From: Pseudovirgaria hyperparasitica
Taxonomy: Eukaryota
Length of the DNA stretch: 64,000 nucleotides
Strand: one strand, 5' to 3'
NCBI GenBank assembly: GCA_010093815.1
Contig: ML996565.1
The position numbers and the translations under genes were made by a program. Shown here in pieces: positions 1 through 64,000 of the stretch (its first letter is position 1; every line of letters starts with the position of its first letter). The notes under the pieces are model-generated. The model was not told where the DNA came from and did no database searches. It saw only the letters and a program-made list of their open reading frames with translations.

Positions 1-76
1 ATATGAGACCATATTACAGGGAACTTCGCAGTCGCTCCCATTGCCGGAGCTCCACTCTACGAACATGTACGTCGAG

Positions 77-361
77 TCAACCACAGATCCCCTCTCCCAG
101 ATCACAGAACTTCGAACAGCAGGCTCCATTGATACGACACAACGCTTAACTCAATGAGTTAAACTCCACGAAATGTTCATCGTCTTACTCACATCCACTT
201 TCGAGACATCTTCGCTCAAGTGTCTATCCACTTGTTAGCGCCTACAATAGACCTTAGAACTTGCCTATTACAGCAGGAAGTGCTTTTTCCATGTTAGGAA
301 GTGCTGCACATATCGGAGTGAGCATTAAGGCGGTCAATGCTATCGCTGATGAGAGTTTCAT
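77..361 (-). CDS. Small secreted cysteine-rich knottin (ICK-type) prepropeptide, 62 aa, 3 exons (361-272, 223-193, 144-77)
   Basis: Manual splice gives MKLSSAIALTALMLTPICAALPNMEKALPA|TLERRCLESG|SLCRINGACCSKFCDLGEGICG*: a signal peptide, a dibasic RR site and C-x6-C-x5-CC-x3-C-x6-C. Two 48-nt introns: 271-224 (GTAATA..GCTAAC..TAG) and 192-145 (GTGAGT..AAG). Confidence 0.8.
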
Positions 362-989
362 ATTGAGTATTTCGAGTTGTCAGATGTTAGCGAACATTGG
401 GGTTTTTAGCCGCAGATGTGATGATTTTCCTCATTTTTGGGCCAAAGCACTCTTATATATCGTTTAAGAAGGGCACACGACCAATTGTCAGACTTGTACT
501 CAAGGCTCATGCTCATTATAGCTTGGTTTGTTCGTCAGACAGAAGACTTCGATGTTTATACGAAGGACGATTTGTTGATTTGCTTGGAGACGCTCCGAGA
601 TGACTGTGTGACTTAGTTTGTCACACGTACTCGGTCGAAGTGTCACCATCATTGCTTCTAGCAGGAAGTAACCGTGAGCTGGGCTTTGATCCGGTTGACG
701 TTCCTCAGGTAGCTTTCGACCAATGAGAAGCGATCTGCACCGCCACTCCACCAAGCCTAACATGGAGATCTCCCTTGCACAAGTGTGCATAATTCTACGT
801 AGTAGGATCCATCTGCGCTAGTCTGCTCTGTCAGCGTCCGCCATCTCGCAACTAAATATCACGCGATGACTTGGAACGTCATTCCTTGGGGGCCCGATAG
901 TACATCAGCTATGACCTATCGTTTGTGAGCCCGTCATCATCTGAATCTTAATGCTAAAGGCCTGTTCGAAGCGTCGACTTACATTCTAC

Positions 990-2949
990 ATGGCTCAAGA
1001 TACGAAGAAAACAAGAGTGGCAGTCCTAGGACTTGGTCAGCAGATTAGAATCTTGTTGGCGAGGAATCACGGAAAACTGACACTGACAGGATTGACTGGA
1101 GTCACGACTGTGAAGAACCTCGTTGAGATTGGACTCGATGCTGTCGGTTTTGACAAGAACGGGTACATCGGAGGGCTTTGGCAATGGACGAAGAACCCGA
1201 ACCAGACATCTATCTTAAAGAGCATGTCTATTCATGTGCGACCATGATGAATCGTGTGTTGATCAGATGACTACAGATACAAAAGCAAATATCTCGAAGC
1301 AGAGCGTCAGTCGCAGCAAATCCTTCATGACAAGGAGTCAACTCACTTACATGTAACAGAGCTGCTTTCAAGACTTCCCCTTTCCAGATGGTATGGTTAC
1401 GTCCTGAAGGGTTAGTTTCGGCTAAGCTCAACATATGCAGATGTAGCAGACTATCCTCCAGGGGAGGATGTGCTGAAGTACATTCAGGCATACGCCAGCC
1501 ATTACAGTCTACACGACCACTTTCGACTAGGCTGGGGAATTGAGCGTGTCGAGCGAACACTAGATGATGGCTCGTGGCTGATCAAGTCAATTAGCACGAG
1601 CGGCGTGCGCAAGGATGAGGTGTTTGATAAAGTCATAGTCACCACAGGCCCATATGCGAAAGCATTCCTTCCCAAAATCGATGGTCAGGACCATTTCAAG
1701 GGCAAGATATTGCACTCGCAAGCCTTCAAGGAGTAAGTGCTTCACTCTGTCCTACCCAACATTACTGATGCCGCCGAAGCCCAGCCGACTTCGCTGGCCA
1801 GCGAGTCATCGTCGCTGGTCTTGCTCAAACAGGAGGCGACGTTGCTGTAGACCTTGTTGGTGTTGCGTCCCAGGTATACATGTCACATAGATCTGGCGCC
1901 CGTGTCGTATGTGCATTACTTCCCTCAACTTACACTCTCTGATATAGTCACAGATACGTAGAGGATCTCCGAAGCCAACAGATCACCGTATCAGTCGACG
2001 AGTGGCTGGTATCGCGCAGACTCTCAATGCAAAATTACCAGGTCTCATGTTTGGTTTGGGTGCATTCATGACGGAGAAAGGCATGATCAGAATGCACCCC
2101 GAGTATCAAAAATCATGGAACCTTCTCCCAGCGCCTCCACTATACAACTCTCCACCATCTATCAACGACCACATCATCTCGAAGTTCGCCGATGGAACGA
2201 TCATCCCCATCCGTGGCTCGCTTCGCATCAAAGCCCCCAGTAGTCCTGGCGAGAAATCATCCACGGTCGAACTCCCCGACGGCACATCCATCCCGGATAT
2301 CGACGCCATAATCTTCGCAACCGGCTACCAATCTGATTTTTCCATCTTCGCACCTGAAGCCGATCCTACCGCCTTCCCTACCCCTGAATGGGACGCCTCA
2401 CCGCACTCCAACGGCCTCTTATACCCTCGCTTGTATCAAGGCATCTTTAGTATTAAGTATCCCCAGTCGCTCGCGTTCATAGGTCCATACCGCGGACAAT
2501 CATTCGCAGCATTCAACAATGGCGATCTGATTAGCCAAGCCGTCACGCAGGTCTTCGCTGGCAATTACACATTGCCGCCTCAAGCAGAGATGGAGGCGTG
2601 GTGCGACGCAAACTACCAGTCAAATCTAGAGCAAATCAAGAAGTGGCGCATTACGAAGGTCGGTGTCAGTGCGAAGCAGTTGGAGGCATTTCTGAATGAT
2701 GCGGCGGGTAATGAGGTGAATGAGAAGTTGGGCTGGGGCTTGGAGGCGTGGAGGTTCTGGTGGAGTGACAGGGAGCTTTATCGGCTTATTGTCGATGGGA
2801 TCAACTCGCCGTATCTGTATCGGCTGTTCGACGGGAGGGCTGGGAGCCGGAAGAAGTGGGAAGGGGCACGCGAGGCGATCTTCAAGGTCAATGGAAGAGC
2901 ATTGAAGGAACATAGGACGCCTGCAGCTGGCCAGAAGTTGAAGGACTAA
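990..2949 (+). CDS. Flavin-containing monooxygenase (class B FMO), 7 exons
   Basis: After splicing: FAD motif GLGLTG, GGLW, CFQDFPFP, FMO fingerprint FKGKILHSQAF and IIFATGY. Introns at 1036-1089, 1222-1276 (GC-AG), 1306-1359, 1391-1440, 1733-1779 and 1907-1953. Confidence 0.93.
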
Positions 2950-3260
2950 CGGTGTGTTGGATCTACGGTCCATTGATTAACCTGACCGGACTATGTTTGC
3001 GTTTCTTCTTTCCCTCGTAAGATAGAGACTTTGTTAAGAGTAGACCACTAGAGCCTAATGTTCGTGTGACTGCTTGTGTAATGCCGAACAAGGCTATAAC
3101 ATGTTATACAGATCCGCGACGCAAGTTATAATTCTCATTCACAATCAAGTCATTTAACAAAAGATTAAGCCTATAAATAGCTTTTTATAGCTACATATCT
3201 TTACACTCTATGATCCTTGAATTATTACGTCTCCCACCCGAATCTTTCGCATCCTCTCCT

Positions 3261-3608
3261 TTACCCAGCAGTAGGAGCCGAGCAGCTTAGTGCATCACCA
3301 AGGAGGGGAGCGGCACAGCAGTAAGCCACAGTACCCGATGCAGCGCAGATACTCTCGAAATCCTCAATTGACGACGGAGTGGACGATGCTACCATCTTCA
3401 TCAGTGGAGTCTTGACCTCCTGGGTGGAATACTTACGAGGGTCGCAGGTCAGGTTGAGAACACCGCCAACGCTGGCTTCGCAGCATAGCGGCGATGAGTC
3501 GAGGAGGTTGGCGCAAAGGTCGAATTGACGAGGGGAATTCTGCGTAGGAGCAGCGGTGACACTGGTTGCAATAGCAGCGAGGAGAGTGATGAAGGTTGAT
3601 TTGTACAT
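3261..3608 (-). CDS. Class II hydrophobin
   Basis: Signal peptide. Removing an in-frame 48-nt intron (3436-3389, GTAAGT..TAG) gives Cys spacing C-x9-CC-x11-C-x16-C-x8-CC-x10-C, the class II pattern. Confidence 0.92.
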   Translation of the reverse strand: MYKSTFITLLAAIATSVTAAPTQNSPRQFDLCANLLDSSPLCCEASVGGVLNLTCDPRKYSTQEVKTPLMKMVASSTPSSIEDFESICAASGTVAYCCAAPLLGDALSCSAPTAG

Positions 3609-6486
3609 AGTTGTTGATGGACTGATGGATTCCGGTCTGGAATATTGTGGTTTACTTAAAGGAGTAGATGTGGATTGATGTTGCTTGTAGTTTCTGATCG
3701 ATGGTAATGAAGTACAGACATGTCTTTATATATTCGTCCTCCTTACCAAGAAGACGAATCGCATACACACGCATCGTTATCTTGTAGATCTTGAAGGCCA
3801 ATAGTTCTGTCTCTGTAGACTGAAAGGATATCTTGGTGCTGCAAGATAAGAGAATTCACTATGCGTTATGTGATTGCTCGCCTATCTGTCGTAGCGTGGG
3901 ACTGTCAATGCTAACGGGGCCTGGCTAGACGGGCTGTGATTGCAATATAGAGATCGACATAGCGGCGTGGTATCAGGACTTAGGTGCACAGCGGCAAGAG
4001 CAGTGTGAGAGGTAAACAAGTAACCGGATCAGGTCGTTCTGGGGAGCATGCTAGATGTGCGGTGCCTGGATGATGTATGGCTTACTCCCTCTTCGTAAAC
4101 AGAATACTCATAGCCTGTTGAGCCGTATTCCTACTACCTTTGAGCCTGACACTCATGTATACAACATCTGGACTCCATACACAGCTCCATCACTCAATTC
4201 ACAGATACAATATCGCCTCCTTAACCTAGATTGTATCAGTCGATAGGTATTCAATCAAATCTCACCAGCTTGGTCAAAAAGTACTAAGACAAGGCTACCA
4301 AGCTCTTGGCCCGTCCGTCTGATTGAGCTTCGGTTCGCAAAGCCTTCTCATCAAGGAAGTCAAGCTGACGTAGATGGACGTCTCATAGCGGAAACCCCAC
4401 TAGCTCCAAAGTTAGCCTACAAGAGTGTATCAATTCTCCATCCTCCCTCCCAGGAGGTGCTTCCCCCTGCCAAGAACGCCATCCGTACCAACATAATCTG
4501 GCCCCCGACGGTTCGTGGCGGAAGATATCAATGGGACGATCTCCACTTTCTGCCGCATGGAGTTAGAGTCCCGCTGTCACATCACATGAAGATTTCCTCT
4601 ACAGCATCGTTGTCGTATTCTGTAAAGCAAGCCTTGCCATCACGCTCGATCTTATCGCTGCCAAGTCCAGTACGTGCAATTGCCGTCGCCACCAGCCTCA
4701 CTCCCTCCCTCACTCGCTCATAGAGGAAGGCTTATCAAGTCCCAACTCAAGCAATTACAGATACACTCAGGTAATCACAAAATCCATTTGATATCTACAG
4801 ACTAATTACATCGCTCGATCTGTATACGTCACTTTCCCGATTCTGGCATATCTATCTCGATTGAGGACATCTGCACCATCAAGATGGTAGCAAACGAAAA
4901 GTAGTGTTATGTGTGAGGCAAAGTGTCCATCTAAGATCCTATGCGAGCTCAGGAAATGTCCGAAAGAAATCCCAAAGGAGCGTATTCGGTACGATGACAA
5001 TGACCATACTATAATCTCGAGGATGTCAAGCAGAACTTGCGTTGAAGCTTTAGGTACTCATCCATACATAAGCAAGCATACTGTCTTCGAAGTTCGAACA
5101 AAGCTTCCAGTATAATAATATCATATCATCACTTCTCACCCCTCTCAAATCGTCCAACCACCCACAAAACAACTGCTACGACTATGGCATCGCATAGACT
5201 ATCAACCACGTGCAAGCCATCAACCCGCCGTCCCGTCTCAAATAGTACGCGCGTAACCACACCCGCGCCCTACTCGGATTCTTATCTTGTCGATCATAAG
5301 TGGAACCACCACCAATCCTTCTGAGCTGGAAAGTGACTTGCATGTCCGATTCCGATGTTGTTTCTCGATTTTCGCGGCCGCGGTTTTTCCCAGTGTTTGT
5401 AAAAGCTGTTGATTCCGTCGACTATGCATGTCATGTCAACGAACGCACGTCACCAATTGCTAGGACAGTTGAGATTAGATGAAAGCGTAATGCTCAAACG
5501 ACCGCGATGCAAATGCCGAAATACCGGAAATGACACGGTAATCCAATGGTGTTGTGATAACGTAGGACTCGGTGCTGCTCTCGTGGAAAGTGTTTAGGGC
5601 TTTGATAACATCCCCTAATTTAAGGCTTACGGCCTTGGAGAAGATGCAAGCCGCGTATTCGTCACCATCAATCTAGACCAAGACCGCAGTTGACGACTGC
5701 GCATCCCAGACAAACAGGCTACATAGCATCACCACCCGCAACATCCCACAAGGTGCCTCACTCTCTCACACATCTCCGTACAAACAAACCTACAATCCTC
5801 CCATCTCGCCCAGCAATCACATATCCGCATATCGCCTTTCCTCAAACCATCCCTCAAAGCTCAACCTCGACACTACAGTCTCCCCAACCTCCTCATTACG
5901 AAGTGGGCACGCAACATATAAGATCCACCTCGCTCTTCAGTATTGCAACCGCACTTGCGCCCACGATCCACTCTGCGCTAGCCACGACAGGTAACACGAT
6001 ACTGACTCTGCCATATTCCACGAACCTCTTGTAGATACTCCTGCCCTGATTCCTGTATACACACATATATATATACAGTAGTAGCAGGAAGAGGCCGTCA
6101 CACACCTCCAGACATCACCGACAATACCACGAGCGGCTCATCATATAAAATGCAAGTCCCCCGAATGCGAAGTCGAGACATTCCCAAATAAGCTCAAACG
6201 AAAAACCCTGTTAAAGCTGAACAAATATCTACATCGTGCCACGATTCGAAGTTAACCTCGCTTGTTCACGCTACCCGGTCGACCCATGGCCGGTTGGACG
6301 TGAAGCGTGTATGGGGTATTCTCAGACTTCTCAGATATACGATACTTGCATGGTCAACGTAAGTCGGAATCGCTTAGTCTGTAGAATCGACTCGCTCGGA
6401 TGCTTGATCATCGGGCAAGTCGCGGCCAGTTACCAGAAACGAGAGATTGTTTGAAAGACACTCCGATATTGTCATGGCATGTCACA

Positions 6487-6520
6487 ACACACACACACAC
6501 TCTCTCTCCCTCTCTCTCTC
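6487..6520. repeat. Compound (CA)n(CT)n microsatellite
   Basis: acacacacacacactctctctccctctctctctc read directly. Confidence 0.8.
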
Positions 6521-6963
6521 GTCCAAATGAGTATGATCCCAGTCCACAATCTCAGCTGTGAAACCTACAGTATCCACCTTGCAGAGCAGAACCCACGTAC
6601 TCTCGAAGCAGACTTCGAATCAATATTCCACGAAAATGCAGTCTTAAAGCCTATGTGTTAGTATCACAAGCTCCAAACAGAAGTGAATCCCAAAGACCCA
6701 CAGGATAACAAAGCCAGAAATCGTGTTTTATAATCATTCTCTACACATCAATCATACACCCATGTTCTACATCATCCAAAAAATTAACTATCCGTATCCT
6801 TTAAAAGATCGTATCATAAACGCGTAAGGTCATCATCGCTGCCATATCCTCTCCAACCCCCCCAAGCCCCCCTAATTCTTATATACTGCGCCGCATATAC
6901 CACCTATCAACACAACCCACAACACCACCCCTCCCAACTCCGAACAACTAAACCCACTCAGAC

Positions 6964-8703
6964 TCAGAAATTCCTCCCAGTGACACACACCACACCCTCC
7001 CACCCAACACCCCACCTCACACCCCCCATAACACCCACAAGCACGCCCAAGCCCAGCCCCACACTCACAGCCCCGTACACATACGCATGTCTCTTCCTCA
7101 ACGCCTTCAACTCCACCACCCACGTACTGACAGTCGTCAAGCTCCCATCGAACCCGTCCATGACGCCCTGCAAGACCTGGCACCCGACGACACCACCGCC
7201 GACCAGGCTGGTTAGATGCTGCAGATCCCACGCCATGCCTAGAACAGCCGTGCCCAGTATGTTGGACGCGAACGTGCCGAGGGGGAACGAGGGTGAGATG
7301 GGATTGAGCCAGAGCGACAGGCCGAACCGAAGGAGACAGCCGAGGGGTGCAAAGACACACGCGAAGAGTGCCTCGCCGCGCCAGTGGTCGGCGGGTGGGT
7401 ATGCGCAGAGGATTATTGCGCCGATCCAGGAGCCCCAGCCAAGAATGACAGCGAGAGGGTCGAGGATGCGGCGAAGGACGACGTGGGGGACGGTAGGCGT
7501 GAAGCGGGCAGTTAGACTGGCAATATGAGCGCCAAGAGATAGAGCAGATAGACAGAGGGAGATGGTGAGGATGAGCACAGCGAGAACGGCGGCGAGGGAG
7601 TTCACGTTGTGGCGCGGAGTTGTGTTTGTAGAAGACGGGATGCCCGGGCCGGAAAAGGGGTGCGAGAGAGGTGTTGGGAGGTCATTAGATAGAGCGAGAA
7701 AGGCGTCACGCATGAATGCTGAGAAGGATGTGTAACAGCCGCAAAAGCCAGTCGCGAGGCCGATATATAGTGGTATAGTCTTCTTGGTCTTTAGGTGCGA
7801 AGCCTTATCCGTGTCATGGGCTGGAGAGCCCCATTCGTGCGCGAACAGTTGCCTCTCTTCGGCGAGAAAGCCCATGAGCAAGCTACCACCGAAGTTGGCC
7901 CACAGCACACTCGTTGCAACGGGAGCGCCGGGATAGAAGACAAGCCATTGAGTCCCGAGACGAGCTAGAGTACCGAGGATGGAGAAGAAGATGAGATAGG
8001 AGACGGTATAGAGCTCAGTTGCGAAGCGGGAGACGCCGTGAGAAGGTGGTTTGTTCAAGTGCGTGTCTGCCTTTGGCTTCAAGTCGCTAGATGTGGTGGG
8101 CCCGAAGTTCGATCGAACGCTTTGTGATCTACCCGTATGAGGCCGCGGAAGGGCTGTCAAGTTATGCTCATCGTTTCGTGACGGAGGTCGAGTGTTGCGG
8201 CCGCTTTTGAAGGATTGTTGGCCGCCTTGAGAGCCGAGATCTTTACGCCGTGCGTCTTCAAGGTATGTACCGCCATGTATACCGTGGGAGCGAATTTGTC
8301 CATCGACGTTGACATCGATCTCTTCGTCCAGGTTGCCGAATGCTTTTGGCTCGTTGTACTCGTCCACCGTACTGTTGTGTTCGTCTACACGATGCCGCTT
8401 TGTGAAACCGTGTCCACCATTGCTCCCAATTCCTCCATCCGCATGCCTCCTCGGCCTTTCCTCTTCCAAGCTATGATGCTTGTACCATGAGCTCTCTGAC
8501 CGAGTACCGAGGCTTGACACAAGTATCTCATTGAGACCTTGATATTCTTCACTATCAGCTTCTGACCGTTGTGGCTGTGGCTGCGGCGACAGGGCATGGG
8601 AACTAGCTGTCTGCGCCCCAAACGGCGATGCTGGTCGCAGAAAGCGTTGTTGCTCGTAATGACCATGTCGCTGACTCGGTGGAGGACTTTCACGATTCTT
8701 CAT
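6964..8703 (-). CDS. FEX1: Fluoride export channel FEX (tandem CrcB/Fluc domains)
   Basis: 579-aa intronless ORF with two Fluc repeats (GTLARLG..ANFGGSLLMG..GFCGCYTSFS and GCLLRF..FPLGTFASNILG..GFDGSLTTVST) and a long hydrophilic N-terminus. Confidence 0.92.
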   Translation of the reverse strand: MKNRESPPPSQRHGHYEQQRFLRPASPFGAQTASSHALSPQPQPQRSEADSEEYQGLNEILVSSLGTRSESSWYKHHSLEEERPRRHADGGIGSNGGHGFTKRHRVDEHNSTVDEYNEPKAFGNLDEEIDVNVDGQIRSHGIHGGTYLEDARRKDLGSQGGQQSFKSGRNTRPPSRNDEHNLTALPRPHTGRSQSVRSNFGPTTSSDLKPKADTHLNKPPSHGVSRFATELYTVSYLIFFSILGTLARLGTQWLVFYPGAPVATSVLWANFGGSLLMGFLAEERQLFAHEWGSPAHDTDKASHLKTKKTIPLYIGLATGFCGCYTSFSAFMRDAFLALSNDLPTPLSHPFSGPGIPSSTNTTPRHNVNSLAAVLAVLILTISLCLSALSLGAHIASLTARFTPTVPHVVLRRILDPLAVILGWGSWIGAIILCAYPPADHWRGEALFACVFAPLGCLLRFGLSLWLNPISPSFPLGTFASNILGTAVLGMAWDLQHLTSLVGGGVVGCQVLQGVMDGFDGSLTTVSTWVVELKALRKRHAYVYGAVSVGLGLGVLVGVMGGVRWGVGWEGVVCVTGRNF

Positions 8704-9082
8704 GGTGTGATTAGATTAGATGGAGAGTACGTCGTCGCACTTCATAATCGCGTAAGAAGCGATTACACGCGGACGAATGGACGGAAAACAGGATATAAAC
8801 GAACAGGAGCGCAGACAAAAGAACTCAGGAGACGAAATGCGGAGAAAAAGTAGATACGATGCAGGGAGCTGGGCAATTGATGGCTGGGGACTTGGCATGA
8901 CGCGGAGAAGACTAGTATCACCAAATGATCGGCGTCAGGGTTCGTGATTCCTCGCGTGCTGGTCCCGCTATTGATACGACGACGACTCAGAATGTTTGCT
9001 GACCTGCACTGCATCGGAGCCGCACGTCTTATTCTAGTCGTCCAAAGCTCCCACTACACTCTCCACAGAACTTCAATCCATC

Positions 9083-9844
9083 ATGGCCTCCTCTCTCCCC
9101 TCTAACGTCCATGTCTCCAGCCATCCGTGTGTTCGGGTGAAACTATCCAAGCTCCGAAGCAAGGGCACTAGCCCAAGGGACGTGCCCTCTCTGGTCAACG
9201 AGATCGCGCTGCTCGTTGGCACTGAAGCTCTGGCTGAAGGCTTACAAGTGAGAGATGATGGAACTGTGCGTCTCCATATCACGCTGCCTGGCGAGAGACA
9301 AGGTTGATAATGATGGTGTGTAATCTAGGACCAATCTCCACTCGGCTACGAGTTCGCAACGCAATCGCTCTCCCCGGCCTCCCTCACAATCGTCCCGATT
9401 CTGCGCTCCGGTCTGTCCATGGTGCCCGCGATAAGCTCCTTGCTCCCTGAGCCTGTACCGATCCATCACTTGGGTATGTACCGTGAGAAGACTACGCTCC
9501 AGCCTGTGGAGTACTACAATAATCTGCCTTATCATGCTCCGCCGTCAGCCTTGATCACACCCGGTTCCGCCTCTGGTCCTGCTGAGCTTGCTATCATTGT
9601 TGACCCGGTCGTCGCTACTGGCCAGACAGCCGAAGCAGCGATAGATACGCTGAAAGAGTGGGGTGTCAAGAGAGTCATCTTCATCGGCGTGATTGCAAGT
9701 GAGGAGGGACTGAAGAAGGTTGCGCGCCATCCTGATGTCAGCATCTGGGTTGGAGGCTGTGACAAAGAGCTTGATGAGCGTGGCATGATCAAGCCCGGAT
9801 TAGGCGATATCGGTGATCGTTTGTATTTGACAATCGGCAAATAG
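9083..9844 (+). CDS. Uracil phosphoribosyltransferase-family protein
   Basis: Motifs VPILRSG, YREKTTL, the PRPP-binding IIVDPVVATG and PGLGDIGDR. One intron at 9266-9328. Confidence 0.92.
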
Positions 9845-10012
9845 TTGGCATGCTGTTGTAGTAGCAAACAATTCTGCATTTGAGGCGTATGTACGGAGCA
9901 TGACTTCGAGCCATTGCAGCTACTGGCAACATCTTTACATATAGTAGCGACAATAGATATGCTTGCCAAAGCGGGTATCAAAGTAAAAGTGGCTGTGAAG
10001 AGAGAAAGTGCA

Positions 10013-10738
10013 TCACGCCTCGAGTTCCTGAATTCCTGCGCCTTCTGTCTTACTCCGCCCTAACAGCTTCCCTATCACATCTGCCTCCGCGTCCGTCATT
10101 GCCGTATCTTGACCTGCACAACTCTCACTGTCGCTCATCGTATTCTCCCCGTCGTCCTGCTGTTCGAGCACCCCAAGTCCTAGGTTCATCTCGATGTATT
10201 GACCTTCTTGTGCGTCATCCGTGACCTCGAACTGGTATTCTGATAATTTCCCTTCTAGCCTGTCATGCTCCAAGGCCTCATTCGCAGCCTTCATCTGTTG
10301 TAAGAAATCTCGAGTGCGTTCGCGCAGGGATTTTCCATTGTTGCGTTCATCCTCATCGAGACGGAAGGGAGGTTTCGTTTTGCGCTGGCCCAGAGGCACC
10401 ACCGTTACGATATCATCATCCTCCGCAATGCTCTCGCCATCGCTCATTTCATCGTCGCTCTCGCTGCTCTCGGAGTCGGAACTGGGATCGTCGGAGGAGT
10501 CGGAGACTTCGCTACTCTCGTTGCCCGAGAGCGTGAGCTCTGTGTCGACAGTGGAAGTATGCGTCACTTCGCTAAGTGTTGGCTGAGGTGTTGAGTGGCC
10601 AGATCCGAATCTGGTCGATATACTGCTCGACTCTGAAGGAAGCCGAGACGGCGAGCTCAGTCCGCGGCTAGCAGGGCGCTTCGCAGAATCTGCCCCAGAA
10701 GTGAAGACTTCGTCATAGCTTCGCTTACGAACAGGCAT
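10013..10738 (-). CDS. DUF4598 / NOPCHAP1-like protein (box C/D snoRNP assembly chaperone family)
   Basis: FLQQMKAAN..GQYIEMNLGLGVLE motif with acidic low-complexity flanks. Likely start MPVRKRS at 10738. Confidence 0.75.
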   Translation of the reverse strand: MPVRKRSYDEVFTSGADSAKRPASRGLSSPSRLPSESSSISTRFGSGHSTPQPTLSEVTHTSTVDTELTLSGNESSEVSDSSDDPSSDSESSESDDEMSDGESIAEDDDIVTVVPLGQRKTKPPFRLDEDERNNGKSLRERTRDFLQQMKAANEALEHDRLEGKLSEYQFEVTDDAQEGQYIEMNLGLGVLEQQDDGENTMSDSESCAGQDTAMTDAEADVIGKLLGRSKTEGAGIQELEA

Positions 10739-12119
10739 TGTTATCCCCAGTGTAAGTGAGGTTTCGTTGTGAGCAGGAGTCTGTTTCATGCGCCGGAATT
10801 TCGCGGGGTCCAGAAATTATTGGTGGTAGTTTCGAGAGTAAAAGTTCTGCCCGAGGCGGTAAAGGGTTTAGACTGCAGCTGACGAATGAGACGCTCTGAA
10901 ACGTGGCCGAAACAAGCCCTTGATCCACTTTGCACTCATCCTTCTACGCATCTGACTCTGCCCGGCGGTTGCGCGCTGCAGGTACAACAACAAAATAGCT
11001 GAGGCGCATCCAACCAGAGTATTGGTGGCCTTTTTTCCTTTGCTCAGCCTTCTTTCAACTCTCTATATCTTCTTACTTGTCTAGTCATCATCTCCATCTT
11101 TCCTTTACCTTTCGTTTTTTCTCCGAATCAATCCTCCGCGTTCTTGTTGGACCCTAGCAACGTCGACCCTGAACGCCCCGCCAGATCCATATTCAGGGCC
11201 TCACGACGCTAGTCGTGAAGTGAATTACTTGCCAAATCGCCCGATTCTATTTGGATAGCACACGTAAGTAGGCAATTTCATCATTGTTCTGCTTGTTGCA
11301 AAGTTCATCAAAGCATTCTCCTAAATCAATGTCTTGAACAATGATCATAGAATGCGTGCTTGCGAGAAATCACTCCTCAACACCATGTCTTGGCGCATGT
11401 CGGCAAAAAGCAGGGAGACGAGGTATCTTGAGATATGGCATTGTGTCAAGATCACACTGTAGTATTTCACTTTCTATTGCCACTGTCGACTGGCCTGTGT
11501 TAGAGAAGGCTAGGTCGCCGAGGTCTTTGAAGAGGAGGAGGAGATGCTCATTCACTTCCACCATGACTCCCGTTAAGGCACACGAGACTGTTCCCAACCT
11601 CTCTCTTTCTTGATTTCTCGCTATCTACTCTGGTATTCACCTAGACTTGCTCGAGTTCGTTAAAAGGGCAAATCTCCTGCGTCGTTTTCTTTCCCACGAT
11701 TGAGCTTCAACTTTTCTCCAAATTTGTAAAACCAGACTTTCTGCTTACGTTGAAACCTCCAAAAACTTCGCTCACTCACCATGCAGTCACAGTACTCAGC
11801 ACCGCAGGCTGTTCTTCACAAGGACTGCGATCAGGCTAACAGCCGAGCTCGTCTCAGTGTGCGCCTAACTTCCCGACTCACGCTTCCCATCACCCAACGC
11901 ACACAATCAATATTCTTCAAAGGCGCACAAATTCTGCCTCAAGAAGATCTCGCATTCTACTGCCATAGCAAATACGCTGTGCAACCCCTTGACTCCAACT
12001 ACAGCCGTCTCTCCACCAACGAAATCTTCGTCCACGGGGTCGGCGTTTACAGCACCCGCTACAGTCAGCTGCTATCCCTCAAAACGCCCATCCGCAGCTC
12101 CTTCTCCAAAAACTTCACC

Positions 12120-12809
12120 ATGACCACCCGCCCCGGTATCCCCGGCCTCCAAACCGCCAACCTGCCCGCCCTCTCCGAAGAAGCCGCCTCCGCCACCGCC
12201 TCACCAGCACGTGGCCGCGAAATGCGCAACGACGTGCTCCAAAAGCTGCGCGTCCCGCAGTTCATCCACGTCTGGGACTTCTGGCACGGCCGGCCCGCCG
12301 CCTCCGCAATCGCCCTCACCAAGCTCTCCAACGAGGAAGGCATCCGCAACATCAAGGACATGTGGGAGGTCTTCAACAACTTCGACCTCGCAAAGCTGCT
12401 CGACAAGGACACCATCGCCCTCTTCCACCACGGCGTCCGGCCCGAGTGGGAGGACGCCCGCAACACCCGCGGCGGCAGCTGGACCTTCCGCGTCAAGGCC
12501 GCGCACGCCCCAGAGTTCTGGAAACAGCTCGCCGTCATGGCCGGCGGCGAGATTCTGCAAAACGCCGTTGCTACGCAGCGTGCCTCGTTCAATGACGAGA
12601 TTTGTGGCATCTCGTATAGTCCGCGTGGCCGCCTGGTCAAGATTGCGGTCTGGAATAGGGACGGTGAGAATGAGGCGGGGATTGAGCGGTTGAAGGCTTG
12701 TGTGCTGGAGAATATCCCCAAGGAGCTGTTGCCGGAGGGGAATATGTTTGTTTATTATAAGAAGCATAGCGAGGATCCGGAGTTTCAGAAGGTGATGGGT
12801 GGGAAGTAG
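12120..12809 (+). CDS. Translation initiation factor eIF4E-family paralog (eIF4E-3-like)
   Basis: HVWDFW, MWEVFN, LFHHGVRPEWED..NTRGGSW, DEICG, IAVWNR and YYKKH. ATG at 12120 lies in a CACCATG context. Confidence 0.9.
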   Translation: MTTRPGIPGLQTANLPALSEEAASATASPARGREMRNDVLQKLRVPQFIHVWDFWHGRPAASAIALTKLSNEEGIRNIKDMWEVFNNFDLAKLLDKDTIALFHHGVRPEWEDARNTRGGSWTFRVKAAHAPEFWKQLAVMAGGEILQNAVATQRASFNDEICGISYSPRGRLVKIAVWNRDGENEAGIERLKACVLENIPKELLPEGNMFVYYKKHSEDPEFQKVMGGK

Positions 12810-12831
12810 GTAGGGGTGGTCTTGTGGAAAC

Positions 12832-12861
12832 GAGGTTGAGGTTGAGGTTGAGGTTGAGGTT
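12832..12861. repeat. (GAGGTT)5 hexanucleotide repeat in the eIF4E 3' UTR region
   Basis: Read directly. Confidence 0.85.
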
Positions 12862-13621
12862 TCTAGCAAAGTTTGCATATAGGCTTGACTCGGACGTGGG
12901 TAGTTAGTTAGGTCGGCATTTGGAAGGTGCGGTGCTCGGATTTCTTCTGCAGGTCAGGGACAGGACAGCGGATGGGTTTGATCGGACTTGGGAGACTTAG
13001 GCACCTAGAGGGTAGGGTGGGTGTGCATTTTCTTCAACATATTAGGTACCCAGCATGCATCCATAGCCTTAGAATGCTTAGAATCCTTAGAATCACACAC
13101 AAACATGAGAACACTCAAGCACATACAAATCTGCCGTTCTACATGTTTTTTCCTCGCGGCACCTGTCAAGAAACCAGATTCTATCCATCCGTCCATCCAT
13201 CCATCCAGTCTGCTCGAAGAGACGTGTTCTATCGTTCGTAATGCCGATACCGTCCTCCTCCATCGCCGTAATCATGCCGCAATCATGGATAGTAGGTACA
13301 TAATACATCATCCCAAAGCTAAAGAATGCATGCATGCCCGGACTTTTTCCCCCTCGTTACCCAATGCACGAATTGCATTGCATCATCCTACAATCGATGT
13401 GATATGCCAATTGAAAAAAATGCCCCTCGCTCCATTTGTCCTTTCATCGATCCATCCATGGGTATATAGTACAACCAAGTAGCCCGCCCAAGAACACAAT
13501 GCATAATGCCAAATATTTTCTCCTCGCGCCAAGCCAGATCACACCTACCTGTCAACATCGATATTCTCAACGCAACAAAACGCACAAGGAAAGCGAAATA
13601 AGATCCATCTACCCTTATAGC

Positions 13622-15183
13622 CTACCTCTTTGCCCTCCGCACCTTCCTCGCCTGAAACTCACGCAGCAACTCAAACGTCTTTGTAGCAACAAAATACTCC
13701 CCGGCAGCATCCGTCCAACTGACACTCCCGCTGAAATACTCACGGCGCTCCACTTTGAGCGTATTCCGGATATCCTCGAGATTATTCTCCTTGATCTCCC
13801 AGTTGGCGGGCACGAAGCTCTTGAGGCTGAAGATGCGAGCGCCCTCCTTGAGGTCGAGGAAGCGCAGCATGAGCAGCTCGTTGAGCTCCGGGTTGAAGGC
13901 CTTGTTGTTGACGAGGATGACGTCTGCGCGCGGCAGCATGGCGGTGATGCGGTCGTTTTTTGTAAAGTCGCCGTCGAGCAGGTGGACGGCGCCGGGCCGG
14001 ATGCCCCAGAGGGCGCAGCGGGCGGAGAATTCGGCACGTTGCGAGGCGGCGAGTTTGCAGGGGTTGGGCATCATTTCGATACCCCAGCTCTCCGCGCCGG
14101 TTTCGAGGGCGGCCTGGAGGACAACGTTGCCGACGCCGGAGCCGAGGTCGACGAAGACGGAGGACGAGGTCAGGGCCATTTCGCGGAAGATGAGGTGGAT
14201 GAAGCGGGGGAGCAGTTCGCCGTAGACATTGTTGCCGCCATTTTCGTATTGGCGGAGGAGAGCTACGTGTGGGGAGACGGTGCGGGATGTGCATTGGGAG
14301 AGAATGCGTTCGACAAGTTCAAGAGAGACAGTGTGAGAGGCTTGGAGAGCCCGGGGGATGGTCCCGTCGGCGAGAGAAGTGGACACCAGAGTGTTGTATT
14401 CTTCGACGACTTTTAGAAAGTCGGATTGGGATTTCTTGTAGACTGCCGTTCGCAAACGGCGCGGTATACCGCTGATGTCGTCTGTGAGTTCTTCGGTCTG
14501 GGCAGGTGGGAAGTAATGTTTGCAGACTTGGTAAATGGTCTGAACGATATCCTCCACGGGATCGAAACTTTCACTTTCACGACCCTTCATGAGCAGAAAT
14601 CTAAGAGTGTGTCAGTCTGACGCTTATATGCCATAAAGCTTCCCCATCCATACCTCTCTGAGTCAGAGTTGCTGGGATATTTCAGAGAGAGCGTCGCAGG
14701 CTTGTCCTCTGCCGGAAACATAGGTATTCTCTTGTCCACCATATCTACCAAGTCAGTGCCATGGATTATCTTAGAAGTCTTCCTGCGCAAATCTTCCTCT
14801 GTGACCCATGTTTTTCTTGCAGGATCGGGAGTAAGATCAGTGCTCAGTTTTGTCCTTTTTCTGGTTGCCGCCTCTTCCTCGTTGCTGCTCTCATCACTGC
14901 TTTCCACTCTCTGAATCTCGGAGACAATCTTCCTCTTGGCCGGTGCCTTCTTCCTAGGTGGCGTAGAATGTCTCGAAATGCTCTGCGAAGACGGTTTTGG
15001 TGACGGTCGCGGGCCTCTGTTGACAAGGCTGGACGGCTTCAAGTTGGGAGTACTGTGGGCGCGTTTCAGATTATTGGCGTCGATCCCGCTATGGGAGGGC
15101 GTCTTTGGGGAAGACATCTCCCCATTTTTAGACACAACAACAGTGCGCTTTTGTACCTTGGCGGCCTTGAAGTTGGCAAACAT
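13622..15183 (-). CDS. DOT1: Histone H3K79 methyltransferase Dot1
   Basis: NVYGEL, FVDLGSGVGNVVLQAA, GIE, ADVILVNN and SVSWT motifs, plus a basic N-terminus. Intron at 14653-14601. Confidence 0.95.
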
Positions 15184-15964
15184 GGTGAGGATGGGCGCAG
15201 GTCTCTGAACTGCTTTGCGCGGTGGAGAGGAAGCGCGGGGTCCAGTTAAACTGATGGAGAGGGTCTTGATAGATGTATTAAGAATATGCGAAGGATATGA
15301 TAGCGAGCGCAGGGGTACTACCAGCCAGGTAGATACCAAGTAAGGAGTGCGATCAAATTTTTGTCAAGGGAATGCGAATTGACGTCCGATCGTAGGACCC
15401 TCTTTCTAGGCAGAAATGGAATGACGGCGCACGGCATAATATTTGTCTGCGCTTGGTACGGCTCCGGGGACCCTGCCATGGAGGCACTAGTCCACGAATA
15501 GCTTAGAACATCAATACCGCCGTGATCAGCCCTCAGGAACGCAGGCAGGGGTGAAGAAAACCGCCCGAAAACTGCACCCATGTAAGTATACGGCACATAG
15601 ACAGTCTGGTTTGAATCAAGTACGACGAGCATAGCACGAGTTTCATTAATATTACCCCTCCACCGTACCCTGCGTATATATACACAGAAGCTCGAAACCA
15701 TTCCTCATTTTTCACTGGTCCTGATTACAGAAAGCACATATATACCGACCCCTAGAACCGTTCGACCAGCCGATAGGCCTGGTCCTCCTCATGGTGCCAA
15801 CGCACAAAGCGAACATGGTATCATTTTGAAGAAGATTGTAGCAGACAGTCAAGGATTAACAAATGAAACGAGCTTGGATGGCGACGTATGTTCGCTACCG
15901 TTCGGTTTTGTCATCGACACTCCATGATTGGAATCGTGCGCCATGCATCATTGCTACGGTCGAC

Positions 15965-18745
15965 TCAGACGACAGGAGCAGTGTTGGCAGAGCCGTTAAC
16001 AACTCCAGGAGCTGACTTGAAGGCATCATCAACCTGAGCACTGAAACCGTTGGCAGGAACTGCGCCAGTGGTGGTGGTCGGGATAGCAGATGAACCATTA
16101 GCATGAGCTCGGGTGATGGGCTTCAATGAGGGAACATTCGGGGTCTCAGCAGCATTGCCGATGCTGAAGACAGGAGATTCCCATTTCTCGCCCTTTGCGG
16201 CAAGGTTCTTGTAGTCGGTAGCCTTGGAACTGATGCCGCCAGGGAGGGTAATGTCCTTGAAGATGCTGTCATGCTGTGTAACGGCAACATTGACTTGAGC
16301 CTCCTTCGCCTTGTCGGCCTTCTTCTTGCCCTCGAGAACCTTCTTGTTCATGGCAGCGTAGTATCGTTGGTAGATGTTCTGGACGTTCTCGGGCGATGGG
16401 TCACGCTTAGCGTCCTCTTTGGCCTTCTCTGCTTCTTTGTGGATGGCATACCACTTGGAGTCGAGCGCGTTGACCTGATCCTTGATCTGCTTCTCAATAG
16501 CCTTCTCGATAGCAGGACGCAGAGTCTTGAGGGCGAGAGACTTGAAGAGAGTGAAGAGGAGCTTGTGGCTAGACTTCTTGATCTTGATCTTCATGTTCTT
16601 GATGTCAACAGAGACCTTGTTAACCTTGAAGAAATGCGCGTTGTCCTTCTTGTCCTTGTCCGCAGTCTCCATCTCGATCTTGAACGACAGACCAGAGCCA
16701 CCGAGGAAGAGGTCAACGACACCCTTGTCAGTGATCTTAGGGGTACCCTGCTTGCGCTTGACGTAGTAGCTGACATCCTTGAGGTCCATCTGAATTCCAG
16801 ACACAGACAGCATCACCTTGTTCTTATTCTTGGATGCCACTTGCTTGCGGCCCCAGCGCCAGTAGTTGTCGCTTCCAAACTCGGCGATGTTGGGCATAAG
16901 ATTGTCAGATTCGATGACCAGGTTCTCGATAATGGCATCGACCTGGTTATCCGAGTACTCGATACGAGGGATTGGGACGTATCGGACAGATTCGAATACG
17001 GCAGGTAAGATGACCTCTGTGAGATCCTTGACGAGATGAGGCTTAAACGTCGGCTTTCCATTCTCATCGTTTCCGAGGTCCTGGAACAGTTTCTGGAGGC
17101 TCAAGCCGAATTCCTTGTTCTGCGGGTCCGCATCAAACTGGTTGGCATACGACTTTGTCTCGTTGAGGACGCGGTCGGTGTGGGTACGGTATTTCTCGCG
17201 AAGGAGGTAGCGGCCACGGTCATACAGCTCGTTGTACTGACGAGTGGACTCATCCTCCATGATGAAGCCCTGCTGCTTGAGGCACTTGCGAATGTAAGTG
17301 TCAACATCCTTGAACCATTGCTTGAGCTCCGGATCCTGATCAGCATCCTTGTAGATGGCGTTGATAGACTCGAAAAGGTCATCGAGCGACGTGCTGTTGG
17401 CAAATCGTTCGATCAGAGTCTTCAGGTTTGTCAGCATTGGTTGGATTTGTGATTTAACACCTAATATACCTTCAAGTCAGCTTCAGCAGTTTTCAAAGAA
17501 CCAGCTCCGTGGGCACCTTTCACTTGTCCTTGGCCGTGCTCGGCGAGAGTTCTTCCGTGGCCAGTGTACTCTTCGGCGAGGCGAAGGAGAGTCTCGATTG
17601 CTTGGAGGTCTGACGGTAGTGTTAGCGTTGGGATGCGTGGTGCGATTGAGGGAGCGAATACATACAATCTTGGTGACCTTGGACTTCAATGACCATCTTC
17701 TTGAGACGCCAGATGGTTTGCTCGCGACGTTCTTTGGGCATCTTGCTCTTGAGGTATTTATCAGTCTTCTCACGAAGCTCCTTGGCCTTCGCGTTGACCT
17801 TATCTTTCTGCTTATCGTCAATGTTCTCGGATGCAGCATTCTTGAGAGTAGATGCACCAGCGGCAAGGCCGCCTTGAGCGTCAACACCTTGGTCTTGTCC
17901 AGATTGAGCTTCCTTCGCTGCAATATCGCCGGCAGCATTAGGATCACGCGTACCAGTAGCAGCCTCAGAGGCATCAGCGGCGGCTTTGTCGAGATCCGAC
18001 TTCTTGAACGGGGAGATGTTCTTTGCCTGCTCCTTGAGTTTGGCGGCGGATAGATCCGGCGTGTCATGCCAAACATTGTCATCAGCTGGCTTATCGATCT
18101 GGTTCAACGCATCCTCGTCGGGATTTACTACGTTCGCAGCGTTCTGAGCAGCGTCACCAGCGATGTCGCGGAGCAGAATTGAAGCATCACTCACTGACCT
18201 AGTTAGTAATACACGCGAAAAGTTATTTGACACACTTACATAGCTTGCGGAATTGACCGTTACTGATCAGAAGCGTTCCGAGTGTTCTCAGCCCATCGAG
18301 GGCCTCATTGCCATGCTGCTTGGCAGTGTCCTTGTCGACTGGAGCGCCTGGGGCCTTGACATCAACCTCGCCCAGCTGCTGTGTTTGCCAGATGAAGTCT
18401 TGGAGGACATTTCCGCTGTTCTTTGTCAAGAGCAAAAGCTTCGCCTTGGTGACGACGTCTCTGAAGTCTTCGACGAGCTTTTGGCCCTCTGGAGAAAGCT
18501 TCTTGGATGGAGCGGAGATGGGCTTAGAAGCAAGGAAGCTGTTGAGGGCGATGTCGATCTGTTTGTTTGAGGGAGCTTTGCCGTTTGCGAAAGCTGACGG
18601 ATACGAGATTAGATGCTGATCGCCTGGAGTATCAATGACAAGGATACAGACCTGAGTAGATGCCGTAGAGCTGAAGCTTGTTGTTGACATCAGTCTCCTT
18701 TTGCTTGACGTCGGTGGGTCTGTTCACAGCGCTGGAAGAGGCCAT
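15965..18745 (-). CDS. HAM1-like DUF5923/DUF4449 (BPI/TULIP-like) protein, multi-exon
   Basis: Starts MASSSAVNRPTDVKQKETDVNNKLQLYGIY|AFANGKAPSNKQID, continues through PKERREQTIWRLKKM and YVPIPRIEYSD..IENL. Four short introns join ORFs 18223-18690, 17622-18233, 17461-17667 and 15965-17437. Confidence 0.85.
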
Positions 18746-21452
18746 AATTGCGTGAGATGGGTGGCAGATGGGGAGGTGGAAGGAATGATTAAGGTATCTT
18801 GGGTATCTCAAAGGAAGTCGCTGAGGATTGGGGTATCAAGAAAATGCAATTGCGATATTGAGGAAACAAAAGCTTTCACTCAAGATGGGAGAGGAAGAGA
18901 TTTTGAGATGGCGTTGAAGAAGGGGAAGAGCGATTGGGTTTTGAGTTAGCGTAGCTACGGTGTGCGGTCTACCAAGCAACGCAAAACCTGTGCCAGGCGT
19001 GTGCAAGTGCAAGTACAGGTTGAAGAAGGCGCGTTTTGGTCAAGAATACGTCACCAATCCTGGCCCAAGCTCCTTCCCGCGTTGGAGCTCCACCAGCTGC
19101 AGCAGCACCAGCACCAGGGCAGCCCCCAGCACTCAACTCATCTCATTCCCTCACTCGCACTCCTCACGCGCACTACTAGTAAAACTAATAAATGATAAAT
19201 AATCAGTCTGGACGGGATGGATGTCTAGAAGCACGCCAGCACTAATAGGATACCAGGAACCAGTCATATTTCACAACATCCAATGTTTTGTTATTATTGC
19301 TGTTGTTCGCAGTAGCGGCACGTTATCAACTGTAGCCTTCAGGCTTGCAGCAGGTCTATCTAATAATGTAGGTAAGTGATCCCCAGGGGGCCATGGACGA
19401 GCAGTTTGCGCCTACGAAAGAGGAATTTGGCTGCCTAGCTGGCCAATTTGGGTGGGACGCCCCCTGATTGAGGGCTAGAACAGGGACATGGGTAGCTAAT
19501 TAGCGGAGAAACTTAGGGGGAAGACAGCAGACAGCCAGGGACAAGCTCAGCAAAGGTGGAGGTATCGCGATCCTGGCCAGCTTTTCCCTGCTTTTCGTCA
19601 TCTGTCGTCAATCTGTGCGACGGCAGCTCCAGCCACAGCGTCGATCCTTTCGATCTTCTCGATCCTGCAGCCGGTTCTGACTCTTGGGTATTCCTGGTGA
19701 TGGGATACTTACTCCTCCTCGTTTGTCCGCGTCCAGGCCAGAGTAAAAGTTCGTCACAAAGCATATAGCATCAGAGTGTCGCATTCCAACTTTCAAGCTG
19801 CTTGTCCGTGAGCCTCTCAGCAAGTCGCTAGCTGAATGGAGCTTGCGTCAAATGAGCCATGTCCAAACAATAGCCACTTCATCTCACAAGACGCGTTCAA
19901 TCTGGGGAAGCGCCCGCGCCGTCGTCTTTACACACAGACCATTGAGCAAGATCGAGCTGTGGCGCTCCAGAGAGTCCATACATACGTCCGTCAAACGCAT
20001 CATTGATCCAGCGATCGAAGTCCTGTCAAAATCGTCCACAAGTTACTTGCTGCATGTTGGCAGTGCTGTCCGCTGCCCTGCTATCGCGCGTCGCGATTCT
20101 CAACAGCTGGTCTCTCCCTTCAAATGACGTCATTCGCTCTGCAGATCAAGCCAACTCCTAACAAGCTCTTGGAGAGCGATGTTTGCGACGTGGCTTTTCT
20201 CGGCCTCTAGTTTTTCGCAATGTGTCAATCTACTCAAGTCGTGGCAACTCGATGCTTCGGTTCGACTTGGCAAGTAACACAGTCGTTTCATACCACGACA
20301 TGCGGGCATTACTATGAGGTTAAAAATCGCCCATAGATCACAAGACACTCCAAGGTCGAGCACAATCATGAGCATACCACAAAAGTCCGATCTGTTGTTT
20401 CTCGCGCTAGTCCGTTCTAGGCATTATACAATTCCTGTGGTCCTCGGATGTCAAGTGTGCCGTGTCTCAACGAACCATGGCCCGGACGTAAAACACACAC
20501 TTGTCCTGAGACTATTTACACTAATTGTCCCGAACCTAACATACGCTAAATCCCCATTGTGATCATTGCCTAAGGTGGCGCAACAAAACTCTCTTGTCGC
20601 AAGGCACCAATTGCCACAATTTCGTGACATACCAACAACGGCTATACATCTCCACCTTTCCCCCAAGCCAGAGAATAGCCGCAGACGACTTCCAGTTTAG
20701 AATGTTTTCCAGTTGTGCTATACAAGGCGAACGTGAAAGGCCAGATCAGATGCAATGGTAACTTTTCTCCATTGTCCATCAGGATATTGCCTAACGATGG
20801 GCATCTGATCTTTTCCTTAGTGTAGGTCGTGTAATCGACATGATACTCATACTTACGGCAGGTATACATGTTTCCTCATAGTCCCTTCCTTACCATTTAA
20901 GCCTTCTCTCTTTCCCCCACGGTTATTCAACACCTGCAAGTACCTTCATTTACGCTAGAGGGGGGATATGACGTCATTCGGGTTGGTGTATCAGGTGTAT
21001 GCGTTTGCTTCTACAAACACTTTGTCTGAACTCAGCTCGGAGACATCTTTCATCTCATATGTCTCCTTTAGGAAGTCTATTAGCAGTAATTGGAAATATA
21101 AAAATGTATGTAAGTTAAAGCTTCTCGTAAACTTCAACGAAAGTTTTGCACACTCATTTGGAACATTTAGAGTCTTATAATATACTTATCTTCCTACCAT
21201 GTATTATACTAGGATTCATAGTAGCTATGTATAGAGACAGTCTTAGTGTCTCTATGCTTCGCACTCTGACTACTCGTAGACTGCCCCACTTCCCACGTGG
21301 CTGTAGAAAGTCTCCGCTGATATATATAAAAAGAACCAAGACGTAAACACCCAATGCTTAAATCAGCACTTCGACCTCAACATAATCATTATCAACACTT
21401 CCTCTCACACACTCCTCACAAATCCCCAGCCCTCAATCCCCCATCAAGCAAA

Positions 21453-22448
21453 ATGCTCGAATCCCTCCCTCCCCGCAAAACATACACCATCCCCTCAACC
21501 TCCCACACCTACTCCTACATCTCCATCCCCGCAACAACAAAACCCCACACCCTCCTCTTTCTCCACGGCTTCCCCTCCCACGCCCCCGACTTCATTCACC
21601 AAATAACACATTTCTCCAATAGTGGCTATGGCGTCCTGGTCCCCGACCTCCTCGGCTACGGCCACACCTCCGCGCCCACAGACGTCGCCGCATACACCCT
21701 CAAGAACATGTCCGCAGAGCTCGCCCAGCTCATCAGACATGCCACTCCGACAGAACGCAGAGTTGTAGGCGTCGGTCATGATTTCGGGGCTACGCTGCTC
21801 AGTCGCGCGGTTGCGTATCATCCGGAGCTCTTCTCCGCACTTGTCTTCTTATCCGTCGGCCCACCGAAACTAGGCACGCCGTTCGATGTACATGCTATCA
21901 ATCGTGCGACGAGGGAGGCGACCGGGTGTGAGATGTTGGGGTATATACCCTGGCTCGGCGACATTAGCACCCCTGCTGCACAGCACGCGTGTGAGACGCA
22001 TGCGGAGAGTGTGATGAGCGTGCTCTTCGCTGCGCACGAGGAGGAAGTATGGGCGGCGCATTTCCGGCCCTTGGGTGCGCTTCGGGAGTTTGTGGAGCGA
22101 GGGGGCAAAGTGGATGAAGTTGCGGGGTGGTATACGTCGGAGTTGCAGCGGGCGCATTTGGATGTGTTTGGGCGGGAGGGGAGGGGGTATGTTGGGGTGA
22201 CCAGGTGGTATGGGATGTGGATGGGGGAGATGTATTTGGCGGATGAGGAAGGGATGGAAGGGGTGAGGGTGGAGGTGCCGGGGTTGTTTATTGGGGATGA
22301 TGGGGTGGGAGGGGAGATGCAGAGGGGGTTTTTGGCGGAGTGGGTGGTGGATTTGAGGACGAAGTTGGTGAGGACGGGACATTGGGTGCATTTGGAGAGG
22401 GCTGGGGTTGTCAATGCGGAGATTGAGGCGTTGCTGGAGGACTTGTAG
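21453..22448 (+). CDS. Alpha/beta hydrolase, epoxide-hydrolase-like
   Basis: LFLHGFP, PDLLGYG, GHDFG (Asp nucleophile) and GHWVHLE. Intronless. Confidence 0.9.
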   Translation: MLESLPPRKTYTIPSTSHTYSYISIPATTKPHTLLFLHGFPSHAPDFIHQITHFSNSGYGVLVPDLLGYGHTSAPTDVAAYTLKNMSAELAQLIRHATPTERRVVGVGHDFGATLLSRAVAYHPELFSALVFLSVGPPKLGTPFDVHAINRATREATGCEMLGYIPWLGDISTPAAQHACETHAESVMSVLFAAHEEEVWAAHFRPLGALREFVERGGKVDEVAGWYTSELQRAHLDVFGREGRGYVGVTRWYGMWMGEMYLADEEGMEGVRVEVPGLFIGDDGVGGEMQRGFLAEWVVDLRTKLVRTGHWVHLERAGVVNAEIEALLEDL

Positions 22449-22948
22449 GAGGAGTTGTTGTTGTATTATCATAGAGGATGCTTTCTTCGTCTTGGGTTGT
22501 GCAGACATCTGACTATGGCTACAGGATATCTCCAGTACCGCCTATCACTGCAGCATCACCTTTTAAGTATGCTAATGTCATTTATATATCACCAAGCTTG
22601 TTGGGGGGACCGACACGTTCCCGTTTCTTATGTTGAAATCCACAAGATGGTGGTGGATTGTATGGTAACACTGACGGCTCTTGAAATGAAGTGTCGAGGC
22701 CTCATCCTACCAGAAGACCCCATACACCATATAAGCAAGCTAAGCAATATTTGAAGGCCATCCAAGATACCTGTTTTTATCTCCAAGGCAGGAAACTTCA
22801 GAAGCCCGAGTAGCTTTGAGTAATTCAAGAGAGCTGTCAACACATTATCAATGTGCATTTCGCGTATACCGTGACATTTGGGATCTGCCAAGCATTAAGT
22901 AACCAATACATCGACCCACGTGTTTTGGTACATACATATTACAACGCT

Positions 22949-24155
22949 TTACACCTTCACAACAGGCTCCTGCAGCTTCTCTACCATCTTATCACAGATA
23001 TGCCTGATACCTTCCGCTCCCTCCTTTCCTTCCGAGCCTAGCTGTGACTCAAGCTGCTCCACAAATGTATGAGCTTTGTTGTTTAGTTCCATGATACATT
23101 TCTTGCTGTACTCGAAGCTTCCCATACTGTCCATGTACGCGACTGCGTACTTCTTCACGTCTTCATCCGTTGGCTTCTGCTTCAGAATACTAATCAGCAC
23201 AAGACTCGACGGATCGGCGCGCATGGCATGAATGACTGGGAAAGAGAATTTTCCTTCCGTCAGATCCTCGCAGAAGCCCTTCGCCGACGTGTACGTGGAC
23301 AGATTCAGGTGGTCATCGAGGATCTGGAAAAGCAGCCCGATCGTGTTTACTAGCGGCAGGCATTCGCTGGAGGTCATTAGCAGAGATTTCGATACATATA
23401 TTGATATAGGCTTACATCTTGACACTGCTCTCGGCTTGCATCAGCTTGATAGCCAACCGAAAGAGACCACCAGTCTTGTTGTGCACCATCTCGAGATAGT
23501 CCGCTTCGGTGGGACAGGTCAATGTGTCACGCCAATAGAGGTCCATGCCCTGCCCTCGGTGAAGATTGAGCAGCTCTTCTGTATAGATCAGGAGGGAATC
23601 GGGCGAGTTTAATTTCGACAGCTCTTGTAGCGCTACAAAATATATGTAATTTGCGCTATTGATTGTTTGTGCTGTTCCGAAAATATTATGTGCTACCGGC
23701 ACTCCACGACGAAGCGAAGAGAAGTCTTCCACGTCATCCACCAACAGCGATGCTGTATGTAGCATGCCCACAACTTTTGTTATGATCGACAAGCTATCCG
23801 GCGGCACCTTGAGCCATTTGTTGAAGGCTGCAATCAGCTGCGACCGAATGTCTTTCCCGGGATGACCATACAGATAGTCGTAAGGTGCCAACAGAATCTT
23901 CTCTTTCTCTACATTCCATGGTTGTTTGGTTTGATGTATTAGGTCGTTGCCTAGATCTTTGAGATCCTCTGGCGGAGGCAGCAACGTTGTAGTCTGCCTC
24001 CTTCTCGACGATATCCAATTCTCTTCGGGGAGCGGTCGCAAGATTGGTTTCTCTGCCATGCTGATCGGATGCGCTGGTGCGGTCGCAGCTACCATTCCAT
24101 GCGAGGATTTACGCGGCGGGATCGCATTCGGAGACGTTGGATTCTCATGAGCCAT
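22949..24155 (-). CDS. Geranylgeranyl diphosphate synthase (al-3/BTS1 type)
   Basis: [35 protein letters not shown] and [11 protein letters not shown]. Intron at 23415-23367. Confidence 0.95.
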
Positions 24156-24576
24156 CGCGATAGTGATTTAACCGCGGCAGGAGGGTAATGGGGTGGGCGT
24201 CTCCACAATCCCCTCTATGGAAGAGCAAGAGCAAGGTGGAAGGATACCTTATCTTCTAAAGTATTAGTGGCCGATGTTGCTTGACCTATGGTCTGACGTG
24301 CATGTGTCCCCAAACCTGAGACGTGAATTTGTCTCAGGCCACAACACCATAGAAAGCTGACCGGCAGCTGAAGCTGCGTCAGGCAGACATCAGATCTTCA
24401 AGGTCGCATCTCGGAACCTGAGATGTTGTTTTGTTAAGTAGCGCCGAGCCTTATGACGGACAATTGATAGCTGACGCGGATACACCGAGTCTGATAACGA
24501 GGGGCATATTCCGCAACACGTTATGCCGTCGAGAAACCTCTCAGATATGTAGAGTCTGGCTCGAAATCCACTCATT

Positions 24577-24663
24577 GGTCGCTTAGCTCAGTTGGTTAGA
24601 GCGTGGTGCTAATAAGCCTTCCCTGATACGCCAAGGTCGCGAGTTCGACCCTCGTAGTGACCA
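24577..24663 (+). tRNA. tRNA-Ile(AAT) with a canonical 13-nt intron at position 37/38 (24615-24627)
   Basis: Acceptor GGTCGCT/AGTGACC-A, D arm GCTC..GAGC, anticodon stem TGGTG/CGCCA with AAT at 24611-24613, and a GTTCGA T-loop. Confidence 0.95.
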
Positions 24664-25055
24664 TTATATTTTCGGCGCTCATGCGCAGTCCTCTCTTTTT
24701 GGGCGTGGAATGGCATCATTTTGTTCATATTCCTTCCCGTAGGAGATTATAAGGGTTGGGATAGATGTCATTGCGTATGCAAGGTCTCGACGGCAATCTG
24801 GGCCACGCACGCTAGTCGGGATCGGATTGGAGCTTTCCCCGCGGTCTGGTCTGCGCGTCTAACAGCTCAGCACATCACCATGGCAACCTACGCCATCACT
24901 CCCAGACCCTGGAAATCTGGGCAGCAATTTGAGAATGTGCGCCTTGCAACAACGGACTTCTGCTATCATCATTGCTTCTCTCATGTTATCAATTTTATCC
25001 TACTTATATTCACCTCACCATCCCTCGCGAAGGGCTCCTAAGCACCGCTGTCGGC

Positions 25056-26046
25056 ATGGAGGCACTACTTTCCCTTTCGTTTGATAATATTGCAGCCCAA
25101 GATAGCAGCAAGATCCGAAAAGGCCTACGACAAATCGAGGGACTTCTCGCGCAAATATGCCTTGCTCCAGGAACATCAAACAACCTGTCCCCTACCAAAC
25201 GGAGGACATCTATAGCACCCGCAAGTGACCAGCAGAAGAATTTGAGCACGCTCACTGGCGATCCTGCATTCAGAGAGTTCTTCAGGTTACAAGAAGGTTT
25301 CGAATGGAATGTCGCAACCAGGCTGGTGAGCTGTCTCGAGAGGCTTCTGGGAATGCCAAACAGTAAGTTCTATTGAAGATGATCTCGGATGTTGGCTGAT
25401 GGATTCGTGCAGGCGATGAGAACGACCTCATTATCAAGCAGGCTCTAGACGTCCTCCAGGGGATCCTCCTTCTACACCCACCATCGCGGTCACTGTTCCG
25501 TCGTGAAACCTACATGAACGTATGTGCTTGTTACATCGCTAGACTGCCACAGGACTTTGACAATTGACTATGTCCTAGCTTCTTCTCGACCTACTCGATC
25601 CGTATAATTGCCCTGCCATTCAATGTAGCACACTACTCGTCCTAGTCTCCTCTCTCCTAAGCACACCGGCCAACACGCGCGTCTTCGAGAACATGGACGG
25701 TCTTCTCACGGTGACATCGCTCTTCAAATCACGCAACACCGCACACAATGTCAAGCTCAAGCTCCTAGAGTTCATATACTTTTACCTCATGCCAGAGAAC
25801 CCTTCAATCGCATCTTCCACAGCACCAATCGGAGGACTAAATCGCAGCCCAAGCAAGTTGCTGGGTGCATTCGAAAGACGCACAGTACTGGGTGGAGCAG
25901 AAATTGTGAACGGTGGCGACATTGAGGGAGATACCCGGACTACAGAAGAGAAGCAGAAAACACTAGGAAAATATCTAAGCAATGTGGAGGATCTGGTCAT
26001 GGACCTGAAAGAAGCGGCTCCGTTCGCAGAGATGGTGTCTCATTGA
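25056..26046 (+). CDS. cdc14: Septation initiation network protein Cdc14 (S. pombe Cdc14/SepM type, not the phosphatase)
   Basis: MEALLSLSFD..KIRKGLRQIEGLL, DPAFREFF.LQEGFEWNV, LLHPPSR.LF, KLKLLEFIYFYLMPE and LSNVEDLV.DL. Two introns at about 25363-25412 and 25520-25578. Confidence 0.88.
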
Positions 26047-27348
26047 ACATTGAGTGGTACCTTCGGCGTTCTTCCTACTCGGCGTCTTTGAGTTCTGCCC
26101 CGGTCACGCATTGAACGAAACCCCTCCCAAGGCCTCCCCATCCACTAGCATATATTTCCAGTTGTCTTTGTTTGTTTATTCTGCATCGGTTCGGTGTCGA
26201 ACATGGATAAGCGTGGCGTTTTGGGTATTTTCATGGCACATGTATAATTTCTCATGTGCGTCTCGGAATCTCTGCATTTGCCTTACTGTCCATGAGTTCA
26301 TTCTCAATTAGATCCCTAGACTACTATCTGTACTATATCAACATCGTTCGACAAAAAGTTTCGACCTCTTAACCTCCGTTTTCTTTGCTTTCTATCATTT
26401 AAGATCATTTCTGTCGTTTATGCATATCATTGTGCAGACTAAGTAAGTCATCGAGGAAGAGATGTAAGTCACCGTGTCGAGTAGGATAATCAGGATCTAC
26501 CACGCATGGATTTGTTCGACTGGATAGAAGGAAGGATTCTGGTGCTGACCTTGTATGTGCGACCTAGAGGCAGATACTTGATACCTGGTGATAACTCAAA
26601 GCCGGAGAGACGCTTATTCTCACCACAGGGTGAGTCCACGACAAAGACTAGGGCCGGTTTGACCATATAATATACAAGAGTCGTACCAGTGACATGGAAT
26701 AGCGCGTAATAGCCCGAAACCCACACGCATATTGTGATTTCAGCATGTTCAAGGATTCCCGCCAAGGGTTAGTTGGCATCCACGTACCCTGTTCTTACCA
26801 AACTTATGAAACTGGTGAAGTAACAGAGCAGGTGCCCGAATCTGATATGCCTTTTCACATTCTTACCATCTGAACTATTTAAATGGTGCCAATGGCCCAC
26901 GCTGCCTTGTTGGACCCCAATCAAGATGTCCAGAGCTAGATGGTGTCCATGTGAGAACGGCGCCTGTCCGGCATTCCAAGCCCCAAACTCGATTAGCTCA
27001 TTTCTATCTTTATCTAGCCCCATGCGCTAGCAAAGATATTTCCACAAGCAGTATAGTGGTACCTTACTAGCGCATGAGCAGTGCGAATCAACTTTCTGTT
27101 GCGGCTGAGGAGCAGACGATAGGACCAACCAGATGGTTACAATTTCAAGGTCGTGGAGTTACACGAACTACTTGCATGCTACCTGCGCCTCCACTCTCCT
27201 ACAGAGTCCGTTCATTATAGACCAAGCGGAGCGCCAAAGCCTCCGAGTCCTTTTCATTTTCACCTTTGCATTTGTCTTTCGTACCTTCGTTCATACACTC
27301 TTGCCACTATCCCTCTCGTAATCGAAATCTCGTTGTGTCTGAATTGCA

Positions 27349-28390
27349 ATGGTGTTAACTGCCATACGATTATTTGCGTCTTCCCTTTCTCTAGTTTCTT
27401 TCGCCACTGCGCAACTGGCATATTCACAACCTGATGGCAAGACAAAAGATTTCGACTCAAGCCTTACACTCAAGCAAGGATCTGTCGCCGAAGTAATATG
27501 GAAGTTGAACTGTACAGCCCACCCCTCTATCATAGTACGCCGAGGCCAATTTACTGACCCGCGATCAAGCAACGAACACCGGCATCTCAGGCTATGTCTA
27601 CAGCAGACTGGGCGCGAAACCTAAGACCATCCTAAACGCGCAAAATGAAGTATCGCTATGGGTCACCAGCACGGCAGACGCAGGTAACGAGAAGGGATAC
27701 TGGAAGTGTCTAGCCCGTACGTAACACGGCCTCTCCTTTCCGCCCCATTCTTCGCACTGACACGTCCGAACAGCCCATATCGACACAACAGATGGCGGAA
27801 GCTTCCAATGGACCGTCGACTTGAGTGACGACGACATCAACAACCACAATGGCCAATTCGTGTACCGCCTCAAGCCCGCCGTCGCCGACGTAGACGCCAC
27901 GTTCAACGACAGCGATATCGAAGCCCCCAGTCGAGGCTTCTTCATCCTCAAAGACGACATTCCCGACTCGGCCAGCTCCTTGGTCTCATCCGCATCGTCC
28001 ACCAACTCCGTCGTCGAACAAACATCAACCCCTACCCCGTCCGAAACACCATCACAAGCACCAGATTCCTCGAGCGGTGTATCCGGCGGCGCAATCGCAG
28101 GTATCGTAGTCGGCGTTGTGGCCGTAGGCGCCCTCGTGATAGGAGGTCTGGTATTTTGGCTGCGCAAGAGAAAAGGTGCGAAGCTGGCGCCCCTGAATGA
28201 CGCTACCAAGGGATTCGGAGAGACGGGCTACGAAGCGCAGGGTACGGGAATGGGACATTATCCGGGTTATGCACCGGTGGCGAGTGGTGATCAGTCGTTT
28301 TATGAACCGCAGAGAACGGGGTATTCGGATGTGCCGGTAGAGTTGGCGCCTGGGGCGCAACACAAACATACCACGGCGGAGTTGGCGTAG
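27349..28390 (+). CDS. Type I membrane protein (signal peptide, Ser/Thr stalk, single TM; Mid2-like architecture)
   Basis: N-terminal signal, S/T-rich linker, SGGAIAGIVVGVVAV..WLRKRK TM plus stop-transfer, and C-terminal PVEL/AEL motifs. Two introns at about 27512-27569 and 27716-27773. Confidence 0.8.
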
Positions 28391-28783
28391 GGATGTAGTA
28401 GTGAGTTGTTTGATTCGGTTGATTGGTTGAGCATTTTAGCGATAACGAAAGCATAAGGGAATCTTTTGTGCCATTGCATGAGCGGTTTGAGCTAAGTCGT
28501 GGGAAGAACTGTATAGCTCGGAGAGTCGAATGGCAACCGTGTGCATATTCGCCGTAGGTCTCTCCTTAATATCTTATTGAGCCGTTACATTATGGATCGT
28601 GTGATTCTTTACTCAACGCTTGTCTGGACCTCGAGCCTGGGCATATGTTGCTCCTACCGGTCGGCGCAAAAGGGGAATTAGTTCTGTGCCATTCTTCAGA
28701 CCGCAAGTATCAACATTGCACTCAATTGCGGAAAACATATGAATTTTAAGCCAAGCTGCTGCAAGTTTACGATATACAGGAAA

Positions 28784-29710
28784 TCAGTTCTCAGCTAAGT
28801 ACTCGTCAACAAAAGTCTCGAAACTCGTTGGCTCGTAGCCAGAGTACTTTTTGATGTTTTCCCATCCTTCTTCATGGCGCCCATCCGCATAGTACCGATC
28901 GTGGAGCTGACCATTATCTGCCTTGCATAGATACTTTGCAGCTATTTCAGGGAGACCTCTGGCGACCATAGATTTGATGTGATCATCGGTGCTTTGCACC
29001 GTCGTACTGATCTGCTTACCCGAAACTTTCCCGATAGTTGCAATCATGTCTTCGCGGGTAAGAAGCGCAGGGCCATAGAGGTATACAATTTCCTTCTGTC
29101 CTTCTGCAGGCCGATCGACCAAGACCGCACCTCCGACTCGACCGATGTCCTTCGGTACGATACAATCTGCTTTCCTGTCGGATTCCGGGATTTCTGCCTT
29201 CCATACATCCGATGATCGATCCACATCCTGGTGGAAGATGTTGTACGCGAACGCCCCCGGGCGTAACATGGTAGACGCCAAACCAAGATCGTCAATCGTA
29301 GCTTCTATCGAAGCATGCAGATACGGAATGAGCCTTTCGCGACTAACATCATGTGGATCTTCCTCGGGAAAGATGGTGAACGAGGACAGGAAGACGACGT
29401 ATTCGACTCCAGCGGTTTTCATTGTCTCGATGACGGATCTCATGCCGTCGCCCGTTCCGTGTATCTGGTAGAAGAAGGCCGCTTTTGCTCCGGATTGGCG
29501 GATGGCGCTCTCGACAGAGGCTACGTCTCCGAGATCTGCTTTGATGCGCTCGAATTTGCCCTGTTGCTCGTCGAGGCCCGGGATCTTCTTGCTTGGGTCG
29601 CGCATAGCCAGTGTTACTTTCGCGCCTCGCTTGGCAGCTTCTTGGGAAACTGCGCGGCCCACTGCGCCCGTGGGCCCAAAGACAATGACGTTGTCGTATT
29701 TGATTGCCAT
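28784..29710 (-). CDS. NmrA-like / atypical SDR NAD(P)-binding protein
   Basis: VIVFGPTGAVG Rossmann motif, VVFLSS, LRPGAF, DIGRV and LYGP. Start MAIKYD at 29710. Confidence 0.88.
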   Translation of the reverse strand: MAIKYDNVIVFGPTGAVGRAVSQEAAKRGAKVTLAMRDPSKKIPGLDEQQGKFERIKADLGDVASVESAIRQSGAKAAFFYQIHGTGDGMRSVIETMKTAGVEYVVFLSSFTIFPEEDPHDVSRERLIPYLHASIEATIDDLGLASTMLRPGAFAYNIFHQDVDRSSDVWKAEIPESDRKADCIVPKDIGRVGGAVLVDRPAEGQKEIVYLYGPALLTREDMIATIGKVSGKQISTTVQSTDDHIKSMVARGLPEIAAKYLCKADNGQLHDRYYADGRHEEGWENIKKYSGYEPTSFETFVDEYLAEN

Positions 29711-30469
29711 GATGGTTAGAGGGGAACGGTGGTGTGATATTGTGATGTTGTGATATTTTGTTGTTATGATTTTACGATGTCGCTGTTTGTGATATACCAA
29801 GACATGATGTTTACACAAGACGTTTATATAGTAATTCACTTGAGACCAACGGCCCCACTAATCCGGCCCTTTGGATACAACTCTCGTCCGCGCAGCTAAC
29901 ACCGCCCGCCCCACTATCCCGGCTTCGGTCAATCGGACATAATTCTCGTCCGGTTCATATAACAATGTAACCTTAGTTTAGCGTTGCGAGCACTAATGAA
30001 ATAACTGTCATCTGCTCTTTATACCGCTCAGGTAGTGCTTACTATATGGACAGTTTGGAGCATTACATTGACTGGAGCTCATCTTAAGTCCGGAATCCTC
30101 GTAGCTTCGAGAGCTACTAAGAGGACTTACACCTACGTCATACGGAAAATACCTTGTCAGGTCTGTTAGTGTAGCTCCTCGCTCCTACTCAGGTGCAAAA
30201 CATCCATCAAGATGTTGAATGGTAGTGGTATAATTATTTTTACGTGGTTCATTCGTTAGAGAGATCTTCTGTGCGGATGTCGGAGTACTATGTATAGCAG
30301 AGAACAGACGGTAAAATATCTACCACAGACGCGGATTCTACTACTGACTAAACGTTAGCAATCTTCTTCTTTTGAATCTTATCAAAACTTGGGCGTTAAC
30401 ATGTTATTGCAAGGAGATTATCAACTTTGGTTCTGCGGCCGACCACATGCAACCTAAAATTCTATCTGC

Positions 30470-30900
30470 TACATCCTTAGCGAATAAGTAAGTAATAACA
30501 CGTTAGTATTGTTTTAGACTTCATATTTATCATAGATTGAGTCATAGTAGATACAGCTTATCATCTACCAATATTCTTGACGCTTTATAACATCTTATCT
30601 TACTACCTATGATAAATTGTCTAGGCCAGGTTGACGTCACAAGTACTAATTTAGGAAATCGCGTTTGTAGTAGAGGATAAGTAAGGGCCTAAACATATAA
30701 TAAAACGAAGAGAGATATTTAAAGATGAAAGCATGGTGAAGTAAATATTATAGAATTCGTAGGGAAATGATACTGACCGGTTTAGGCTAGGGTAATATAG
30801 CACCTATTTGAGTAGCACGTAATTTCTTCCTTAAGAGGGTAGCTAGCTTTACTTACCTCCCAACTCTCATTCTATCTCTTTACTTCAATTAATTAGCATA
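30470..30900. mobile_element. AT-rich, TpA-rich relic (possibly a RIP-degraded repeat)
   Basis: Sharp GC drop, frequent TA/TAG and no ORF. No element family is recognisable. Confidence 0.35.
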
Positions 30901-30931
30901 TTCTCTAATTCCGCTTTGAGCCACAGGCTCT

Positions 30932-32836
30932 ATGCACCATCCGGTGTTTAGCAAGGCGCCCTCCTTCGTGACGCGACTTCCTTGTACGCAGCACGCTCCT
31001 CCAGCCAGAACCGGTACTCTTTTCCATTGCGTGTACACCCTAGCATCATCGCGTCTCTCAACATCAAATGGATGTCCTCTTACCCATGCAAGATTCTTCT
31101 CTTCCGGGCGGATGATTAGTTCACATAGAGACGGTAAGCATTTCGCGCGGTCCTGTTGCTGTAGTTGTATGTTTTGAGCGCAGGTGCAACCACAGGCTCG
31201 GATCCCTTCCACTATACAAGTGGCCGATGGCTCCATCGGGATACGCTAGAACGAGAAGCACGCACTGTACGATTCGACTTCGATGCACTGCGTAGTAGGG
31301 TTGTTGCGCTTTGTCCTGGTGCCAATTCTATCATTTCGTATAGTAAGAAGGAAGGTGGCTTCAATCGGGTGTTTATATTTCACACTGATAATGCGAAACG
31401 TGTCGTTGCGAGACTGCCGTTTTCGGTCGCTGGACCGCAAAGCTTGACTACCAATTCTGAGGTAGCGACGATTAAATTCAGTAGGTTATAAGCCAAGATG
31501 CTGGAGCAAAGGTGGTTGAGTGACTGATTGACCACTTTGCCTTTGTTAGTACAAGCGAAAACAAGTATCCCCATTCCGAAGATACTAGAATGGAGTGATG
31601 ATCCCTCGAATACCATTGGTAGTGAATACATCATCATGGAACACGCACCAGGGGTTTCACTGCACGAGAAATGGCAGAGTATGGACGTAAGTGACCAGAT
31701 AAAGTGTATACGAGCAATATTCGAAAAGTTAAGAGAGCTTGTCGACCTCGACTTCCAGGCTTACGGCAGCTTGTACTTTGCGGATACTCCATACATCGCG
31801 GCTCAGAAGCTACCATTTGACCAGGAATTTGCTATTGGTCCTCATTGCGGAGCCATCTACTGGGACTGCAACGTCGGACAACCTAGATACTTCCATGATG
31901 TTCACCCCAATCGAGGACCCTGTAAGTCGACCTATGAGTCTTACTTATTAGCATAAATCTAAACGCATTACTCTAGGGCCTAATCTTGCTGCATATTGTA
32001 ATGGTTTAATAGATAATGGGATTGCCAGACTTCCACCAGCAGACCTATCTCCACGACGACCACGCTACCATGGATCCGTCCAAACACATCGCCGACTGCT
32101 TGAACAGGGTCACTCAGTCCTAAGTAAGATGGCCATGGACTCTCGTATCCAAAAGGCAGCTGTACCTGTGATATTTCATCCCGATCTACACGCCCGAAAC
32201 ATCTTCGTCTCAGCAGAAGATCCCACCACCATCTCAGCAATCATCGATTGGCAATCCTCTGGCATCCAGCCAGCATTCTGGCACGCAGATGAGATACCAG
32301 ACTTTGCGCAACCTATTCCTGATCATCAAAACGAAGACCGTACGGAGCCTAAAAGCGAGGCGTGCGCAAAAGTGTTTAATGCTTGTATTCAATTCTTAGC
32401 CCCAAAACTGGCAACAGCTAGATTGATAGACGAATCTTTGCTCCGACCATTCCGCTACTCCTACCGGACTTGGGCAGACGGCGCCGTTGCCTTCCACGAG
32501 GAGCTCATCCAAACAGCGCTACACTGGGACGAACTTGGCTTCACAGAACCGTGTCCGTTCACACTACCCTCCCCTGATGAACTTGCGCGCCATCAGCAGG
32601 ATTACAAGCTGTTCGAAGCGAAACAGCAGCTAAAGCATCTCTTGCCACGTCTGCTAAATACTGAGTCTGACGGTTGGATTCCTCCCGAACAATGGGAAGC
32701 GACCCAGTCCGCGCACCGAGAGGCATTCGCGGGAATATTACAGGAAGTACTGGCAACCCAGCAGCCGGACGATGATGAGCCAATCAGAAACGAAGACGAT
32801 CTCAGAGATATCTGGCCATTTGATCTGCCAGTGTAG
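30932..32836 (+). CDS. APH/choline-kinase-like phosphotransferase (AIM9-like)
   Basis: FHYTSGRWL, KEGGFNRVF, SEVAT, IGSEYIIME, HPDLHARNIF and IIDWQ. Three introns at about 31134-31183, 31481-31549 and 31922-31976. The N-terminus resembles a presequence. Confidence 0.88.
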
Positions 32837-35237
32837 GTGTTTGTCTGAGTGTAGCTGGGAAGGCTAGCGCGTTGCATAGTATTAGAGCAGCATCCTAAGG
32901 CCATGATCTCGCATTCACGTGAGAGACTGGAGAGAGTAGCTGTGAGATTAAAAGTATCCACACAAACGAGCACAATGCATGACGAAGTCGTGCTCGAAGG
33001 CATTTCGAATAATACTTATGAACCAGAACTCAGAGCCCTCGCGGCCTCTGTTAATTGTGAGCGCTGTGACAGTGGTATATTGGTGTATCAGTCATGTCTG
33101 GCATGTCTATGTATGGTATTTCATACATAGCCTTGTTTGTAGTCGTAGATTTACGTGCAATATTAAGCTTCCGAGGCATACATCAGAGCTCCTAGAGCCA
33201 CAGATGGGTATATCTTTACCCTGTATTATATCTTTACGACATGATTACTACATCTTCAGATCTCGCGAGGTACTAGACATTGCAAAGCATGGAATGAATA
33301 GCTTGATTTGTCAGCGTATTCAGCTTGATACTTACACATACATACACACAACCTGCACTCCGCGCTCATAGTAGCTGTCACACAACCTCCACACCTAGAG
33401 CTAACCCTCACACCTCCACACACCAAAGACACGAATTACAATCGCAGGCTACGTTATTACGTCATACTGCGACTACCCTCTAGCTAGCCCGTCGTAAGGT
33501 AGTGGGTAGTAGTAGTCCGGTCGGATGAGGCCGCGCAGTTTAGATCGGTTCCTACGCTATCTATTAAGCTTTCTTTCGCGCTGGTAGCTAAATAGTGACG
33601 GGCTTGAATTCAGACAGCCACGCAGATGTTCAGGCCATGTAATTGACGAGGGAATATCGCAGATTACGTTGGACAGGATTTATTGCTTGAGGGTGATGAT
33701 GATGGTGGTGGCTGTGGTTATAATCGTTTCGATTATGAAGACAAGGTCTGTAGATGTTGGATATTCCAGGCGATGTATGCACGGCCACTAGTATTCTTTC
33801 GGGACTAGCGCTATATCGTAGGGCGCCCCGGCCGGGCTAGATGCGACCTTAATTCACGGAACGCGGTACAAGCACCCACCCGTCCTCAAGCCTCGCATGC
33901 ATGAGGAAATAGATTAAGAATCAATGCGATGCGTGGTGGATGTGGCATTTCTAATCCAGATACTCCAGATCCAAATGTCTTTGAGAGAAGCGCCAAGTCT
34001 GTCTGATCGAGCAGAAAGTCTAATTGTATTCTTTCTTTAAATTGAGAACGGAAATGGGCCCCCAAACAAGTAAACGGTCATACACTCACTCCGATAGCTC
34101 TAATTAGCTGTTCAGATAGCTGTTATCCTTACATCAGAACGCAAAATATGGAAACGGATAGAGCTTTGGGGCTGTCTTGATTGATCTCTTTCGGGTTTTT
34201 CGTTCTTTTGTTGCTTTTTATGTTTGGAATACGGTCAGTATTGTACTCTCCGGGCATCGTGCTTCTTCTAAAGTGAATGACCCCGGACGACGCACCGAGG
34301 GGATTGAAATACGGTGTCGGTTAGGTTGTCTAAAATAGACGGAATCGGTCACTATACATATAGCGTAGTATTCTTGCCATCATTATCGTCCTGCTGTCTC
34401 GCGATTTCAGCATATTAAAGGAAATCATATTACTCCCTCTCTCGAGCTATGTAGCTACATTTCGATATCGCTCTTTCCACATTTTCATATCTAACAGACC
34501 ATAAAACACACTCCATCCTTGTCCACACCTTCGAGGAAATTGGTATAAAGAAGAAAAAGGGGCCGGTAATTCTGACAATGAAGAGAATAGTTCCGCCATG
34601 CAATTGTTGGCCCATTATTCCACGAGCTGGAGACGAGCACATCAGACGCACATGGATGTTCGTGAGCGGTCAGAAGCCGCATCGCAGCAATCCATCGTTT
34701 GAATAAGAGTTGATTTTATCCCATCCAAAACAACGCCAGGACGGAATGGACGTAAGCTTCGGTAAGCATATTAGAGAGTAGCCGAGTGCAAGGGTGACGA
34801 GAGAGATTGTAGAAAATGAATTTGTTAAGACTCAGCGCCATCGCGATCAAAGTTGGCAACACGGCCGCCCCGAAGCGTGAGAGAGACAAATTGCAAACAA
34901 TTGCTTCAATACTGCGCGAAATAAACCTCGGCGTCTAGAGATTACCGGACCGTGGACGAGTCCTACGTTTTGGTGGCAAGATTGTATCAGAGCGTTTATG
35001 TAGATAAAACATGTCGTTCTTTTCCTCCAAGTCGTGTCCCGTATATGATTATGCGTCCGCAAGGAAGTGTCGAGGTGAGGTTCTTTGGAAAATGACCGAT
35101 GGCTGAACTCCGAGAGTGATATGGGTATGTAAGAAGAGGGCGTAGAATGGCAGAGTACTGACGTAGGGAAGGGAGTGATGTATGTGGGCTGCCTCCACAT
35201 AATCTCGTCTTTATGTTCATTTTCAATCGTTTGGCGT

Positions 35238-36539
35238 TTAAGCCCAAATCCGTAGCTGCATGTTTGTAAGCTTCTAGACATCTCTAGCAAAGTCTGGTTC
35301 AACGTACCATTGAATCCCATGACCCTGTGCAAAGACTCATAGCATCCATACTGACACCCAAGCAACTGACTCTGTTGTCGTGACCTTGAAGCGTACCAAC
35401 ACGCTCGCCGCGGAGAACATCCCAGACCTGGGTCTTTGTTAGAAGGATTTCAGCGCGATCAAGAATTCTGTGCCTACCTTGCACTCAAAGTCGTCATATC
35501 CGGCAAACAATAATCTTCCAGACACAGAAAAGGCAACGGAAGTTATGCCGCAGAGAGGCTCACCGATCTAGTGAACGCGTCAGTGTCTTTCCAAACGTTG
35601 AACGAGGCTTCCAGAGCAGCTCTTGGGTTTGGCAAGTACATACAGTGTAGCTTTGTAATTCACGGTCTGCGCGAATATCGAACAAACGGCATGACGCGTC
35701 GTCGGAGCCAGTTCCGAAAGCGTTGCCGTTGGGGAAGAATTGAATGGCATTGATATCTGAATCGTGGGCGGCGAAAGTCTGGACACACTTCTGCTGACGA
35801 ATATCCCAAAGCTTGGCAAATGCATCACAGGCTCCCGAAACGAATTGATTCGAGTCGAGCGGGTTGATGCTCAGACTCATGACGTCTCCCAGATGATCAG
35901 CGAACTCATGAACTTTGGAGCCGGTCTCAAGGTCCCACAGCACACAGGTCATGTCTCCGGATGATGTTAAAATCTTGCGGTCGCTTATAAATCGACAGCA
36001 ACTGAGGTATCCGGAATGACCAGACAGCTCACGAGCGACGCGCGTAGGACCATCTCGAGAGGCGAGGTTGTAGATTGAGCATATGTTGTCTAAACCACCA
36101 CAGGCAACAAAATTACCACTTGGTGAGTAGGCGCAGGTCATGACCCATGACGATCTCAATGGGATGGCGTGAACTTTGTTGGTCGTGTAGGCGTCCCAGA
36201 TGATCAGCTTGCCATCCTGCGAGGCCGACACCAAGTGTCTCCGATCCGTCGACCAATGCATAGCATAAATTTTGGCAAGGTGTCCCTTCAATGTGCGTTT
36301 CGTCTTCATCGTCAATCGCGGCAGAGCATCGACACGCTGTCTTGCAACGTCACGAACTGAGAGTTAGTTAGCAATGATCAGACGATGCAGCATGACGAGG
36401 ATTAGTGAGCCAGTGGAGACAATTGAAACGTACGGGTCGTGTCGGCAAGTTCATCCTTCTTGCGCTTTATCTTGTCCTTCAATGCTTCGGCATCGCGACG
36501 GGCAATTTGTATCCTCTGTTGGATAGACTCGTCGGCCAT
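35238..36539 (-). CDS. sfaD: Heterotrimeric G-protein beta subunit
   Basis: [18 protein letters not shown].., [15 protein letters not shown] and WD40 repeats, ending GSWDSM|LRIWA*. Four introns. Orthologue of sfaD/gnb-1/GPB1. Confidence 0.97.
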
Positions 36540-37276
36540 GATTACGAGGACGACGTGTCAAGAGGTACGGCAAGCGATGGCGGTAGGAGACCGTGTGGGA
36601 AAATGAGACAGCGATGGGCGAGGGATCCAGGGGTGGACTTTGGGGACGTGAACCGAAGGAAGAGAACAGCTGGGGCCGGATGGAACAGGCGCACGGAAGA
36701 GTTGGAACGACGGCAGAGCAAAGCAAAGGGAGCAACGGCTGCTCGACGCCGTTGCGTTATGAGGGAATTGTAGAGCTTCGACGGAAGAGTTGAGCGAGGA
36801 TGAAGAAAGGTTGAAAGATGAGTGAGGTAGAGTAGAGGATAGGTGAAGAGGTTGAGGTATGGGCCACAGGGTGTAGCGGGAAATGCAGGTTTGGGGCTTG
36901 GGCACGGAGCTCTTAGTAACGGTAACGAGACTGTGGTGGGAGAGAGCTGGAGTGAGCAGTGAGCAGTGAGCAGTGGGCGCGAGTTAGTAAGTGGTAGGAG
37001 CCTAGGAAGGAGCCCAGGAAGGAGGTAGGTAGGAAAGTGGAAAGAGCTGGAGTGTTGGAGGAAGGAGTTAGTTAGTGTGCATTGGTTGTGTGGCCCTGGG
37101 CCTGGGGGGGGAAGGCAGGACCAGTGGACTCGTTCCCGGTGTGAGAGAGAGGGAGATGATGGGAAGGAGTGGCCTAAAGCGGTTAGACTGGCCGTCACTG
37201 CCCTCCTAGGGCTCCCGTCCAGTGCTGGCATTGCGATGATTGGGGACTGGACCGACTGAGTTCTGGCTCTGGCTGA

Positions 37277-37747
37277 CTAGACCAGAGGGAGAACTGCAGG
37301 TGGAACCTTAATTAACCCTTTCTTATGTGCCTGAGTAGAGGGGATGCCCAATACTGTTAACCGATTTCTTATTGAACTTGACTGACTATTACCAATTGAT
37401 TCTTGAATTATTGTATTAAACTTGTATTGACGAAAAACCTTGAATGGCACGTCCAATCGATTATTTCCCTCGATTCTTGGCATGTCCCGGATGAGGACAT
37501 CTCTGAAAATCCTTCTTAGCTCAGGTATTGAAGATGAAAGCAAAGCGATGACTTCCATCGCAATCCTGTCCCTGTCAAGCCTCCTGCTCTCCGTTTTGAT
37601 CTCGGCGCGAGATACCGGACTCTTCTGTACGTAAATCGCGCCGGCTGCACGATTGCCTGGAGCCGTGCTGCGTGACGTCCTGCTGTTTTGTGTACGTCCC
37701 GGAGCTTCATCTGCGTAATCCGACATCGAATCATGGGAAACACTCAT
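37277..37747 (-). CDS. Hypothetical orphan ORF (about 150 aa)
   Basis: Open frame with protein-like composition but no recognisable motif. Confidence 0.25.
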   Translation of the reverse strand: MSVSHDSMSDYADEAPGRTQNSRTSRSTAPGNRAAGAIYVQKSPVSRAEIKTESRRLDRDRIAMEVIALLSSSIPELRRIFRDVLIRDMPRIEGNNRLDVPFKVFRQYKFNTIIQESIGNSQSSSIRNRLTVLGIPSTQAHKKGLIKVPPAVLPLV

Positions 37748-38397
37748 TGCTTTTTTATTGTGGACGCAAAACGCTTCAGCTGGCCATGGATGCGAGCCAT
37801 TGGCGCTCCTCGTCAATCGCTGCAGGACATCTCATCCGACCCATCTCAGACTGCGCGACATCTGCCATCTTCAAAACGGCCAGAGTGCATGGCATAGCAC
37901 GTCCCACAAGCCGCAGAGGTCAAGCTGGCACCTTAGCAACACAGGGCCTAGGCGATATGTATATACCTACGGAGATCGCAATGGCACATGACGCGACATG
38001 GCACACTATCAATTCAGTACATACTCTACAACTTCCTTTCAGCATTCTGATAGCAAAATGCTTTTGCTGTTTTGGCGTCCCCCCGTCTTTATGGGATCCA
38101 TGCGGGGTTGGCGGCGAACATACGGTAGTTAATCTCGGCGCCATCGTGACATTCCATCCACCCTTACGCATCAACTTCTCGACAGGTCTCGTGATTTACC
38201 ACTAGATGACTTGATGACTTAGGAGCCAGATTCGGTTCATCTGTTGCTCACTCAATATACGTAGGCCTGGACAGAGTCGCTTGCTTACCTGCTACTAATC
38301 TGAAAGGCCAAAAAGAGTCGACAGAAGAAGTAGGAGCATCAGCATTGTCGTTTGTTGGTTGTCTTTTCACTTACTAGTGTCCCGTGACCAGGTCTCA

Positions 38398-38421
38398 CTG
38401 ACGCTGACGCTGACGCTGACG
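38398..38421. repeat. (CTGACG)4 tandem repeat
   Basis: Read directly in the intergenic region upstream of ADAL. Confidence 0.75.
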
Positions 38422-39024
38422 GCCAGGGCAAGCAAGGATCCTGCGAGCTCGGGTAGCTGCATGCCTCAATCCTTACTGCTCAGGCAGTTTCTTTCTTCCA
38501 GAAAACGGCCGAGAGCTTAGCGGAACGAGCCAGCTGCAGCTATACCACCTAATTATGGCCAGCTATTCTCCATGTATCCTGACTCCCGGGCTGTCGAGAT
38601 TGTCGCTTCCGAGATCCGAGATCAAACGTCGTGGTGATGGCCATATTAATCAAGACTTGCCAGGTACCTGAACTCCCCACGGACGGCCGACATCTGCCAG
38701 CTGAGATGGGGAGGGTGTCCCGTGCAGAAGCGATTGACCTCCTCCAGTTCCCCTTTTCCTGTTATCTGCTTGCGCAGTATCTTCCATCTTGGCCACCGTA
38801 CAATCTATACCTCTCATTCATCTCAGCCTAGGACTACTAGGTAGTCCTTGGAAGATAACAATACTACGACGTGCAAAACAAAACATACCATCGACGGCCA
38901 CTCCGACTCGCATTGTGCTCCGCATCATCATTTCCTCACGCGAATTCTGCTGGTTCCAGCCCAAGAACTTGTTAAAAGCACTCGCCCTTGAGTCGCCGCA
39001 ACCAGAACTTCTGCTCCACTCGAC

Positions 39025-40342
39025 ATGACTCCCAAGATGACCATCGACCGAAACTTTACTCTCGCTTTGCCCAAGGTCGAGGTATGTGTGTGCTGCTCTC
39101 AACAATTTAAACGCCCCACTTCTTACACTGTCATTGTTGGTAGCTTCACGCTCACTTGACTGGCAGCATAAGCCGCCAGTGTCTGTACGAAATCTGGCAG
39201 ACCAGGCTATCCTTGGATCCCAACTTCACCCTGCAGAACCCTATTACCGCCATTTCAGGCAAAGTGGATTACGATCTGCATACGTAAGCTTCCAATTCCA
39301 GATCCTTCCATCTGAAACAGCACCGGCACGCAATAATGCCTCTCCGGTAATAATTTGACTGCAAGCCACTAGCACACATCATGACTTACTTCCCATATCC
39401 GTCATTCCGCTGACAATAGAAAGCTTTTTTCCACTGTTTTCTTCCTACATATACACATTATGTAGCGACAGGAGTAGCATTGAATATAGCACCAAAGCTG
39501 TGCTAGATGAGTTCGAAGCAGACGGCGTGGTATATCTGGAATTGAGGACTACTCCACGAGCGATTCCGAAAGAGAATATCTCCAAAGATGACTATGTGCA
39601 GCTGGTGTTACAGTGCATCAAAGCTCACAATTCAAGACCAGATTGCAAGATGACATCCAAACTAATCCTCTCCGTCGACCGTCGTTGGAACACCGTAGAT
39701 GCCGAAGAAGTCGTCAATCTAACCCAGAAATACCAGTCCTCTGGCGTCGTTGGTATCGACCTCTGCGGCGATCCTTCAAAGGGCGATATTTCACTGTTCA
39801 GAGCTCCATTCTGCCGTGCTAAAGACGCCGGTATCCCAATAACGCTCCACTTTGCTGAGTTCGACGGTACCTCCACAGACAAAGATCTCTCCGAACTCCT
39901 CAGCTGGGGACCGAGCAGGCTGGGTCACGTTGTGCACGTACATGATGATTTCAAAAGACAAATAGTTTCTCGCCAGATTGGTGTCGAGCTATGTCTAAGC
40001 TGCAACGTCCATGCAAAGATGATCGTTGGCTCGTACCCTGATCACCACTTTGGTTGGTGGAGGCAGCATCCAAATCTTGTGGCTCTCGGCGTAAGTTCCG
40101 GTCGGGTTCGACGCTCGTTCTTGGCTTGAATCCTGATCAGTTCACAGACTGATGATGTAGGCATCTTTTGCAGTCCACTGTCTGAAGAATATGCTCTGGC
40201 GGCACGTCACTTTGATCTCACAGTTTCAGATGTGAAGAGATTATGCGAGGGTGCAATCAGTCAGGCATTTGCGTCGGACGATGAGAAGCAGCGGCTAATG
40301 CTACAGCTGGATAGTTGGTTCACCGATCGAGGCTTGGCTTGA
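39025..40342 (+). CDS. Adenosine deaminase-like protein (ADAL/MAPDA family)
   Basis: LPKVE|LHAHLTGS, DGVVYLELRTTP, GIDLCGDP, TLHFAE, RLGH, ELCLSCN and G|TDDVGIF. Three introns. Confidence 0.92.
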
Positions 40343-40835
40343 CTGTCGCGGTGCCATCCAATCCTTGTGATATCAACTAAAGGTTTTACCATGAGATAGC
40401 TATCAGCCGGTTTCTCCTTCATGCTTCAAATAGGAGATAAAGCCATAGCCATCTCGGAGGCCATGCAAATCATCTCAAGTAGTTATACCGGACCTGAAGC
40501 ATACAAACCCGATATCGCCAAAGACCATTGCAAGTTATGTAGAAATTCAATAATCTTACATGACATTAGACTGGTTCTGAGAATATGGAATGCTTCCCTG
40601 TGTAGCCCACGTGACAGGGCACAGTAGCGCGGTTTTCTGTCGACGCGTTGAAGTGCTACGTCAGTGCTTAGGTAGCAATCCCTCGAAAACTCATTCTTAA
40701 CAATTTTTGGTTTCACTTGTATTCTCTTGTGCTTGGGCACCGCGTACCCCTCGTTTTGTACTCTTATGCAATTCACCTTTTTGGCGCAGCGTTGGTTTTC
40801 ATCTTATTCACCAAACAACTTCAAATTCGTATAAT

Positions 40836-42991
40836 ATGGCTACACGTTCATCACGCGCCAAAAAGCGCCAGGCCCGACTCAACTTCAGTTCTGCGCCCTC
40901 GTCCTCTCCTAAAGCTACGGAGCTACCAAGTGCAGTCAGACATCGTGCTGCAGCAGTGACCTACGACAGCTCTCCTCTCAAGAGAAAGCTTGCCGCACTT
41001 GACAGCGACGACGAAGAACAATCAAGTTTGTAGCAAGCTTCTGAATCTTAAGAAGCACTACTAAAACTTCAGTAGATCCTAATTTCGGTACTCTCCCTAC
41101 TCCTCCTTCACACTCAACGAGAGCTTCTAAACGAGCTCGTCGATCGCAAGCGAAGATCGATTTCTCAAAACATATTGGAACAAAGGTGTCGCGATCGCCT
41201 TCCCCATCAGCGCCGTCCATGAAGAGGAAAGTATCACAAGGGAAAGCTGCGAAGAAGTTCAGGCCTGCGAGTGGGATATTCGGCAAGAAGCCCGTGGTTG
41301 AGCTTTCAAGCAGCTCCGAGTGCGAGGAAGATATTATTAGGCCCCGAACTGCGACGCCGAAGAAGCAGACCCAAGTCACCACTAGGGGTTCCAGTCGGAA
41401 GGCGGCTATCGAGGCAGAGGATGATGAGGATGAAGACGAGGTACAAGCTCCGAGAAGTGCCAGACGTCTGAGACGGCCTACGTATGATGAGAGCAGCGAG
41501 CAATCAGGAGAGCAAGAGCTCGACGACGATGTTGATACAGGTGCTATCGGTGAGCCAGAAACTAGTGGCGATGAAACTATGAAATCATCACCAACATACA
41601 AACCAAAGCGAAAGCCCAGTAGGAAGGCTGACATGGGATTCATTAATGATGAAGAAACTGGCAAAGATAGCAAGGCAGCTCCACCTTCGTCTAGAATTCG
41701 AAAAGGAATAAAGAAGATGCTTGTTGAAGAGGAACATGAGGAAGAAAAGAGATCGAGCGCCGAGGAAGACGAGGATGAAGATGATGACGACAAGATTGAT
41801 GAGGATGAAAATGACGATGATGAAGATGACAAGATTATTTCTAGCCAAAGAAGACGATTGAGAATCCCAAATCGCATAAGAAACTCAGAAGAGCTAGAAG
41901 ACCTGAAAGAGGACCTTGAATTTCTCCAATCATCTCCCCCACCTGAATCAGCAGGCCGCTTGAGAAGCACGGGACCGAGAAAGCTGAATCCTCGCGAGAA
42001 AGCTTTAGAAGCTCTGAAACGTCGCCGCCTTGGCAATAACGCCCCAATCCCAGAAGAGTCGAACGAGGAGGAAGCTTCAAGCGCAGAAAATACTGCATCA
42101 GACGTTGGGCCTGAAGACTCAATTGCGGAAGAGGAAGAGGAAGAGCCAGAGAACTATGACGCAGAATTAGAAGGGTTTGTCCTCGAGGACGATGAAGCTA
42201 CGATCGGAATTCCCATCGACATGCCTGTGGCATTTAGCGCCCACGCCCGACTGAAACCGAAGCAATTGTTCAAATATGTGGTCGAGTGGATGGTCCACAA
42301 ACGGATCAATCCAGCATTCGAGATGAAAAATGAAATCTACCAACTTGCATTTAACCGTCTCGACGATGAAGCTCAAGGTTTGGGCGGCAGCAAGTACAAA
42401 TCATCTATTTGGAATCGTGACTTTATCATGGCGCTCAACGCGCGACCTAAAATCATTATCACAGACCTGGGTGGTGGTGCCGGTGGGATTGATCTCGGCG
42501 GATGTGAGGCATGCAACCGCAGCAGCCATGCCGCATCATTTGTCATTCGCTTTTCAGGAAAGCCGTACCACCGAAAGTCACTGGAAAATGTCGCGGATGA
42601 AACAGACTCGGATGACTCGAATTCAGACAAGGACGACGACGTCGAAAGAGATGCGAGAGGTAACCCGATACCGAACGAGAATCGGGCCTGGAACGTCGGA
42701 AGTTTCTGCAAAGGCAACGCTGAGATTGCGCATACCCTGGAACACTGGCGGTATCACCTAAACGAGTGGATCGTTGACTGGCTAAACTATGAGGGCTATT
42801 TGGCACCAGAGAAGATCGTGGCGAGAGACAAGTGGAGCATGAAGAAGAAGGGAAAGTATGCAGACAGAATCGTGGATGCGATGGCAGAGGCAACGCCGAA
42901 TGAGATTGAGCGTCTATATCACGACTTTAGGACACAGGTCAACGCAGCGAGAGACAACCAGCGTGGGTATCATAGTACCCGACGTCGATGA
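40836..42991 (+). CDS. DUF4211-containing protein (CCDC82-like), acidic/basic nuclear protein
   Basis: FKYVVEWMVHKRINP, SSIW..DF..AL.ARP, CEACNR, VGSFC and AH.LEHW. One intron at about 41026-41094. Confidence 0.82.
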
Positions 42992-45900
42992 CATGGATGG
43001 CGCTCGATGGATCTTTGTTGGTGAGTTTAGAGAGTGGTGTGCACTTGTTCGGCGTCCTGTTGGGTTTTGTTGGGTTGTTGTGTGGGAACGTTGTGATGCT
43101 GTGATTGATTGGGACTTGGACTTCTTCGTCTGTTGTCGGTCGACTCTTTACGATACCCCTTCCCTCCTTGGCATCACTGCCTTTGCACCCGCTAACGGAG
43201 AGAGAAATATGGCATGGCTTTTTGGTACATTTTACAAGCCTCGATAGTGGTTGACAACGGAACTTTTGGAATGCTTTTCCGCTGCTCACTCTTCCTGCCT
43301 TCTCTATCTCGCCTGTTTACGTGCCGTGCTGTGCCGATCATGATCACTTTCGCGCCTCTATGAGTCTGACTACTCCTCTGTTTGCTCTGCTCTGCTCTGC
43401 CCCTTCTTAAGTCGATAAACTGTCAAATTGTGCCATTCTCCTCCCTCCCCTTTCTCCCGATATTATCCATCCACCCCAAAAAGTTCAAAATCCAGTCCCT
43501 CCCCAGATCGAGTCCCACGTAGGCATACCTAATAACAGTTATACAACAAGAAAAAGAGAAAAAAACAACCTGACCACTGAGAATCTTTAATTGAAAAGAC
43601 CCCCCAAAATACAGAAGAGCACCAGTCCAGTCCAATCCAGTCCAAGCTGTCTACCTTTCGTCTATCAATTACCTTTTTGTCTTTCTCTATCTGACTACTT
43701 TCGTTTTTATCCCTTTTGAAAGCGAATACTGGTCGCGTGGCTCGAGTCTGCACCTGCGTTGTGATGTCCATGTCATCTCGTACGGGCTGCTTGAATATGG
43801 CGTTGAGGTTGAGAGTATACATACGTTTATGGTTTATGAGACGTGGAGGATGAGAAGGGTGGGGATGATAATGATGATGGTGCGACGAATGTAACAATTT
43901 CCCTTGATAGATCGAAGGAGGAGGAAGTGTAGTAGCGACAGTGATGACGGTAAGGAATAGTGCGGTATGTTGAGACGGCTGTTGATGTTGGCTGTTATGG
44001 GTTGAAGATCATAGACGAGTATTGCATGTTGAGGATGGGATGTATGTGTTTTTAAGAAGGGGGAGGGGGTTATTTGGAAGGTGTTGGAAAGGCATCGTAT
44101 ATTCCATTCGGGTTTGTTAGATCCTGTAACTCTATACCGCTCACGATCAGACATTACTCCACACAGCCAACAAAGCAACTCTATCTATACACATATAACA
44201 GAGCAACAGTAATGCGACCACACCCAACTCTCCCTCAAAATCCCACCTTCCTTCCATCCTGCCCCTCCGTTCCCATTATCTACATCAATCTGCAGGACAT
44301 CCCTCAAAGCCACGAGCACACGGCGGCCAATCACCATGATCGCCGAGAGATCAGTATACGAATTAATATCATCTATCAATCCAAGGCCCGTCCACGACGA
44401 GGTGAGATATTGCTGTATACCGGAGTATAGCCGCTAGAAATTTATACGGGATACTTGATCATTTTCCCTCTAGGAATTCAACACGACGTTAAGACCTACC
44501 TCGGATGAATCTCACTTAGAGGGAAGATGTGTAGGGGATGGGAACCATGTATGGATGGGGAGATCTTGTGGTATCTTAGTCGATGTTATGATGGTATGGT
44601 GTGATGTGAAGTAACATGATGCTAGGGCTCTCGCAAGGCAGAGGAGTGCCCGTAGTATAACGTAAGAAGTAGCTACATGTACTGACCTGAGGCCATATAG
44701 GCCGACGCAATACGACTCAATATGACTTGGTAGTCTGGGCAAATCTCTTGGATCAGATAAGTGCTAGGGTGTATGGCGTCGATGCAGTCAGTGTCGGATA
44801 TACACATACAAAGGCGTGTATCTCATGTATATCAATGCGATGGTGTTCCTGGGGACCTCAGAACCCTGTTTATGTAAGGAGTATCTCTGCCGTTGATGCG
44901 CGTTTTTACCACGGGGATTGAGTGCTCAGGATAGGTAAGGAGACGGGGTATGATGCATTGTTATGGGTGGTGTGACAATAGTTGATGTCTTCCTCGATGG
45001 CTCTTCGTAGCCTGTGGAAATATGAAGGTTGTGTCATGCGGATTGAAGGTAGGTATCGTCATATAGGTGTGAGAGGTGTAGAGTCAGCGTACGAAACCCG
45101 TCCAGAGCTACCAAGATTTGATACAGAAGATGGGGTTCATGTAGAGCGAAGGATATTGTCATGGAGAACGGACCTGTTCAAGCTTAGAATAGGGGTGTTA
45201 GAAGCATTTCAATACGTGAAACTGCGAGTCGTGTTTCCTGACAAGAAAACGAAGGATCTTACGTAGAACCGTTGGTTATTGTTTTAAGTACGACTAGCTA
45301 TGTTGAGCGTGATACTTTGTTTCGAAGATGCCGTAAAGAACTTCGATGCCGAAGGGCTATATGTACCGTAATCCAATAGCACTCGTCGTGTATGTTGCAG
45401 AGCCACTATGATTGCGAAATATGTCTGCGTTGGCGGGAAAAGTAAACCCAGCTGGGCTATTGTTCCAGCTGTGCATTCCAACGGGCAATAGATCATGCCC
45501 GTAGATCTTCTCGCTCGTATGCTCTCATTACCGATAGGTCATTCCTGTTTGTCCACTGCGCGAGAAAGCAACGAGACCATGCTGATCTTCTCAAATATGA
45601 CAAGTTGTTGCCTATCCCTTCTAAAAGTATCTCAACTAGTGAAGGCCATTCCCCGTCGGCCGCGTTTGCTATCGCAGACATGTGATGTTGTTGTACGTCA
45701 CATTGCAAGGACTCTTTGCTGTCATTATTGTTGATGAATCGATGACTGTGCCGCTTAGCACCGACTAGATCCACGGCATTGATGGTCGGTATAAGAAGCA
45801 CACATATCGTCGGAGATGGCGTTCTTCACTACAGACCAACGACACTCACTAGCTGGCCTTGACACCGTTGGTGGCAATTAGTATTCTCACTGAGCGGGGA

Positions 45901-48900
45901 AGCCCTGCGTCAATACCCTCTTTTCGGTTTCAGAGCTCCAGAAGGTCAGTGTTGATAGCGAGTCCAAGCTAGCTGACAAAAGGTAGGAATATGGATTGGC
46001 GTCGAAACGAACCGACATCGTCTCTGACATCAGGTGTATGTGATGTGTTTGGAAATGATTTGATATGTAGTTGTTCCTGGCGCTGTGACCTGGCCGATGG
46101 ATCGATTTGGCCGGGATGATCCGTGATCGCCTAAGCTTAATCTCAGTCTCCTTTGCACATGGACTTTGATGGATTCGATGTGTTTCGAACTAAGTATCTG
46201 TGGCGTTTGATGAGTTGTCAACAGTGCACGGTAACTAGAACCATGTACGTGAGTAATGAGATGATGAATAACACCAGTCGTATGCACCCTCCTAGATTCT
46301 ACCACAATGCAAAACCTGCTATGATCGAGTCTTGAATAGACGTGGCTGTGATGTTTTATGACTTCAAAATGTCAATTGTCTGATAGGTCTGTAATGAATG
46401 GTCGTGTGCACAGCCTCTTGTTTCAACCACAGCAGAGAGGGCCTGGACCACGACAAAACATTGCTGATTGTTACGGGCGAGCACGTAGCATAGCATCCTT
46501 GTATTCCAGGATTCTGCTCCTTGTACTTCTCGGCAGTCTACTGCTCATGGCCGTACTATCACCTCCCGAAATGTTCGGCACTAAGAAAGGCCGATAGGAC
46601 GCCCATGAATGCCCATCTGGCTGAAGATTGTACTGCGTTTCTTGGATATGTGGCTGGATTTGTGGTCAGCAGACGTAAGGATTGGAATCCATGGCCTGTT
46701 GAAAGTAAGCCTTGCAAATCTTCTAGGAAGCTTGCTGCCCGAAAGCTCTCGTGATCTTGATAGAACAGCCTTGCAAGACAGCTTTCAGGTATGCGATGCG
46801 GACATAACGTTCGAACTAGCGATGATTGATTTGTGTTGTCTGGACTGGCCCGGACTCGCAACACAGGAAAGCCCAGTTACGCATGCGAACTTCGGATCTG
46901 GTGACCAGTAGCATTTCTTGTCGCGGGATCTGAGCTGGGTTGAGGGCGTTGGAAAGCGTGATCCAACCGTTGCCGCCCGCAATCCTTTCGATTTGTCGAT
47001 CATTGCTTACTTTTTAGAAAGGTGAATATAGCGGCAGGGGGCCACAGCTCGCTTCAGGCGCTTGCTACTGGAGGGGGGTCCTCTGCCTCCAAGATGAATG
47101 GACAGTCATGGATACTGTCTGCTTGCCAGGGTAATACGAAGCTGCACGATAACACGAGACTGTACAATAGCCTTCTCCATAAGCCCTGCTCATCTAGAGA
47201 AGAGGGATGCAGGTAGCGCGATCCTCACTTACTGAAATGCTATTCTACGCTCAATTCACACAAAGTCGCTTTCCGTGCTGATCGCAAGCAGAGCGACACA
47301 GATACAAGGCGTACATGACCACATTGGATCATGGCGAACACATCATGTGCGCCCATAATTAACCATGACGTGTAAATAACCAAAAGTATTTTCACGGATG
47401 ACGCGGTCAGGGAATAATAGCAAGCTCATCTTCCACGCAGAGTAGCGAAGCTGCACACTGCGCCGCGTGGACCGAGTGGGCCGGAGCCTTGAAAGGAGAA
47501 TGTATAGGCAGGATATAAATAGCACAGCAAGGGTGATCGATCATGGGTAATGCGGGTCTCTTCAACCAATGAGAAGCGACTGTTTCGGAGCATGCAACGA
47601 CGTTTCAGGTTCCAGAAGGAACTTTCGAAAATAATGTGAAACAGTCAAGTCGCACGGACCCCTGCATCTCCCAAAACTTTGTGCCCGTCCCTGTAACCAT
47701 GGACAGCGTGAGAGGCTATTCGTCTAGACCCTTCAAAACTCCGTGCCTGGCGGACAGCCATGGTGGAGCAATTTAGGAGGCACGGAAAACTGCAAGGAAG
47801 GGAGAAAATGTACAGCCTTTCGAAAGCAAAGACTGGTGGTGGGTCTGGGTCGGTGCAGGACCGTCTCGCGCGCCGAGGACCAATGACTGTATCGCGAGAT
47901 ACGGCGTTTCGGGAATGCGCTGTGTGACTTCATCATTTGCACCAGGCATAGCTCCACATCGATACGCGATGCCATGGCAGTGCCTGTTGGATGCCAGCAA
48001 AGGCCAGAGATAAACGTGTCATGCCATGCTGTTATTTTCCTTGGCTTCTTCAGAACATGGAACGAATATGACTAGTCGGCCCTTTCAAAGCATGGCAAAT
48101 CGTTTCCTCTTTTCCACTTGTAGGCAAGTGCATCACAGGGCATAGTTAGGGTAGCCGAACAAGGCAGACCAATTGATTGCAATGCATTATTTTTGCATCT
48201 CCGAAAGCAATACTCCTATATTGATGACTCTGCGCGCGAGTAGCGACGACGGAACGTGGATGTGGACATGCTCGGTGTGAGGGCGCGGCAAAGCTGATCT
48301 ATTTTTATCCGCAATGGCTCAGCGCACGCGCAAGGGGCACATCCACAGACTCGTTCTCTCACCATAGTTATTTGTACCAGTCAGAGCGTTCGTCGCAAAG
48401 CTGGGTAGGACGGAGTACAGTCTGGCATGTGAGAAGTCAGAGAGTGGTTATGAAGTGGAGTCATCAAACCTTGGAAATGATGCTGGCAGGGATGAGGATG
48501 CAGGCCAGGATTACGGGAGTAGAGCGAAGGCAGTACAGTGTAGAGCGTAGCGGTCAGACGACAGCGGAGGAGCAGAGTTTGCTGAGGTGCGTGAGTGTGA
48601 GTTTTGTGTCTGTGAGGCTGTGATTGAGCGAATCGGAGTGATTCTCGAGTGGTGAGAGGTGGAAGGGTGAAGCTGGGTACCTGTGTGTTGCCTGCTCCCT
48701 AGACGCAGGGCTAAGTTGAGCAGCGCTGGTCGCTTGCTTCAGCGGCTGCCTACACGGTATACCACAGCATAGTATTCGTAGCTTGCATACCACTTCTGCT
48801 GAGTAAGCTACGTCTCTCTTTCTCCATCCCTCCCCACTCACACAGATTGCACATTACACACTTCACACTTCACACATCACGTCTCACTTCCTGTTGATCA

Positions 48901-49686
48901 TTCCAACTCATCCACTCAAATTTCACATTCCACATTCCACCTTCCACACGCACACGGCCCGTTATAGGCACCCCTTTTCGGCTGGATAGCTTCTCCTACC
49001 ATCGTATCGGGTCCCCGCGCTCTTCACTGCTCGCATTTCCTGTCCGGATTTCCCTGGACCTGGACCTCTTCATTTCCCACGTTATTTCGGACTTTTTTTC
49101 GCTGTTTCGAAGCATTGCTTTGTCTCCGTCAACGTGGCACAACGCATTACGCAGCGTGCGTGAAGTCGTTTCAGAAACCCTCGCCCTCGACAGTGCATCA
49201 TACAATCAACCTTACGGTGGCAGCAACAGCATCAACATCAAGAACAACATCCACTGGCTACGGCACAGGCCAGCTGTCCTGCCACTCCATCCAACATTCC
49301 ATCGCGCCGTAACGCTGCATGACTGACGTTAGGCTCGATTTTAGCCGCCGTCCTACACGTGGTAGCCCCATCCCTGTGACGCTACTTCGCTGTCAAACGC
49401 TCGGCCAGGCACGTCCCACGACTATTTTGGGCCCCCTGCACTCCTCACAGACCTCAATTCGCTGCGCCTTCATACAGGCCTCTCCTTGCCTCCGCACCTC
49501 TCACTCTCAGTCGTACGCCGCATCACCCAAACAATCCATTCCCTTGGCCCCCTCCCCCTGCGCATCTCTATTCTGGTCCAAGCATTTCCGTATCCGCCTC
49601 CCTGGCCCACACTACTACTTCCATACCACTTCTACAAATACTTACTTAACCCCGGAAGTACTGTACTCTTTTCCTCTTCTTTCATC

Positions 49687-50568
49687 ATGTCAAGCGCCGC
49701 TCAAGACGAATTTAACGAACTCATCCGTGACAAAGACACATCACACAAACATCCCGAAGATCAGTCTGCCCTGTCCGACGACAGCTCTGACGACCAACCA
49801 CGAGAAACCTTCTACGAAAAGGACGACGAGGACAGCGAAGAAGAACGAGGCAGAGACAACATGGTCGGACGATACTACCTCCCATCGCTGCATTCAAATG
49901 CCAACACCGGCCCCAAAGGTGTCATTGCCGACGCTCAGGCGTACGAGCAAGCCAGGAAGGCCAGCCAGATGCGCTACAAGGACACCCCAACCGCGCTTCA
50001 TCCCGCCTACTCCAGTGAGAGCATCATCATCCAAGCCGAGGAGAAGAGCTCATTGGAAGAAGACGACGGGGAAGGCTTCATGGCGAAGTGGAGAGCGAAT
50101 CGCCTGAAAGACCTCCAGAATGCCGTCCGTCATACCTCAAGATCGCGGACCCGGAGTCCCACCAAGCGAGTTTACGGCAGTCTAGCGGCAGTCGACGCCA
50201 ATGGATACCTAGAGGCCATTGAGAAAGTGCCCGCCGACACCGTCGTTGTCGTACTAATCTATGATGATCTTGTAAGTTGTCCTACCTGCACGACGTATTA
50301 GAAAACTAACATGGCCAAGTCTGAGATCAGCAACATGGTTGAGAAATGTGTGCGAAAGCTCGCCCGGTCCCACGCCACCACAAGATTCGTTAAGCTCCAC
50401 TACCTCGACGCAGAATTCGAAGCTGCTGGTGTACCAGCAATTCTCGCATACCGTGGGGGAGAGAAGTTTTCCGATATGATTCCCATAATGGATGAACTTC
50501 CGGACGACGCCGACCTTAGCCCGGCTAGCTTAGAGCACGCCATGAAGAGTCGCCGCATATTATCATAG
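49687..50568 (+). CDS. phnA: Phosducin-like protein PhLP1 (G-beta-gamma assembly chaperone)
   Basis: MSSAAQDEFN, the G-beta-binding helix NTGPKGVIAD, and a thioredoxin-like C-terminal domain (RFVKL, VPAILAYRGGE). Intron at 50272-50319. Confidence 0.92.
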
Positions 50569-53342
50569 ACGTTTCCCTGCATGACATATTCCAGTCTTCT
50601 TCCACAACGCCATTCTACACCTTCAGACACGTAAATCCCGCCGTCTCGCGCATGCATTTCCTCTACCAAAATATCACCACCGCGTAACGATTCTCCTTTG
50701 TCTCGCCACATTCATATTGGCCGCAGAACCGCACATCGACTTAATATTTCACGCTATACCCACGGACGGTTATGTTAGCTTCGGGAACAGGTTGGCAGGC
50801 TTCGAAGATTGGCATATCTCGAACGGCGTTCTTGTACTATGTATTATATTACCTGCTATACTGTTTGTGCCACTCGGTGGGCACACTGAATACATCAGAC
50901 TGTTGCCATGGCTCGATCCATGGCTCAGACCTTGACCATCCACATTCATCCCGCTCACGACACGCAGCGTTTCCTCTAGTCCTTCCTACTCACGAGCAGC
51001 CGTCTAGTCACCCACAGCCTTACGCCCCACGCATGGTCAAACGGTCATACATCGTCTCTACTTTCCTCTTCTCAATCTTGTCTCGTCTCATCTCAACTCC
51101 CATGCCAACCCTGTCCTGCCACGCGAGCTGTGCATCTATGTATGTATGCCCTGCCAAGCCATGCACACCCCCACCTCTGCACGAACCTGAATTGTACATA
51201 TTTTGCATATAAGACACTCACTATCCCATATACGGAGGTCCACACCGGGACACGCGCACGCATGGGGGTTTTCTTTTCTTTTTTGGGCCTGGGTAGGTGA
51301 TCAGTAATAGTGGTCATGGTCGTAGATCATGGGTCATGGGTCGTTGATCGTGTTGGTGTTGGTGGTTGATGACGTGCAGGTCTCGCGTGGCGTCGTCCAC
51401 AAGGTTGGAATTATGTAGTGCGCCTGGATTGTGTGAGATTTAGATTTACCATGGCGCTGGGACTTTTTTGTTACCTATGCTTCTTCCAATGGTAGGTTAG
51501 CTTGCTCGGCCGCGCGGCGGAGACGGGAGCGAAGGAAACGTGGCGGCGGCGGAGGCGTGTTAGTGTTGTGATAGGATGGGGCAGGTAAGTATTGGGGGTG
51601 GGGGCTTTTATTGATATGGGAGATCTGGGGATGGGTATTATTAGGACTTGATCTTCGATGGATGAGTGATCAGATTGGGTTATGTTGGATGTGTTTGACG
51701 GAGTTAGGGATGTGAAAATGCGCTGTGTGCAATGAAATATGCTCCATACATGCACTTTAAGGGGAGCAATGGCGCGTGAATGGGTGAATGGATGTATGCG
51801 CAATGCGTACTATTCGTAGATCATACGAATATGGATGGCTTTCTATTAGATCTCGACATAGAGGCCTACACTGGTAATGTGTGTGCCAAGGGAAATTGGA
51901 GAGGGGGAAGCGATAGGGAGTGCATGCTGGGAATGAGTAGTCCTGTTGCCTGCTGTGATATTTGCCGTTGCAGACATATCTCTTAAGCACAGTCACACAC
52001 ATGTTCGTAGATGGATGGACGGAGGAGCTCGCTTAGAGAACGTGCATATGTATGTATATACGTGCTTCACGACGTGTTTGTGTGTATCTGTATCTAGTCA
52101 TCCATCGTGCGCTTATGCTAGCTACCATGCCATTCAGCCTGCCGTTTGCACACCAGTTAGTTCCTCGCCATGCCTCGTGCATATGTATGAAAACGTAAGT
52201 CCATCACTGCAAGACCATCACTGCTGACAGCAGGCGGGATCTATCCTACGGATGAATGATGGCGTTGTCTAGGACAGGCAAGAAAGACCGCCTTTCCAAA
52301 GGTCGATCTCAGATTCCAGGTTACATGTCAGATTCCAATCTAGATACCCAGACGCCCCCGCATACCATCAGCCCCATTCTCTCGTGTCCAGTATGCATGC
52401 ATACATGCATGTCTACGGCACATCCACGGCGCGGCACATATGCAGCGCCTGGCATCTGGCACAGTGTAATAGTACACACGTGGGGGCGCCTCTGATAGAG
52501 GTAGACATGGAGGCAGACGAAACATCCAATTCCTGCATTTGGGGCCTGTACAATACGCGTGCGGCGTCAGCACAGATATGCCTGTGCATATACGTCTTAT
52601 ACCATTGCAATGCAACTGCAGGCGTACGGCGTAGGCCATGCATATGTAATAGAATGGGCACAAGTGTGCGCGTCTAGTACATGCTTGAGTGGCGCGCGTA
52701 CAAATGGTGTTTGTGGAATCGATTTTTGTACGTTGTATGGAGATAGACCGATTGCTGTTTGCAGTGCGGCACGAATGTGGGTATTGGATACGGCGATTGG
52801 GCGGTGCTTGCACGGTTACGCCCTGGACTTCTGTCTTGTGGTGTCTGTATGGTGATGGGAAACCGTATGGCACAGCACCGTGTTGTCAATATTTTTTGGT
52901 TGCACTGGTGTGCCGGCAGACGGCGACAGTGTCATAGATAGCTCATGCGGCGTATGAACGTGCGTTAAGGGATGGTAGGTCGGTCTTTTCGTCGTGGTCT
53001 TTCATTCCTGAGTCTCATGTTCTGTTTTTTGCCTCCTATCTGGGCAGCAGTTGTTCCAGGCGCTGAGCGGCATGAGTCAAAGTGGAGTTCTGCCGTCAGA
53101 CTGATATGATAGCAGATGATCATGCAGTCTTTTCGAAAGGCGATGGTTCGGATGTTATAGTTGGAGTTTGTGGAGTGTGCTTTTCATCCGTCTTCTCAGC
53201 ATGCTTGGATTTACTTGAGAAGCGTCTCTACGGCGAAACTTGTGGCATCTTCTTTGCCACATTCCACCCCTTCGAGCGTCTTACCCAGACCTGAATTAAG
53301 CATGTTTTCGACTTGTTGTGACATCGGTTGCTCCACAGAGTC

Positions 53343-54680
53343 TCAAACTCCGGTGGTTTTGGGTCGAACTTGTTTAACCTTGACTTCATCAAGTTCCGTC
53401 GTACTGATCACTTTTCCAAGGCCTTCAATGCCTTGAAACACATCCTTCGCCGTGGACCAGCTCCGGTCTTTTTTGTATATTTGACTCCGCAAAAACGCCA
53501 GTGTCATGCGCTGAACCGTCGCCACTACCTCCAAATTCTCTTTAAGCTTCGCTTCGACTGTAGTCTCACCAGAGATCCCGCCGAGCCGGCAGTCCGCGCC
53601 CTTTAGTTCTAGCAGGTCCTTCGATCCCGGGCTCGATTTGAAGCCATCCTTCCACTTCTCTTTCTCGCTGACACTTATTTCTGGCATCTCATGCTCTGTG
53701 CCGCTAACCCATAGCGTGGGTGTGGTCAGCGTCGAATAGTCTACGTGCCTAAGGAAGGGCTTGGTGTCGCTGACAGTTGTGGAAAGCAAGGATTCATCGT
53801 CACTAAGCGGAGAGAGAAGAACACCTGCTTTTATGCGCTTGTCCTTGTTCGTGTATACAGTGGTATAGTCTGTGTCTGGGTTTCCGAGGCTCATGCCGAG
53901 TAGGACGCTGGCGGTATGTACGCCGAGCAAATGGCCTACCACAACGACCCGTTCCGAATCAAAGGAAGCACCTTTTGGGGCGGATCGGGCCTCAACGTTA
54001 GACAGTCTATCGAGGATGTGAGTGCAGTCTGTAATGCATTTGCGCCAGGACGTGCTGTTAAGGTTGGCATTGATGCTGGATTGAATGACGACGAAGCCAT
54101 GCAAGGCATAGTACTCGGCCAGGGGCGCATAGCTGTTTTGGCGGGTCAGATTGCTAGTGGAGCCTTCGCCGTGGATGAGCATCATGACGGGCAGTTTGCC
54201 GTGAGATTTTGGCACTGTCACTCTTACAGAGATGGGAAGGGTTCGATTGGGTAAACGAAACTTAATGGTATCGTTATGCTTGAACTTTTCGTGCTGCGTA
54301 GTCCCAGGTAGATTGGCTGCTCTCCCAATGCCAGGCTTGTCGTATATACCGAAACCAGATCTGAGAGGTTCCATGATATGTAGGTCCTTCTTCTTGATAG
54401 AAACTTTGACGTTAGTAGAATCGTCCCTATTAGTGCTGTTGGTCACAGCTTTCTTATCCGTATAGGTCCATCGTGTGCGGTATCGAGGCTCGACCGCGGG
54501 TGTCAGAATTCTCCTCGCAATACCGGCTCCAGGATCTGTTGCATCGCGGGAGTTGTAGCTGTCAGAACTGTTGCTTAGGAATCGGTAAGGACTACACCGT
54601 AGCTGCTGATAGATATGGCTTGGTCTTTGATGACATGCTGAAGAGAATTCAAGCGGTCTTATACGTCCCCTCGTAATCAT
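53343..54680 (-). CDS. Alpha/beta-hydrolase-fold protein (chlorophyllase/PAF-AH-like) with degenerate catalytic motifs
   Basis: LPVMMLIHG, YAPLAEYYALHGFVVIQ, GH(L)LG.HTAS.LLG, D.RIKAGVLL and LGGISG. 445-aa intact ORF with an Arg-rich N-terminal extension. Confidence 0.8.
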   Translation of the reverse strand: MITRGRIRPLEFSSACHQRPSHIYQQLRCSPYRFLSNSSDSYNSRDATDPGAGIARRILTPAVEPRYRTRWTYTDKKAVTNSTNRDDSTNVKVSIKKKDLHIMEPLRSGFGIYDKPGIGRAANLPGTTQHEKFKHNDTIKFRLPNRTLPISVRVTVPKSHGKLPVMMLIHGEGSTSNLTRQNSYAPLAEYYALHGFVVIQSSINANLNSTSWRKCITDCTHILDRLSNVEARSAPKGASFDSERVVVVGHLLGVHTASVLLGMSLGNPDTDYTTVYTNKDKRIKAGVLLSPLSDDESLLSTTVSDTKPFLRHVDYSTLTTPTLWVSGTEHEMPEISVSEKEKWKDGFKSSPGSKDLLELKGADCRLGGISGETTVEAKLKENLEVVATVQRMTLAFLRSQIYKKDRSWSTAKDVFQGIEGLGKVISTTELDEVKVKQVRPKTTGV

Positions 54681-54877
54681 GTTTCATGACCTTCACGCGA
54701 ACCGATACAAATTCAATACCAAGTCCCACGATGCAGGATGCTTAGTCAAGTCCATAAATTGTTAAACGCTAGCTCGAAATAACGATGGTGGCTGAAAACA
54801 ATGGCTACGATTAATTGCAATGACTGAAAATTAGCAGTTTCAAGTTACTTTTGATGCGAAAGTGATATTATTCGTCT

Positions 54878-54878
<1 letters not shown>

Positions 54879-54920
<42 letters not shown>
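54879..54920. repeat. (GAT)14 microsatellite
   Basis: Perfect trinucleotide run. Confidence 0.95.
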
Positions 54921-54921
<1 letters not shown>

Positions 54922-55050
54922 ATTCTTACAGGTAGTAATAAGAGAACTGACAGATTGATTGCATGTCAAATTTTGCAGGTAGGGGATGAAGCTGCACTAA
55001 AGCCGAAAATGGCTTAGCCCATTTACTTTGACTTCTCAATCTTACAAAAA

Positions 55051-55057
55051 TATAAAG
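55051..55057 (+). promoter_or_regulatory. TATA element upstream of the split tRNA-Val
   Basis: TATAAAG lies 33 nt upstream of the predicted mature tRNA 5' end. Confidence 0.45.
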
Positions 55058-55083
55058 TAAAATGAAACCCTCTGTCTCCACCG

Positions 55084-55212
55084 GGTTGAATGGTGTAGGT
55101 AAGAAATCGTCACAGATCATGCGTCTCCCGTGCAGCCACTAATATGAATGTAGTTGGTTATCACGTCAGTCTAACACACTGAAGGTCTCCGGTTCAAGTC
55201 CGGGTTCAATCA
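55084..55212 (+). tRNA. tRNA-Val(AAC) split in the D-loop by a 55-nt spliceosomal-type intron (exon 1 55084-55098, intron 55099-55153, exon 2 55154-55212)
   Basis: Spliced sequence: GGTTGAA TG GTGT AG|TTGGTTA TCAC G TCAGT CTAACAC ACTGA AGGTC TCCGG TTCAAGT CCGGG TTCAATC A. The 7-bp acceptor, anticodon and T stems all pair, G18G19 and the B box are intact, and AAC is at 55173-55175. Confidence 0.9.
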
Positions 55213-55217
55213 TTTTT
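55213..55217 (+). terminator. Pol III T5 terminator
   Basis: TTTTT immediately after the discriminator A73. Confidence 0.8.
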
Positions 55218-55259
55218 AAGTTTTGCTGCCTCGAACGAATGTTCTGCCATTCCTTGCGC

Positions 55260-55745
55260 CAGCTAGAGTGCTTAGCCTCGTCACCTTACACCCGCCTGTT
55301 CAAGAATTTGTTTGGAGTATCATCTAAAAAGCTAAGAAGGATGCTGATACGGATTCGACTACTCCAGTGGCACCTATCGCAGATTCGGACCAGATCAGTT
55401 CATAGTGTGATGTTCTTCTGCTTGGCATCACCGCACGTAAACCTACTCCAGCCTTGCTTAGAAGTGTTCTTGACGACATCAATGGAAACTCAAAAGACGC
55501 TGCGATAGGTGAACGCTGACGAGTCCCTCGGTTTAGTACTATTAGGGGCATTCTTGGCGATTACAATGCTTCTACGATCCCGCTTACGCTGCAGATTGAC
55601 ACTGGGCAGATCAACAGGCAATTCCAACTAGACGACTGGTATACGTCAATTGGATTCGAAATGTCAGAGTTTAATGATACCACCAAGAAGCTTACGCGTG
55701 TACTGTTCCTTGGTCTCATGGCGACCGAACTTTCTCTCTCGCAAG
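55260..55745 (+). pseudogene. Possible degraded coding fragment
   Basis: One frame reads protein-like for about 160 codons with three in-frame stops (TAA, TAG, TGA). Family not recognised. Confidence 0.25.
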
Positions 55746-55838
55746 TGGAGTGTGCTATAAAAGTACTTGATGCTCGTCGACAGTGATTCTTTTCTTTCTC
55801 CAAAACGATATCTATTGTCCTTAGAAAAGTCTCTCAAT

Positions 55839-57478
55839 ATGCTTCTGTCACCCATTCACAACCTCATCGCAGCTCTATCCACAATCCCATTCTCACACGC
55901 GTCTTTAACAGGTCTCACACCTGTCTGTCTTATCCCACTTTTCCACTACGGGCATCTAATACTTAGCAGTGCGACGCCCTCATCTCAGCAGGCCTCAGTG
56001 ACCGCATCCTCACCCCCCTCTCTCCGTCGTACTCCACTCAACTCCTCACCTGGTATAACACAGCGACCCGCCGCCACCCATGGTGCATCGTACTTCCGCA
56101 CACATCATTAGAGGTATCCCTCGTGCTCACCACCCTCAGTGCAGTCGGTTCTGGCGCTGGCGACTGGGCCATTGCGGTCAAAAGTGGTGGCCACGGCAAC
56201 GACGCATCGAACAATGTCGACAGCGGCGTGACGATCGATCTACAGTATCTCGATTCGGTGGATTACTACGAACACAATGGGTCAGCATCGATCGGGCCGG
56301 GCGCCAGGTGGGGCGATGTGTACAAGAGACTCGGCGAACAGGGGGGCGCAGTGACAGGAGGACGAGACGCGAATGTTGGAGTGGGTGGATTTCTACTGGG
56401 TGGTGGGATGTCGTATTATACCGGGCGTACGGGCTTTGGCTGCGACAACGTGATCAACTTTGAAGTCGTACTGGCTAGTGGCGACATCATTAACGCGAAC
56501 GCAACCTCCAACGACGACCTATGGCGCGCGCTGAAGGGCGGAAGCAGTAACTTCGGCGTCGTGACGAGATTTGACCTAGAGGCGTTTCCGGCGCGCAATC
56601 TGACGTACGGCCAGAAGACGATGAGTACGGAGTATGAGGAGGAATTCGTTCAGGCGGTGTTTGAGTTTGTAGAACGAAGCGAGGAGCACGTGAATGATGC
56701 TCTTGTGCCGTACTATTCGTATGATGCAGCAAGTGAAGAGATAGTGATGAGAGCGATCACCGTTAACACGAAGGCGGAACCGAATACGAGGGCATTTGAT
56801 AAGGTGGATATTATTCCGGCAATTGAACCTGGATTGAGGACGGAGATGAGTCTCGCAGAAGCAGCTGGTGGGACCCTAGAAGGTGTTGTGAGGTGAGTCT
56901 TTGAGCCGCATCAATCCATTCCAGATGAATGAACATTGACTCTTGACAGGGGCATTTCATTCACGCTCACTTTCAAAAATGACCTCAGCATCTTACGCCG
57001 AGCCACCGAGTTACACCACGAATACGTCATTCAAATGAGCGAGCTCATTGGTGCGTCCAACTTTACCACCCTCAATTTCTTCCAGCCTCTGCCATCATAT
57101 TTTGGGGCGATCGAACACCGCAAAGTTGGTAATATGCTTGGTCTCGACCACGTAAACCAGAACAATATCCTATGGGTCCTCGGAATCGGTGTGCTAGGTG
57201 GCGAAGACCAGCAGGCGATCGCACATGCGAAAGGTGCGAATATCACCGCGATGGTTCATGATTTTGCGGAGTCCGTTGGAGGCGGGAACGATCTTATCTA
57301 TCTGAACTATGCAGATGCAAGTCAAGATCCGATTGGCAGCTATGGACTTGAGAACATCCAATTAATTCGGGATGCTGCTGCTAAGTATGATCCTGCAGGT
57401 TTCTTTCAGCAACGTATCCCTGGTGGGTTCAAGATCTCTAGAGTGAGTTCGTGCGCTGGGACGCCATGTAATCATTGA
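55839..57478 (+). CDS. Secreted FAD-linked oxidoreductase (BBE/6-HDNO-like, VAO superfamily)
   Basis: Signal-like exon 1, then PWCIVLP, AVKSGGH (flavinylation His), GGR..VGVGG..LGGG, DLWRALKGG..NFGVVTRF, YLNYAD and KYDP.GFFQ..PGGFK. Introns at about 55923-55969 and 56893-56949. Confidence 0.9.
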
Positions 57479-57759
57479 TAGAGATCGATGGACCGTAAAG
57501 AACTCGACAGTATTGGCAGGTTAAATACGTATCCTTCAAACAAGAAATCGTAATATTAAGATAGACAACAAAATATCCATTGTTCACATGATGTGTTCGA
57601 AACTGCTCCCAGAGCAAATACTGGCTCAGTAGTAAGCGAAGCAAGGGATAAAGGTTATCCCTTACACGACTGTTCTCGCGAAGGGACAGCGCTGTAGAAC
57701 GAAGCTCGGTTCGATCAGTCATGGCCGCTTTTTATGCACGCGGTGCACCCGGACCTCTC

Positions 57760-57905
57760 TACTACCTATGGTTAGCTATAGGATATAAACCATTTAGCTA
57801 AGTATTATAGTTAGTAGTTTTGTTACTACTACTAAAAGTTAAGATCAAGGTATATTTATAAAGTAATATTACCTTATATAGGTGCTAAGTTAAATTATAG
57901 GTATG
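57760..57905. mobile_element. Short, strongly RIP-like AT-rich relic
   Basis: About 145 nt of very low GC, saturated with TA/TAG and nearly lacking CpA and CpG. Confidence 0.45.
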
Positions 57906-58031
57906 GACGGTACATGTAAAATGCGGCCACGTCTTTTCGAACCGAGCCCGGAAGCCAACCCAGTCGTAGAGCACAAGATCGAAGCGTCAGTCTTTGTCAG
58001 AGGGCAGCTTTCTAATCAGGATAGTCTCCCT

Positions 58032-58928
58032 TCAATATCCAAATTGAATCCCACCGGATCCGGAAGAGCCGACAAAACCAACAGAGTCTTGGCGCTGCAG
58101 GCGTCGTACGACCGGGATGATGTTGATGATATTTGCGCCGTGAGACCCTGTGCTCACTGACATCTGACATCTGTTGACCGTATCCACAGCGGAATCGATA
58201 CTGGTGAAGCGATTGACTTGCATCATGGAAAGGGCCCTACGAACCCATACTCGCGAGTCGAAATACTCTCCCGGATTCGCGCCAACAGGGACAGTCGAAA
58301 GAATATTGTGCAATGATCGGAAAGTCTGGTTGTTCACAGTGCCTATCTCATACATCACGGCTAGTGATCTAGAAGTGACGAGGTGATGGACCTGGCGGGT
58401 GTCCAGGTGCCAGAGGCCTTGCTTGTTCTTTGCGACTTGCCAGACAGTGCCGTACGGGACACCTGTGGGGACAAAAATGGACCAATGCATGCTGCTAGTA
58501 CGACTGCGGTGACTAAGTACAACGTAAATGGACCAATTTTTGATATTGTCTTGGCGCAGCGGAAGTTGTTGACGAGTGATAGCCGCCGGGCGTTCCGTCA
58601 TGTTGTTTGAACTTGACATGTCCTCTGTCGGAGGGAGGTTGTTGGGTCCATAGGCTCCCGAAATAGATCTTCTGGAGTCGTTGGAGTTCATGGAAAGACC
58701 AGAAAAGCTTGATGATGCCGCACTTTGAACGGATGTGATAGAGCTTGCTGACTGTCGTCTGAAGAAAGACCCTGAAGGAGGCATTCGCTGCGTAGGATTA
58801 CTCTGACTGATCTGGGATTGACTCGTCGATTGACCCGTGCTGTTGAACATGAGCTGAGTTCTAGGATAGTACCCATGCGAATTAGCATTGCGCCGCTCAT
58901 CCCGTTGAGATTTCGCGCCTTTATCCAT
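58032..58928 (-). CDS. Hypothetical protein with a DUF6914/DUF6540-like C-terminal domain
   Basis: Ser/Gln-rich N-terminus, then IYVVL..HWSIFV..G.VW.V..W, EIG.V, IL..VPV and F.SRVWV..AL, recalled as a fungal uncharacterised family. Confidence 0.6.
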   Translation of the reverse strand: MDKGAKSQRDERRNANSHGYYPRTQLMFNSTGQSTSQSQISQSNPTQRMPPSGSFFRRQSASSITSVQSAASSSFSGLSMNSNDSRRSISGAYGPNNLPPTEDMSSSNNMTERPAAITRQQLPLRQDNIKNWSIYVVLSHRSRTSSMHWSIFVPTGVPYGTVWQVAKNKQGLWHLDTRQVHHLVTSRSLAVMYEIGTVNNQTFRSLHNILSTVPVGANPGEYFDSRVWVRRALSMMQVNRFTSIDSAVDTVNRCQMSVSTGSHGANIINIIPVVRRLQRQDSVGFVGSSGSGGIQFGY

Positions 58929-59305
58929 TTTGGCAGCAGAATATGTTTGCGGGTTTCTAGGTCCAGTACGGAATCAACATGACCTATTCCTCTCTTTATA
59001 TACTTTTTGCACATTTTGCCGTGACGTAAAAGGTGTTCTCTTATGATCATGAATTTATGGACGACTCGGTGAAGTACTTTTCCGTGACTTTTCACGCTAT
59101 AGTCTTCTAACATCTCGAGCTCCTTCACCCCTCGCTCCCGATGGCATGATGTTATGGTTGTGGGATGTCACATTAAAATTACCGACACTGTGTGTCACAG
59201 TGATGTTTACGCTTGTTCTTCACATCAGCTTTGTAATTCCTGAATAAGTAACAGCGCCAGATATATAGACACATCTCCCACGATTGTATCCTCGTCTGCC
59301 CAGAA

Positions 59306-60163
59306 ATGCAATGCTTATCACCGGCAAAAATGTTCTCAGAGCTTTTACACCGCGTATGGCTCCAGATGCCATCCACGCTCCGACTATGGACCTACAGAAA
59401 GCTTTGCAAGCTCGGAAAGTACCTCTATGGTCAGGCGAATCAATTTGGAGGTAGTCAACGGCTTCCTTGTGGGCTGTTCATGAAGTTTGGTCACATAGAG
59501 CGCGGGCCTGACTTCGAGAATGAGTTCCGTGCTCTACAACTTGTTCGAAGTAACACTTCCATTCCGGTTCCACGTCCCATAGATCTCATAAAGACCAGCG
59601 ACGAATCTTATTTCGTCATGACGACTATGCCTGGGCAACAACTCGGGGAAGTATTCGACAACTTAGGAGGCTCGGAGAAATGCTGCATCACCGCCCAGAT
59701 TGCTGATTTTGTGCGGCAAGTACGAAGTATACGGAACCCCTATCTCATCGAAGCAGGATGGCTGTTGTGTAATGCACTAGGAAGGGGTCTCATTGACATT
59801 CGTCTTCGGGATCATGATGGCGGACCATTTGCCTCTGAGGCAGCATTCAACGATGCTCTGGTACCAGCAGCAGCCTCCTCCCTGCGGCATATCGACGGTC
59901 ACGAAGTATATTTCGCTCATGGTGATCTGACACATACCAATATTCTATGCAAGAATGGAAAGATATCAGCAGTTATTGACTGGGAATTCGCCGGTTGGTG
60001 GCCCGAGTACTGGGATTACACAACGGTTCATCGATATGAACGACACGAAGGATGGCTCAATATTATGAGAGGGGCGTTCAAGAAAGTTACAGACCTCAAA
60101 AAGCCATATTTGAAAGAAATATATATTGAAGAAGCATGCCAAGAGTACGATGAGATTTGGTAG
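59306..60163 (+). CDS. APH-family (kinase-like) phosphotransferase
   Basis: NEFRALQLV..TSIPVPR, FAHGDLTHTNI and IDWEFAGWWPEYW. Intronless; the start may be 59330. Confidence 0.9.
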   Translation: MQCLSPAKMFSELLHRVWLQMPSTLRLWTYRKLCKLGKYLYGQANQFGGSQRLPCGLFMKFGHIERGPDFENEFRALQLVRSNTSIPVPRPIDLIKTSDESYFVMTTMPGQQLGEVFDNLGGSEKCCITAQIADFVRQVRSIRNPYLIEAGWLLCNALGRGLIDIRLRDHDGGPFASEAAFNDALVPAAASSLRHIDGHEVYFAHGDLTHTNILCKNGKISAVIDWEFAGWWPEYWDYTTVHRYERHEGWLNIMRGAFKKVTDLKKPYLKEIYIEEACQEYDEIW

Positions 60164-60900
60164 ATATGAAGAGCTAGGTATGGATACCTAAGCCTTAAAT
60201 AGCTTAAAGTAGAAAATGCATGTAGACACATAACCGCGTTAGGTGTTGCATTTCAAGATCAACACATTCATAGTGCTTGTCACGTAGTGTATTTATATCG
60301 CTCCATGAATGGATACTTAAGTCTGTCACTAAAATGTGTCGTTCTCGTAATTCTCTATCATGTTCTACGAGGCGTACTCTTGAGTTGGCATGATTGATTC
60401 GCGGGCACATGTCCGTGAGTAATTGGCTCTTCACGAAGATAGCGAGTCGGAGGTTTGAACAAACACATTAGTGAATGAAGTGATGTTTTGTGAAATATTT
60501 GCAAGCGAGCGTACACTTACTATCTGTGCCCGGTGGTGTCGAGTATGGCCCATTAAACTCGCTTGAGTAGCATATAAGATCATATTTTCTGTCGTGTATG
60601 TCCTGACCCAGTGAACTTCGAAGATCAGTCTTTGAATATCTGATTATCCACCATAATCTAGCTTCAGCAATGCCTGCCTTCAGCGAGAGAAATTCTGGTC
60701 AGTCTTCACTATCAACAGCATACTGATTGTACACCAATTATACCCATAGCCTAGATTAACGATATTATTCCTAGTAAAAATTCGCAAGCACGCAGTTTTG
60801 TCACCGGAAACGCTCCTATCTACCAAAATCGCCCTCTGTAACAGCGCTCCTGGTCAGTCCAGCATCGAAAAGATCTTAAATTCAGCCCGACGCAACCATA

Positions 60901-61353
60901 TGCACGCAAGCTAATATCAAGTCGAAAGTCCCTGTTGAAAACAGAACTATTACCCGGCGCCCTAGCGGCACAATCTTCTCTCCCCCACCGCCCAACCGTC
61001 TTCTCCTCTCCGGCGCGCCCGCGGTGCCCTCCCCCGGCATTTCCCTTCCGCGTCCGGTCGACCTCTCCGGTAACCCTCTGCCCGACATCCATATTACCGC
61101 TATCATTGAACAGGAGCCTCCTTCTGCAGACCCTGCGACGGATCTTTCGAAGCCCATCGAGCAGCAAGCGCCGGTCCCAGAACACCCAGCGTATCTGCCT
61201 ACCAAGAGCACAACTGGATGGCGTTGTTGCAAGTGTGCGTGGTTTGTGCCACCTCAGCTCCCGGGAATTATGGAGGAAGTGACAAGATGTCAGATTCATA
61301 GGTGTATGCATGGGAGGTGTGTGAACTGCGTGGAGATGACGTTACCATGGTAG
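60901..61353 (+). CDS. Pro-rich protein fragment with a C-terminal double zinc-ribbon-like motif; 5' end unresolved
   Basis: WRCCKC..RC..HRC.H.RCVNC at the C-terminus. No in-frame ATG before the upstream stop at 60877. Confidence 0.45.
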   Translation, partial: CTQANIKSKVPVENRTITRRPSGTIFSPPPPNRLLLSGAPAVPSPGISLPRPVDLSGNPLPDIHITAIIEQEPPSADPATDLSKPIEQQAPVPEHPAYLPTKSTTGWRCCKCAWFVPPQLPGIMEEVTRCQIHRCMHGRCVNCVEMTLPW

Positions 61354-62024
61354 CTGGTTTAGAACTATCCGATGAATGAAAATATATGATCTAAGTTCAG
61401 GTAACGTCGTGATTGTTCTTTTACTCGATACTGGTTGTATAGTTTGGCTAGTTTTCGTGTTAGGACTTCGATTTATGCTTCACACGGAGCGAAGATGTGA
61501 ATTCTGATTGCTCTAAGATGCTATCTATGATGTATACTGTCAGGATATCTAGTATATGTGTTTTGACTACATTGATGTTCATCTAACTAGGAGGAGGAAT
61601 ACTACATAGGATCATGTAGAAACCCTCGATTTCGAACACTCTAGTTAAACAGATCCTGTCATGCGATAGTGACGGTTTTCGAGATATTAGGTATCGAAAG
61701 GATGTCTCTACATAATTGAAGATTTGAGTTGGTCTACGAAGATCCCTCTTATTAGCTATACTTATAATGCGTACCGAAGTGCGGAGATGCCGGATCTCTG
61801 GCCTTTCAGAATATATTTGTAGGGACGAGAAATACACACTGCTCAATCAAAGATAGCACGCCACTCCTTGTATGGTGAGGAGGACATAAGTGGATATACC
61901 ATCCCCGCAGACTGTGGAAGATTTCATCGAACACTTAATCTTATGACTTTAATGAAATCCATTTAGGGAAAAGCGGTCGACATGATCACGTACATTGTAT
62001 GCTCCATTACCACATGTCTATATA

Positions 62025-64000
62025 TCAACACCACGCAGACCAACCACAAAAGAGCACGGCAAGATTACGCTCATCCGTGGCTTGCTGTATCAGTCCACTC
62101 ACCACAGTCGATACCGACTGATTCTTACTCAACTTCTGCTCCACAACTGCCAAAGCTCTTCCAGCCTCTCCCGAATCATTCTCATGCTTCTTTGAATTCT
62201 GCTTGAGCAGATCATCACCAGTGATACCACCGCCAGGAGCATCCTGCTGCTCTGTATGCTCTTGCATGCGCCGAGCGCGATTCTGTGATACGGTCCAGCT
62301 AACCAAGGGATCGTAGCGGAGAACATTGAGGAGAGTCATAATGCTCTCGCGTTCCTCCCGAAGGGCTTCGAGAGTGAACTCGCAGCAGCGACGGAACACA
62401 CCTTCTGTTTTAGTAAATCCCATTGCGTCGACGAGATCTCGTGTTAGGCGGAAGGGCACAACTTCTGGAACGGGAAGAATACGGCCAGCTTCGAATGCAA
62501 CGCCTAGATCAATGTGAACAACTTCACCGCTATTTTGGTCAAGTAGAATATTCTGACAATGACGATCGCCAAGTCCAAGAACATGTCCAAGAATTGAGAT
62601 GGCTGCTGTGGTGCGGGTGTATGCGAGGCGCTTCTCGAACCAGTCGTCAGGGTTTACGAAGCGCTCTAGAAAGAAGTATCTCATTATTGGGTGGAAATTG
62701 TCACACACTTCGCGATAAACTTTGATTCTGTGCTCCTCAGAATGACTTGATGCCTCTGATACCTTTTTGCGACAGTCGTCAGATTTCCAGTCCCGAGGAT
62801 TGTATTTGCGATGCGCAGGGAGAACGGCATCTGCTAACGGAATGGTGTCCCTTACAAACTCAATCACACCACTCTTAGAACTGAGAGGCACGACTTTATA
62901 GCTCCTGATATGAAGGCTGCGTAAACGAGTTGACGTGTGGTTTTTGAGAAGTTTGCTGGCCTGCTCAAATACTTGCTCCATAATCGCGTCTTGGCGAAGA
63001 TCATCAGAGCCGGACTTGAACTACGCGATGGTTAGTATCATGTTGACGACCGCGTGTTCGCAACGGAAGCATACCAATTGTTTGAAATGCTCTCCATTCG
63101 AAGCCACGGCTGTGGCGATCTTTGGAGCGCTAATTCCTCCAGCAATGGAGATCTTCGATCGCCAACTCGTAATGATAGGGAGGTCGGTGTAATTTTGATC
63201 TAGTCGGACATCGATTGCTAATGTCGCAGGCGGAATCTCTAAGCTCGTCACTATAGTCTGTAAGCGTCTCCCTGATTGGAGATCTCCTAACGTCGGTTCC
63301 TTATTGAGCTTTCTGATTTCATCTTTTGTGACCATCGCGAACTGATGGTAACATTCATTGGCTCTGTGAATTGCCTTCCATATCCGCGAGCTAGGCGGCT
63401 TGGACCTCTCGAGCATATGTGCTACTTCTTTTGCAGACGCGTGCCGAGATTTGCTTGCCGCATCAACTCCAAGAGATGCGCAACTAGCGTATATCTGGTA
63501 CATCGCATGATAAGGATGGTGAAGACAGATCTGAAATACAAGATCGGACAACTCCTCTTGGAATGGAGTTTTCTCCACCTGCAGCCTCGATGACAGTTGA
63601 TTCATCAGTATTGCGAATTTTCCGGGTGGCGCTTTCGCGAGATAGCTCTTCATGACCTCAATGACCTGTGGTGCATCCGGAAAGTCAAGCCATAGAGCGA
63701 ATACGCGCAAGACATCATTATCATAGTCGTCGCAGGCGCGTAAAGACAGTAGGTAATTTTTCAAGCTCTCACTCACGAAAGTCTCCTTGCTGGCTCGTAG
63801 TCTACCGTATTCTTGATCATCGATATCGTACCATTTTTGCATCCTCATAATGTCTCTTCTGAGTTTGTCACGCTCTGGTTTCTGCTCCTTGGCTTTCAGT
63901 GACCTCAAGACGTCCTTGAACTCATCAATCTCTCGTCCTTTCTGTTCCTTTCGCGCCTGAACACGCGCCAGTTCATCGCTCAGCTCATTACTGTTCAATT
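62025..64000 (-). CDS. TEL1: ATM/Tel1 PI3K-related kinase, 3' part (FAT end, kinase, FATC); continues beyond the window
   Basis: [51 protein letters not shown] and [20 protein letters not shown]. Intron at about 63073-63022. Confidence 0.96.

Follow-up and report, generated by a model that had tools for sequence, protein, structure and literature searches.

Introduction

Canonical introns of nuclear tRNA genes are located at position 37/38 and are removed by the SEN/TSEN endonuclease together with a ligase. Spliceosomal introns and tRNA introns are treated as unrelated classes in the available part of a paper from 2025, with the spliceosomal class assigned to mRNAs and other Pol II transcripts (PMC12530127). 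Spliceosomal introns in structural RNA genes have been reviewed for U6, U2, U5 and U1 snRNA and for rRNA; tRNA is not among the hosts in the sections of that review available to us, where the determinants of intron insertion into such genes are called unclear (PMC5855946). Introners shorter than 200 nt have been described in fungi and algae (PMC11146597, in part), and the accessible portions of two papers describe target-site duplications or repair scars at gained introns and introners (PMC11146597; PMC11782384). No description of a spliceosomal intron in a nuclear tRNA gene was found in the literature searched, which was largely that outside subscription journals, in agreement with the statement of the first-pass annotation of this DNA that it knew of no such case.

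Here we describe a tRNA-Val(AAC) gene interrupted by an insert between D-loop positions 15 and 16, identified in a window of 64 kb (the whole stretch of DNA analysed). Our preferred reading, to which we assign a probability of roughly 0.5, is that of a young spliceosomal-type intron gained in this lineage by one redundant copy of tRNA-Val(AAC).

Organization of the interrupted tRNA-Val gene

Exon 1 of the gene (55084-55098, + strand, as are all features of the locus) has 15 nt and comprises the acceptor 5′ strand, positions 8-9, the D-stem 5′ strand, A14 and G15. It is followed by the 55-nt spliceosomal-type insert (55099-55153) and by exon 2 (55154-55212), whose 59 nt include the remaining D arm, the anticodon arm with the anticodon AAC at 55173-55175, the variable loop, the T arm, the acceptor 3′ strand and A73. 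The insert begins with the 5′ splice site GTAAGA (55099-55104), preceded by exonic AG (AG/GTAAGA, 55097-55104), carries the branch sequence ACTAAT (55138-55143), with A55142 as branch A, and finishes with the 3′ splice site TAG (55151-55153), which ends 11 nt past A55142 and contains the first AG after it. Both the insert and exon 1 have TGTAG as their last 5 nt.

Immediately 3′ of the tRNA there is a T5 run resembling a Pol III terminator (55213-55217), and a TATA-like sequence, ATATAAAG (55050-55057), is located 27-34 nt 5′ of tRNA position 1. Regarding the internal Pol III elements, a B-box-like sequence, GGTTCAAGTCC, is found in the T arm of exon 2 (55191-55201), and the A-box region is divided by the insert, whose end carries a partial near-copy of the 3′ part of that region at normal distance from the B box. 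The insert is devoid of the dinucleotide TT and hence of any T4 run.

Excision in silico of 55099-55153 resulted in an ARAGORN call of tRNA-Val(aac), 74 nt long, with all four arms and with 7 of 7 acceptor-stem pairs (6 Watson-Crick and 1 G-U) in the predicted cloverleaf. The features expected of a functional tRNA, that is, a complete cloverleaf with anticodon and conserved positions, appear solely after removal of the insert: ARAGORN gives no tRNA call on the unspliced locus, and the Rfam tRNA model gives on the intact locus a partial match (55147-55204, model positions 9-63 of 71) with 29.4 bits, the gathering score being 29. The first-pass annotation had described the arrangement of 15 nt, 55-nt insert and 59 nt followed by T5, the GTAAGA, ACTAAT and TAG signals with their 11-nt spacing, the lack of a T4 run and a complete 74-nt cloverleaf on excision, for which it had suggested running a tRNA finder on the spliced sequence; all of this agrees with the sequence and with the ARAGORN result. 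Its prediction that such genes would be missed by tRNA finders is borne out by the silence of ARAGORN and the half match of Rfam.

Intron signals of the insert and alternative intron classes

The frequency of comparable signals was determined over the window. A splice-signal test that demands GTRNG at the beginning, YAG as the last three letters and a CTRAY whose A lies 8-25 nt before the end was passed by 2 of the 127,890 55-mers of both strands, this insert counted; GT..AG alone is present in 471 of them. In a second control, each GT..AG segment of 35-150 nt was excised over the whole window and the product was scanned again for tRNAs. Among 56,023 removals, 3 produced a junction-spanning call, and each of these concerns the tRNA-Val locus: removal of 55099-55153 and removal of 55095-55153, which starts 4 nt earlier, both gave Val(aac), and removal of 55150-55184 gave 'His(atg)', an implausible call of 94 nt. 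The resemblance of the insert to an intron far exceeds what chance would give.

The 55-nt insert also matches the mRNA introns of the window in size and signals, as the first-pass annotation had noted. The two nearby introns confirmed by RNA have 47 and 57 nt, both GT..AG, and the intron candidates whose removal restores an open reading frame measure 46-61 nt and have CTAAC, CTGAC or CTAAT 9-15 nt from YAG. The 5′ splice sites of the probable introns of the window belong to the same class as that of the insert (GTRNGN). Among the features of U2-type introns, the insert shows GTRNGN after the exon, CTRAY before the first YAG and a typical length. Its signals, size and exact boundaries support a spliceosomal type at the level of sequence, and intron size and signals, together with the relatives of the tRNA, would make the tRNA gene fungal-type. 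A group I or group II intron was rejected, since 55 nt is too short for these ribozymes of hundreds of nt and no Rfam family of either kind was found in 54900-55400 at E values up to 10.

We also considered a non-canonical tRNA intron, one whose bulge-helix-bulge (BHB) motif would be cut by the tRNA splicing endonuclease. A formal register for this motif can be drawn, with bulges at 55097-55099 and 55152-55154 and a 4-pair central helix made of 1 Watson-Crick and 3 G-U pairs, but its score of 8/10 was matched by 3,970 of 20,000 random position pairs (19.9%). Forcing the central helix yields −14.3 kcal/mol against −30.4 kcal/mol for the unconstrained fold, a cost of about 16 kcal/mol, and the free fold, whose energy is ordinary (z −0.41), has no such motif. 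Furthermore, in the tRNA-Ile of the same window a short intron occupies its usual place in the anticodon loop. The random-pair score, the forced-helix cost, the free fold and the position at 15/16 instead of 37/38 led us to reject an endonuclease intron as extremely improbable. The tRNA-Ile gene, tRNA-Ile(AAT) at 24576-24664 (+), contains a 13-nt anticodon-loop intron of endonuclease type and reaches 50.8 bits with the Rfam tRNA model.

Presence of the insert in genomic DNA and additional tRNA-Val copies

Exon 1 lies within DNA sequence of run X1 (record 2), in which a Logan contig covers 54932-55178 with 0 differences and a depth of 375.6, the flanking X1 contigs having depths of 307.7 and 320.3. 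An organism lacking the insert, with an assembly or read artefact in its place, is barely credible in the light of these data. It would be in line with such an artefact that a single run of a single sample, perhaps the source of the window itself, provides the DNA support for the insert. On the contrary, the insert is carried without differences by a separately built contig of single-copy depth, and no joined insert-free form with the flanks of this locus was found among the X1 contigs listed. The X1 contig with the insert thus rules out an assembler artefact, and it does not represent an independent isolate.

Further copies of the tRNA were evident in the same run. The stretch 55149-55187 has a depth of 1094.4 in X1, and two other X1 contigs contain the 3′ part of a tRNA-Val and are then unlike the window: one of 6724 nt (depth 314.5), with 7 differences, and one of 4668 nt (depth 297.7), with 2. 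In addition, a 33-nt X1 contig shows TGTAG after 3 letters that differ from the insert, at a depth of 750, compared with about 310 for single-copy flanks. Taking depth as a rough guide to copy number, two uninterrupted paralogs would accompany the interrupted copy, and the genome would have about three closely similar tRNA-Val(AAC) copies, this locus included. A count of uninterrupted Val copies had been proposed by the first-pass annotation; this DNA run has two other tRNA-Val loci, which are probably uninterrupted. Because of these redundant copies, nothing requires the interrupted one.

One of these further copies (X1 record 8 / X4 record 14, aligned to 55176-55216), whose first difference from the interrupted gene falls at 55206, so that position 67 and its partner position 6 are diagnostic, is contained in a 1195-nt RNA contig with a depth of 2951.9, which runs past the terminator of that copy into its flank. 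The embedding of tRNA-Val in long RNA is therefore not unique to the interrupted locus.

RNA contigs covering the locus and its surroundings

The GT..AG joints 55922/55970 and 56890/56948 identify X3 and X4 as RNA runs from this organism. The RNA evidence consists of the assembled contigs of these runs, which drop rare variants. Record 10 of X3 (798 nt, depth 14.5) starts with 3 unmatched letters and continues with 55149-55922, joined to 55970-55989. The stretch thus covered by RNA (55149-55989, +) runs from tRNA exon 2 through T5 into a FAD-oxidoreductase gene, and the contig includes exon 2, the locus-specific acceptor 3′ strand, T5, the flank and part of the FAD-oxidoreductase gene. In X4, record 13 spans 55176-56890 and 56948-57500. 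Both runs show transcription of exon 2 together with its flank.

X3 record 10 departs from the genome at 55148/55149, which is the point where the spliced and unspliced forms diverge; spliced or intronless contigs align from 55149 because the insert and exon 1 both end in TGTAG. This divergence point is suggestive of the splicing of a long Pol II-type RNA. Equally, the 3 letters could stem from k-mers of intronless paralog tRNAs, and the RNA of this contig may start inside exon 2; a contig over two genes need not correspond to one transcript. Of the contigs listed for X3 and X4, none lies on 54865-55148, and so none has the insert or exon 1, in assemblies that drop rare forms. With regard to removal in RNA, the remaining U2-type feature, no joint 55098/55154 was found among the RNA contigs listed, and none of the X3 and X4 contigs was seen to connect the locus-specific acceptor bases of exon 1 to exon 2. 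The neighbouring intron 55923-55969 is spliced in X3 record 10 and present unspliced in X3 record 11 and X4 record 13, which indicates that retained introns are not systematically lost from the contigs of these runs.

The downstream gene (55770-57478, +) has a frame of 534 aa after removal of introns 55923-55969 and 56893-56949, and its product matches Pfam PF01565 (FAD_binding_4) with an E value of 1.2e-16. The leader of this gene (55149-55770, +) is at least 620 nt long and contains 8 upstream ATGs. Given that its first intron, 55923-55969, is retained in some contigs, much of the RNA of the FAD gene may be unproductive. On the other side of the tRNA locus there is a chlorophyllase-like alpha/beta hydrolase gene, according to Pfam. 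A (GAT)n microsatellite is located between the hydrolase gene and the tRNA (54865-54931); the contigs of all runs break there, and as a repeat it was left out of the contig alignment.

Conservation and origin of the insert

The first-pass annotation had suggested a scan for tRNA halves separated by intron-like inserts. Such a scan was carried out on metagenomes for insert lengths of 0-30 and 40-70 nt. Identical exon ends 40-70 nt apart were found at 0 loci, against at least 119 metagenome loci in the control scan with ends 0-30 nt apart. Among the matches listed (121 in 119 loci), 120 had a gap of 0 and 1 had an 8-nt tandem duplication. The two contigs of another species are uninterrupted, as are the Val copies of X5, the run aligned among X5-X24, which together amount to 0.07 of the sampled words. 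Judging from these sequences, the interrupted form is rare and probably confined to this lineage.

The exons themselves are well preserved. From position 8 to position 65 the spliced tRNA has the same sequence as 13 of the 119 Val loci among the matches listed, and in the comparison with the metagenome sequences listed the acceptor differs from its relatives by paired changes that keep the stem. Undamaged exons of this kind fit either a recent gain or selection.

Other features of these Val loci were recorded in the course of the comparison. Several metagenome Val(AAC) genes with an intact D-loop (e.g. with acceptor start GGCTCGT) contain introns of the ordinary kind behind position 37, which shows that this tRNA family has canonical introns in other organisms. 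Metagenome locus L046 contains at 300-331 (+) a sequence resembling tRNA-Val in which 8 nt at the start of the D-stem/loop are duplicated in tandem and the 5′ strand of the acceptor does not pair; this is a probable pseudogene, next to an intact copy at 121-144. The idea that a TATA 5′ of the gene generally marks these tRNA genes was rejected as weak, TATAAA or TATATA being present at −45 to −18 in 14 of the 118 uninterrupted metagenome Val loci listed vs 7 of 118 in a control stretch.

Regarding the origin of the insert, an imperfect direct repeat was identified at its boundaries. The 9 nt that end the insert (TGAATGTAG, 55145-55153) are matched within the 12 nt that end exon 1 (TGAATGGTGTAG, 55087-55098) at 9 letters, with a 3-nt gap. 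The local score of this repeat, 6.5 for exon 1 against the last 14 nt of the insert, is reached by 2.8% of random 14-mers ending in YAG, and the highest score among 15 other probable introns is 5.0. The repeat hints weakly at a target-site duplication or at a repair scar. No second copy of the insert was found within the 64-kb window, where the best other match has 11 nt (E 0.55). Tandem duplication of exon 1 together with its 5′ flank was rejected as the source of the insert, since its similarity to 55030-55098 stays within chance, 0.33-0.82 of shuffles or random 55-mers scoring at least as well.

A direct repeat at the insert ends (p about 0.03) would also be in keeping with an inert insertion pseudogene, that is, with intron-like DNA, either an introner-like element or repair filler, lodged in a spare copy whose 5′ part is silent, unspliced and decaying. 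The same can be said of the lack of an RNA contig for exon 1 and the insert, of the missing conservation of the insert and of the existence of further tRNA-Val loci. Moreover, mobile introns bring their own signals, as described in the available part of one source, so that a perfect intron needs no selection (PMC11146597). However, a silent locus is at odds with the transcription of exon 2 and its flank in two RNA runs, and the X3 contig goes 3 letters further yet not into the insert. No second copy of the insert was found in the 64 kb, and any RNA across the locus would be expected to splice with such signals. We consider an inert pseudogene improbable.

Expression of the interrupted gene and the question of a working tRNA

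According to the preferred reading of a young intron in a redundant copy, transcription would start slightly 5′ of exon 1, where the TATA-like ATATAAAG could seat initiation by either Pol II or Pol III; initiation a few bases ahead of exon 1 would fit the contig that begins at tRNA position 8. U1 would pair with AG/GUAAGA and U2 with ACUAAU, with A55142 as the branch point, and the first AG past the branch (55152-55153) would serve as acceptor. Ligation of G15 to U16 would restore the D-loop, the cloverleaf being possible only after splicing. The transcript would be a long Pol II-type RNA spanning the tRNA, T5 and the FAD-oxidoreductase gene, with the insert as its first intron, and RNase P and RNase Z could cut the tRNA out of the spliced RNA. 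We consider it likely that the insert is spliced in vivo, and rather doubtful that a working tRNA is produced from this copy, whose tRNA output would probably be minor or nil.

According to the rules of Pol III promoters, the split A box, together with the partial copy by exon 2, could lead Pol III to initiate within the insert. A start at that place may give a 5′-truncated RNA, which counts against a Pol III route.

A stronger claim is that of a working tRNA-Val(AAC) gene that depends on the spliceosome, whose precursor, made by Pol III or Pol II, would undergo splicing, end trimming by RNase P and RNase Z, CCA addition and charging. Several features of the locus are in agreement with it: the cloverleaf is perfect on removal of the insert, with 7 acceptor pairs; the tRNA has the same body as widespread Val tRNAs (13 of 119 loci among the matches listed), and the acceptor differences from its relatives are paired, with the stem retained. 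T5 follows directly, the TATA-like element is placed at −27 to −34, and the insert has no T run. The absence of the insert from the RNA contigs, one of which diverges at the predicted junction, points in the same direction, and a precedent is offered by the spliceosomal introns of Pol III-made U6 and other ncRNA genes, as covered in the accessible part of a review (PMC5855946). On the other hand, intact exons are expected for a very young insertion too, the A-box region is split, and a mature product was not seen, in libraries that would hardly reveal one. The interrupted form is also unconserved (0 vs at least 119 metagenome loci), and the genome has further tRNA-Val loci; these two observations argue likewise against a selected, essential role of the interrupted copy. 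Altogether, we regard a working gene as unlikely. Of the proposal in the first-pass annotation that this tRNA may be matured by the spliceosome, the spliceosomal-type signals stand, with a BHB discarded, and the maturation of a tRNA is no more than possible, its RNA support being indirect.

Were the unlikely case of a working gene true, it would be the first nuclear tRNA needing pre-mRNA splicing to mature, with a lariat removed and charged tRNA-Val released, and, the two being part of one RNA, tRNA output could be linked to the FAD-oxidoreductase transcript. A tRNA foldable only after mRNA-type splicing would cross the line between two intron systems, and sets of enzymes, that are treated separately, and its gene would join the short list of structural RNA genes with spliceosomal introns (snRNA, rRNA). 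Even if neutral and young, the insert would represent a clean, dated intron gain in a non-coding gene, in which exact excision can be read from the cloverleaf. The locus also shows that tRNA finders silently lose such genes. Removal of GT..AG segments followed by a new scan could count them across fungal genomes.

Comparison with known systems

The interrupted tRNA-Val shares with canonical nuclear tRNA introns that a tRNA gene is interrupted and that removal is needed for function; unlike them, the insert lies at 15/16 in the D-loop, has 55 nt, carries GT-AG ends plus a branch site, and offers no usable BHB. Disruptions outside the anticodon loop, including the D-loop, are found in Cyanidioschyzon merolae, nucleomorphs and Archaea, in tRNA genes that are permuted or have ectopic or multiple BHB introns and which standard finders also miss. 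Those genes, in the part of the source available, need a BHB and the endonuclease, whereas at this locus the BHB fails and the spliceosomal signals are complete (PMC3978253). With introner-like elements, as far as they are described in the accessible portion of the source, the insert has in common its shortness, its non-coding nature, its own splice signals, an imperfect flanking repeat and a recent look (PMC11146597). It differs from them in that no further copy is present in the 64-kb window and in that the repeat is marginal (p about 0.03).

The closest systems are the spliceosomal introns of other structural RNA genes. As in U6 of Schizosaccharomyces pombe, in U6, U2, U1 and U5 of Rhodotorula hasegawae and in some ascomycete rRNA genes, a GT-AG intron with a branch site is found inside a structural RNA gene, according to the sections of the review at hand (PMC5855946). 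The same sections present the snRNA and rRNA introns as sporadic, lineage-specific gains in which the RNA is usable only after removal, U6 being a Pol III gene (PMC5855946), and the tRNA-Val insert resembles them in these respects. Unlike those cases, the host here is a tRNA, with an intron system of its own, the copy is redundant, and its splicing is probable and its function possible; the explanation offered for snRNAs in that part of the review, reverse splicing favoured by nearness to the catalytic centre, is inapplicable to a tRNA (PMC5855946). The tRNA is thus a new host class for a known phenomenon, the presence of spliceosomal introns in structural RNA genes.
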